NCBI RefSeq assembly: GCF_003334335.1
Contig: NZ_QOWQ01000047.1
Direction: 5' to 3' (one strand)
Length of the DNA: 31,056 nt
DNA from: Escherichia coli
GTDB lineage: Bacteria; Pseudomonadota; Gammaproteobacteria; Enterobacterales; Enterobacteriaceae
This document shows, piece after piece, positions 1 through 31,056 of this stretch. How positions within the stretch are numbered: position 1 is the stretch's first letter; each line of letters starts with the position of its first letter. The position numbers and the translations under genes were made by a program. A model generated the notes under the pieces. That model was given only the letters and a program-made list of their open reading frames with translations. It did not search any database and had not been told where the DNA came from.

Positions 1-463
1 CTTTATTATCGAGTTCGGTGACCGCCTGGACGGCCACTTCTGAGAAAAGGTATTTACACAGAATCCTGAACAGGCTCCCGCAATTCTTTACCCGCCAACC
101 TACCAACAATAGATGCACGTGCTCGTTTTTATCATCACCTAGATCGCCATCACTGTATTAATAGGTATGGTGATGTACTCACAATTCTACAAACCGACGG
201 CTGGCTTCCTCTACCGCAGAAATAATCTACTAAGGCGGTCTAAACGAAATTAATGATGAAATACCGGCATGTTGATAATATCAGAAAAGACATGCCATAG
301 TTATCTTGATCCGAATACCATGTGCGACGACTCGCTCAACTTCCATCATTCTTGGTACGTTGGAATCTCTTAATAAATTCTATCTGGCCACGGTGATTTA
401 TACCCTACTGAATTATATTGCTTTATTGAGAGAAACGGCCGTTCTTGGCAAGAAGCGGACAGA

Positions 464-907
464 CTAACTTAGCAGTAGGTCCGCTGTGAGCGAGGTGCAG
501 AAGTTCGCAATTGTTCTCGCAACCAAGGTAGCTAAAAAACACGGCAGGCAAATGTCTACATGTAAGATACACTTGCTATTATCAAGAATTTTAGTCCTGA
601 AGCATTTTAACTTTCTTCTCATGTTTTTATATTCGCCATTTATCCATTCAGGTTCTTCCCGAATAGCTGATCGCATACAGTGTGTTAGGATATCATTCCA
701 GAAAGCTGCAATCGCATCTGCAAACTCTATAAACTGTGTTTCTGTAACCTCTAGTTGCTCATGACGTAGACTAAATCTGACGGTGTCACCACGATGTAGC
801 ATCAGCATTGCGGTGAGCCGCCGGGCATGGTTTTTGTCATTTGTTTTATGGATAGTTTTCTGCATCAGGTGCCGTTCGGCTCTGGGTATTGGTACTATGA
901 TCGGCAT
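464..907 (-). pseudogene. Chimeric ORF. The first ~43 codons resemble the N-terminal HTH of IS630-family transposases and the rest is unrelated, so this looks like a transposase remnant.
   Basis: The N-terminus MPIIVPIPRAERHLMQKTIHKTNDKNHARRLTAMLMLHRGDTV closely parallels the recalled IS630 transposase start (MPIIAPISRDERRLMQKAIHKTHDKNYARRLTAMLMLHRGD...). Similarity stops after about residue 43. No DDE region is present, and 147 aa compares with about 343 aa for an intact enzyme. Confidence 0.45.
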
Positions 908-908
908 T

Positions 909-972
909 ACTCAGTCCGGCTGGTGATTTGGGATATTCAGCGATTGATCAGATCGCATAAACCGGACTGAGT
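909..972. repeat. Perfect 11-bp inverted repeat, ACTCAGTCCGG (909-919) and CCGGACTGAGT (962-972), with a 42-nt spacer
   Basis: Read directly from the sequence. It abuts the start codon of the transposase-like ORF (907), so it could be IS-end or leader structure. Confidence 0.6.
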
Positions 973-1289
973 TCCCCTTGAGTGATCTACTATTCCGAGC
1001 AGCTATTTAGATTGTTATTGATGCCGGAAGAAAACATCACTCGATCAATTCCCCAATAGTCAAGCAAGCAAAAGAGAGTGCTGCACAGTTCAATGCTGGC
1101 CGTTTCATGCGAGGAAAATTCCCTTTTCATTGCAAGTTGCTCAAACTCTTTAGTGCCATCCTGAATGCGATGCTCAGAAAGAACAAAGAAATGTAATGAA
1201 TCCTGCCATCAGGTTACTCCATAATTTTGCTGGTCAAGACAGTTAATTACGTGACGTATGCTCAGGCACCGGATGCCGTTTTACCGGGT

Positions 1290-2021
1290 TCACCTGCCAT
1301 CCAGTAGACGCCCCGGCCCACGACTGCAACCATAATTACGTTGCCCGGAACCGTTATGCAACTTCGTTTCATTTTTCACGAGATAACGGGCTCTCTCCAG
1401 GGCTTTCTGCACCGCTTCCTTGTCACCACGCGTGACCCAGAGCACAGCGGATCCACCAGACTTTTTGTCAGAAGCCTTCCGGGTATCAGAACACCCACTT
1501 GGTAAAGGCGTGTCATCGGAAGAAGGGGGAGCAGCAGGTGATGTCGGTTTACGGGAAGGAGTCCACCTGGAAAAATGGACCAGCCCATCACCCAGCCAGG
1601 GCTCAATACGCAGGGCGCTGCACCATGCCTCCTGGATCAGCGTCGCCAGCGAAGAAGAAACGGTGAAATCCCCGAGCGAGCACCAGGTATCTTTGTTGAG
1701 CAGTAATATCACGTGATAATGTTTCCTGCCATACATCTTGCCGAACTCCCGGCACCAGAAATAACCCAGGCTGGTTGCATGCACACGCTGATTGGCACAT
1801 CTTTTTTTCCGCTGGTAAGCCTGAATTTTGGCTTTCAGGGATTCGAAAAAACGAGAAATCACCGCTGAATCCGGATCGGGCTCCATGATGGTGACAGGCA
1901 TATACTCAGGGAAACGTAAATCCACCCGGATTAACGAGACGGCACGGTGTTGCACCAGGGCACTGTTGAGAATACTTTCAAAACGGGATAACCAGTAATC
2001 ATTGTGTATTGGTTGATTCAT
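1290..2021 (-). CDS. YagK/YfjJ-family protein (inovirus Gp2-like domain), typical of CP4-type islands
   Basis: A 243-aa ORF. Its N-terminal two-thirds (…LIRVDLRFPE…, …RKHYHVILLLNKD…) resemble my recollection of K-12 YfjJ/YagK. It also has an internal Pro/Ser-rich low-complexity stretch. Confidence 0.6.
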   Translation of the reverse strand: MNQPIHNDYWLSRFESILNSALVQHRAVSLIRVDLRFPEYMPVTIMEPDPDSAVISRFFESLKAKIQAYQRKKRCANQRVHATSLGYFWCREFGKMYGRKHYHVILLLNKDTWCSLGDFTVSSSLATLIQEAWCSALRIEPWLGDGLVHFSRWTPSRKPTSPAAPPSSDDTPLPSGCSDTRKASDKKSGGSAVLWVTRGDKEAVQKALERARYLVKNETKLHNGSGQRNYGCSRGPGRLLDGR

Positions 2022-2690
2022 GATGAGAGATCTCCGTTGATTTGGATTGACTTCACATCATTAATCGCCGCGGTAAAACTTTACGGCATCCCACCAATGA
2101 GCAACGCCAATAGCTCCTGATTAAAACGGAATGAATCGTCCCGTAACGAAAAGATAATCCTGCACACGACAGCAAAACGTAAAACAACAGCATGAATGAG
2201 CTAAATGTCTAAAGAAAAACTGCCTTTTCACATTATTTTTCAGCGAGTAATCATACCAGCATCCCTAACATACGAAATCGCATCGTGATCGATCGCTGAT
2301 TCGCCGAACAACTGATCGAATACACCGGAATCTGCACTAACATCCTGATGGGTAACGGAAGACTAAAAAACCAGTGTTCTATTGATTGCACGGAATGCCT
2401 GTGCGCTGGCCTGACCAGTAAGCACAATTCTACGAGTAGTAAGATATCTACTCCAAAACCATGCGCAGTAGCCACCATATGTTGCCAGGGTGAAAAATAA
2501 GCTCAGAGCTATAGGGGAGTAATTCCCGTTAATGTCATCGCCGTACCTCAATCAGCTCACAAACTGGCTGAAACGTTAAGCTGAGGCCTTTATTCTTCAG
2601 ATGTATTTTCCGGTTTACCTGTAAATTATCTTCTGATATTTATCACATTAGTAATTGTGCTGATTATCTACATACTTCAAGGTCTGAAAT

Positions 2691-3221
2691 ATGAAGCTAA
2701 CAGAAGAAAGTCTGAATCTAGTCATTGACATCCTGAATGATTTGATCTGTGAAGGAAAAATGCTGAACGATGTGGAGCGCAGATCTCTGCTCAATGCAGT
2801 TATGGCAATTACAGCGGTAAAAGAACGTTCTGTCGTATCTGTATCATCCCGAAAAGAGCAAAGTAAGAAGGAGAAGAAGGAAAGAGAGATCGATCCTCGT
2901 TTCCCAAATGCTGGTGTGGCATGGAATGAGGCAGACGAGAGTTTATTGCGAGATGTTCTGGAGGATGTACCGGACGATGAAATTGGTAAACACCTTTTCT
3001 GGCTGGCAGAGAAACTAGGGCGAACCCCGTACAGTGTAGCCTGTAAAGTCAGACAAATTAAGAAATTACCTGCAGAATGGAAGGATCAATTTCGTAAAAT
3101 CTCTGACAGGATCCGTAGTTCTGGAATGTCAGTCAGTGAATATCTACAACGCCAGGGACTGTTAAGCCCAGAGTCAGGGGAAGAAAACAATCCTGTCAGT
3201 CATAACAACAATGTAGCTTAA
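2691..3221 (+). CDS. Hypothetical protein with a possible Myb/SANT-like helix-turn-helix segment
   Basis: A 176-aa ORF. Residues ~75-125 read AWNEADESLLRDVLEDVPDDEIGKHLFWLAEKLGRTPYSVACKVRQIKK. This follows the W-x2-E-[DE]-x2-L … W-x-[IL]A-x2-LGRT … spacing of Myb/SANT repeats. A Lys/Glu-rich linker (KEQSKKEKKERE) precedes it. Confidence 0.5.
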   Translation: MKLTEESLNLVIDILNDLICEGKMLNDVERRSLLNAVMAITAVKERSVVSVSSRKEQSKKEKKEREIDPRFPNAGVAWNEADESLLRDVLEDVPDDEIGKHLFWLAEKLGRTPYSVACKVRQIKKLPAEWKDQFRKISDRIRSSGMSVSEYLQRQGLLSPESGEENNPVSHNNNVA

Positions 3222-3234
3222 TCCTGAAGAAGAT

Positions 3235-3261
3235 GAACAGTTTATACTCTTTAAACTGTTC
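3235..3261 (+). terminator. Hairpin downstream of the 2691-3221 ORF: GAACAGTTTA, 7-nt loop, TAAACTGTTC
   Basis: Perfect 10-bp arms at 3235-3244 and 3252-3261, starting 14 nt after the stop codon. Only a weak T-run follows (CCTTAATTTTAG). Confidence 0.4.
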
Positions 3262-3748
3262 CCTTAATTTTAGAAAAACAGTTTGTGTAAGTGCATGCTC
3301 CAACATTCTGAAGGCGTTATTTCTTACAATACATCATAATCATTGGCAGATCCTCATCTGAATCAAAACACCACAACCAATCATCACACTTTTTCTGAAA
3401 AGAGCCTTATGATGAAGATAATCACCTTACGCTGAGAAAAAACACCAGGGCCAGTTAATCACCTTATCAATCTCGCCGTTACAAAATCATCCATAAGCCA
3501 TTTAACAGTGTTATCGCAAACTCACAGTAAATCGCATCAGGTTACCTCAATCGGATTTGAGTTAATTCACTGGGCTTTACGTAAAGATACTTTTCTCAAG
3601 CTAACGTCGAAACTCGAAATCTAAGGAAAGGTTAAACGTAACATCAGTAAAATCGAATAGCAGATTGATTGCTTAAACAGAAAGGTTTTACAGCAGCATT
3701 AAACTGATTTAGTTAACGTAAAGATTTACTAAACTGGATGTGTATAGC

Positions 3749-3880
3749 AATGCTTAACGAAAACACTTGTAGAAGTGTTTATGAAAATACGTGTATGTCT
3801 GGTAAAACACTTAGTAGAAAATACGTGTATAACACTTACTGAAATGCTTAGTAAAAATACTTAGTAAAATACGTGTATAT
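3749..3880. repeat. Iteron-like cluster of short direct and inverted repeats in an ORF-free AT-rich tract
   Basis: AAAATACGTGTAT occurs three times (3784-3796, 3818-3830, 3866-3878). The CTTAGTA core occurs three times (3810-3816, 3847-3853, 3860-3866), with degenerate copies (CTTAACG, CTTGTAG, CTTACTG) often 13 bp apart. A perfect palindrome AAACACTT-GTAG-AAGTGTTT sits at 3761-3780. Confidence 0.75.
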
Positions 3881-4384
3881 AGTATCATACCGACATTCTC
3901 AACATCTTCAGACTTCCATACATACTGGGTGTTAATTTTTCACTTTTACAGCCAGCATGGAGTTTTCTGTCCTAAAAACAGAGCAGATTTACTCTGGAGT
4001 TATTTTCCTGTTCACGTATTCAGTACAGCAGAAATCCCGTGATAACGAGACAGTAAACCATCGTAATCAGCGTCTGTAACTCCATCGCTTTACCCCAGAA
4101 AAGTTAAGCCATATAATGTGAGGGATATAAGTCGTCGTATCCGGTAAGTACAGATAACCACAACATAAGCTCATTCAGTAAATTTTATCTCTGAACAAAC
4201 GACTATGGCATGCTCATTTATACTATTCATAAGAAAGTGTGATTATCTGTAAGCATTAACCATCAAATCATATAACCATACTAAACTGGCGGATCATCAG
4301 CACCATTAGCAGGTAACTTATTGAAATTTTATTATGTGTTTTTTGTTGATAATTAATATGCAATATGAATTTGATATTTTAGAA

Positions 4385-5608
4385 TCATGAACACCATTTA
4401 AAATTACCATCATTAATATCATATAAAAATATATTTTTACTAAAACATGAATTGTATATATTTATTAGCTCAGGAAAATTATCAGGGTTCACCTTCAAAT
4501 TAACCTGAATGTTATGCTTAATTTCACCCAGTAGTTCTTCATGTGTGGATTTTATTATCCCATTATTATAATCGATAAATGCACACATGTTTTTTATGAA
4601 TTCAAAACCTTTTCCTGTATACAGTTTAATGAATGCCACCAGAGCAAACATTTCAAGATGTAGCCATAATGCTACGTTAGTTTTTTGCAAAGTATAAAAA
4701 ATTGAATTCGCCACTTTTTTACTTATTGCTCTTTTATACTGTGATCGAGCAAGATTCAGTAGCGGAAGCTCTCGTTCAATAAATGAATGTGAAAAGACTG
4801 GATAAATTGATGTCGGAAACCTTTCAGGCCTTATGATATTTTCTATTTCCACCATAAATCTATCCATAGAAAGAAAGTCACTTTCTTTTTTTATTCTGGT
4901 ATAGAGACCGCCTTTATTCCTTTCTGAGGTTTGTTTTCGTGCTATCCCCCCTAACAATTTCTCTAATTGTTTATTTATCTTCGTATAATTAAATACAACC
5001 ATTCTTCTTATCATCCTCGGAAGGATAATAATATCAGTGCTTGAATCACTTGAACGGCAATTATTATTTATCCATGCAACTTCAAGTTGCAGTATCGGAA
5101 CATTAACTTTTCTGGGGTGAATATCACTCTGATATCGTTTTTTGTATGCGTTTTCATTAAGATATTCTCTGCTGTAGAGAAACTTATAGCAATATAATCT
5201 GATAATATCTTTTATGTAAAATTTAAATAGTTCACCTGTAACAGATATATGTTTTCTGCTCAGTAACTCCTGTGTATTAAGCCATTCCCGTGACCGAAGC
5301 ACACCCTTGTGAAAACTTTTTCTTACTTGCTTTGAGGCACGGCATTGATGTAATATTTTTGCGTCCTCAATAATTCTCTTTCCCGTTTTATTTTTTGCAG
5401 CATCTCTTACTCCATAAAATATCTCCCGGTCCAGACTTTTGTCATATTTACTGATTATACGACAAATATTCCTGACCCGACGATTCTCTTTATTTCGCTT
5501 CCATAGCTTATAATGATCATCGCATAACCTTAAGGCATTTGCCTCATCAAATTCTGAAACAGGATTACTGCATTTTTTATTCCGACAAATACCTTTGTTT
5601 TTAGCCAT
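4385..5608 (-). CDS. Orphan hypothetical protein (407 aa) from a very AT-rich gene, with an N-terminal Cys/His cluster
   Basis: An uninterrupted 407-codon ORF with a purine-rich GGGAAGAAGAG stretch just upstream of the ATG. The N-terminus has C8-x4-C13 … C29-x2-H32. The rest is Lys/Ile/Asn/Phe-rich. I see no Walker A, DDE, RT or other motif I can recognise. Confidence 0.7.
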   Translation of the reverse strand: MAKNKGICRNKKCSNPVSEFDEANALRLCDDHYKLWKRNKENRRVRNICRIISKYDKSLDREIFYGVRDAAKNKTGKRIIEDAKILHQCRASKQVRKSFHKGVLRSREWLNTQELLSRKHISVTGELFKFYIKDIIRLYCYKFLYSREYLNENAYKKRYQSDIHPRKVNVPILQLEVAWINNNCRSSDSSTDIIILPRMIRRMVVFNYTKINKQLEKLLGGIARKQTSERNKGGLYTRIKKESDFLSMDRFMVEIENIIRPERFPTSIYPVFSHSFIERELPLLNLARSQYKRAISKKVANSIFYTLQKTNVALWLHLEMFALVAFIKLYTGKGFEFIKNMCAFIDYNNGIIKSTHEELLGEIKHNIQVNLKVNPDNFPELINIYNSCFSKNIFLYDINDGNFKWCS

Positions 5609-5708
5609 ACTCTTCTTCCCGTCAATGGAAAAATTTTCACACCCATATTACCTGAATGATAAACCGGATTAGTGTGATCCGGTTCAGTGAAATCAACAGG
5701 ATACCGGT

Positions 5709-7214
5709 ATGCCATTCAGCAATTCTTCCCTCTCCGCGCAAGTGAAATCATATCTGACGTTTCTTCCTGAAGAAATACGCCAGAAAATCCTTGAACATCT
5801 CCACGGTGTTATTCATTACGAGCCCGTGATTGGCATTATGGGTAAATCCGGCACCGGCAAGAGCAGCCTGTGTAATGCCATTTTTCAGTCCCGTATCTGC
5901 GCCACGCATCCCCTGAACGGCTGCACCCGCCAGGCTCATCGTCTTACCCTGCAGCTCGGTGAACGCAGAATGACGCTGGTCGATCTGCCCGGCATTGGTG
6001 AAACACCGCAGCATGATCAGGAATACCGAGCGCTTTATCGTCAGTTACTGCCGGAACTGGATCTGATTATCTGGATCCTGCGGAGTGATGAACGTGCGTA
6101 TGCTGCCGATATTGCCATGCATCAGTTTTTACTGAATGAGGGCGCAGATCCCTCGCGCTTTCTGTTTGTTCTCAGCCATGCCGATCGCATGTTTCCTGCT
6201 GAAGAATGGAATGCCACAGAAAAATGCCCGTCCCGTCACCAGGAACTCTCACTGGCGACAGTAACAGCCCGGGTGGCCACCCTGTTCCCTTCATCATTTC
6301 CGGTACTCCCCGTAGCCGCGCCTGCAGGCTGGAACCTTCCAGCGCTGGTGTCACTGATGATCCACGCGCTGCCACCACAGGCAACCAGCGCAGTTTATTC
6401 ACATATCCGGGGGGAAAACCACTCTGAACAGGCCCGGAAACACGCACAACTGACTTTTGGTGAAACCATCGGGAAAAGTTTTGACGACGCCGTTGCCCGT
6501 TTCAGTTTTCCGCCCTGGATGTTACAGCTTCTGCGCAAAACCCGGGACCGCATTATCCACCTGCTGTTCACTGTGGCATCCTTCTCCACCTCCGCCGGTA
6601 ACTGGGCTGTCAAAAACGGCTGGTGCCAGACCATGACGGAAGATGGTCAGGCGCTGGTAATGCTGAAAAATGGCACGATTGGTATTACCGGCCTGATGCA
6701 GGGATGCCCGAATGGCGTACAGACGCTCCTGGGCAGCCGTATCAGTATTAACGGTAACCTGATCCCCACATCACAAATGTGTAATCAGCAGACGGGATTC
6801 AGGGCTGTTGAGGTGGAAGTCGGACAGGCGCCGGAAATGGTCAAAAAAGCCGTTCACTCCATAGCAGAGCGTGATGTGTCCGTTTTACAGGCATTTGGTG
6901 TACGAATGGAATTCACCCGCGGTGATATGCTGAAGGTCTGTCCGAAATTTGTCACATCACTTGCCGGTTTTTCCCCGAAACAGACACCCGCCATTAATAA
7001 AGATTCCGTCCTGCAGGCTGCCCGGCAGGCATACGCCCGGGAATATGACGAGGAAACAACAGAAACCGCTGATTTTGGCTCTTACGAAGTAAAAGGCAAT
7101 AAGGTTGAGTTTGAAGTGTTCAATCCTGAAGACCGTGCGTACGACAAAGTGACCGTCACGGTTGGTGCTGACGGTAATGCCACCGGTGCCAGCGTTGAAT
7201 TTATCGGAAAATAG
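5709..7214 (+). CDS. YeeP/YkfA/YfjP-family GTPase (residues ~1-288) continuing in frame into a ~210-aa segment of unknown family
   Basis: It has a G1 P-loop GKSGTGKSS, a G3 DLPG and SHAD in place of the G4 motif. K-12 paralogues are recalled as about 287 aa, but here the frame stays open to 501 aa. An internal ATG at 6633 (M309) starts the extra segment. Confidence 0.8.
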
Positions 7215-7219
7215 CTGGT

Positions 7220-7453
7220 ATGTCGGACTGTCACCCTGTTTTATTGCCCGAAGGCCCTTTCTCACGCGAACAGGCGATGGCTGTCACAACAGCTTACCGC
7301 AATGTGCTTATTGAAGATGATCAGGGAACGCATTTCCGGCTGGTTATCCGCAATGCTGAAGGGCAGCTACGCTGGCGGTGCTGGAATTTTGAACCTGATG
7401 CCGGAAAACAGCTTAATGCGGGGCTCGCCAGTGAGGGAATTCTCAGGCAATAA
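7220..7453 (+). CDS. DUF905-family protein (YkfF-like)
   Basis: 77 aa. The run [55 protein letters not shown] closely parallels recalled YkfF. Confidence 0.8.
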
Positions 7454-7475
7454 ACGTCTTCATTTCATCCATCAG

Positions 7476-7507
7476 GCCACGTCTTCTCCGGGAGACGTGG
7501 CTTTTTC
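7476..7507 (+). terminator. Rho-independent terminator after the DUF905 gene
   Basis: GCCACGTCT (7476-7484) pairs with AGACGTGGC (7493-7501), extendable by two more pairs, and is followed by TTTTT. Confidence 0.7.
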
Positions 7508-7551
7508 ATTTATTACACCAGTAAATCTTAACCACCAATAAGGAGCAAATC

Positions 7552-8370
7552 ATGCGATTAGCAAGTCGTTTTGGTTATGCGAACCAGATACGCCGTGACC
7601 GCCCCTTAACTCGCGAAGAACTGATGCAGGTCGTCCCCAGCGTATTCGGGGAAGATAAGCACACATCCAGAAGCGAGAACTATACCTGGATCCCCACCAT
7701 CACAGTGCTGGAAAGCCTGCAGCGGGAAGGTTTTCAGCCATTCTTTGCCTGCCAGACCCGCGTACGTGACCCGGGCCGCCGGGGGTATACCAAACACATG
7801 CTGCGTCTGCGCCGTGACGGGGAGATAAACGGACAACATGTCCCTGAAATCATCCTGCTGAACTCCCATGACGGTACCTCCAGCTACCAGATGCTGCCGG
7901 GTTACTTCAGGTTCGTCTGCCAGAACGGCTGCGTCTGTGGTCAGTCTCTGGGGGAAGTGCGTGTTCCGCACCGGGGAAATGTGGTGGACAGAGTCATTGA
8001 AGGGGCTTACGAGGTGGTGGGCGTGTTTGACCGGATTGAGGAAAAGCGTGATGCCATGCAGTCGCTGATTCTGCCGCCACCGGCACGCCAGGCGCTGGCA
8101 CAGGCGGCACTGACTTACCGTTATGGTGACGAACATCAGCCCGTCACCACCGCCGACATTCTGACGCCACGACGCCGGGAGGATTACGGTAAGGACCTGT
8201 GGAGTGCTTATCAGACCATCCAGGAAAATATGCTGAAAGGCGGGATTTCCGGTCGCAGCGCTAAAGGAAAACGTATCCACACCCGTGCCATTCACAGCAT
8301 CGACACGGACATTAAGCTCAATCGCGCATTGTGGGTGATGGCAGAAACGCTGCTGGAGAGCATGCGCTGA
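7552..8370 (+). CDS. DUF932-family protein (YfjQ/YafZ-like)
   Basis: 272 aa with an AGGAG RBS 8 nt upstream. The sequence (…HMLRLRR…LLNSHDGTSSYQ…FRFVCQNGCVCG…) matches my recollection of YfjQ/YafZ. Confidence 0.85.
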   Translation: MRLASRFGYANQIRRDRPLTREELMQVVPSVFGEDKHTSRSENYTWIPTITVLESLQREGFQPFFACQTRVRDPGRRGYTKHMLRLRRDGEINGQHVPEIILLNSHDGTSSYQMLPGYFRFVCQNGCVCGQSLGEVRVPHRGNVVDRVIEGAYEVVGVFDRIEEKRDAMQSLILPPPARQALAQAALTYRYGDEHQPVTTADILTPRRREDYGKDLWSAYQTIQENMLKGGISGRSAKGKRIHTRAIHSIDTDIKLNRALWVMAETLLESMR

Positions 8371-8461
8371 TGCTGTTTCCCTGAAAGTGCAGCCCTGACT
8401 CACGTCTGTACCAGTCCCCAGGCATTCTTCCATTCATTTACTTTTTATAAGGAATCATCTC

Positions 8462-8947
8462 ATGACAACCTTTTCGCATAGCTCCACCACACCTTCTGTT
8501 TCCGTAACCACTGCATCAGGGAATAACCAGTCTCAACTGGTTGCCACCATAGTCCCTGATGAACAGCGCATCAGCTTCTGGCCGCAGCACTTTGGCCTCA
8601 TTCCACAGTGGGTGACCCTGGAGCCCCGTGTCTTCGGCTGGATGGACCGTCTGTGTGAAGACTACTGCGGTGGTATCTGGAATCTGTACACCCTGAATAA
8701 CGGCGGCGCATTTATGGCGCCCGAACCGGATGAAGATGATGACGAAACATGGGTACTGTTCAATGCCATGAACAGTAACCGCGCTGAAATGAGCCCGGAA
8801 GCCGCCGGCATTGCAGCCTGTCTGATGACGTACAGCCATCATGCCTGTCGTATGGAGTGTTATGCCATGACGGTCCATTATTACCGGCTGCGGGATTATG
8901 CCCTGCAGCATCCGGAATGCAGCGCCATTATGCGCATCATTGACTGA
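8462..8947 (+). CDS. Antirestriction protein, KlcA/ArdB-like (YfjX/YafX-like)
   Basis: 161 aa. It has the characteristic …FWPQHFG…WMDRLCEDYCGGIWNLYTLNNGGAFMAP… block and sits in the conserved position upstream of the radC-like gene. Confidence 0.85.
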   Translation: MTTFSHSSTTPSVSVTTASGNNQSQLVATIVPDEQRISFWPQHFGLIPQWVTLEPRVFGWMDRLCEDYCGGIWNLYTLNNGGAFMAPEPDEDDDETWVLFNAMNSNRAEMSPEAAGIAACLMTYSHHACRMECYAMTVHYYRLRDYALQHPECSAIMRIID

Positions 8948-8961
8948 AAGGGGCCGGAACA

Positions 8962-9438
8962 ATGCAACAGATTTCCTTTCTGCCCGGAGAAATGACGCCC
9001 GGTGAGCGCAGCCTCATTCAGCGGGCCCTGAAAACCCTGGACCGCCATCTTTATGAACCCGGCGTGGCCTTCACCTCCACGCATGCGGCACGGGAGTGGC
9101 TGATTCTGAACATGGCGGGACTGGAGCGGGAAGAGTTCCGGGTGCTGTATCTGAACAACCAGAATCAGCTGATTGCCGGTGAAACCCTTTTCACCGGCAC
9201 CATCAACCGCACGGAAGTCCATCCCCGGGAAGTGATTAAACGCGCCCTGTACCACAATGCCGCTGCCGTGGTACTGGCGCACAATCACCCGTCCGGTGAA
9301 GTCACACCCAGTAAGGCAGACCGGCTTATCACCGAACGTCTGGTACAGGCACTGGGCCTGGTGGATATCCGGGTGCCGGACCATCTGATAGTCGGTGGCA
9401 GCCAGGTTTTCTCCTTTGCCGAACATGGTCTGCTTTAA
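8962..9438 (+). CDS. RadC-like JAB/MPN domain protein (YeeS/YkfG/YfjY-like)
   Basis: 158 aa with the JAMM-type motif HNHPSGEVTPSKAD. Confidence 0.9.
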   Translation: MQQISFLPGEMTPGERSLIQRALKTLDRHLYEPGVAFTSTHAAREWLILNMAGLEREEFRVLYLNNQNQLIAGETLFTGTINRTEVHPREVIKRALYHNAAAVVLAHNHPSGEVTPSKADRLITERLVQALGLVDIRVPDHLIVGGSQVFSFAEHGLL

Positions 9439-9500
9439 CCCGTCACAACCACATCACACCTGTTTTCACTTTTATCTTCTGTCTTCAGAGGTATCACACT

Positions 9501-9722
9501 ATGAAAATCATCACCCGTGGTGAAGCCATGCGTATTCACCGTCAGCATCCAGCATCCCGTCTTTTTCCGTTCTGTACCGGTAAATACCGCTGGCACGGTA
9601 GCACGGATACGTATACCGGCCGTGAAGTACAGGATATTCCCGGTGTGCTGGCCGTGTTTGCTGAACGCCGTAAGGACAGTTTTGGTCCGTATGTCCGGCT
9701 GATGAGCGTCACCCTGAACTGA
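9501..9722 (+). CDS. DUF987-family protein (YeeT/YkfH-like)
   Basis: 73 aa (MKIITRGEAMRIHRQHP…), in the conserved position between the radC-like gene and the antitoxin gene. Confidence 0.85.
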   Translation: MKIITRGEAMRIHRQHPASRLFPFCTGKYRWHGSTDTYTGREVQDIPGVLAVFAERRKDSFGPYVRLMSVTLN

Positions 9723-9801
9723 GTCTGGAAGGGCATTCAGAAGAGCAGAATTATCGCCACCACCGGACCATTCTTAACCAATTTTCTGTGAGGATTTTAT
9801 C

Positions 9802-10170
9802 GTGTCAGACACATTCTCCGGGACAACGCATCCCGATGACAATCACGACCGCCCCTGGTGGGGACTGCCCTGCACCGTGACGCCCTGTTTTGGTTCCCGT
9901 CTGGTACAGGAAGGCAACCGGTTGCATTACCTTGCCGACCGCGCCGGTATCAGAGGGCGGTTCAGCGACGCGGATTCGTACCACCTGGACCAGGCCTTTC
10001 CGCTGCTGATGAAACAACTGGAACTCATGCTCACCAGCGGTGAACTGAATCCCCGCCATCAGCATACCGTCACGCTGTATGCAAAAGGGCTGACCTGCGC
10101 AGCCGACACCCTCGGCAGTTGTGGCTACGTTTATATGGCTGTTTATCCGACGCCCGAAACGAAAAAGTAA
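9802..10170 (+). CDS. cbeA: Type IV antitoxin CbeA (YeeU/YfjZ/YafW family)
   Basis: 122 aa with a GTG start. It is near-identical to recalled YeeU (…DNHDRPWWGLPCTVTPCFG.RLVQEGNRLHYLADRAGIRG…). Confidence 0.9.
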   Translation: MSDTFSGTTHPDDNHDRPWWGLPCTVTPCFGSRLVQEGNRLHYLADRAGIRGRFSDADSYHLDQAFPLLMKQLELMLTSGELNPRHQHTVTLYAKGLTCAADTLGSCGYVYMAVYPTPETKK

Positions 10171-10259
10171 CTCTCCAGAATAACCTTCTGCTCCGGCCTG
10201 GTGCTTTCACCACGCCACTTTTCCATTTTTCATCTCTGCATATCAGGAAAATCTTCAGT

Positions 10260-10637
10260 ATGAAAACATTACCTGTATTACCCGGGCTGGCGGCCAGTTC
10301 ACGCCCGTCTCCGGTTGAAATCTGGCAGACACTGCTCACCCGACTGCTGGATCAGCACTACGGCCTTACGCTGAATGACACACCATTCGCTGATGAACGT
10401 GTGATTGAGCAGCATATTGAGGCAGGCATTTCACTGTGTGATGCGGTGAACTTTCTCGTTGAAAAATACGCGCTGGTACGTACCGACCAGCCGGGATTCA
10501 GCGCCTGTACCCGTTCTCAGTTAATAAACAGTATTGATATCCTCCGGGCACGCCGGGCAACCGGCCTGATGACACGCGACAACTACAGAACGGTAAATAA
10601 CATTACCCTGGGTAAACATCCGGGGGCGAAACAATGA
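10260..10637 (+). CDS. cbtA: Type IV toxin CbtA (YeeV/YkfI/YpjF family), a cytoskeleton-targeting toxin
   Basis: The track ORF 10119-10637 contains an internal ATG at 10260. From there MKTLPVLPG.AASSRPSPVEIWQ…DQHYGLTLNDTPFADERVIEQHIEAGISLCDAVNFLVEKY matches recalled CbtA (~124 aa). The 47 codons upstream overlap the cbeA 3' end and intergenic sequence. Confidence 0.9.
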   Translation: MKTLPVLPGLAASSRPSPVEIWQTLLTRLLDQHYGLTLNDTPFADERVIEQHIEAGISLCDAVNFLVEKYALVRTDQPGFSACTRSQLINSIDILRARRATGLMTRDNYRTVNNITLGKHPGAKQ

Positions 10638-11056
10638 AACAGGCCCTGACGCTGGAAGCCGACAGCATTAATGCGCAGGCGCTGAACATGGGGCGCATTG
10701 TCGTTGACGTCGATGGTATTGAGCTCGCTGAACTGATTAACAAAGTCGCTGAAAACGGTTATTCACTCCGCGTGGTGGATGAACGTGACGCTACCGAAAC
10801 ACCGGCGACTTCTGCCAGCCCTCATCAGTTGCCGGAAGACAATACAGTGATACAGAGCGTGATGCCATTAACCACTGAAACAGCGCTGGATATCCTCATT
10901 GCGTGGCTGCAGGACAATATCGACTGCGAATCGGGAATTATCTTTGACAACGATGAGGATAAAACGGATTCGGCAGCACTGTTGCCCTGTATCGAACAGG
11001 CCCGGGAGGATGTCCGGACTCTTCGTCATCTGCAGCTTCTGCACCAGAACCGGTAA
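10634..11056 (+). CDS. YeeW-like protein (DUF5983-type), translationally coupled to cbtA
   Basis: 140 aa. Its start codon overlaps the toxin stop (ATGA at 10634-10637), and it sits where yeeW does in CP4-44. Confidence 0.7.
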   Translation: MKQALTLEADSINAQALNMGRIVVDVDGIELAELINKVAENGYSLRVVDERDATETPATSASPHQLPEDNTVIQSVMPLTTETALDILIAWLQDNIDCESGIIFDNDEDKTDSAALLPCIEQAREDVRTLRHLQLLHQNR

Positions 11057-11085
11057 ATATCACTCACCATACTTCATTCCACTGA

Positions 11086-11116
11086 CGTCAGCCTGAACAG
11101 GGCTGGCGTTTTCGTT
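11086..11116 (+). terminator. Rho-independent terminator after the yeeW-like gene
   Basis: CGTCAGCC (11086-11093) pairs with GGCTGGCG (11101-11108) with one G-U pair. A 7-nt loop is followed by TTTTCGTTT. Confidence 0.6.
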
Positions 11117-11140
11117 TATAAACCAAAAGGGAAACCGATC

Positions 11141-11983
11141 ATGTCAGACATCACAATCTCCCGTCCGGAAGTGGTCACCGGGCATACGGACGTTATCTGC
11201 TCAATCAGTATCCGCCACATTCTGGCTGTACGAAAGAGTACACTGCTGCAAATCGACACACTTATCCGGCAACTGGCTGAAATATCAGCAATGACAGAAA
11301 GTATTGGCGGTAAAGCCGCCCCGGACTGGGCCATGAAACAGGATTTTCGCTGCGGCTGCTGGCTGATGGAGAAACCGGAAACCGCAATGAAAGCCATCAC
11401 ACGCAATCTCGATCGCGAAATCTGGCGTGACCTGATGCAACGTTCAGGGATGCTTTCCTTAATGGATGCACAGGCCCGTGATACATGGTACCGGTCACTG
11501 GAGCACGATAATTTTCCGGAAATCAGTGAAGCGAACATTCTGAGCACATTTGAACAACTACACCAGAATAAGGATGAGGTGTTTGAGCGAGGGGTGATCA
11601 ACGTCTTCAGGGGACTGAACTGGAATTACAAAACCAATTGCCCCTGCAAATTTGGCAGTAAAATTATCGTCAACAACCTAGTGAGGTGGGACCGATGGGG
11701 GTTTCATCTTATCACCGGGCAACAGACTGACCGACTCGTCGACCTGGAAAGAATGCTACATCTGTTCAGCGGCAAACCGATCCCCGACAACCGGGAAAAC
11801 ATCACTATTCGTCTGGATGGTCACATCCAGTCCGTTCAGGGTAAAGAGCGCAATGAAGACGAGATGTTCATCATTAAATACTTTAAGAAGGGATCTGCAC
11901 ACATCACTTTCAAAAGGCTGGAACTGATTGACAGAATTAACGATATAATAGCCAGGTACTTTCCTTCTGTGCTCTCAGCCTGA
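11141..11983 (+). CDS. DUF4942 domain-containing protein
   Basis: 280 aa. It resembles what I recall as the conserved terminal gene of CP4-type islands downstream of cbtA/yeeW. Confidence 0.7.
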   Translation: MSDITISRPEVVTGHTDVICSISIRHILAVRKSTLLQIDTLIRQLAEISAMTESIGGKAAPDWAMKQDFRCGCWLMEKPETAMKAITRNLDREIWRDLMQRSGMLSLMDAQARDTWYRSLEHDNFPEISEANILSTFEQLHQNKDEVFERGVINVFRGLNWNYKTNCPCKFGSKIIVNNLVRWDRWGFHLITGQQTDRLVDLERMLHLFSGKPIPDNRENITIRLDGHIQSVQGKERNEDEMFIIKYFKKGSAHITFKRLELIDRINDIIARYFPSVLSA

Positions 11984-12093
11984 TCCCGAGTGTGATTCCC
12001 TTTCGATATCAAAAGGGACTGCGGGTATAATTGAGGGTATATTTTTAATCAAACCAAATAAATTATATTAATATCAATATGATAAAAGAAATT

Positions 12094-12115
12094 TTCGATT
12101 CCGAGTCCGGCACCA
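12094..12115 (+). repeat. Island attachment-site repeat: a 22-nt copy of the tRNA-Phe 3' end (TTCGATTCCGAGTCCGGCACCA)
   Basis: It matches the recalled 3' end of E. coli tRNA-Phe (…GGTTCGATTCCGAGTCCGGGCACCA), lacking one G of the GGG run. The upstream sequence is AT-rich island DNA, not the tRNA body, so this is not a functional tRNA. Confidence 0.8.
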
Positions 12116-12124
12116 AATTCATAT

Positions 12125-12155
12125 AAACGGACCTCCACGGAGGTCCGTTTTTCGT
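12125..12155 (+). terminator. Native pheU rho-independent terminator, retained next to the att repeat
   Basis: AAACGGACCT (12125-12134) pairs perfectly with AGGTCCGTTT (12141-12150) and is followed by TTCGTTT. Confidence 0.8.
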
Positions 12156-12731
12156 TTCAGGACGCCACGATTTAAGCGTTCTGCCTCCAAATCAATTCTA
12201 CCGAACTCAACCAGATTCTCCCCACATCACCAGCAATTTGCGGGCATATCCCAATTCGGGAAAATTTGTTCCTGAGCTATAGCACTAACTGACGTGAAAT
12301 GTCGTGCGGCCCCGTGATGCTGTTGAACGTCAAATGACGTCATCAGGAGCGTAACGCATCCATAAAGCACAACACCGGTCTGAACGGCGACTGATGAGAT
12401 TTTCTGAATGAGAACAAAGAGAAATGTATCAGTTCGCTTGCTCATGCAAAGACTAACAATCCATTAAAATAGTAAGTGCTCCGGACAATTTTCCATGGAT
12501 TATTTTCTGAACATTTTTCTTTGGCAAAGATGATGAATTTTGATGGTAAGGAATATTACTTCTGGTTCTCAGTAAAATCCTTTCGTAATACTATGTAATC
12601 AAGAAGTTTATGGCTGGTAAAAATAACGTCTTGCATTCACCAATAATATGTAAATAAACCCATCTATAGATGGTAAAAATAGGTTGTGGCAATTATCATT
12701 GCATCATTCCCTTTTCGAATGAGTTTCTATT

Positions 12732-14270
12732 ATGCAACAACCTGTAGTTCGCGTTGGCGAATGGCTTGTTACTCCGTCCATAAACCAAATTAGCCGCAAT
12801 GGGCGTCAACTTACCCTTGAGCCGAGATTAATCGATCTTCTGGTTTTCTTTGCTCAACACAGTGGCGAAGTACTTAGCAGGGATGAACTTATCGATAATG
12901 TCTGGAAGAGAAGTATTGTCACCAATCACGTTGTGACGCAGAGTATCTCAGAACTACGTAAGTCATTAAAAGATAATGATGAAGATAGTCCTGTCTATAT
13001 CGCTACTGTACCAAAGCGCGGCTATAAATTAATGGTGCCGGTTATCTGGTACAGCGAAGAAGAGGGAGAGGAAATAATGCTATCTTCGCCTCCCCCTATA
13101 CCAGAGGCGGTTCCTGCCACAGATTCTCCCTCCCACAGTCTTAACATTCAAAACACCGCAACGCCACCTGAACAATCCCCAGTTAAAAGCAAACGATTCA
13201 CTACCTTTTGGGTATGGTTTTTTTTCCTGTTGTCGTTAGGTATCTGTGTAGCACTGGTAGCGTTTTCAAGTCTTGATACACGTCTTCCTATGAGCAAATC
13301 GCGTATTTTGCTCAATCCACGCGATATTGACATTAATATGGTAAATAAAAGTTGTAACAGCTGGAGTTCCCCGTATCAGCTCTCTTACGCGATAGGCGTG
13401 GGTGATTTGGTGGCGACATCACTTAACACCTTCTCCACCTTTATGGTGCATGACAAAATCAACTACAACATTGATGAACCGAGCAGTTCCGGTAAAACAT
13501 TATCTATTGCGTTTGTTAATCAGCGCCAATACCGTGCTCAACAATGCTTTATGTCGATAAAATTGGTAGACAATGCAGATGGTTCAACCATGCTGGATAA
13601 ACGTTATGTCATCACTAACGGTAATCAGCTGGCGATTCAAAATGATTTACTGGAGAGTTTATCAAAAGCGTTAAACCAACCGTGGCCACAACGAATGCAG
13701 GAGACGCTCCAGAAAATTTTGCCGCATCGTGGTGCGTTATTAACTAATTTTTATCAGGCACATGATTATTTACTGCATGGCGATGATAAATCATTGAACC
13801 GTGCCAGTGAATTATTAGGTGAGATTGTTCAATCATCCCCAGAATTTACCTACGCGAGAGCAGAAAAAGCATTAGTTGATATCGTGCGCCATTCTCAACA
13901 TCCTTTAGATGAAAAACAATTAGCAGCACTGAACACAGAAATAGATAACATTGTTACACTGCCGGAATTGAACAACCTGTCCATTATATATCAAATAAAA
14001 GCGGTCAGTGCTCTGGTAAAAGGTAAAACAGATGAGTCTTACCAGGCGATAAATACTGGCATTGATCTTGAAATGTCCTGGCTAAATTATGTGTTGCTTG
14101 GCAAGGTTTATGAAATGAAGGGGATGAACCGGGAAGCAGCTGATGCATATCTCACCGCCTTTAATTTACGCCCAGGGGCAAACACCCTTTACTGGATTGA
14201 AAATGGTATATTCCAGACTTCTGTTCCTTATGTTGTACCTTATCTCGACAAATTTCTTGCTTCAGAATAA
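12732..14270 (+). CDS. cadC: CadC, a membrane-integrated ToxR-like transcriptional activator of cadBA
   Basis: 512 aa. It matches recalled K-12 CadC throughout: an N-terminal winged-helix domain, one TM segment (FWVWFFFLLSLGICVALVAF) and a periplasmic sensor. The PPP motif at codons 120-122 (13089-13097) is the known EF-P-dependent stall site. Confidence 0.97.
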   Translation: MQQPVVRVGEWLVTPSINQISRNGRQLTLEPRLIDLLVFFAQHSGEVLSRDELIDNVWKRSIVTNHVVTQSISELRKSLKDNDEDSPVYIATVPKRGYKLMVPVIWYSEEEGEEIMLSSPPPIPEAVPATDSPSHSLNIQNTATPPEQSPVKSKRFTTFWVWFFFLLSLGICVALVAFSSLDTRLPMSKSRILLNPRDIDINMVNKSCNSWSSPYQLSYAIGVGDLVATSLNTFSTFMVHDKINYNIDEPSSSGKTLSIAFVNQRQYRAQQCFMSIKLVDNADGSTMLDKRYVITNGNQLAIQNDLLESLSKALNQPWPQRMQETLQKILPHRGALLTNFYQAHDYLLHGDDKSLNRASELLGEIVQSSPEFTYARAEKALVDIVRHSQHPLDEKQLAALNTEIDNIVTLPELNNLSIIYQIKAVSALVKGKTDESYQAINTGIDLEMSWLNYVLLGKVYEMKGMNREAADAYLTAFNLRPGANTLYWIENGIFQTSVPYVVPYLDKFLASE

Positions 14271-14343
14271 GTAACTCCGGGTTGATTTATGCTCGGAAAT
14301 ATTTGTTGTTGAGTTTTTGTATGTTCCTGTTGGTATAATATGT

Positions 14344-14373
14344 TGCGGCAATTTATTTGCCGCATAATTTTTA
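14344..14373 (+). terminator. Probable cadC terminator
   Basis: TGCGGCAA (14344-14351) pairs with TTGCCGCA (14357-14364) around a 5-nt loop, followed by TAATTTTTA. Confidence 0.55.
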
Positions 14374-14412
14374 TTACATAAATTTAACCAGAGAATGTCA
14401 CGCAACCCATTG

Positions 14413-14429
14413 TAAACATTAAATGTTTA
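14413..14429. promoter_or_regulatory. 17-bp palindrome TAAACATT-A-AATGTTTA in the cadBA promoter region, probably part of CadC site Cad1
   Basis: Perfect 8-bp arms, centred 214 nt upstream of the cadB ATG. The published Cad1 site (-144 to -112 from the TSS) is recalled as containing an inverted repeat. I have not verified the exact correspondence. Confidence 0.5.
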
Positions 14430-14634
14430 TCTTTTCATGATATCAACTTGCGATCCTGATGTGTTAATAAAAAACCTCAAGTTCTCACTTACAGAAACTT
14501 TTGTGTTATTTCACCTAATCTTTAGGATTAATCCTTTTTTCGTGAGTAATCTTATCGCCAGTTTGGTCTGGTCAGGAAATAGTTATACATCATGACCCGG
14601 ACTCCAAATTCAAAAATGAAATTAGGAGAAGAGC

Positions 14635-15969
14635 ATGAGTTCTGCCAAGAAGATCGGGCTATTTGCCTGTACCGGTGTTGTTGCCGGTAATATGATGGGG
14701 AGCGGTATTGCATTATTACCTGCGAACCTAGCAAGTATCGGTGGTATTGCTATCTGGGGTTGGATTATCTCTATTATTGGTGCAATGTCGCTGGCGTATG
14801 TATATGCCCGACTGGCAACAAAAAACCCGCAACAAGGTGGCCCAATTGCTTATGCCGGAGAAATTTCCCCTGCATTTGGTTTTCAGACAGGTGTTCTTTA
14901 TTACCATGCTAACTGGATTGGTAACCTGGCGATTGGTATTACCGCTGTATCTTATCTTTCCACCTTCTTCCCAGTATTAAATGATCCTGTTCCGGCGGGT
15001 ATCGCCTGTATTGCTATCGTCTGGGTATTTACCTTTGTAAATATGCTCGGCGGTACTTGGGTAAGCCGTTTAACCACTATTGGTCTGGTGCTGGTTCTTA
15101 TTCCTGTGGTGATGACTGCTATTGTTGGCTGGCATTGGTTTGATGCGGCAACTTATGCAGCTAACTGGAATACTGCGGATACCACTGATGGTCATGCGAT
15201 CATTAAAAGTATTCTGCTCTGCCTGTGGGCCTTCGTGGGTGTTGAATCCGCAGCTGTAAGTACTGGTATGGTTAAAAACCCGAAACGTACCGTTCCGCTG
15301 GCAACCATGCTGGGTACTGGTTTAGCAGGTATTGTTTACATCGCTGCGACTCAGGTGCTTTCCGGTATGTATCCGTCTTCTGTAATGGCGGCTTCCGGTG
15401 CTCCGTTTGCAATCAGTGCTTCAACTATCCTCGGTAACTGGGCTGCGCCGCTGGTTTCTGCATTCACCGCCTTTGCGTGCCTGACTTCTCTGGGCTCCTG
15501 GATGATGTTGGTAGGCCAGGCAGGTGTACGTGCCGCTAACGACGGTAACTTCCCGAAAGTTTATGGTGAAGTCGACAGCAACGGTATTCCGAAAAAAGGT
15601 CTGCTGCTGGCTGCAGTGAAAATGACTGCCCTGATGATCCTTATCACTCTGATGAACTCTGCCGGTGGTAAAGCATCTGACCTGTTCGGTGAACTGACCG
15701 GTATCGCAGTACTGCTGACTATGCTGCCGTATTTCTACTCTTGCGTTGACCTGATTCGTTTTGAAGGCGTTAACATCCGCAACTTTGTCAGCCTGATCTG
15801 CTCTGTACTGGGTTGCGTGTTCTGCTTCATCGCGCTGATGGGCGCAAGCTCCTTCGAGCTGGCAGGTACCTTCATCGTCAGCCTGATTATCCTGATGTTC
15901 TACGCTCGCAAAATGCACGAGCGCCAGAGCCACTCAATGGATAACCACACCGCGTCTAACGCACATTAA
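14635..15969 (+). CDS. cadB: CadB lysine:cadaverine antiporter (APC family)
   Basis: 444 aa, a polytopic membrane protein with an AGGAGAAGAG RBS. It matches recalled K-12 CadB and sits in the cadC-cadB-cadA context. Confidence 0.97.
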   Translation: MSSAKKIGLFACTGVVAGNMMGSGIALLPANLASIGGIAIWGWIISIIGAMSLAYVYARLATKNPQQGGPIAYAGEISPAFGFQTGVLYYHANWIGNLAIGITAVSYLSTFFPVLNDPVPAGIACIAIVWVFTFVNMLGGTWVSRLTTIGLVLVLIPVVMTAIVGWHWFDAATYAANWNTADTTDGHAIIKSILLCLWAFVGVESAAVSTGMVKNPKRTVPLATMLGTGLAGIVYIAATQVLSGMYPSSVMAASGAPFAISASTILGNWAAPLVSAFTAFACLTSLGSWMMLVGQAGVRAANDGNFPKVYGEVDSNGIPKKGLLLAAVKMTALMILITLMNSAGGKASDLFGELTGIAVLLTMLPYFYSCVDLIRFEGVNIRNFVSLICSVLGCVFCFIALMGASSFELAGTFIVSLIILMFYARKMHERQSHSMDNHTASNAH

Positions 15970-15985
15970 TTAAAAGTATTTTCCG

Positions 15986-16032
15986 AGGCTCCTCCTTTCA
16001 TTTTGTCCCATGTGTTGGGAGGGGCCTTTTTT
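15986..16032 (+). terminator. Intercistronic stem-loop with a T-run between cadB and cadA, possibly a partial terminator or mRNA-stability element
   Basis: AGGCTCCTCC (15986-15995) pairs with GGAGGGGCCT (16018-16027) with one G-U pair. A 22-nt loop is followed by TTTTTT, just before the cadA RBS (GGAG at 16037-16040). Confidence 0.4.
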
Positions 16033-16048
16033 ACCTGGAGATATGACT

Positions 16049-18196
16049 ATGAACGTTATTGCAATATTGAATCACATGGGGGTTTATTTTAAAGAAGAAC
16101 CCATCCGTGAACTTCATCGCGCGCTTGAACGTCTGAACTTCCAGATTGTTTACCCGAACGACCGTGACGACTTATTAAAACTGATCGAAAACAATGCGCG
16201 TCTGTGCGGCGTTATTTTTGACTGGGATAAATATAATCTCGAGCTGTGCGAAGAAATTAGCAAAATGAACGAGAACCTGCCGTTGTACGCGTTCGCTAAT
16301 ACGTATTCCACTCTCGATGTAAGCCTGAATGACCTGCGTTTACAGATTAGCTTCTTTGAATATGCGCTGGGTGCTGCTGAAGATATTGCTAATAAGATCA
16401 AGCAGACCACTGACGAATATATCAACACTATTCTGCCTCCGCTGACTAAAGCACTGTTTAAATATGTTCGTGAAGGTAAATATACTTTCTGTACTCCTGG
16501 TCACATGGGCGGTACTGCATTCCAGAAAAGCCCGGTAGGTAGCCTGTTCTATGATTTCTTTGGTCCGAATACCATGAAATCTGATATTTCCATTTCAGTA
16601 TCTGAACTGGGTTCTCTGCTGGATCACAGTGGTCCACACAAAGAAGCAGAACAGTATATCGCTCGCGTCTTTAACGCAGACCGCAGCTACATGGTGACCA
16701 ACGGTACTTCCACTGCGAACAAAATTGTTGGTATGTACTCTGCTCCAGCAGGCAGCACCATTCTGATTGACCGTAACTGCCACAAATCGCTGACCCACCT
16801 GATGATGATGAGCGATGTTACGCCAATCTATTTCCGCCCGACCCGTAACGCTTACGGTATTCTTGGTGGTATCCCACAGAGTGAATTCCAGCACGCTACC
16901 ATTGCTAAGCGCGTGAAAGAAACACCAAACGCAACCTGGCCGGTACATGCTGTAATTACCAACTCTACCTATGATGGTCTGCTGTACAACACCGACTTCA
17001 TCAAGAAAACACTGGATGTGAAATCCATCCACTTTGACTCCGCGTGGGTGCCTTACACCAACTTCTCACCGATTTACGAAGGTAAATGCGGTATGAGCGG
17101 TGGCCGTGTAGAAGGGAAAGTGATTTACGAAACCCAGTCCACTCACAAACTGCTGGCGGCGTTCTCTCAGGCTTCCATGATCCACGTTAAAGGTGACGTA
17201 AACGAAGAAACCTTTAACGAAGCCTACATGATGCACACCACCACTTCTCCGCACTACGGTATCGTGGCGTCCACTGAAACCGCTGCGGCGATGATGAAAG
17301 GCAATGCAGGTAAGCGTCTGATCAACGGTTCTATTGAACGTGCGATCAAATTCCGTAAAGAGATCAAACGTCTGAGAACGGAATCTGATGGCTGGTTCTT
17401 TGATGTATGGCAGCCGGATCATATCGATACGACTGAATGCTGGCCGCTGCGTTCTGACAGCACCTGGCACGGCTTCAAAAACATCGATAACGAGCACATG
17501 TATCTTGACCCGATCAAAGTCACCCTGCTGACTCCGGGGATGGAAAAAGACGGCACCATGAGCGACTTTGGTATTCCGGCCAGCATCGTGGCGAAATACC
17601 TCGACGAACATGGCATCGTTGTTGAGAAAACCGGTCCGTATAACCTGCTGTTCCTGTTCAGCATCGGTATCGATAAGACCAAAGCACTGAGCCTGCTGCG
17701 TGCTCTGACTGACTTTAAACGTGCGTTCGACCTGAACCTGCGTGTGAAAAACATGCTGCCGTCTCTGTATCGTGAAGATCCTGAATTCTATGAAAACATG
17801 CGTATTCAGGAACTGGCTCAGAATATCCACAAACTGATTGTTCACCACAATCTGCCGGATCTGATGTATCGCGCATTTGAAGTGCTGCCGACGATGGTAA
17901 TGACTCCGTATGCTGCATTCCAGAAAGAGCTGCACGGTATGACCGAAGAAGTTTACCTCGACGAAATGGTAGGTCGTATTAACGCCAATATGATCCTTCC
18001 GTACCCGCCGGGAGTTCCTCTGGTAATGCCGGGTGAAATGATCACCGAAGAAAGCCGTCCGGTTCTGGAGTTCCTGCAGATGCTGTGTGAAATCGGCGCT
18101 CACTATCCGGGCTTTGAAACCGATATTCACGGTGCATACCGTCAGGCTGATGGCCGCTATACCGTTAAGGTATTGAAAGAAGAAAGCAAAAAATAA
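16049..18196 (+). CDS. cadA: CadA inducible lysine decarboxylase
   Basis: 715 aa from the ATG at 16049 (MNVIAILNHMGVYFKEEP…), which matches recalled K-12 CadA. The 13 extra codons in the track ORF (16010) lack support, and the RBS lies upstream of 16049. Confidence 0.97.
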   Translation: MNVIAILNHMGVYFKEEPIRELHRALERLNFQIVYPNDRDDLLKLIENNARLCGVIFDWDKYNLELCEEISKMNENLPLYAFANTYSTLDVSLNDLRLQISFFEYALGAAEDIANKIKQTTDEYINTILPPLTKALFKYVREGKYTFCTPGHMGGTAFQKSPVGSLFYDFFGPNTMKSDISISVSELGSLLDHSGPHKEAEQYIARVFNADRSYMVTNGTSTANKIVGMYSAPAGSTILIDRNCHKSLTHLMMMSDVTPIYFRPTRNAYGILGGIPQSEFQHATIAKRVKETPNATWPVHAVITNSTYDGLLYNTDFIKKTLDVKSIHFDSAWVPYTNFSPIYEGKCGMSGGRVEGKVIYETQSTHKLLAAFSQASMIHVKGDVNEETFNEAYMMHTTTSPHYGIVASTETAAAMMKGNAGKRLINGSIERAIKFRKEIKRLRTESDGWFFDVWQPDHIDTTECWPLRSDSTWHGFKNIDNEHMYLDPIKVTLLTPGMEKDGTMSDFGIPASIVAKYLDEHGIVVEKTGPYNLLFLFSIGIDKTKALSLLRALTDFKRAFDLNLRVKNMLPSLYREDPEFYENMRIQELAQNIHKLIVHHNLPDLMYRAFEVLPTMVMTPYAAFQKELHGMTEEVYLDEMVGRINANMILPYPPGVPLVMPGEMITEESRPVLEFLQMLCEIGAHYPGFETDIHGAYRQADGRYTVKVLKEESKK

Positions 18197-18207
18197 TTAG
18201 CTCGTAC

Positions 18208-18238
18208 AAGGGAAGTGGCTTGCCACTTCCCTTTTTTG
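18208..18238 (+). terminator. cadBA rho-independent terminator
   Basis: GGGAAGTGG (18210-18218) pairs with CCACTTCCC (18223-18231) around a 4-nt loop, followed by TTTTTT. Confidence 0.85.
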
Positions 18239-18254
18239 CTCATAAGGAGAACAC

Positions 18255-19712
18255 ATGAAAACACCCTCACAGCCGCGCGCGATATACTATATCGTGGCGA
18301 TCCAAATCTGGGAGTACTTCAGTTTTTACGGCATGCGTGCCTTACTCATTCTCTATCTCACCCATCAGCTTGGTTTTGATGATAACCATGCCATCAGCCT
18401 GTTCAGCGCATATGCTTCTCTGGTTTACGTTACCCCTATTCTCGGCGGCTGGCTTGCCGACCGCCTGCTCGGCAACCGCACTGCAGTGATTGCCGGCGCG
18501 CTGTTAATGACCCTTGGCCATGTGGTGCTGGGTATTGATACAAATTCAACCTTTAGCCTGTATCTGGCGCTGGCAATCATTATTTGTGGCTACGGTTTAT
18601 TCAAATCAAACATCAGCTGTTTGCTTGGCGAGCTCTACGACGAGAACGATCATCGACGTGATGGCGGTTTTTCGCTGCTGTATGCTGCGGGCAATATCGG
18701 TTCTATCGCAGCCCCAATCGCCTGCGGCCTGGCTGCTCAGTGGTATGGATGGCATGTTGGCTTTGCCCTTGCGGGTGGCGGCATGTTTATCGGTTTGTTG
18801 ATTTTCTTAAGCGGTCATCGTCATTTCCAGTCCACACGTAGTATGGATAAAAAAGCGCTCACTAGTGTCAAATTTGCCTTACCAGTATGGAGCTGGTTAG
18901 TGGTGATGCTCTGTTTAGCCCCAGTATTTTTTACTCTGCTGCTGGAGAACGACTGGTCCGGATATTTGCTGGCGATCGTTTGCCTCATTGCCGCACAAAT
19001 CATTGCCCGCATGATGATCAAATTCCCCGAACATCGCCGTGCTCTTTGGCAAATTGTATTGTTGATGTTTGTCGGGACATTGTTCTGGGTACTGGCACAA
19101 CAGGGCGGCAGTACCATCAGCTTGTTTATCGATCGCTTTGTGAATCGTCAGGCATTCAATATTGAAGTACCTACAGCACTATTCCAGTCGGTGAATGCAA
19201 TTGCGGTGATGCTCGCTGGGGTTGTACTGGCCTGGCTGGCGTCGCCAGAAAGCCGCGGCAACTCAACATTGCGCGTCTGGCTGAAGTTTGCCTTTGGCTT
19301 ACTGCTGATGGCTTGTGGCTTTATGTTGTTGGCATTTGATGCCCGACATGCAGCGGCTGACGGTCAAGCGTCAATGGGCGTGATGATATCCGGGCTGGCG
19401 CTAATGGGCTTTGCCGAACTCTTTATTGACCCGGTGGCGATTGCGCAAATCACGCGTCTGAAAATGTCTGGCGTATTAACCGGGATTTATATGCTGGCAA
19501 CAGGCGCGGTCGCCAACTGGCTGGCAGGCGTCGTGGCACAGCAGACGACAGAGTCGCAAATTAGCGGTATGGCAATTGCAGCTTACCAGCGATTCTTTTC
19601 TCAGATGGGAGAGTGGACGTTGGCTTGTGTCGCGATCATCGTCGTATTGGCCTTTGCTACCCGTTTTCTGTTTAGCACGCCGACGAATATGATACAGGAG
19701 AGCAACGATTAA
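18255..19712 (+). CDS. dtpC: DtpC (YjdL) proton-dependent dipeptide/tripeptide permease (POT family)
   Basis: 485 aa with an AAGGAG RBS. The sequence ([35 protein letters not shown]…) matches recalled DtpC. Confidence 0.95.
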
Positions 19713-19948
19713 CTGTCGTAAAAACAATTGGTTATGAATAAATTAACTTTCAGTTTATAACACTAACAAATCGAGATTAATAAGTCATTTAAACCATTTT
19801 GATGGTTATTTATTAGTGATATCAACTTGAGGTAAGCGTTAGTTTCGATAAGATAAACTGAGTTACTAATAGTCGAGGCAGATAATACAGTGTACCGATC
19901 TGTCTCTTTATCTACGCTAAATTGAAAGCTGGATTTAGAGGAACCAAA

Positions 19949-21466
19949 ATGTCTGAACAAGAAACACGGGGAGCCAATGAGGCTATTGATTTTAACGATG
20001 AACTGAGAAATCGCCGCGAAAAACTGGCGGCACTACGTCAGCAAGGTGTGGCGTTTCCCAATGATTTTCGCCGCGACCATACCTCTGACCAGTTGCACGA
20101 AGAGTTTGATGCGAAGGATAACCAGGAACTGGAATCCTTAAACATTGAAGTCTCGGTTGCTGGCCGAATGATGACCCGTCGTATCATGGGGAAAGCCTCC
20201 TTTGTAACGTTGCAGGATGTCGGTGGCCGTATTCAACTGTACGTTGCAAGAGATAGCCTGCCAGAAGGTGTTTATAACGATCAGTTTAAAAAATGGGATC
20301 TGGGTGACATTATCGGTGCCCGCGGTACGCTGTTTAAGACGCAAACGGGTGAGCTTTCCATTCACTGTACTGAGCTGCGCCTGCTGACTAAAGCACTACG
20401 TCCTTTACCAGATAAATTCCATGGTCTGCAGGATCAGGAAGTCCGTTATCGTCAACGTTATCTGGACCTCATCGCTAACGATAAATCCCGTCAAACGTTT
20501 GTTGTCCGTTCAAAAATTCTGGCCGCTATCCGTCAATTCATGGTCGCGCGCGGCTTTATGGAAGTAGAAACCCCGATGATGCAGGTAATTCCAGGTGGGG
20601 CATCTGCTCGCCCGTTTATTACCCATCATAATGCTCTGGATTTAGATATGTATCTGCGTATCGCGCCGGAGCTGTATCTGAAACGTCTGGTTGTAGGCGG
20701 TTTTGAACGGGTATTCGAAATCAACCGTAACTTCCGTAATGAAGGTATTTCTGTTCGCCATAATCCTGAGTTCACAATGATGGAACTCTACATGGCGTAT
20801 GCGGATTACCACGATTTGATTGAACTGACAGAGTCACTGTTCCGCACCCTGGCACAAGAGGTTCTGGGTACCACTAAAGTCACTTATGGCGAGCATGTGT
20901 TTGATTTCGGCAAACCGTTTGAAAAACTCACCATGCGCGAAGCAATCAAAAAATATCGTCCAGAAACCGATATGGCCGACCTGGATAATTTTGATGCTGC
21001 TAAAGCATTAGCTGAATCTATCGGTATTACGGTAGAGAAAAGCTGGGGGTTGGGACGTATTGTCACAGAGATCTTTGATGAAGTGGCAGAAGCACATCTG
21101 ATTCAGCCAACCTTTATTACGGAATATCCGGCAGAAGTGTCCCCGCTGGCACGCCGTAATGATGTTAACCCGGAAATCACCGACCGTTTTGAATTCTTCA
21201 TCGGTGGTCGTGAAATCGGTAATGGTTTTAGCGAATTAAACGACGCAGAAGATCAGGCTGAACGTTTCCAGGAACAGGTTAATGCTAAAGCTGCAGGTGA
21301 CGACGAAGCCATGTTCTATGACGAAGATTACGTGACTGCGCTGGAATATGGTCTGCCGCCAACCGCTGGTCTGGGTATTGGTATCGACCGAATGATTATG
21401 CTGTTTACTAACAGCCATACTATTCGCGACGTTATTCTCTTCCCGGCGATGCGCCCACAGAAATAA
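19949..21466 (+). CDS. lysU: LysU, the heat-inducible lysyl-tRNA synthetase
   Basis: 505 aa from the ATG at 19949 ([33 protein letters not shown]…), with class II aaRS motifs. The track start at 19922 is a TTG extension. Confidence 0.96.
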
Positions 21467-21477
21467 ATTTCACTTTA

Positions 21478-21511
21478 ATGAACGAAGCAGTCAGGCGACT
21501 GCTTCGTTCAT
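21478..21511. terminator. Perfect 15-bp-arm hairpin between the convergent lysU and ghoT genes, probably a bidirectional terminator
   Basis: ATGAACGAAGCAGTC (21478-21492), loop AGGC, then GACTGCTTCGTTCAT (21497-21511). Confidence 0.65.
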
Positions 21512-21584
21512 CGTTCCGCAAATCCAGTTTTGAGGAGAGACGCTTCGTTTCACGATAACCAGCGGGTCCACTCAACTACAGCTC

Positions 21585-21758
21585 CTAAAAGAGAGAAAAA
21601 AGTAATGCCACAGGCAGACTCATTGGCCAGGTTATTCCGACCAGGAATGCACTAAGTAAACGAATATGTGTTTTCTCATGTGAGATAAACCAGATAATGA
21701 CAAAGGATATGTTCACACCAATCACATAAAAAATTAATATTTTAGAGAATAGTGCCAT
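21585..21758 (-). CDS. ghoT: GhoT, the small membrane-lytic toxin of the type V TA system
   Basis: It is not in the ORF track because it is only 57 aa. Hand translation of the - strand gives MALFSKILIFYVIGVNISFVIIWFISHEKTHIRLLSAFLVGITWPMSLPVALLFSLF*, matching recalled GhoT. It lies 27 nt downstream of ghoS. Confidence 0.9.
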   Translation of the reverse strand: MALFSKILIFYVIGVNISFVIIWFISHEKTHIRLLSAFLVGITWPMSLPVALLFSLF

Positions 21759-21785
21759 TTTTTATGTTCTTCTTATCCTTCCTGG

Positions 21786-22082
21786 CTACTTGTAAAACTG
21801 ACGGAAATAGTCATCAACTGTCATAATGTTGAGGTCAAAATCAATATCCGGTAAGTCTAAGCATTTGAGCCTGATTAAATCTTCGATTTCACTTGCGGCT
21901 AACGATGTCGTTATTGCGAAGGAGTTTTCATTCAATTGTCGTGGTATCCCATATTCATCAGCCACGATAGAGGAGAAATTCATATCATACATCAATGATC
22001 TTAATCTTAAGAACACTGAGGAATAAGATGATGGATAATCAAAAGAAACAACATAAGTATTGAACTTGTTTTTACCTTCCAT
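21786..22082 (-). CDS. ghoS: GhoS, the type V antitoxin (an endoribonuclease that cleaves ghoT mRNA)
   Basis: 98 aa (MEGKNKFNTYVVSFDYPSSYSSVFLRLRSLMYDMNF…), matching recalled GhoS (YjdK). Confidence 0.93.
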   Translation of the reverse strand: MEGKNKFNTYVVSFDYPSSYSSVFLRLRSLMYDMNFSSIVADEYGIPRQLNENSFAITTSLAASEIEDLIRLKCLDLPDIDFDLNIMTVDDYFRQFYK

Positions 22083-22308
22083 AATATGACTCCTATCAAT
22101 ATTAAACGCTCTGGGGACGCAAAACTTATTAACCCCGATTGATGATTCTCATATAGGAGATATTCTTTTTTTTGCTCAGTAAAGGGGATGACTTGGGACA
22201 AAAAAACGCGCTCTCTGCCCATTCTTTGTGCATCCCCCTACCCTTCAGATGCTCTCCTGCATCACATCGCGGAGAGAATGAAAAATATCGTGACTCTGTA
22301 CTCTCCCA

Positions 22309-22581
22309 TCAACTGCGAATATCATCATACTCCCGCGTTTTATCAAATTCATGTTTCGCAAATGGGCATAATGGGATAATTTTTCGTTTTTCCCGACGCA
22401 TTTTTTCCACGACTTTCGCAACCAGCTGTTTACCAATCCCTTGCCCTTTCAGGCTTTCATCGACATCGGTATGTTCGATAATCGCTAAATTCTCTCCGGT
22501 CGGCACAAAGACAATTTCAGCGATTTGCTTGCCTTGTTTGTCATTAATGTAAAATTTATTGTGGCCTTCGCGTATTTCCAT
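22309..22581 (-). CDS. yjdJ: YjdJ, a small GNAT-family acetyltransferase-like protein
   Basis: 90 aa with the Q/RxxGxG/A-type motif ([10 protein letters not shown]). K-12 synteny supports the call. Confidence 0.9.
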
Positions 22582-22592
22582 TTTACCCTCGC

Positions 22593-22823
22593 TTATTTAT
22601 GACGGTATTTCAGCGCGCCGCTCGGGCACGTATCAATCACTTTAACCACAGTGGCGACGTCGACTTCATCCGGCATGATCCACGGCTTTCGTTTGAGATT
22701 AAATAACTTGCCGTTGCCACGTACGCAATTGCCAGAATGCTGACATATCGCAGTGTTGAAATAGACATCGAGCTTTTCGCCGGTATAACAGCGATAACCC
22801 CCGTCCAGTAGCGCCTGATCCAT
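22593..22823 (-). CDS. yjdI: YjdI, a small Cys-rich (divergent 4Fe-4S mono-cluster type) protein
   Basis: 76 aa carrying Cys residues (C…CQHSGNC…C). K-12 synteny supports the call. Confidence 0.9.
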
Positions 22824-23003
22824 GACCTTCCCTCTCTCATCAGTATGATTATCGCTATAAGCATAGCCCCGGAATCTTCATACAGCACTGGCAGTTTCCG
22901 TTGCCAGAGTCTCTTCCCCTATATAGCCAATCATTCTTACTCCCTTTGAATTACCCGCCTCATCAGAGATAATGCTTAAGAAATTTGTCACACAAGGAAG
23001 CTG

Positions 23004-24635
23004 ATGAGACATTCATTGCCCTACCGCATGTTACGCAAACGTCCGATGAAATTGAGTACCACAGTGATCTTAATGGTCAGTGCGGTACTGTTCTCGGTGC
23101 TATTGGTGGTGCATCTGATTTACTTCTCGCAAATCAGTGATATGACGCGAGATGGGCTAGCCAACAAGGCACTGGCAGTGGCGCGTACCCTCGCCGACTC
23201 GCCGGAAATCCGTCAGGGCTTGCAGAAAAAACCGCAGGAGAGTGGCATCCAGGCCATCGCGGAAGCCGTACGCAAACGCAACGATCTGCTGTTTATTGTC
23301 GTTACCGATATGCAAAGTCTTCGCTACTCGCATCCTGAAGCCCAGCGTATTGGTCAGCCATTTAAAGGTGATGACATCCTTAAAGCGCTGAATGGCGAAG
23401 AAAATGTCGCTATCAATCGCGGTTTTCTGGCGCAGGCTTTACGCGTATTTACCCCCATCTACGATGAAAATCATAAACAAATTGGCGTGGTGGCGATCGG
23501 CCTTGAGTTAAGCCGTGTGACCCAACAGATCAATGACAGTCGCTGGAGCATTATCTGGTCGGTATTATTTGGCATGCTGGTCGGACTGATTGGCACCTGC
23601 ATTCTGGTTAAGGTACTGAAAAAAATCCTTTTCGGCCTGGAACCCTACGAAATCTCCACGCTGTTTGAGCAACGCCAGGCCATGTTGCAGTCTATCAAAG
23701 AAGGCGTCGTTGCCGTGGACGATCGCGGCGAGGTCACGCTGATCAACGATGCCGCACAAGAATTGCTGAATTACCGTAAGTCGCAGGACGATGAGAAACT
23801 GTCGACGCTAAGCCACTCATGGTCACAGGTGGTAGATGTCTCGGAAGTGTTACGCGACGGTACCCCGCGCCGCGACGAAGAGATTACGATTAAAGACCGG
23901 CTATTACTGATCAACACCGTTCCGGTGCGCAGTAATGGCGTTATCATCGGTGCCATTTCAACCTTCAGGGACAAAACTGAAGTACGTAAACTGATGCAGC
24001 GACTCGACGGTCTGGTCAACTATGCTGACGCACTTCGTGAACGATCCCACGAATTTATGAATAAATTGCATGTGATTCTCGGATTATTGCATCTGAAGAG
24101 TTATAAGCAGTTGGAAGATTACATTCTCAAAACAGCCAATAACTATCAGGAAGAGATTGGCTCTCTGCTGGGTAAGATCAAATCTCCGGTTATCGCTGGT
24201 TTTTTAATCAGCAAGATTAACCGCGCGACCGATTTAGGCCATACGCTGATTTTAAACAGTGAAAGCCAGCTGCCAGACAGCGGCAGTGAGGACCAGGTCG
24301 CGACGCTGATTACCACGTTGGGAAATCTGATAGAAAACGCGCTGGAGGCATTAGGGCCGGAACCCGGAGGCGAAATTAGCGTAACATTGCACTACCGTCA
24401 CGGCTGGCTGCACTGTGAAGTTAATGATGATGGACCGGGGATCGCACCCGATAAAATCGATCACATTTTTGACAAAGGTGTCTCGACAAAAGGAAGCGAG
24501 CGAGGCGTCGGTTTAGCACTTGTCAAACAACAGGTAGAAAATCTCGGCGGCAGCATCGCCGTGGAATCGGAACCCGGGATTTTCACACAATTTTTTGTCC
24601 AGATACCCTGGGACGGGGAGAGGTCGAACAGATGA
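23004..24635 (+). CDS. dcuS: DcuS, the C4-dicarboxylate sensor histidine kinase
   Basis: 543 aa with two TM segments flanking a periplasmic PDC domain, a PAS domain, and a kinase core (…ERSHEFMNKLHVILGLL…). It matches recalled K-12 DcuS. Confidence 0.97.
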   Translation: MRHSLPYRMLRKRPMKLSTTVILMVSAVLFSVLLVVHLIYFSQISDMTRDGLANKALAVARTLADSPEIRQGLQKKPQESGIQAIAEAVRKRNDLLFIVVTDMQSLRYSHPEAQRIGQPFKGDDILKALNGEENVAINRGFLAQALRVFTPIYDENHKQIGVVAIGLELSRVTQQINDSRWSIIWSVLFGMLVGLIGTCILVKVLKKILFGLEPYEISTLFEQRQAMLQSIKEGVVAVDDRGEVTLINDAAQELLNYRKSQDDEKLSTLSHSWSQVVDVSEVLRDGTPRRDEEITIKDRLLLINTVPVRSNGVIIGAISTFRDKTEVRKLMQRLDGLVNYADALRERSHEFMNKLHVILGLLHLKSYKQLEDYILKTANNYQEEIGSLLGKIKSPVIAGFLISKINRATDLGHTLILNSESQLPDSGSEDQVATLITTLGNLIENALEALGPEPGGEISVTLHYRHGWLHCEVNDDGPGIAPDKIDHIFDKGVSTKGSERGVGLALVKQQVENLGGSIAVESEPGIFTQFFVQIPWDGERSNR

Positions 24636-25351
24636 TCAATGTATTAATTATCGATGACGACGCAATGGTCGCGGAGCTGAATCGCCGATACGTAGCACAA
24701 ATCCTAGGCTTTCAATGCTGTGGAACAGCCTCGACGCTGGAGAAAGCCAAAGAGATTATCTTCAATAGCGATACGCCTATCGACCTGATATTGCTCGATA
24801 TCTATATGCAAAAAGAGAACGGGCTCGATTTACTGCCTGTCCTGCATAACGCGCGTTGCAAAAGTGATGTGATTGTCATCTCCTCCGCAGCCGATGCGGC
24901 AACCATTAAAGATTCGCTGCATTACGGTGTCGTGGATTACCTGATCAAACCCTTCCAGGCTTCCCGCTTTGAAGAGGCGCTCACCGGCTGGCGGCAAAAG
25001 AAAATGGCGCTGGAAAAACATCAGTATTATGACCAGGCCGAGCTTGATCAGCTAATCCACGGCAGCAGCTCCAACGAACAGGATCCTCGTCGCTTGCCAA
25101 AAGGCTTAACGCCGCAGACGTTACGCACACTGTGCCAGTGGATTGACGCGCATCAGGACTATGAATTTTCAACCGACGAGCTAGCCAACGAGGTTAACAT
25201 TTCGCGTGTTTCCTGCCGTAAATACCTCATCTGGCTGGTCAACTGCCACATCTTGTTCACCAGTATCCATTATGGCGTCACGGGGCGTCCAGTTTACCGT
25301 TACCGTATTCAGGCAGAACACTACTCACTACTGAAACAATATTGCCAATAA
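24632..25351 (+). CDS. dcuR: DcuR response regulator (CitB family)
   Basis: 239 aa with a receiver domain (DDD…D at LILLDIYM). Its start overlaps the dcuS stop (ATGA). Confidence 0.97.
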   Translation: MINVLIIDDDAMVAELNRRYVAQILGFQCCGTASTLEKAKEIIFNSDTPIDLILLDIYMQKENGLDLLPVLHNARCKSDVIVISSAADAATIKDSLHYGVVDYLIKPFQASRFEEALTGWRQKKMALEKHQYYDQAELDQLIHGSSSNEQDPRRLPKGLTPQTLRTLCQWIDAHQDYEFSTDELANEVNISRVSCRKYLIWLVNCHILFTSIHYGVTGRPVYRYRIQAEHYSLLKQYCQ

Positions 25352-25403
25352 CGGATCGCTGGTTATCTGTAAGTAATAATTATTACCGTAATGCAAAATA
25401 CCC

Positions 25404-25444
25404 CTGGCACAAGTTACATCCTTCATCAGTAAAACTTGTGCCAG
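25404..25444 (+). terminator. Long hairpin downstream of dcuR
   Basis: CTGGCACAAGTT (25404-25415) pairs perfectly with AACTTGTGCCAG (25433-25444) around a 17-nt loop. No clear T-run follows. Confidence 0.45.
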
Positions 25445-25921
25445 ATCAAATATAATTATCCCTCCATCATCGCTAAAAATTAATATCTCTTCAGGTGAAC
25501 GGTGTTTTTAATTTCAAAACGCTAACAAAAGTTAATTAACTATTATGTCACCCGCATTATGTGTATTTTTACCCACAAATGGGTAGATCAGATTAATCTA
25601 TAAACCTAATGACATCTGCCCTGAGAACAAAAAATAGACCGATAAATATCAATAAGATAACAGCAAACAAAACATTAACATCTGCGCAGTACAAACTATA
25701 AACCCATCGCCAGAGAGTCTTTCTCTCTGAAAAAGCCGCTTATCACAGTGCATAAATTTGCCGCTGCTTTAATCAGCCAATATTCACTGTGAGGTATTTG
25801 CTAAAGCCGGTAACGACCAAACGGATATTTAGTCAGGCTCTGAAAACAGTTCATACAAAACAGAACGTGACTGTGATCTATTCAGCAAAAATTTAAATAG
25901 GATTATCGCGAGGGTTCACAC

Positions 25922-27262
25922 ATGTTATTTACTATCCAACTTATCATAATACTGATATGTCTGTTTTATGGTGCCAGAAAGGGTGGTATCGCGCTGGGTT
26001 TATTAGGCGGTATCGGTCTGGTCATTCTGGTCTTCGTCTTCCACCTTCAGCCAGGTAAACCACCAGTTGATGTCATGCTGGTTATCATTGCGGTGGTGGC
26101 GGCATCGGCGACCTTGCAAGCTTCGGGCGGTCTTGATGTCATGCTGCAAATTGCCGAGAAGCTGCTGCGCCGCAACCCGAAATATGTCTCAATTGTCGCG
26201 CCGTTTGTGACCTGTACACTGACCATTCTTTGCGGTACGGGTCATGTGGTTTACACCATTCTGCCGATCATCTACGACGTCGCCATTAAGAACAACATCC
26301 GTCCGGAACGTCCGATGGCGGCAAGTTCTATCGGTGCACAGATGGGGATTATCGCCAGTCCGGTGTCGGTTGCGGTCGTGTCTCTGGTTGCGATGCTGGG
26401 TAATGTCACCTTTGATGGTCGCCATCTTGAGTTCCTCGATCTGCTGGCAATCACCATTCCATCGACGTTAATCGGTATCCTGGCGATCGGTATCTTCAGC
26501 TGGTTCCGCGGTAAAGATCTGGATAAAGACGAAGAGTTCCAGAAATTCATCTCCGTACCGGAAAACCGTGAGTATGTTTACGGTGATACCGCGACGCTGC
26601 TGGATAAAAAACTGCCGAAAAGCAACTGGCTGGCAATGTGGATTTTCCTCGGGGCAATCGCTGTAGTCGCCCTTCTTGGTGCTGATTCGGACCTGCGTCC
26701 ATCCTTCGGCGGCAAACCGCTGTCGATGGTACTGGTTATTCAGATGTTTATGCTGCTGACCGGGGCGCTGATTATTATCCTGACCAAAACCAATCCCGCG
26801 TCTATCTCAAAAAACGAAGTCTTCCGTTCCGGTATGATCGCCATCGTGGCGGTGTACGGTATCGCATGGATGGCAGAAACCATGTTCGGTGCGCATATGT
26901 CTGAAATTCAGGGCGTACTGGGTGAAATGGTGAAAGAGTATCCGTGGGCCTATGCCATTGTTCTGCTGCTGGTTTCCAAGTTTGTAAACTCTCAGGCTGC
27001 GGCGCTGGCGGCGATTGTTCCGGTCGCGCTGGCGATCGGCGTTGATCCGGCATACATCGTGGCTTCAGCACCGGCTTGCTACGGTTATTACATCCTGCCG
27101 ACTTATCCGAGCGATCTGGCAGCGATTCAGTTTGACCGTTCCGGCACCACCCACATCGGTCGCTTCGTCATCAACCACAGCTTTATTCTGCCGGGGTTGA
27201 TTGGTGTGAGCGTATCGTGCGTCTTCGGCTGGATCTTCGCCGCGATGTACGGGTTCTTATAA
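25922..27262 (+). CDS. dcuB: DcuB, the anaerobic C4-dicarboxylate (fumarate/succinate) antiporter
   Basis: 446 aa, a polytopic membrane protein that matches recalled DcuB. It is preceded by a 570-nt AT-rich regulatory intergenic region, as in K-12. Confidence 0.97.
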
Positions 27263-27271
27263 ATGCACTTT

Positions 27272-27306
27272 GCGTGCCGCCCGTGACTACGCGGCACGCC
27301 ATTTTC
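27272..27306 (+). terminator. Hairpin with a T-run between dcuB and fumB, a terminator or attenuator
   Basis: GCGTGCCGC (27272-27280) pairs with GCGGCACGC (27291-27299) around a 10-nt loop, followed by CATTTTCG. Confidence 0.55.
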
Positions 27307-27339
27307 GAATAACAAATACAGAGTTACAGGCTGGAAGCT

Positions 27340-28986
27340 ATGTCAAACAAACCCTTTATCTACCAGGCACCTTTCCCGATGGGGAAAGACAATACCGAAT
27401 ACTATCTACTCACTTCCGATTACGTTAGCGTTGCCGACTTCGACGGCGAAACCATCCTGAAAGTGGAACCAGAAGCCCTGACCCTGCTGGCGCAGCAAGC
27501 CTTTCACGACGCTTCTTTTATGCTCCGCCCGGCACACCAGAAACAGGTTGCGGCTATTCTTCACGATCCAGAAGCCAGCGAAAACGACAAGTACGTGGCG
27601 CTGCAATTCTTAAGAAACTCCGAAATCGCCGCCAAAGGCGTGCTGCCGACCTGCCAGGATACCGGCACCGCGATCATCGTCGGTAAAAAAGGCCAGCGCG
27701 TGTGGACCGGCGGCGGTGATGAAGAAACGCTGTCGAAAGGCGTCTATAACACCTATATCGAAGATAACCTGCGCTATTCACAGAATGCGGCGCTGGACAT
27801 GTACAAAGAAGTCAACACCGGCACTAACCTGCCTGCGCAAATCGACCTGTACGCGGTAGATGGCGATGAGTACAAATTCCTTTGCGTTGCGAAAGGCGGC
27901 GGCTCTGCCAACAAAACGTATCTCTACCAGGAAACCAAAGCCCTGCTGACTCCCGGCAAACTGAAAAACTTCCTCGTCGAGAAAATGCGTACCCTCGGTA
28001 CTGCAGCCTGCCCGCCGTACCATATCGCGTTTGTGATTGGCGGTACGTCTGCGGAAACCAACCTGAAAACCGTCAAGTTAGCAAGCGCTCACTATTACGA
28101 TGAACTGCCGACGGAAGGGAACGAACATGGTCAGGCGTTCCGCGATGTCCAGCTGGAACAGGAACTGCTGGAAGAGGCCCAGAAACTCGGTCTTGGCGCG
28201 CAGTTTGGCGGTAAATACTTCGCGCACGACATTCGCGTTATCCGTCTGCCACGTCACGGCGCATCCTGCCCGGTCGGCATGGGCGTCTCCTGCTCCGCTG
28301 ACCGTAACATTAAAGCGAAAATCAACCGCGAAGGTATCTGGATCGAAAAACTGGAACACAACCCAGGCCAGTACATTCCACAAGAACTGCGCCAGGCCGG
28401 TGAAGGCGAAGCGGTGAAAGTTGACCTTAACCGCCCGATGAAAGAGATCCTCGCCCAGCTTTCGCAATACCCGGTATCCACTCGTTTGTCGCTCACCGGC
28501 ACCATTATCGTGGGCCGAGATATTGCACACGCCAAGCTGAAAGAGCTGATTGACGCCGGTAAAGAACTTCCGCAGTACATCAAAGATCACCCGATCTACT
28601 ACGCGGGTCCGGCGAAAACCCCTGCCGGTTATCCATCAGGTTCACTTGGCCCAACCACCGCAGGCCGTATGGACTCCTACGTGGATCTGCTGCAATCCCA
28701 CGGCGGCAGCATGATCATGCTGGCGAAAGGTAACCGCAGTCAGCAGGTTACCGACGCGTGTCATAAACACGGCGGCTTCTACCTCGGTAGCATCGGCGGT
28801 CCGGCGGCGGTACTGGCGCAGCAGAGCATCAAGCATCTGGAGTGCGTCGCTTATCCGGAGCTGGGTATGGAAGCTATCTGGAAAATCGAAGTAGAAGATT
28901 TCCCGGCGTTTATCCTGGTCGATGACAAAGGTAACGACTTCTTCCAGCAAATCGTCAACAAACAGTGCGCGAACTGCACTAAGTAA
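27340..28986 (+). CDS. fumB: FumB, the class I (Fe-S) anaerobic fumarate hydratase
   Basis: 548 aa, matching recalled FumB ([47 protein letters not shown]…). Confidence 0.97.
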
Positions 28987-28993
28987 CCTCTTC

Positions 28994-29037
28994 GGCCCAG
29001 CGCCTGGCAGCATGCTGCCAGGTGATCCCCCTGGGCC
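28994..29037. terminator. Nested palindromic structure downstream of fumB
   Basis: The outer arms GGCCCAG (28994-29000) and CTGGGCC (29031-29037) enclose a perfect 20-bp palindrome CCTGGCAGCATGCTGCCAGG (29003-29022). CTCTTTTGCG follows. Confidence 0.5.
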
Positions 29038-29108
29038 ACCTCTTTTGCGATTGTAATTTCACGCTTGCTGGTGAATAGTCAGTATTTTCCCTGATTTGCG
29101 AACTCACC

Positions 29109-29738
29109 ATGACCCGCACACTCAAGCCGTTAATTCTTAACACCAGCGCACTGACGCTAACGTTAATCCTGATTTATACCGGCATTTCGGCCCATGACAA
29201 ACTCACCTGGCTGATGGAAGTGACACCGGTGATTATTGTCGTGCAGCTACTGCTTGCCACCGCCAGACGTTATCCGTTAACGCCGCTGCTCTATACGCTC
29301 ATTTTCCTTCACGCCATCATCCTGATGGTCGGCGGACAATACACCTACGCGAAAGTCCCCGTTGGTTTTGAGGTGCAGGAATGGCTGGGGTTGAGTCGTA
29401 ATCCGTATGACAAGCTGGGGCACTTTTTCCAGGGGCTGGTGCCTGCACTGGTGGCACGAGAAATTCTCGTTCGCGGGATGTACGTGCGCGGACGTAAAAT
29501 GGTGGCGTTCCTGGTCTGCTGCGTGGCGCTGGCGATAAGCGCGATGTATGAATTAATCGAGTGGTGGGCAGCGCTGGCAATGGGTCAGGGAGCGGATGAT
29601 TTTCTCGGCACCCAGGGCGACCAGTGGGACACGCAATCCGATATGTTCTGCGCGCTGCTTGGCGCATTAACGACGGTGATATTCCTCGCTCGCTTTCATT
29701 GCCGCCAGCTACGGCGCTTTGGCTTGATAACCGGATAA
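29109..29738 (+). CDS. yjdF: YjdF, an inner-membrane protein (DUF2238)
   Basis: 209 aa with multiple TM segments. K-12 synteny between fumB and melB supports the call. Confidence 0.92.
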   Translation: MTRTLKPLILNTSALTLTLILIYTGISAHDKLTWLMEVTPVIIVVQLLLATARRYPLTPLLYTLIFLHAIILMVGGQYTYAKVPVGFEVQEWLGLSRNPYDKLGHFFQGLVPALVAREILVRGMYVRGRKMVAFLVCCVALAISAMYELIEWWAALAMGQGADDFLGTQGDQWDTQSDMFCALLGALTTVIFLARFHCRQLRRFGLITG

Positions 29739-29754
29739 CAACTTGCGCTTTGTT

Positions 29755-29791
29755 GATGCCGGATGCGGCGTGAATTCCTTATCCGGTCTAC
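29755..29791. repeat. REP (repetitive extragenic palindromic) element
   Basis: GATGCCGGATGCGGCGTGAATTCCTTATCCGGTCTAC fits the E. coli REP consensus (GCCGGATGCGGCG…CTTATCCGGCCTAC). Confidence 0.8.
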
Positions 29792-29825
29792 AAAATTTGC
29801 AAATCCAAAGCATTACATTAAGACG

Positions 29826-29858
29826 TGGCCTGATAAACATATCGCATCAGGCCATTTT
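29826..29858. terminator. Hairpin between the convergent yjdF and melB genes
   Basis: TGGCCTGAT (29826-29834) pairs with ATCAGGCCA (29846-29854) and is followed by TTTT on the + strand. It lies 19 nt from the melB stop. Confidence 0.6.
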
Positions 29859-29876
29859 CGTTAGCTATTGTCCACG

Positions 29877-30980
29877 TCAGGCTTTCACATCACTCACTGC
29901 ACCGACCGGAATATCAGCATGAACAGGCTCGGGCGGTACTTTGCGATATTTATCCAGCAGATGGATCTGGATCCTGCGCAGCGTGTCACCATTGAGGCGA
30001 TAGAAACGGAAGTAGAGAATCAGCGTTACCATGAAAAACAGAGTTGGTAGAGCAATCATAATAAACTGCATACCTAATAGGGCTTGCGTAGACTGTTCAA
30101 CATTCGGTACATAGCCAATCATCCCTAACACAACCGCAATGAAAAAAGCCGCAAAGGCTGAACCGCCCTTCACCACCATAGTCTGCACGGAGTAAGCGAT
30201 ACTTTCACAGCGTACGTGCAGTTTATATTCACCGTAATCAACGATATCTGCCACCATGATGACCTGTAATACCCAGAAAAGCGCCGTTCCCACATTCAGC
30301 AAAATACCCGCAATCACAATGAGGACGACGTTGTGATAGCTCATTAATGCCATTAACAGGAGAACACCACAGCTTAACACCGGAAGAATAGATGCTCCGG
30401 CCCATAAAATGCGTCGGGATAATGATTTAACTAAGCGTGGGAAGAATACTAACGTCACCAGGTTAGCAGCTCCCGCATACGACAGATAATAGGGGAACAA
30501 ATCCGCATCACCGATAACATATGAGAAATAATAGATAGCAAAGCCGGTAATAATGTTGCTGGCTACATTATAAGCAAGAGCCATACCCAAGAGGCATGAA
30601 AGCTGATCGTTTTTATAAATTAGCGCAACGATGGCTTTAAGTGTCAGATGGCTTCCTTCAGCAGACGGTTGATTGTCTGACGAAAAGACTTCATGCACAT
30701 TGCGCAGAGTGATGATGGTTGAAACAATAAAAAAGGCGATCAGTACCAGAGTGAACATCTGAAAGCCAAATCCCCGATCGCCACCGCCGACATAATTAAC
30801 AAATGGTAGCGTCACACCTGCCGTAACAAAGCCTGCCAGACTGGCAAAAAAACGCGGATAAGGAACCAGTTGTTCGCGCTCACGTTTATCGAGCGTGATG
30901 GTTGGAACCAGCGACCAGAAGGGAATATCCATAATGGTGTAAGTCATGCCCCAGAGGATGTAGGTCACGCAAACAAAGAG
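29877..30980 (-). pseudogene. melB: melB melibiose:cation symporter. Only the C-terminal ~367 codons are present in frame, so the 5' part appears replaced or disrupted at the window edge.
   Basis: The translation from …[37 protein letters not shown]… to …[14 protein letters not shown] matches recalled MelB residues ~106-473. Upstream of about 30980 the frame reads [15 protein letters not shown] instead of the recalled …SAHLFEGTTQIV, and it hits an in-frame stop at 31023-31025. The last 75 nt are AT-rich and unlike melB. Confidence 0.6.
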
Positions 30981-31056
30981 AGCCTGTACATAGATTTGTG
31001 TAATTGCCTGATTTTGATATGTTCAATCCAGCATCAAATGAAGGTTAATTTATGGA

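Follow-up and report, generated by a model that had tools for sequence, protein, structure and literature searches.

In an integrative island of Escherichia coli two convergent genes are separated by 1.16 kb of DNA which has no convincing open reading frame. What kind of DNA fills such a gap? It lies at positions 3222–4384 of the window, which is the whole stretch of 31,056 nt analysed here (contig NZ_QOWQ01000047.1), and it is bounded by the stops of a 176-aa ORF (2691–3221, +) and of a 407-aa ORF (4385–5608, −). The original prediction, made from the sequence alone, offered four options: a non-coding RNA locus, a degraded gene, a cis-acting site at a repeat array, and a spacer silenced by H-NS. 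In the literature on CP4-57, YfjJ, YagK, Gp2, oriT and hotspots we have found no published description of this region.

Open reading frames and composition of the gap

It had been claimed that the gap has no ORF of 60 aa or more, and this is borne out: the longest one on either strand has 42 aa (3233–3361). The 40-aa frame listed at 3957–4079 (+) is also present; its ATG is lost in one of the copies described below (L009) and it has no Pfam match. When the ORF-free stretches of the 31-kb window are ranked, the gap is the longest of all. Its six frames have 23–31 stops each, while the minimum averages 21.5 in shuffled sequences; the longest stop-free run has 69 codons, compared with a mean of 74.5 in the shuffles. 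Both stop density and open runs match the shuffles, so that only the intergenic length is unusual and the lack of ORFs is expected by chance. The claim of an unusually long ORF-free spacer is thus correct as regards length, but the emptiness is explained by base composition.

The description of the region as AT-rich DNA between convergent genes is also correct. The GC content of the gap is 0.33–0.36, as against 0.50–0.56 deeper in the island and about 51% in the host. Both neighbours are annotated: in RefSeq genomes which have the same DNA at 99.9% identity the two flanking ORFs are given as hypothetical proteins. Under the gap itself RefSeq has no CDS or other annotation in 60 genomes sampled across the whole range of similarity. 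A peculiarity of the + strand at 3201–3600 is that it is A-rich, with a strong C-over-G skew of −0.23.

The island and its genes

The window belongs to a CP4-type (P4-integrase-like) integrative island of E. coli. Sequences matching the gap are found in 2528 places in 1863 of the 5426 complete E. coli genomes, up to seven places in the same genome, and almost all of them are chromosomal. The YagK/YfjJ gene of the inovirus Gp2 type, to the left of the gap, has 2520 matching places in 1880 genomes: the two sequences co-occur nearly one to one. We have fetched 23 loci with copies of the island, from which 20 distinct copies were aligned (individual copies are designated by L and a number).

The gene order is the same in all 23 copies: the Gp2 gene (−) is followed by 1.4–2.4 kb with no CDS or a single small hypothetical one, then by a variable module and by a YfjP-type GTPase gene (+). 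Where the fetched stretch extends beyond the GTPase we find HTH/WYL, DUF905, DUF932, antirestriction, RadC and YeeU/CbtA genes; all rightward genes are on the + strand. AlpA and YfjI-family genes are present in relatives, the YfjI-type gene being located elsewhere, outside this window. The HUH fold of the Gp2 protein has been confirmed and the motifs of origin-binding nickases are present; its catalytic domain is about 90% identical among island copies, and no solved structure was found for it by sequence search.

The 407-aa protein has no match in Pfam, PADLOC or NCBIfam, but it is weakly homologous to a family of about 315 aa from other islands. The hypervariable slot which it occupies contains diverged alleles of a single uncharacterised module, with 20–76% amino acid identity, and none of the module proteins matched PADLOC or Pfam. 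Some variants of the module have an extra gene of about 265 aa on the side of the gap. The AT-richest DNA in this region is the 407-aa gene, not the gap.

Three modules in the gap

The alignment and the recurrent edges of BLAST blocks demonstrate that the gap is composite: it falls into three evolutionary modules, the breakpoints being near 3349 and 4010. Their coordinates are given in Table 1, together with those of the other features to be discussed.

Table 1. Features of the gap and its surroundings. Divergence is the mean pairwise value per site, calculated from 13–18 copies.
Feature	Position	Strand	Divergence	Description
YagK/YfjJ "inovirus Gp2" gene	1290–2021	−		Helicase-less HUH nuclease; constant left neighbour of the core
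Gp2, four-fold degenerate sites			0.084–0.12	Comparator
Gp2 upstream region			0.161	Comparator
Optional cassette tail	3222–3348			Cassette of about 1.1 kb (about 2200–3348) with the 176-aa ORF
Terminator-like hairpin, bidirectional	3235–3261			10-bp stem (GAACAGTTTA / TAAACTGTTC), 7-nt loop; just 3′ of the 176-aa ORF
Backbone non-coding core	3349–4010			In all copies, flanked by the Gp2/HUH gene and the variable module; orientation constant
Core segment	3349–3546		0.17	
Core segment	3547–3737		0.14	
Direct-repeat array, copy number variable	3738–3889	+		Units end in GTGTAT at 3740, 3791, 3825 and 3873
Repeat array segment	3738–3880		0.07–0.10	
8-bp inverted repeat	3761–3780			AAACACTT-GTAG-AAGTGTTT, inside the array
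−10-like hexamer TATAGT	3878–3902	+		In 20/20 copies (TATAAT in L010), then a conserved 13-mer, CCGACATTCTCAA
Core segment	3881–4010		0.20	
Weak terminator-like hairpin	3979–3996			Called on both strands by the terminator scan; 5–7 bp stem; right edge of the core
Variable non-coding flank	4011–4384			Common only to islands with the same 407-aa gene
407-aa protein gene	4385–5608	−		The window's allele of the hypervariable module, which the core and the YfjP-type GTPase gene enclose
Constrained 75-bp block upstream of the GTPase	5634–5708		0.036	Comparator
GTPase, four-fold degenerate sites			0.121	Comparator

The left module is the end of a gene cassette which is found in only four of the 20 distinct aligned copies (the window, L003, L094 and L096). 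In a MAFFT alignment of 12 gaps, 10 of the 11 other copies are gapped over 2222–3021, and homology starts again at about 3349; the left edge of the BLAST blocks is at query position 132, which corresponds to 3353 in the window. The hairpin at 3235–3261 is a perfect inverted repeat (I19), called by the terminator scan on both strands.

At the other end the limit is given by the hairpin at 3979–3996, whose stem is partly kept in the alignment with other copies; it is accompanied by an interrupted T-run which extends to 4006. Between islands with different modules homology stops just past this T-run, at about 4007–4023 (BLAST edges at query positions 786–802), and starts again 80 bp upstream of the GTPase start. 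The flank that follows, 4011–4384, exists as two allelic types with an identity of about 75%. In this flank lies a promoter-like site at 4089–4117 (+), which scores 10/12 and faces the 407-aa gene in antisense; three of the four alleles keep its −10. The terminator scan found four sites, as against 0.7 expected. Promoter-like sites are not commoner than in shuffled sequences (5 vs 6.1).

Distribution and divergence of the core

An nhmmer profile finds the core at full length in all 23 E. coli loci, with E values from 1e-156 to 1e-240. Outside E. coli only two E. coli-like contigs match the profile, and other genera have no match. The core is also absent from CP4-57 and CP4-6 of K-12 when searched with nhmmer, and it has no similarity to phage records. 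Only three plasmid records contain it, all of them fragments of the island. In two genomes there are insertions of the IS5 family, one which splits the core (WS0115A) and one in the gap (HNSQ2209); they lie inside the repeat array and are tolerated.

The position of the core is constant but its sequence is not. Divergence in its segments is 0.14–0.20, no window of 30 nt falls below 0.064, and the longest invariant run has 10 nt. These values indicate that the position is kept while the sequence drifts at about the neutral rate, as it is apparent from the comparators in Table 1; this benchmark of neutrality could be an underestimate, should gene conversion have made the flanking genes more uniform. 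In lineages which are 15–20% apart the core still has 657–798 bp, and outside the array indels are few. The deletion bias of bacteria should erode useless DNA, and the retention of core length therefore speaks for a degree of selection to keep the core. A lack of conservation had been named in the original prediction as one of the results that would refute it, and the outcome is divided: the sequence is conserved no better than synonymous sites, but the DNA itself is kept in essentially every copy.

The core is a recombination mosaic, without covariation with Gp2 alleles. Compared with E. coli 042 the window is 98–100% identical on both sides, but only 59–86% over 3547–4446. In distance matrices adjacent core segments correlate only at 0.1–0.56, and the correlation of the core with Gp2 segments is about zero.

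The repeat array

The array is the most distinctive part of the core. Each copy of the island has 4–6 co-oriented words, and a unit of about 22 nt, ACTTAGTARAAAATACGTGTAT, is present two or three times. In the window AAAATACGTGTAT has three exact occurrences, the spacing is irregular (19, 51, 34 and 48 bp) and a weak tandem period of 13 nt covers 3804–3869. The length of the array varies from 110 to 227 bp among the 20 copies: whole units have been gained or lost, and the indels are bounded by GTGTAT words. Most simply, the array is a slippage-prone tract of low complexity. None of its words is found elsewhere in the 31 kb window. The columns of the words are not preferentially conserved, with a pi of 0.092 as against 0.109 in the rest of the array (p=0.24).

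On the minus strand the words look like DnaA boxes (TTATACAC[A/G]). With up to one mismatch, the 20 homologous cores have 52 such sites, compared with 24 expected, and L007 and L097 have the perfect box TTATACACA. Over the entire window these words are not enriched (33 vs 31). When the array is folded as DNA, nothing in it is stable except the inverted repeat at 3761–3780; in six copies (L003, L004, L005, L007, L008 and L011) its hairpin is degraded, with no compensatory changes. The TATAGT hexamer, with which the array ends, lies in one of the least diverged patches (3874–3903, pi 0.082). It has no recognisable −35 and the promoter scan made no call there.

Two specific models for the array were compared with these data. 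Iteron-type origins have at least three direct repeats of 17–22 bp at regular spacing; selection on the repeats, or a match to the Rep protein, is not seen here, since the words are not preferentially conserved and Gp2 and array alleles are uncorrelated. A nick-site origin or oriT of the HUH enzyme would have a conserved nick site, usually in or near a maintained hairpin: the sole hairpin, 3761–3780, decays and there is no invariant run above 10 nt.

Alternative explanations

The options of a degraded gene and of a structured non-coding RNA fare poorly. That one or more genes once lay in the gap and decayed, in the distant past, until they became unrecognisable, we regard as very improbable indeed. 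The base skew at 3201–3600 (+) could be the fossil of an old coding strand, and the extra gene of about 265 aa found in other variants of the module lies on the side of the gap. However stop density is random in the six frames, the indels have no frame structure and small ORFs are not conserved: none is shared by more than 10 of the 20 copies. The comparison by six-frame tblastn with 78 loci which encode Gp2 homologs in other genera gave no relic, nor did the proteins of the variable module, including that of about 265 aa, and no intact version is annotated in any of the sampled genomes. One or more small or antisense RNAs encoded in the gap would be a less extreme proposal, and a quite unlikely one. 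A first candidate, about 115 nt long, would begin on the + strand near 3890, past TATAGT, and reach the hairpin and T-run at 3979–4006, with a conserved 5′ end, CCGACAUUCUCAA; a second one would be a transcript from the promoter-like site at 4089–4117, covering the 3′ end of the 407-aa gene in antisense. The conserved −10-like hexamer and the sequence just downstream of it agree with the former, as do the hairpins resembling terminators, on both strands, where the module begins, and a change of the G-to-U type in the alignment (L002, L007 and L010), which spares the stem on the + strand and breaks it on the − strand. The score of the second promoter-like site, 10/12, and the presence of its −10 in three of four alleles favour the latter, and a fold z-score of −3.1 at 3920–4039 (−) stands out from single-sequence values which are mostly above −2. 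Against these points, the body of the candidate RNA diverges by 0.16–0.26 per site, the two candidates have z-scores of only −1.3 and −0.9, promoter-like sites are no commoner than in the shuffles, and the proposed transcription unit has no −35 and a weak terminator (5-bp stem, interrupted T-run). Rfam has no match in the gap at E ≤ 1 or at the gathering score, and no match in the whole window at the latter; a permissive search gave one chance-level match, snoR32 (27.8 vs 45 bits, E 0.5), at 4641–4732, outside the gap. Consensus folds calculated with RNAalifold from 20 copies on both strands have near-zero energies, −1 to −4 kcal per 120 columns, with small hairpins only. The very large negative z-scores of RNAalifold were ignored because their shuffles had zero variance, which is an artefact.

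The remaining alternative, a cis-acting site at the repeat array, survives as a possible reading; evolutionary support for it is absent and we consider it doubtful. The core would be a cis-acting protein-binding region, either a putative origin for the adjacent HUH (Rep-like) Gp2 protein, composed of the array, the small inverted repeat and AT-rich DNA, or a TATAGT promoter which depends on an activator. As an origin it might be of the double-strand kind and maintain the excised island by rolling-circle replication, or it might be an oriT which makes the co-oriented genes (GTPase, DUF932, antirestriction, RadC and toxin-antitoxin) the first to enter the recipient. In a milder version the array would provide activator sites for the −35-less TATAGT promoter, reading towards the variable module. 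HUH Reps typically bind short tandem repeats beside a nick-site hairpin, and here we have 4–6 co-oriented repeats with an 8-bp hairpin, next to a gene whose product has the HUH fold and the motifs of origin-binding nickases. This linkage is maintained with the same order and orientation in 23 loci, and genome-wide in 2528 vs 2520 places. The excess of DnaA-box-like words (52 vs 24), with the perfect box in L007 and L097, TATAGT in 20/20 copies, the retention of core length and the + strand orientation of all rightward genes point in the same direction; furthermore, integrative and mobilizable elements (IMEs) with relaxases related to initiators of rolling-circle replication (RCR) have been documented in Firmicutes (PMC5704250). 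On the other hand, no block of the core is conserved beyond synonymous sites, although the catalytic domain of Gp2 is about 90% identical. The hairpin decays without compensation and no long ssDNA hairpin is present; the repeat words are conserved no better than the intervening spacers, their spacing is irregular (19, 51, 34 and 48 bp), and Gp2 alleles do not covary with array alleles. A cassette of 1.1 kb can even come between the Gp2 gene and the core. Distant homologs of Gp2 have long, AT-rich upstream regions, with no general enrichment in repeats (15% vs 11% in controls), and there is no similarity to plasmid or phage DNA, apart from the three island fragments in plasmid records.

The specific proposal that the helicase-less HUH protein nicks at an origin in the core, and replicates or mobilises the excised CP4-type island from there, appears unlikely. 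On that view a plasmid-like leading region would be formed by the GTPase, antirestriction, RadC and toxin-antitoxin genes, and one third of the E. coli genomes would have an unrecognised class of mobilizable island with a Rep-relaxase. The rapid turnover of the core would then correspond to an incompatibility-type diversification among co-resident islands.

A probable spacer in the island backbone

An AT-rich spacer is the reading that fits best, because the divergence is near-neutral. We give a probability of about one half to the conclusion that the gap is composite non-coding backbone spacer DNA of a CP4-type island, not a discrete genetic element. The 130 bp at the left would be the 3′ tail and terminator of the optional cassette with the 176-aa gene; the 660 bp in the middle would be a spacer, kept by every island copy between the HUH/Gp2 gene and the hypervariable module; the 370 bp at the right would be the 3′ flank of the 407-aa gene of the module. 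Homologous recombination between co-resident and incoming islands would shuffle this spacer, which probably acts through its composition and position rather than through its exact sequence. Judging from their sequence motifs, the two terminator-like hairpins may separate the convergent transcription units. The core could also be the left homology arm for the exchange of alleles of the hypervariable module, as breakpoints have been observed inside it. Of the option of an H-NS-silenced spacer, it is the spacer that survives; coating by H-NS would be expected, from general knowledge, for DNA with 33–36% GC in a host with 51% GC.

Some observations do not fit easily with a spacer: the TATAGT hexamer in 20/20 copies with its 13-mer, the roughly twofold excess of DnaA-box-like words, the constant Rep-like HUH neighbour and the scarcity of the H-NS motif.

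This unannotated block of 0.66 kb, which occurs about 2500 times among 5426 complete E. coli genomes, in about 1870 of them, appears as non-coding backbone DNA with no detectable sequence constraint. The consequence is modest: annotators and sRNA hunters can leave it aside. The core is also useful as a marker, since it indicates the left junction of a hypervariable gene module which is wholly uncharacterised. Furthermore it adjoins the HUH nuclease of very common islands; if the array were the target of this enzyme, the maintenance or transfer of CP4-type islands would be explained.

Comparison with known systems

In horizontally acquired islands there is AT-rich intergenic DNA which H-NS silences. 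The gap resembles such DNA in being non-coding, IS-tolerant, fast-evolving and located in an integrative island, with 33–36% GC in a host of about 51%. It differs in two respects: the AT-richest DNA is the 407-aa gene, and the 10-bp high-affinity motif is scarce. With up to two mismatches this motif (TCGATAAATT) has two matches in the gap, none of them in the core. K-12, from which the existing H-NS data come, does not have this DNA.

The core resembles two kinds of replication origins only superficially. Double-strand origins of HUH Reps include the bind and nic loci of RepB in pMV158, the iterons with a hairpin of geminiviruses and the Rep-binding repeats with a nick site of parvoviruses and AAV. 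They share with the core the presence of non-coding DNA beside a gene with the HUH nickase fold, short direct repeats that point the same way, and a small hairpin. In contrast, the core has no invariant nick-site motif, its hairpin is not maintained, its repeats are irregularly spaced, there is neither Rep-repeat covariation nor constraint above neutral, and it lies 1.3–1.8 kb from the start of the Gp2 gene, instead of being adjacent to it. The second kind is the ori and crr of the satellite phage P4, clusters of octamers which are bound by the alpha primase-helicase. Here the likeness is found in the P4-type backbone of the island (AlpA and YfjI-family genes in relatives) and in the 4–6 short words in AT-rich non-coding DNA. 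However the array word differs from the P4 octamer, phage records have no similarity and the YfjI-type gene lies outside the window. Among the defining features of the known systems, the region has only hairpins of the terminator type, a high AT content and its linkage to an HUH gene.

Two more comparisons concern the island as a whole. [quoted passage not shown] The documented cases belong to Firmicutes and to other Rep families. Variable cargo is also found in hotspots between conserved backbone flanks in P2/P4-like elements (bioRxiv 10.1101/2021.01.21.427644). The situation is similar in our island: between conserved flanks, the core on the left and the GTPase promoter on the right, lies a slot of differing content, with sharp junctions. 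The difference is that the slot of the island holds diverged alleles of one module and not unrelated systems.

Variable regions of the island

We will start with the slot between the core, which is the non-coding backbone part common to all aligned island copies, and the YfjP-type GTPase gene. To judge from the sequences it holds, this slot is a hypervariable module and not random cargo. Its genes in the different islands belong to a ~265-aa family on the plus strand and a ~315-aa family on the minus strand, the latter a weak relative of the 407-aa protein found in the window. Within both families the proteins are homologous between islands, at only 20–76% amino acid identity in the module genes compared, which include those of L006-L011 (E. 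coli island copies). The 407-aa protein and a 376-aa variant have a common C-terminus. The backbone genes which flank the module on both sides have a much lower divergence than the module proteins. Neither the two families nor the 407-aa protein have any match in Pfam or PADLOC; in NCBIfam the 407-aa protein, the sole module query, had no match.

Features of the window and of other island copies
Feature	Position	Strand	Remarks
Inovirus Gp2 protein gene	1290-2021	-
Optional insertion, ~1.1 kb	2200-3348
176-aa ORF in the insertion	2691-3221
Sigma-70-like site, TTTACC-17-TATAAT	4089-4117	+	10 of 12; promoter scan
407-aa protein gene (module)	4385-5608		compared with module genes of L006-L011
Near-invariant 75-bp block, directly upstream of GTPase start	5634-5708		compared in 15 island copies
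501-aa GTPase ORF	5709-7214
Second variable slot	L008-L010 (680-1577), L094 (1-370), L006/L100/L101 (left of Gp2 gene)		island copies

The block upstream of the GTPase start has a divergence of 0.036 among 15 island copies, compared with 0.14–0.20 for the AT-rich gap without ORFs. It includes an 8-bp inverted repeat, AACCGGAT-N7-ATCCGGTT, and could act as an operator or form a hairpin in the 5' leader. The GTPase ORF itself looks like a fusion in its sequence alignment. In E. coli 042 and PCN033, the counterpart of window positions 6560–7293 is shifted downstream by ~1 kb, and the HTH/WYL regulator gene of these two strains is missing from the window. On the other side of the module, the top-scoring sigma-70-like site of the gap faces the 407-aa gene from its 3' side, in antisense; the -10 element of this site is retained in three of the four alleles.

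The Gp2 gene and its surroundings

The Gp2 protein has the HUH Rep-nuclease fold, without a helicase domain. In the E. coli subfamily it includes a P/S-rich insert of ~45 aa, which is modelled with low confidence (residues 152–188). The allele of the window is rare: a match of at least 99% is found in one genome only, whereas the adjoining gap reaches at least 99% identity in 204 genomes. Gp2/YagK/YfjJ homologs in other Gammaproteobacteria and in Betaproteobacteria (78 loci, L016-L093) usually have 400–1000 bp of ORF-free DNA upstream, taken as the DNA upstream of position 5001. Its AT content exceeds that of the locus by 5–25 percentage points, and its sequence is not similar to that of the core in E. 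coli.

A second variable slot is found in other islands on the opposite side of the Gp2 gene, with TIR-domain, SLATT-domain and restriction-endonuclease genes. Such gene contents suggest that defence-type cargo is present on both flanks of the Gp2 gene. The optional insertion separates the core from the promoter region of Gp2 and is present in 4 of 20 distinct copies; its 176-aa ORF has no match in Pfam, NCBIfam or PADLOC. The non-coding region is also interrupted by IS5-family elements in two unrelated genomes, HNSQ2209 (H1) and L099 (4096–5076); in L099 the insertion divides the core within its array of direct repeats.

Follow-up and report, generated by a model that had tools for sequence, protein, structure and literature searches.

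A conserved direct-repeat array in the control/origin region of the Gp2/YfjJ module of E. coli islands, and its possible recognition by an HUH initiator

An array of about 11 contiguous 12-13-bp units, all in a single orientation (plus strand) and with the consensus wAAAAYRCKTRKW, was found at positions 3738-3878 of the window, by which we mean the whole stretch of 31,056 nucleotides analysed here. This array is real, well beyond chance expectation, conserved, and of direct-repeat nature. It is part of the HUH (Gp2/YfjJ) module, and more precisely of its control/origin region, in an island family that is very common in E. coli. Since it is non-random, conserved and built of direct repeats, it is best read as a multi-site protein-binding platform, of the iteron or operator kind. 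The explanation that we favour, with a probability of roughly 0.4, is that its units would be iterons bound by the Gp2/YfjJ initiator, in a candidate origin or operator/control region. In the literature searched, no description of the array has been found so far.

Sequence and conservation of the array

Clear unit starts are located near 3746, 3759, 3783, 3803, 3817, 3828, 3840, 3853 and 3865. They are separated by 11-14 nt or by multiples of this distance (20-26, 35-37), from which we conclude that the 135 bp consist of about 11 contiguous 12-13-bp direct units. Two sub-types compose the array, AAAATACGTGTAT and AAAAYACTTAGTA. As reported in a preliminary description of this DNA, the 13-nt AAAATACGTGTAT is present in three exact copies, which start at 3784, 3818 and 3866, and CTTAGTA is also found three times without mismatch, at 3810, 3847 and 3860. 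The 13-bp phasing proposed at the same time was recovered by Tandem Repeats Finder, in the form of a period-13 array at 3804-3869 with consensus AAAATACTTAGTA. Shuffle tests preserving dinucleotides were applied to the ORF-free stretch 3222-4384. For the exact 13-mer, 0.00 copies were expected (300 shuffles, 3 observed), and for CTTAGTA 0.13 (3 observed). The generic unit, AYRCKT following a run of A, is present in 9 same-strand copies within 135 nt, compared to a maximum of 4 in 1000 shuffles. A second cluster with at least 4 units per 140 nt was found neither in the 31-kb window nor in 48 kb of the related PCN033 island.

Apart from ORFs of 40-42 aa, the array region is ORF-free, in agreement with the preliminary description. 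Its upstream repeats were also retrieved in the window, namely the direct repeat ACGTAAAGAT (3579-3588 and 3716-3725) and the AGTAAAT/AGTAAAAT strings near 3527 and 3645. DNA-fold z-scores, computed by sliding over 2000-4400, showed nothing remarkable outside the repeats themselves.

The array region matches about 1850 of the 5426 complete E. coli genomes (about a third), at up to 6-7 places per genome. All but one of these places are chromosomal, and none is annotated. Motif enrichment over shuffled sequence and conservation in related islands were two of the observations on which the preliminary description had made its reading depend, and both are obtained. Array DNA was absent from the 50,697 phage records searched. 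It was found in 3 of 72,556 plasmids; the one inspected belongs to the IncF group and does not represent an episomal island. A set of 2.9 million viral contigs gave a single match. No extrachromosomal form of the island was found in the plasmid or phage collections. The K-12 elements CP4-57 and CP4-6 lack the module, and no such array is present at yfjJ or yagK. The conserved module corresponds approximately to window positions 3576-4010, the array itself being its smallest shared core.

Iterons, a centromere-like site and a multi-site operator had all been put forward at first for these repeats. A platform of the iteron or operator kind is retained, and the centromere is not. Phased short direct repeats do resemble the 11-bp iterons of R1 parC, a feature of general knowledge that would fit a plasmid-type partition centromere (parC/parS). 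However, no ParA, ParM, ParB or ParR Pfam domain was detected when window ORFs of 90 aa or more were searched, and none is found among the annotated neighbouring genes in related E. coli loci. A theta-replication iteron origin is no better suited: the window contains no winged-helix (Rep_3-type) Rep gene, no DnaA or IHF consensus is present within 3222-4384, and the units measure 12-13 bp instead of 17-22 bp. The chromosomal location of the element, and its practical absence from the plasmid collection, speak against both. We give very little credence to a plasmid-type function of this sort.

Unit number varies from 4 to 9 in the E. coli loci fetched first (L002-L017). Metagenomes were then scanned with a two-box pattern, chance matches to the pattern serving as an internal control. 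Metagenomic loci with the E. coli spacing carry 3-9 units, and most of them have a Gp2 match on the left; where this match is missing, there is mostly little sequence left of the array. The chance matches had 0-1 units and no Gp2. Among 47 metagenomic loci, 25 distinct alleles were counted, with an anchor-to-anchor distance of 92-226 bp. Alleles differ by whole units or groups of units gained or lost, as in L007, which has a 34-bp deletion between two AAAATACGTGTAT copies, and in L010, where the deletion is larger. The indels are not multiples of 3.

Such a very high length polymorphism is what would be expected of a functionless AT-rich minisatellite, evolving by slippage or unequal recombination and hitch-hiking between two selected elements. 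The array is also more variable than its right flank, and in two loci (L127 and L134) most of it has been replaced. Nevertheless, all alleles keep the orientation of the units and the core positions, and at least 3-4 units are present everywhere. The first units, and the last unit adjoining TATAGTA, are always retained. Moreover, an analogous array is found beside a very divergent Gp2 paralogue, and repeat clusters exist in other genera (see below). We consider a neutral minisatellite improbable.

A perfect 8-4-8 palindrome, AAACACTT-GTAG-AAGTGTTT, is present within the array at 3761-3780. It had been noticed from the start, and is indeed perfect in the window, but it is imperfect in most homologues. 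Of the loci fetched, only the window, L001, L002 and L004 have it without mismatch, to which a few metagenomic alleles can be added. It is broken in L006-L009, L011-L012 and L014-L017, deleted in L010, and changed only in the loop in L013. No compensatory changes were detected in the stems across the alleles compared. Being broken in most alleles without compensation, the palindrome was ruled out as a functional hairpin; allele comparison suggests that it is probably incidental.

Island context and flanking elements

The window is a piece of E. coli chromosome, with cadCBA, dtpC, lysU, ghoS, dcuSR, dcuB and fumB in its right two-thirds. The left 12 kb correspond to the distal end of a CP4-like island integrated at a tRNA gene, and contain in this order the Gp2 gene, non-coding DNA with an inserted 176-aa ORF, the array, a 407-aa gene, a GTPase gene, DUF932, an ArdB/KlcA-type antirestriction gene, RadC, CbeA/CbtA, DUF5983 and DUF4942. 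A common order of parts was found in 16 annotated E. coli loci (L001-L004 and L006-L017, L001 being identical to the window): Gp2 on the minus strand, or an IS66 replacement, then non-coding DNA, the array, a 130-bp right flank, variable cargo, and the GTPase on the plus strand.

The spacer between the Gp2 start codon and the array (2022-3737) is non-coding, and longer here than in most loci, where it measures about 0.8-1.0 kb. The distance from the Gp2 start to the array anchor is 819-1051 nt in loci lacking the 176-aa ORF, and increases to about 1810-1859 nt in those that have it. The non-coding region, about 1 kb long, has a strand-asymmetric composition. No conserved small ORF, such as one for an RHH repressor, is kept between loci in the interval separating Gp2 from the array.

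The two proteins encoded close to the array, of 176 and 407 aa, had been suggested as its possible binders. The 176-aa ORF (2691-3221, plus strand) is inserted in the spacer together with a bidirectional terminator-like hairpin (3235-3261). It is present only in the window, L001, L010 and L015-L017, and missing from the array-bearing loci L002-L004, L006-L009 and L011-L014. The 407-aa low-GC gene (4385-5608, minus strand) is one of several alternative cargoes at this place, and other genes replace it in the array-bearing loci L002, L004, L006-L008, L011 and L012. Neither protein gave a family match (Pfam, NCBIfam, PADLOC, and also PHROG for the 407-aa protein). Since both are absent from many array-bearing loci, neither is an obligatory partner of the array, and both were ruled out.

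To the right, the cargo slot is bounded by a YfjP/YeeP-like GTPase gene (5709-7214, plus strand), the first of a rightward operon that continues with DUF932 (7552-8370), the ArdB/KlcA-type antirestriction gene (8462-8947), RadC (8962-9438) and CbeA/CbtA (9802-10637). By its content (ArdB, RadC, DUF932), this operon resembles plasmid leading regions, in which such genes follow a conjugative oriT and enter the recipient first; the module itself is essentially absent from plasmids. Independently, a 2025 preprint reports that these tRNA-integrated defence islands code for an integrase, for an excisionase and for a rolling-circle endonuclease of the HUH type, and that the RadC/ArdB/CbtA module sits opposite the integrase end; it describes no cis site (PMC12458937).

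Two short elements accompany the array on its right. The first one (3876-3913) adjoins it and consists of a TATA-like box, TATATAGTATCATA, followed by the nearly invariant CCGACATTCTCAAYATCTTCAGAC. The TATA-like box and CCGACAT are invariant across E. coli alleles, and ATGTCGG with a TATA box also adjoins the repeats in Providencia heimbachae (L022). Reading by eye, we noted on the minus strand the hexamers TTGAGA (3902-3897) and TATACA (3879-3874), 17 nt apart, and on the plus strand the -10-like hexamers TATAGT/TATCAT, with a poor -35. The hexamers beside the array were not called by a promoter scan. If the minus-strand hexamers were used, the array would occupy positions +1 to +120 of a leftward transcript.

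The second element is the box TTTACTCTGGAGTTAT (ACTCTGGAGTTAT) at 3988-4003, about 100 bp past the TATA/CCGACAT core. With it the conserved module ends on the right: islands lose homology a few bases beyond it, and variable cargo starts. At a comparable place, ACTCTGGARTTAT is found in Providencia, in Brenneria and in a Logan contig. No reading frame through the ACTCTGGARTTAT box is conserved across genera. An ORF at 3957-4079 (MEFSVLKTEQIYSGVIF...) was considered as a small protein and rejected, as its frame has no start codon across genera and only the DNA box is kept. Conserved candidate nick sequences are present, CCGACATTCTCAA and ACTCTGGAGTTAT, neither of which is marked as a nick site. 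Allele comparison, DNA folding and consensus folds revealed no nick site, no conserved hairpin and no structured single-strand origin.

A role at the RNA level was also envisaged, the repeats lying in the 5′ leader of the leftward transcript, or the right flank (about 3890-4005) being a small RNA whose promoter would be served by the array. A plus-strand terminator-like hairpin (3979-3996) is followed by GAGTTATTTT, as would suit such an RNA, but this terminator stem is lost in other alleles and genera. A second stem, TCCAT/ATGGA, shows changes on both sides between alleles; overall, RNAalifold gave weak folds for the 138 nt of the right flank, at -9 and -12 kcal/mol, each strand having 2 covarying pairs. 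The non-coding nature of about 1 kb of DNA with strand-asymmetric composition is compatible with an RNA, yet no Rfam match was obtained over 2000-6000 at E values up to 1, except for one chance snoRNA elsewhere, and the 12-13 nt of the units fall short of the repeat length in known RNAs of this type, such as ToxI. An RNA function appears very unlikely.

The HUH gene and related modules

The preliminary description had stated that no rep gene was adjacent to the repeats. This is incorrect, as a gene of the Gp2/YfjJ family ('inovirus Gp2 family', YfjJ/YagK) is present at 1290-2021 on the minus strand, and encodes a 243-aa homologue of HUH-type rolling-circle initiators, of the WP_001075492 type. 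In HUH origins the initiator gene is next to the origin, and Gp2/YfjJ has this position relative to the array. Its conserved motifs are IRVDLRFP, KHYHVILLLNKD (the HUH motif, here HYH) and RARYLVKNETK (YxxK), and they hold in an alignment reaching homologues from Providencia, Brenneria and Morganellaceae, at 35-40% identity. A model of Gp2 matched the nickase/origin-binding domains of parvovirus NS1, SIRV1 ORF119, AAV5 Rep, pMV158 RepB, Helraiser and CRESS Reps. The RepB matches include the RepB OBD bound to its direct repeats. Judged from these model matches and from its motifs, Gp2 has an HUH fold and HUH motifs. Proteins of this fold-match list recognise tandem direct repeats beside a nick site.

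In 14 of the 16 annotated E. coli loci, the Gp2 gene is found 0.8-1.9 kb left of the array, on the opposite strand. The other two (L012 and L015) have IS66 elements in its place. Gp2 thus accompanies the array wherever the left flank is intact, and the array is retained where Gp2 is a pseudogene or has been lost (L011, L012, L015). A further Gp2 homologue occurs in OR844780.1, a record labelled 'phage'; this is an unverified contig of low coverage, which we left out.

The island of PCN033 offered an informative comparison. It is inserted at a tRNA-Leu gene and is composite, with a second module further left made of AlpA, a 190-aa protein and a 188-aa Gp2-type protein. This 188-aa paralogue, WP_001126818, is very distant from the Gp2 of the window (about 20% identity in partial BLASTP alignments, E 2.6); it contains HAHAVF and YLAK motifs, and has weak Pfam matches to the same families as the window Gp2. 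About 870 bp upstream of its gene, that is, at the same relative place, another array was found, array b (41340-41500 of locus L030), with units close to AAAGACARAGTGAATA followed by TATAATTATAGTAAT. This second array region has conserved counterparts in 1178 E. coli genomes, where it carries no annotation. Between a-type (L008) and b-type (PCN033) modules, AlpA is 95% identical and the 190-aa protein 89%. Because these two proteins are near-identical between the module types, the repeat sequence changes with the HUH protein and not with AlpA or the 190-aa protein. The latter two, so similar in spite of unrelated arrays, are disfavoured as array-specific binders. The contrast between arrays a and b is the strongest argument we have for Gp2 as the cognate binder, and suggests such a pairing without proving it. 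Gp2 and the array are also the physically closest parts.

Other genera provided a simpler arrangement of the same parts. In P. heimbachae L022, the Gp2-AlpA and GTPase-HTH-ArdB-DUF932 operons are transcribed away from each other, and only one intergenic region of 450 bp, free of cargo, separates them. Read in the orientation of the window, these 450 bp contain four AAAYACAT units at 11-bp spacing, TATATTACTATATCCGACAT, a spacer of 76 bp (82 bp box to box), and ATAACTCTGGAGTTAT, a perfect 7-2-7 palindrome (ATAACTC-TG-GAGTTAT). The matching series in E. coli is the array, TATATAGTATCATACCGACAT, about 100 bp, and TTTACTCTGGAGTTAT, after which homology ends. As divergent operons flank the same series of boxes in Providencia, we conclude that the cargo slot of E. 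coli lies inside a former divergent promoter/control region, of which the array is part. In Brenneria (L021), Gp2 followed by AlpA is likewise divergent from an operon ending in DUF932 and RadC.

A generic test for repeat clusters was applied to six Gp2-linked intergenic regions (16-mers tolerating 3 mismatches at most and occurring at least 3 times in 150 nt, 200 shuffles). Clusters exceeded all 200 shuffles in the window, Brenneria L021, L026 and array b of PCN033. For Providencia L022, 5 of the 200 shuffles reached the observed value, and in a Morganellaceae locus (L024) the cluster was not significant in this test.

These results have to be weighed against another reading, in which the units are the sites of a regulator different from Gp2, encoded by the island or by the host, and the array would act as a transcriptional operator, or as a set of upstream-activator sites, for the promoter core that it abuts. 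The promoter could be leftward (Gp2, 190-aa protein, AlpA), with the array at about +1 to +120, or rightward (cargo and GTPase operon), with the array at -35 and upstream. The ancestral location is that of an operator, in a divergent intergenic region that in Providencia measures no more than 450 bp from the GTPase start codon to that of Gp2, and the neighbouring ACTCTGGAGTTAT box, palindromic in that species, is operator-like as well. The -10-like hexamers abutting the array are kept in Providencia as well as next to both E. coli arrays, a and b, but they were recognised by eye and escaped the promoter scan. Within E. coli a-type islands the array allele tracks the right-flank type, a co-segregation that an operator would explain, and no covariation of the array allele with the Gp2 clade was seen inside E. 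coli. In Providencia the core of the units resembles AAAAYAC although Gp2 is only 37% identical, and a more conserved or host-encoded binder would explain this similarity equally well. Further observations count against the Gp2 reading: the array is 0.8-1.9 kb away from the gene, a foreign ORF with its terminator is tolerated in between, loci with a degraded or lost Gp2 keep the array, yfjJ and yagK of K-12 have no comparable one, and neither a nick site nor an extrachromosomal form was found.

On the other hand, there is no candidate regulator whose variation follows that of the array: AlpA and the 190-aa protein are nearly the same in modules with unrelated arrays. The YfjR/WYL-type regulator gene found just downstream of the GTPase in other islands is missing from that place here, and the array is intact anyway. 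The lack of a second cluster of units in the island means that there is no regulon, which is also unfavourable to an operator. Given that -10-like hexamers abut the array in both directions, a purely transcriptional operator is a serious rival, possible even if we lean against it, and one that is compatible with recognition by Gp2.

A model for the array and comparison with known systems

The reading that we prefer is that of a binding platform for the HUH initiator of the island. The array would be placed in an ancestral divergent control region, between a leftward 'mobility' operon (Gp2, 190-aa protein, AlpA) and a rightward one (GTPase-DUF932-ArdB-RadC-CbtA). Several Gp2 molecules would bind the same-oriented 12-13-bp units cooperatively. 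By occupying the array, Gp2 would also cover the adjoining TATA-like promoter core, which could lead to autoregulation. Bound Gp2 might in addition position its nuclease on nearby AT-rich DNA, so that a nick would start rolling-circle replication or mobilisation of the excised island. What we infer here is the binding of Gp2 to the array, the nicking and replication, and the position of the nick.

A broader scheme can be proposed. The HUH gene, the 1-kb spacer, the array, the TATA/CCGACAT core and the ACTCTGGAGTTAT box would together form the cis-acting origin, for replication or mobilisation, of widespread tRNA-integrating defence islands of E. coli and other Enterobacterales. Each HUH lineage would have its own set of iterons, and the box would show precisely where alternative cargo, defensive or metabolic, is captured or swapped. 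This extension is speculative, and we regard it as rather unlikely in its complete form.

A large proportion of E. coli genomes contain CP4-like islands with an integrase, AlpA, an HUH gene, cargo and the GTPase-ArdB-RadC-CbtA genes, and their cargo serves defence, virulence and metabolism. The array, together with the analogous array b, is the first concrete cis-acting candidate for how such islands replicate or move. The two arrays yield a candidate binding site for the initiator, and a small number of sequences as candidates for the nick or the operator. The sharp edge of the module at ACTCTGGAGTTAT, where the cargo changes, may help to explain cargo swapping, and the polymorphism in unit number provides a natural typing marker. 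Should the array be only an operator or a neutral minisatellite, these results would be a useful annotation of a common, unannotated element, and nothing more.

Rolling-circle origins have been described as composed of a bind site and a nick site (PMC5714925). The origin of pMV158, recognised by RepB, has a bind locus of three 11-bp direct repeats and a separate nick locus, and shares with the present array the use of short repeats in the same orientation. It differs in having 3 units, compared to 4-11 here. In the islands, the array is located 0.8-1.9 kb from the gene, no nick hairpin was found, and the element is chromosomal instead of a plasmid.

Parvovirus and AAV Rep-binding elements are made of 4-nt units, in a hairpinned telomere by the terminal resolution site, and their Reps have a helicase domain, which Gp2 lacks. 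Tandem 10-13-bp direct repeats that overlap a promoter and are cooperatively bound by a small protein are likewise found in the R1 parC/ParR centromere-operator and in the arrays of recombination directionality factors (Xis/Cox/Vis/AlpA). In contrast to these, the islands have no par genes, AlpA is 95% identical in spite of unrelated arrays, and the array is not at the attachment site.

The common region of geminiviruses and CRESS viruses presents the same order of parts: a leftward HUH rep gene, iterons, a TATA-like box, a short element about 100 bp further on, and rightward genes. Iteron sequence is lineage-specific there, as it is for array a compared to array b, and endonuclease domains of CRESS Reps are among the fold matches of Gp2. 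The likeness is one of general knowledge and not a homology result. The array region differs by the absence of a GC-rich stem-loop with a nonanucleotide, by its many more and longer units, and by the 1-kb spacer to the gene. Finally, the cargo junction proposed at the box in the broader scheme would recall the geometry of ISCR/IS91-like elements, in which rolling-circle capture concerns sequence upstream of the HUH gene.

A conserved box at the right edge of the module

Within the intergenic region the deepest conservation was that of a 13-mer, ACTCTGGARTTAT, found in E. coli, in Providencia, in Brenneria and in one further contig. The box lies at 3988-4003 in the window, at 3647-3662 in the Providencia heimbachae locus (L022), at about 3727-3739 in the Brenneria locus (L021) and at about 3575-3587 in the further contig (L026). 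Its Providencia copy reads as a perfect 7-2-7 palindrome. Among E. coli islands, homology stops exactly at this box, and the variable cargo starts there. Possible roles for the box are those of an operator, a nick site or a recombination junction.

On the other side of the array, in the spacer separating it from Gp2, a hairpin with a 10-bp stem (3235-3261), terminator-like in both directions, follows immediately after the 176-aa ORF. The presence of such a structure right behind the ORF is consistent with a self-contained insertion into the spacer. Some strains have further simple repeats in this non-coding spacer: (AAACCAC)n(AAAACTC)n at 2851-2915 of the E. coli island L009, and (GATGGT)n at 3555-3614 of locus L023.

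Gp2 modules and their neighbours

A 190-aa "hypothetical protein" is encoded between Gp2 and AlpA, on the minus strand, in the E. coli island L008 (683-1255) and in that of PCN033 (L030, 39125-39697). This protein is possibly a degenerate HUH paralogue without the first histidine; no Pfam match was obtained for it. Two stretches resembling Gp2 motifs, RRILLRLPWE and PEYHVVLCV, were recognised by eye only. In the PCN033 island, genes for an H-NS-family paralogue and for a ProQ/FinO-family protein lie near this AlpA-190-aa-Gp2 module (36329-37984).

This PCN033 module is the second Gp2-type module of its island. Its part at 39944-41500 contains a very divergent Gp2-type HUH gene (188 aa) with its own repeat array upstream (41371-41475, unit about AAAGACARAGTGAATA), on a strand that is markedly purine-rich. 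This region is kept in 1178 E. coli genomes, UTI89 included, and is annotated in none of them.

Gp2 and the array also occur on JBJEFM010000195.1, a contig of a MAG labelled Bacillus sp., within a 2-kb stretch that shares 90% identity with the E. coli island; the Bacillus assignment probably reflects binning contamination.

The GTPase gene and the cargo slot

The GTPase ORF of the window (5709-7214, plus strand) encodes 501 aa, versus 294 aa in all the other annotated E. coli loci, and no domain match was found for its C-terminal 220 residues. Directly downstream, the site of a YfjR/WYL-type regulator gene in many annotated loci, no such gene was found. Just upstream of the start codon stands a hairpin (5655-5685 in the window, 15655-15690 in L018, about 14010-13975 in L019), whose position is shared by different islands. 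Its arms are AACCGGAT...ATCCGGTT in the window and GGCAGAACC...GGTTCTGCC, followed by a T-run, in K-12; it may act as an attenuator or terminator within the leader.

The 407-aa gene (4385-5608, minus strand, GC 31-35%) is a candidate for an uncharacterised defence gene; Pfam, NCBIfam, PADLOC and PHROGs gave no match for it. Its slot is occupied by AbpAB and RnlAB in CP4-57 of K-12, and by different gene pairs in further strains.

Follow-up and report, generated by a model that had tools for sequence, protein, structure and literature searches.

An uncharacterized backbone gene of CP4-type islands belongs to an undescribed protein family of probable HNH nuclease ancestry

Results

Organization of the locus

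The window, i.e. the whole stretch of 31,056 nucleotides from an Escherichia coli contig (NZ_QOWQ01000047.1) that was analyzed, carries on its minus strand an ORF of 407 codons at 4385..5608, here labelled X, with an ATG start and a stop codon at 4385-4387. X is the 407-aa allele of an island-specific family and encodes a basic protein with a computed pI of 9.8. The first-pass annotation, made from the sequence of the window alone, had described X as a clean ORF with a purine-rich leader, lying in horizontally acquired island DNA, and all three descriptions hold, the leader reading ...GGGAAGAAGAGT-ATG. It had also pointed to the AT-richness of X relative to the adjacent GTPase gene, which we confirmed: the GC content is 32.5% in X, 52.9% in the GTPase ORF and 47.1% in the whole window, and in sliding windows it ranges from 26-39% within X versus 52-58% in the GTPase gene. 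The codon-position GC of X is 38.7/31.6/27.2%. The homologues are not mostly frameshifted, as 968 of the 976 E. coli genomes with X have the ORF intact and at full length. Compared with the MS7163 copy, X has a dN/dS of 0.24, similar to that of the GTPase gene, and is under purifying selection. X is thus a genuine, intact, selected and uncharacterized gene.

The divergent neighbour of X is the island GTPase (5709..7214, plus strand; MMR_HSR1 in Pfam), which in the window is a 501-aa fusion ORF that arose by deletion relative to the islands L001 and L016. Sequence comparison showed that the two genes are separated by a control region common to all E. coli alleles (5634..5708). It contains a box, CCATATTACC (5643-5652), which reads GGTAATATGG on the X strand, resembles a -10 element and is invariant in 6/6 loci from several genera, and a dyad, AACCGGAT-N7-ATCCGGTT (5662-5684), which does not vary among E. 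coli islands with different alleles. No sigma-70 promoter was called in the X/GTPase intergenic region of the window by a simple scanner. We considered the dyad as an operator specific to the X allele and rejected this, since neither dyad nor box differs between islands carrying the three different alleles. On the opposite side of X lies a conserved non-coding block (3352..4007) with 75-98% identity in all sampled islands, containing 13/25-nt direct repeats with the unit AAAA(C/T)ACTTAGTA (~3753-3881) that vary in copy number. From its sequence, this repeat-bearing block is a candidate ori or binding array. The only ncRNA match in 2000-6000 was a chance match to a snoRNA (E=0.8).

The next backbone gene downstream of X (1290..2021, minus strand) encodes a YfjJ/YagK-type 'inovirus Gp2 family' protein that resembles rolling-circle Rep proteins, with Pfam matches to YagK_YfjJ_C (6e-35) and REP_ORF2-G2P. 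A search for an AlpA remnant downstream of X by tblastn with five AlpA proteins gave nothing in the window; the position of AlpA in E. coli islands is beyond Gp2. The island had been assigned to pheU, and this assignment can be kept only in part. The window contains no tRNA gene and hence no pheU, but the right end of the island, which adjoins an integrase remnant and cadCBA, fits an island at the pheU site (window 11984-16880 matches L001 at 98.7%).

Distribution and synteny

X was found in 976 of 5426 complete E. coli genomes (18%), and homologs were found in at least eight enterobacterial genera, so the earlier label of 'orphan' does not apply. Nor does that of 'variable cargo'. In all 971 junction-bearing genomes X is contiguous with the same GTPase upstream region, and homologs with 30-37% identity from Klebsiella, Citrobacter, Salmonella and metagenomes occupy the same junction, the order GTPase<->X->AlpA/Gp2 being kept in other genera at this level of protein identity. 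The proposed survey for homologues in island slots thus showed them to recur in islands, in a slot that is fixed and not variable. A sharp GC step could suggest recent acquisition; the Klebsiella, Citrobacter and metagenomic copies also have 28-33% GC beside a GTPase gene of 45-55% GC, and the step is therefore old and inherited.

The family falls into a clade including X in which the residues of an HNH motif are degenerate and a distant tier in which they are intact (see below). In the HNH-degenerate clade, the family gene is divergent from the GTPase gene in 9/9 contexts (from a WYL gene in L025), and in the same 9/9 contexts AlpA and/or Gp2/YfjJ come next after it. In the HNH-intact tier, 5/5 distinct contexts have the gene immediately preceded by DUF3987/YfjI or AlpA and located ahead of the GTPase/DUF932/antirestriction block, co-directional with the operon and not divergent; in Providencia, the start of the family gene is overlapped by 8 nt by AlpA. 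The link between HNH status and Gp2 effectively represents one evolutionary event.

Unrelated genes swapping at one site, with no synteny across lineages, would be expected of cargo, and this is not observed for X except in CP4-57 of K-12. There the interval between YfjJ and YfjP, rightly regarded as polymorphic, holds abpBA and rnlAB, and neither a member nor a remnant of the X family was found in this island. The family is thus dispensable for island persistence. We conclude that X is a backbone gene of one lineage of CP4-type integrative islands, and not cargo.

X gave no match to Pfam, NCBIfam, PADLOC or PHROGs, in agreement with the initial view that it lies outside any described family. 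The PADLOC and Foldseek checks that had been suggested were both run: PADLOC-DB v2 gave 0 families at E<=10, and the predicted model of X retrieved nothing meaningful from PDB or BFVD. One homolog (P0016) is named 'reverse transcriptase' in UniRef and is a hypothetical protein in NCBI; this name was rejected, as neither X nor its homologs match any reverse transcriptase family of Pfam or NCBIfam. No homologs were found in phage and plasmid collections, and a search of 1.84 billion representatives gave only 43 family proteins. No published study of the X protein was found by accession or by island gene names; the family escaped study because it is absent from K-12. These proteins constitute an undescribed family, specific to CP4-type islands of Enterobacterales.

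Alternative alleles at the same position

All of the five sampled E. coli islands that appeared to lack X hold divergent members of its family at the same spot. These proteins are of 376 aa and of 310/320 aa and are hyper-divergent from X, with family match scores of E=2e-56 for the former and E=1e-15 to 1e-17 for the latter, while the sequence on either side of the alleles is 90-98% conserved. In complete E. coli genomes, the places occupied by the three allele classes (1069, 516 and about 820) together roughly equal the 2506 places with the GTPase. The breakpoints obtained by blastn against L015-L020 delimit an allelic cassette (~4008..5633) consisting of X, ~375 bp of its AT-rich 3' flank and 25 bp of its leader; other E. 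coli islands have other alleles of the family in place of this entire block. The breakpoints are sharp; the match of the junction probe ends at query position 326, corresponding to window position 5634. Roughly a third or more of complete E. coli genomes carry the family, in the form of highly divergent alleles with sharp boundaries. One allele has no zinc ribbon (see below) and is paired with a gene giving sub-threshold C-terminal matches to RHH/RepB-RCR_reg; such a putative companion fits a need for DNA binding.

Domain architecture

The C-x4-C…C-x2-H motif reported in the first-pass annotation was borne out, its ligands being C8, C13, C29 and H32 of a zinc-ribbon-like module (5513..5587, minus strand) that is followed by a long basic helix. 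All four residues are invariant in nine close and mid-distance homologs; an alignment of 27 sequences extending down to ~15% identity shows no exception at C8 and C29 and at least 90% conservation at C13 and H32. Judged from the alignment, this conservation is far beyond chance, and the four Cys/His ligands in two apparent knuckles correspond to a zinc ribbon or treble clef, for which metal binding is predicted. An AlphaFold model built from the 27 sequences has an overall pLDDT of 82.8, with ~90 at residues 11-40.

The C-terminal domain (aa 234-386; 4451..4909, minus strand) is all-helical in the predicted model and contains residues that are invariant family-wide, R293, E319 and Y385, within LPL, LExFA and YNSFFS blocks. 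Fold searches identified no structural neighbour of this domain. The ~370 residues of X outside the HNH-like segment are strongly conserved across genera at 30% identity. The string RYQSDIH (aa 158-164) had been judged too weak for a HEPN call, and correctly so: the aligned sequences are not conserved around it and keep neither the R nor the H, X has no match to HEPN in Pfam, and we rejected this assignment.

A degenerate HNH segment

X had been stated to contain no HNH motif. Its catalytic residues are indeed absent, but residues 173-204 (LQLEVAWINNNCRSSDSSTDIIILPRMIRRMV; 4997..5092, minus strand) appear to form a degenerate HNH beta-beta-alpha segment that was missed, as seen from a column-for-column alignment to the tier of homologs with an intact H-N-N motif. 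In this alignment W179, D192 and R201 of X fill the H, N and N columns. The AlphaFold model predicts the beta-hairpin and alpha-helix core of HNH domains, with strands at ~175-179 and ~193-197 and a helix at ~198-218 (pLDDT 82-95). The catalytic His that ends strand 1 and serves as the general base is replaced by W179, and in the clade of the window protein this column holds W, F, Y or K, the His being invariant in the distant tier. In place of the structural Asn and the metal-binding Asn/His, X carries D192 and R201, both invariant in its clade, where the distant tier has invariant N168 and N177. The motif of the distant tier is L-E-x-C-H-x-Y-P-x3-G-G-x-N-x3-N-x2-I-x-P-x3-N, of which H, G, N, N and P are invariant in HNH-intact members.

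The two tiers are homologous over their full length, as an hhalign comparison gave 99.9% probability with E=4.7e-34 over 367 columns. X itself has no direct match to an HNH profile in Pfam. Among 12 segments from the distant tier, HNH_4 was matched by 8 (best 3.4e-4), HNH_5 by 5 and HNH by 1, all below the gathering score, and no family other than HNH was matched by these 12 segments in Pfam. The only query informative against PDB was the 63-column profile of the beta-beta-alpha segment, for which 11/12 matches were HNH nucleases aligned in register (E=0.26-1.4); the full-length profile of the distant tier had no match among PDB sequences. The probable assignment of the distant tier to HNH thus rests on sub-threshold but concordant matches. 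The H-N-N motif is kept intact in relatives from Klebsiella, Citrobacter, Kluyvera and Providencia and lost in the clade of the window protein and in all three E. coli allele classes. On these alignments, the family appears to descend from an HNH nuclease whose catalytic residues are gone in X, with putative inactivation in several lineages of the family.

Discussion

CP4-type islands are present in most E. coli and are among its commonest mobile elements. Virulence, toxin-antitoxin and defence genes are found as their cargo, and their regulation, replication and movement are poorly understood. The X family marks the junction of two conserved modules in these islands. On present evidence X is an uncharacterized backbone gene rather than a proven new system. 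Should it govern the activation, replication or helper specificity of the islands, it would provide an entry point to the biology of these elements; should it instead be a conflict factor, that factor would be novel.

Our tentative interpretation, offered with some reserve, is that X may act without catalysis as a DNA-binding factor in the module by which the island excises, replicates or regulates itself. Members of the family have a zinc ribbon at the N-terminus, an HNH-type beta-beta-alpha core in the centre and a helical domain at the C-terminus. Their position is always between an excision/replication module, comprising AlpA, the YfjI/DUF3987 primase-helicase, the YfjJ/Gp2-like Rep and the repeat-bearing non-coding block, and the GTPase-DUF932-antirestriction-RadC-CbeA/CbtA-DUF4942 operon. 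We infer that X binds DNA non-catalytically via its zinc ribbon and has a role in the island life cycle, in which it would recognize or organize island DNA for regulation, replication or mobilization. Candidate targets are the control region between the divergent genes and the repeats nearby. The combination of hyper-divergent proteins with a dyad, box and repeats that are independent of the allele is awkward for a sequence-specific partner.

The extreme divergence of alleles between conserved flanks could also reflect an arms race, in which case X would be a factor that acts against phages or plasmids or interferes with helpers, and that diversifies rapidly. The likely nuclease ancestry, the presence of abpBA and rnlAB in the corresponding interval of K-12 CP4-57, and the type I R-M, TIR, McrBC and Dnd genes near family genes in islands are all in line with such an effector. 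We nevertheless consider it unlikely, while giving it real weight, as the recognizable defence cargo lies outside the X-AlpA-Gp2 module, PADLOC has no match for X, the nuclease residues are gone in all E. coli alleles, and selection within an allele class is of the ordinary purifying kind seen in the GTPase gene. Moreover, defence genes are usually promiscuous in location, whereas the X family is confined to one position of one element type and was not found in phages or plasmids. An origin as a free-standing HNH homing endonuclease in decay, a selfish insert at a fixed site between conserved island genes, would account for the HNH ancestry, for an AT-rich gene with sharp breakpoints between conserved blocks, for alternative alleles at one site and for a catalytic motif retained by some lineages and lost from others. 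It is very improbable given the intact ORFs, the purifying selection, the conservation of the non-nuclease residues across genera and the operon-like linkage to AlpA and DUF3987, and an empty site was observed in 0/5 sampled islands.

A further alternative is an island master regulator like phage cI or SaPI Stl, which would repress the divergent main operon until a helper-derived signal arrives, allelic divergence then reflecting different inducers. The divergent orientation, the shared control region of ~100 bp, in which the dyad falls at the -35 position and the -10-like box is invariant, and the divergence of alleles beside conserved flanks point in this direction, and the large C-terminal helical domain of the model could be a sensor. 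We regard it as improbable: neither an HTH nor any other known repressor domain was found in X, HNH ancestry would be atypical of a repressor, dyad and box do not differ between the three E. coli alleles, even for the one without a zinc ribbon, and the gene of the HNH-intact tier is co-directional with the operon. With similarly low confidence, CP4-type islands could be unrecognized helper-dependent mobile elements (satellite- or IME-like) with the X family as a hyper-variable specificity module. The zinc-ribbon/ex-HNH protein might then sense or interfere with a helper phage or plasmid, or alternatively mark island DNA for replication or packaging, and the allele classes (407, 376 and 310/320 aa, and HNH-intact) would represent incompatibility or helper-range groups.

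Comparison with known systems

The His and Asn residues of the distant tier align in register with those of HNH nucleases, including McrA of E. coli (6GHC), an HNH protein of Geobacter (4H9D), the HNH domains of Cas9/IscB and Cas8f-HNH. X shares with these the homologous segment and its predicted beta-beta-alpha fold, but its H, N and N positions are taken by W179, D192 and R201, it matches no HNH profile, and its other ~370 residues have no counterpart in the solved structures searched. Free-standing HNH homing endonucleases, of which the Mob proteins of phage T4 are an example, resemble X in HNH ancestry, AT-richness, intergenic-like position and mosaic alleles; X differs in being intact and under purifying selection, with a large conserved non-nuclease part and no empty sites among the sampled islands.

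For PICMI, excision needs alpA and can be driven by it alone, replication depends on prim, and up1 and unnamed genes between alpA and prim are accessory genes in the early module of this satellite (PMC10803314). These are likewise genes with no assigned function within an int-alpA-DUF3987 primase module, and the HNH-intact members directly follow AlpA/DUF3987. In contrast, X does not adjoin DUF3987, and its partner is a Gp2-type Rep. As with phage cI and SaPI Stl, X adjoins the main operon across a short control region common to both, and its alleles diverge between conserved flanks; of the hallmarks of such repressors, only the divergent orientation is found, as X lacks an HTH, the candidate operator is constant across alleles and not allele-specific, and the orientation differs in the HNH-intact tier. 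The anti-phage systems AbpAB and RnlAB of K-12 CP4-57 occupy the same CP4-type interval, between the YfjJ-type and YfjP-type genes. They have no sequence relationship to X, and abpBA and rnlAB are cargo, whereas X is syntenic across genera.

Conservation and distribution of the 407-aa ORF

The minus-strand ORF of 407 codons with a purine-rich leader, described in the first-pass annotation, is real: X occupies 4385..5608 (-), starts with ATG and is preceded by the leader GGGAAGAAGAGT-ATG. The sharp compositional step against the adjacent GTPase gene, previously estimated by hand, was borne out, with a GC content of 32.5% for X (27% at third codon positions) compared with 52.9% for the divergent GTPase ORF and 47.1% for the whole window. 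The predicted protein is basic (pI 9.8), and the C-x4-C…C-x2-H motif noted at its N-terminus corresponds to C8, C13, C29, and H32 (true residue numbers; the alignments were made without Met1, and their positions are 1 lower). Homologs at 31-36% identity share 76 invariant columns, among them the four zinc ligands and the blocks SREWxNTQEL, SREYL, LEV, IRRMV, LPL, LExFA, and YNSCFS. The RYQSDIH string, earlier judged insufficient for a HEPN assignment, is not conserved among homologs, and HEPN was rejected. X is under purifying selection, with a dN/dS of 0.24 when the window copy is compared with that of MS7163, which is 96.7% identical (20 synonymous and 20 non-synonymous changes), and 0.19 for the neighbouring GTPase gene in the same comparison.

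X is not an orphan gene, as had been thought, having homologs across Enterobacterales genera. Of 5426 complete E. coli genomes, 976 give a match, 968 of them at nearly full length; a genome has up to four copies, and the annotation is that of an intact 'hypothetical protein'. Among 5.8 billion proteins, a search recovered three large clusters from E. coli (1199-1527 members each) and about six further clusters at 33-37% identity from Klebsiella, Citrobacter, and metagenomes; additional members were found in Salmonella, Enterobacter, Kluyvera, Providencia, and Buttiauxella. Only 43 proteins reached E<=0.001 when a profile was run exhaustively with HMMER against 1.84 billion cluster representatives, and neither the 50,697 phage records nor the 72,556 plasmid records contained a member. 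The X family is therefore small and restricted to Enterobacterales. Neither Pfam, NCBIfam, PADLOC nor PHROG holds a model for it, the PADLOC comparison being negative for the defence role first proposed, and the whole family is undescribed. One homolog, P0016 from Klebsiella michiganensis (WP_260745693.1), carries the UniRef name 'Reverse transcriptase'; this was rejected, as no RT domain or motif was found, and the NCBI name is hypothetical.

An allelic cassette at a fixed island junction

A probe spanning the X/GTPase junction was contiguous in 971 genomes, the full set of X carriers, and in approximately 900 further genomes homology to it begins at position 5634. In five such islands without X, the gene at the junction was an X-family member in all five examined: full-length 376-aa forms with the zinc ribbon in L017 and L020 (E=2e-56, hmmsearch against the family profile), and 310/320-aa forms without it in L016, L018, and L019 (E=1e-15 to 1e-17, same search). 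The 310/320-aa allele is always arranged tail to tail with a 269/284-aa companion gene, the 3' ends overlapping by 4 bp (companion and allele at 5231-6040(+) and 6037-6969(-) in L016, and at 2657-3511(+) and 3508-4470(-) in L019). The companion C-terminus gives sub-threshold RHH/RepB-RCR_reg matches in both versions, whose mutual identity is only 27%. The cassette breakpoints are sharp (about 4008/4035 to 5633); the flanks show 88-98% identity in most blocks, and the conserved non-coding block is 75-98% identical. The 407-aa, 376-aa, and 310/320-aa alleles occur at 1069, 516, and about 820 places, respectively, and the GTPase 5' region at 2506, and therefore one allele can account for nearly every such island, the allele-GTPase adjacency being verified in sampled islands only. 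In Salmonella, P0047 and P0085 (465-468 aa) have a second N-terminal zinc-ribbon module (alignment A2, columns 1-60), the sequence of which, MAKCVRRKCELPVSSVPEAKQKRLCEKHY..., closely matches that of the 376-aa class of alleles (P0078), a near-identity that suggests recombination between allele classes.

In the CP4-57 island of K-12 (L021 8352-14356), the yfjJ-yfjP interval is occupied by abpB, abpA, yfjM, rnlA, and rnlB, with neither a member nor a remnant of the X family. This makes the reference strain atypical at the junction, and the family is without a y-name because CP4-57 is exceptional at this interval.

X had been placed as variable cargo. Instead, genes of the X clade (the closer relatives) lie at the same junction and in the same gene order in nine contexts from several genera, seven outside E. 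coli (L002, L004, L005, L006, L008, L025, and L026) and two within it (L001 and L015). About 95-100 bp separate the X-clade gene from the divergently oriented MMR_HSR1 GTPase gene (a WYL gene instead of the GTPase in L025), and the X-clade gene is followed by AlpA and/or the YfjJ/Gp2-type Rep. Defence cargo is recognisable (type I R-M, TIR, McrBC, and GmrSD) but lies outside the X module. AT-richness is general in the X clade (28-33% GC beside GTPase genes of 45-55% GC at four other loci). The compositional step, previously read as a mark of lateral acquisition, is therefore ancient and does not mark a recent insertion. X belongs, as one of several alleles, to a backbone family that is specific to these islands and occupies a fixed junction.

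The right end of the island follows the DUF4942 gene (11141-11983) and adjoins an integrase remnant and cadCBA. These right-end neighbours fit the pheU site to which the island had been assigned, but the window contains no tRNA gene. The GTPase ORF (5709-7214) encodes 501 aa compared with 294 aa in other islands, and is a fusion made by deletion; about 1.07 kb is missing by comparison with L001 and about 143 bp by comparison with L016, and the loss relative to L001 also takes in a WYL/HTH regulator gene. A 176-aa ORF (WP_000778605.1, 2691-3221) lies inside an indel (2199-3351) present in the window, L001, and L019, absent from L015-L018, and not tied to the X-family allele. This ORF has no Pfam match and only a weak PHROG match to 'D5-like regulator' (E=0.003).

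Derivation from a zinc-ribbon-HNH protein

The exhaustive search also found a distant tier of full-length homologs (370-440 aa, 15-21% identity to X) in which the H-N-N motif is kept. When a profile of the X clade (A4, 15 sequences) was aligned with one of the distant tier (A3, 12 sequences), the match had 99.9% probability and E=4.7e-34 over 367 columns. Residues 173-204 of X, LQLEVAWINNNCRSSDSSTDIIILPRMIRRMV, correspond in the distant tier to L-E-x-C-H-x-Y-P-x3-G-G-x-N-x3-N-x2-I-A-P-x3-N-R, where H, G, N, N, and P are invariant. A profile of the 63-column segment matched 12 PDB sequences at E<=10, of which 11 are HNH nucleases (McrA, several 'HNH nuclease domain' proteins, Geobacter HNH 4H9D, Cas8f-HNH, IscB, and Cas9), all in register on the catalytic His and Asn residues. 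When the 12 segments were scanned singly, sub-threshold Pfam matches were obtained to HNH_4 (8/12, best 3.4e-4), HNH_5 (5/12), and HNH (1/12) and to no other family; the concordance of these individually sub-threshold matches is strong. X is derived from a zinc-ribbon-HNH protein and has lost the HNH residues. Across the whole X clade the key columns hold W/F/Y/K (W179 in X), an invariant Asp (D192), and an invariant Arg (R201), and the canonical catalytic site is therefore gone; the HNH core is degenerate in the other E. coli alleles too. Because X lacks the catalytic residues, we call it HNH-derived and not an HNH nuclease.

A structure model from a 27-sequence alignment reached a pLDDT of 82.8 and a pTM of 0.71 (a 9-sequence alignment gave a poor 57.7). 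At the N-terminus it predicts a zinc knuckle that leads into a long basic helix. Next come a Lys-rich linker of low confidence (about aa 50-100) and a helical region, then a beta/beta/alpha unit, predicted with confidence, where the HNH-like segment lies, and finally an all-helical C-terminal domain containing the family-wide invariant R293, E319, and Y385.

The HNH-intact genes are co-directional with the operon, lie directly behind DUF3987/YfjI or AlpA, and precede the GTPase or a DUF932-antirestriction-RadC-CbeA/CbtA-DUF4942 block; in Providencia, AlpA overlaps the start of the HNH-intact gene by 8 nt. No Gp2/YfjJ gene was seen in the five HNH-intact contexts, whereas it is found in degenerate-clade contexts, although in L002, L006, and L026 it comes after AlpA or at a greater distance. 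The difference represents one evolutionary split and is no more than suggestive. In a metagenomic island (L024 9560-10889), the HNH-intact member is separated from the GTPase gene by partition genes (ParM/StbA-like and StbB-like), a hint that such islands can exist as episomes.

Putative control region and flanking repeat block

The E. coli alleles share a 75-bp segment (5634-5708) with a box, CCATATTACC (5643-5652; on the X strand GGTAATATGG / GGTAATAT(A/G)G), and beside it a dyad with 8-bp arms, AACCGGAT-N7-ATCCGGTT (5662-5684). The box is unchanged across six loci of several genera, though their proteins are only about 35% identical, and the dyad arms differ in other genera yet stay complementary in 3-4 of the six loci, several loops being TTGACA. 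Because box and dyad are identical for all E. coli alleles, a role as allele-specific operators was ruled out. A simple sigma-70 scan of both elements gave no call. The AT-rich non-coding block (3352-4007, 660 bp) is present at 75-98% identity in every sampled island, whatever the allele. Its 13/25-nt direct repeats (about 3753-3881; AAAA(C/T)ACTTAGTA / ...ACGTGTAT) vary in copy number between islands, have the look of an iteron array, and may represent an ori or a binding array.

Possible function of X

Tentatively, we favour X as a non-catalytic DNA-binding factor that would serve the island itself, in its regulation, replication or mobilisation. This reading follows from the neighbouring AlpA, primase-helicase, Rep, and repeat block, from the basic zinc ribbon at the N-terminus, from the RHH-like companion present where the ribbon is missing, and from the confinement of the family to the CP4-type element. 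The defence or conflict role first proposed is given some weight by the CP4-57 interval, and the hyper-divergence of the alleles also speaks for it; with a fixed position, narrow distribution, dead active site, and negative PADLOC result against it, we regard it as rather unlikely. Allelic divergence, together with the divergent orientation, would fit a cI/Stl-like master regulator, which is improbable given the missing HTH and the allele-independent dyad. That X is a homing endonuclease in decay is very improbable in view of the intact ORFs and conserved sequence.

The X family is common in E. coli, missing from K-12, and striking in its allelic behaviour. Its sole family link is to the HNH superfamily, from which X differs by the absence of the catalytic residues. 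In PICMI phage satellites, alpA is the trigger for excision and the primase has a supporting role in replication (PMC10803314). The excision-replication core of PICMI-type satellites resembles the int-alpA-DUF3987 module of the islands, and this resemblance may serve as a lead.

Follow-up and report, generated by a model that had tools for sequence, protein, structure and literature searches.

A YfjP-type GTPase gene fused in frame to an exported-protein gene, very probably by a short-repeat deletion, in a cryptic island of Escherichia coli

Genetic organization of the locus

The stretch of E. coli DNA analysed here (the window; 31,056 bp) carries on its plus strand a single ATG-initiated open reading frame of 501 codons at positions 5709..7214, with a sequence exactly as quoted in the preliminary description. 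Its product is deposited in GenBank as RCQ57045.1 and HAH9022117.1 and annotated as a 'hypothetical protein'. The ORF is composed of codons 1–286 of a GTPase gene followed by codons 11–225 of an exported-protein gene (286 + 215 = 501). It is flanked by the normal neighbours of the locus: upstream, a divergent 407-aa hypothetical gene (4385..5608, minus strand), 99.7% identical to its counterpart in the strain P393-F10 locus (L001) described below, and downstream, as identified by Pfam and locus comparison, a DUF905 gene (7220..7453, plus strand). Directly after the DUF905 gene lies a terminator-like hairpin (7474–7503, plus strand) with a 13-bp stem, seven G-C pairs and a T-run, which suggests that the GTPase fusion and DUF905 form one transcription unit apart from the DUF932 gene. 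Promoter and terminator scans returned counts no higher than the shuffled expectation and are uninformative on transcription of the chimera.

The right-hand 18.5 kb of the window is E. coli backbone (cadCBA, dtpC, lysU-type lysS, dcuS and fumB), 100% identical to several genomes, which places the island at the pheU-side junction. Since the window contains no tRNA gene, the island's pheU end must lie beyond it. The island is a mosaic that is closest to L001 and L010 left of the fusion junction and to a third locus, L008, in the 225-aa gene (99.5%). For positions 1–12500, the best complete-genome match has 96% identity over 94% of the sequence, and the closest relative shifts along the length. 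Near the left end, a 147-aa ORF (464–907, minus strand) gives a marginal PADLOC match to HamA/DUF1837 of the Hachiman system (E ~1e-3; profile positions 130–217 of 286); the match may have arisen by chance, or the ORF may be what is left of a gene.

Intact loci in other E. coli

A megablast search with window positions 5600–7300 matched 2,901 of 5,426 complete E. coli genomes. In the best matches (98.3–98.5% identity), the query aligns as two separate segments that together extend over ~2,790 bp of subject sequence, versus 1,701 bp in the window. The L001 locus contains, in order, genes for a 294-aa GTPase (3110–3994), a 226-aa helix-turn-helix regulator, a 225-aa hypothetical protein (5028–5705), DUF905 and DUF932, followed by an antirestriction protein, RadC, DUF987 and a YeeU-family antitoxin. 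The preliminary description had proposed that a deletion might have fused two genes and that alignment to K-12 and to other islands would locate the ancestral stop codon. Alignment to the intact loci bears this out: the GTPase frame ends after 294 codons, and the 225-aa protein has a gene of its own downstream, a division into separate genes seen in thousands of E. coli genomes. Among whole islands, L010 comes closest; it matches the window at 98.6% identity from position 78 as far as the junction and has the regulator gene in place.

The 226-aa regulator that is usually encoded between the two genes contains Pfam HTH_11 and WYL domains, matches the PADLOC WYL profile with an E-value of 1.6e-19, and is 43% identical over its full length to K-12 YfjR (b2634), a putative DNA-binding regulator of CP4-57 with the same HTH_11 and WYL domains. 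Unlike CP4-57 with its YfjR, the window lacks the regulator gene, presumably by deletion. A regulator-less arrangement also occurs naturally: a 118-bp spacer separates the GTPase and 225-aa genes in all three such loci that we examined (L002, L008 and L009), and 331 genomes match a 201-bp query across the junction so closely that they may be assigned to this arrangement. The coexistence of both arrangements in E. coli indicates that the yfjR-like WYL regulator has been recurrently gained or lost.

The GTPase-derived part

The first part of the chimera (5709..6566, plus strand) corresponds to codons 1–286 of the 294-aa YfjP/YkfA-type GTPase gene and is 98.7% identical to L001 3110–3967. It contains the G1 motif GKSGTGKS and the G3 motif DLPG, and the Pfam P-loop domain MMR_HSR1 (PF01926) is recognized at residues 41–142 of the 501-aa protein with 54.6 bits, above the gathering cut-off of 21.9. 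This domain is shared with the putative GTP-binding proteins YfjP (b2632, CP4-57) and YkfA (b0253, CP4-6) of K-12, which are of the YeeP/NgrB type. The islands that carry YfjP and YkfA also have downstream genes in common with the window island (DUF932, antirestriction, RadC, DUF987 and CbeA/CbtA); the gene order differs in that K-12 yfjQ (DUF932) directly follows yfjP. The length of about 287 aa given for the K-12 GTPases in the preliminary description is correct, since yfjP and ykfA both measure 864 bp (287 aa), whereas the window GTPase belongs to a distinct subfamily of 294 aa. The intact 294-aa protein is 35% identical to YfjP and 34% to YkfA, with residues 12–294 aligning onto YfjP 10–287 and both alignments reaching the C-terminal end of the K-12 protein. 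This full-length colinearity breaks down in the window, where the GTPase sequence stops at residue 286, eight residues short, and the tail ITLWERLF (of the W-x-x-x-F type) is replaced by foreign sequence. All other sampled members of the GTPase cluster are at most 294 aa long.

In the C-terminal half of the intact L001 GTPase (gene 3110–3994), residues 185–284 weakly match the PADLOC profile LeoBC, which represents the Eleos/dynamin-like defence system (E 1.6e-7, 28.9 bits), and the same protein matches Pfam Dynamin_N at E 2.2e-9. The YfjP-type GTPases of such islands may be related to defence dynamins. In the literature searched, the YfjP/YkfA GTPases and the pheU/pheV islands receive passing mentions only.

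The exported-protein part

The second part of the chimera (6567..7214, plus strand) comprises codons 11–225 and the stop codon of the 225-aa gene, and is 99.5% identical to L008 2508–3155 and 98.6% identical to L001 5058–5705. The encoded sequence is 97–99.5% identical to residues 11–225 of exported Enterobacteriaceae proteins of 225–229 aa (WP_161620543.1, WP_023155728.1 and WP_072652851.1), all annotated as 'hypothetical protein'. The family comprises 60 clusters at E≤1e-3 in a collection of 5.8 billion proteins and 61 representatives among 1.84 billion; it occurs in E. coli, Klebsiella, Citrobacter, Enterobacter and Lelliottia. Those of full length have 225–237 residues, and all begin with a signal peptide or lipobox; the intact 225-aa protein starts with MNTR(T/M/A). 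The conserved signal peptide consists of M-(K/N)-x-basic, a hydrophobic core and A-x-A, directly followed by GNW. The mature domain has four invariant cysteines and the conserved motifs GNW..NGWCQT..QGCP..C..VCPK. These features are all present at window positions 6597–7211, where the cysteines become residues 306, 333, 358 and 411 of the fusion. The C-terminal part is predicted to fold into a small beta domain and an alpha+beta domain. More distant relatives (336–491 aa) have the domain right after a signal peptide or lipobox, followed by a C-terminal extension.

The segment had been described as unlike Ag43 and not assignable to a family. The former statement fits the domain searches: residues 309–501 have no match in Pfam or NCBIfam, and thus none to Antigen 43, to an autotransporter passenger or to a beta-barrel domain in these collections. 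Searches of Pfam, NCBIfam, PHROGs and PADLOC and a sequence profile search of PDB gave no match either for the C-terminal part or for the native 225-aa protein. The small exported proteins encoded by the corresponding K-12 islands, YfjS/YafY and YfjT/YkfB, were rejected as homologues of the 225-aa protein at E>1. A match to a giant adhesin-like protein (P0091; 7,945 aa, 53 matching stretches) was discarded because its repeats score only ~8.6 bits each, and the high total arises spuriously when identical repeats are added up; a second giant adhesin-like match (P0134) is probably the same artefact and was left unused.

In CP4-57-like islands of E. coli, Klebsiella and relatives, a YfjP-type GTPase gene is conservedly followed by the gene for the exported protein. 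In Klebsiella and in one metagenomic relative, its gene is separate and lies 280–400 bp downstream of a gene for a GTPase of 293–297 aa. None of the 61 representatives found at E≤1e-3 among 1.84 billion proteins has a GTPase in front of the domain.

The deletion junction

When the sequences are aligned base by base, the breakpoints in both parental genes fall at CCTGCTG, a direct repeat of 7 bp. The repeat occurs once in the window, at 6560..6566, and at both deletion ends in intact loci, where one copy lies 27 bp before the end of the GTPase gene and the other 30 bp into the 225-aa gene. Around the repeat, the sequence of the intact GTPase gene is ...ATTATCCA CCTGCTG (A/G)TCACACTGTGGGA..., that of the downstream gene (L002, L008 and L010 alleles) is ...TTTTTCC CCTGCTG TTCACTGTGGCATC..., and that of the window is ...ATTATCCA CCTGCTG TTCACTGTGGCATCC.... 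Accordingly, the window protein runs from GTPase-derived ...RDRIIHLL directly into residue 11 of the exported protein, and position 6567, given in the preliminary description as the start of the extra segment, immediately follows the junction. Slippage or microhomology-mediated deletion typically leaves behind just one of two short direct repeats, as here. Imperfect similarity extends 3' of the repeat (TCAC..ACTGTGG), which explains why blastn aligns the window junction to the intact GTPase 3' end with a 2-bp gap.

Relative to L001, the window lacks 1,090 bp: 27 bp of the GTPase 3' end including the stop codon, 1,033 bp of intergenic sequence in which the regulator gene lies, and the first 30 bp of the downstream gene. 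With the regulator-less islands and their 118-bp spacer (L002 and L008) as the reference, the missing segment is 175 bp. Either size is estimated from the nearest relatives, as the parent genome was not found. The 1.09-kb deletion is the more likely of the two, given that the regulator-carrying L010 is so similar up to the junction and that the upstream gene shares 99.7% identity with its L001 counterpart. The deletion took the last eight GTPase residues (ITLWERLF) and the stop codon; from the 225-aa gene it took the ribosome-binding site, the initiating ATG and the codons for the charged n-region of the signal peptide. The yfjR-like regulator gene was probably lost as well, if the parent carried it. 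Stop-loss, which had been named along with deletion as a possible cause, does not account for the junction, because the ancestral stop codon is physically missing with the last 27 bp of the GTPase gene.

Signal-peptide remnant and translation of the C-terminal part

Alignment and hydropathy identify a remnant of the signal peptide at 6567..6596 (plus strand; fusion residues 287–296), corresponding to native residues 11–20, that is, the h-region and the c-region as far as the A-x-A|G cleavage motif. The chimera has no N-terminal signal peptide, since native residues 1–10 with the initiating Met and the Arg/Lys residues are deleted. Across the junction, Kyte-Doolittle hydropathy averaged over 19 residues peaks at 1.05, against a customary transmembrane threshold of 1.6. 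Because the remnant is internal and its hydropathy stays below this threshold, the C-terminal domain is expected to stay cytoplasmic, attached to the GTPase. Left with neither a ribosome-binding site nor a start codon nor the charged n-region, it would be made only as a tail of the GTPase.

The preliminary description also pointed to an in-frame ATG at 6633 as a possible independent start. The codon (6633..6635, plus strand) is present, and the family alignment identifies it as native Met32 within a nearly invariant ...CQTMT... motif rather than a start codon. No AGGA, GGAG, GAGG or AAGG is found within 20 nt upstream of 6633 or of 6573, 6660 and 6696, whereas the deleted native start of the 225-aa gene had GAGG 6 nt upstream of its ATG.

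Rarity and recurrence of the fusion

A 50-bp probe across the junction found nothing by megablast in the 5,426 complete E. coli genomes, and blastn returned only the intact GTPase 3' end. The junction 30-mer is also missing from 185,579 GTDB species-representative genomes (one per species). The fusion junction does recur in at least five other sequencing samples, and contigs of GCA_012738575.1, SRR1815430, SRR32903638, SRR27904302 and SRR30938087 encode exactly the same 501-aa protein; the SRR1815430 contig is common to four samples. The carrier contigs are 99.97–100% identical to the window over 3–8.5 kb, and in all of them the frame is preserved and the ORF intact. Such near-identity of the DNA indicates that the carriers descend from one event and that the fusion is a real, clonal allele of a small clone. 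The preserved frame could reflect selection, but a recent clonal event predicts it just as well.

Origin and significance of the chimera

We interpret the 501-aa ORF as the outcome of one microhomology-mediated deletion with its ends in the two CCTGCTG copies; the island in which it took place is cryptic, CP4-57/CP4-6-like and situated beside cadCBA (pheU). The deletion would have joined the reading frames of GTPase residues 1–286 and exported-protein residues 11–225 into one of 501 aa. It would probably have removed ~1.09 kb including the whole yfjR-like HTH/WYL regulator gene, or 175 bp if the parent was without the regulator. The GTPase moiety would be deprived of its conserved hydrophobic C-terminal tail, and the exported domain would be held in the cytoplasm, away from the compartment of its relatives in which the four invariant cysteines are presumably oxidised. 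We consider it very probable that such a deletion fused the GTPase gene in frame to the exported-protein gene and that the chimera is a product of gene decay. Judged from sequence features, a four-cysteine domain that is normally exported is unlikely to fold or act in the cytoplasm, and the chimera is most likely degenerate and non-functional. Short-repeat (microhomology) deletions make pseudogenes and chimeric ORFs in decaying prophages and islands, and the present case has the same hallmarks: a short direct repeat, a single copy kept, and a cryptic mobile element as the setting.

Three other explanations deserve weighing against deletion and decay. The 215-aa domain could serve as an effector or sensor module of the GTPase in a genuine, selected two-domain protein, a variant architecture that the preliminary description had raised. 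The preserved frame speaks for it, as do the persistence of the allele in several isolates and the synteny of the two genes across genera, a possible hint of a functional link. The sequence databases speak otherwise: the junction occurs in 0 of 5,426 complete E. coli genomes, the domain always follows an N-terminal signal peptide or lipobox and never a GTPase among the 1.84 billion proteins searched, and other sampled GTPases end by residue 294. The many homologues of ~500 aa that would mark a normal two-domain family are not found among the clusters and representatives; full-length relatives of the C-terminal part are all stand-alone exported proteins, and the 294-aa GTPase relatives all stand alone as well. 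Moreover, the carriers are identical in DNA and represent one event, and the two moieties normally work in different compartments. We therefore regard a selected two-domain protein as very improbable. Hardly better placed is separate translation of the downstream part from the ATG at 6633, or from another internal start, as a 193-aa protein; this appears improbable, even though an in-frame ATG is available and restart inside long ORFs is possible in principle. The ATG is an internal Met of a nearly invariant motif, none of the four candidate starts has the Shine-Dalgarno core that preceded the native start, and the product would be without the signal peptide and residues 21–31, including the invariant Cys30, so that no function would be restored.

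An assembly or sequencing artefact, in the form of a collapsed repeat or a chimeric contig, might be suspected because the window comes from a draft assembly and the junction lies within a short repeat. We give this almost no credence, as a 7-bp repeat is too short to collapse an assembly and the identical junction appears in a second, independently made NCBI assembly as well as in at least four further runs assembled by Logan. Within the deletion reading itself, the chimera might conceivably have become functional anew, either with the signal-peptide remnant acting as a membrane anchor or export signal that tethers the cytoplasmic GTPase to a periplasmic domain, or through regulator loss and fusion together rewiring a possibly defence-related GTPase module; we hold either to be very improbable.

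A decay product of one deletion thus remains our preferred account, and the locus represents commonplace gene decay within a single rare lineage rather than a new family of two-domain proteins. As the two frames happen to match here, annotation pipelines record an intact 'hypothetical protein' instead of a pseudogene. The 501-aa entry deserves a flag as a deletion-made fusion pseudogene, and the chimera is unfit as evidence of domain architecture or as a 'Rosetta-stone' link between the GTPase and exported families. The 225-aa family itself (window 6567–7214; L001 5028–5705; further loci L013–L017) is small, uncharacterised and outside Pfam, and is a candidate for a domain-of-unknown-function entry.
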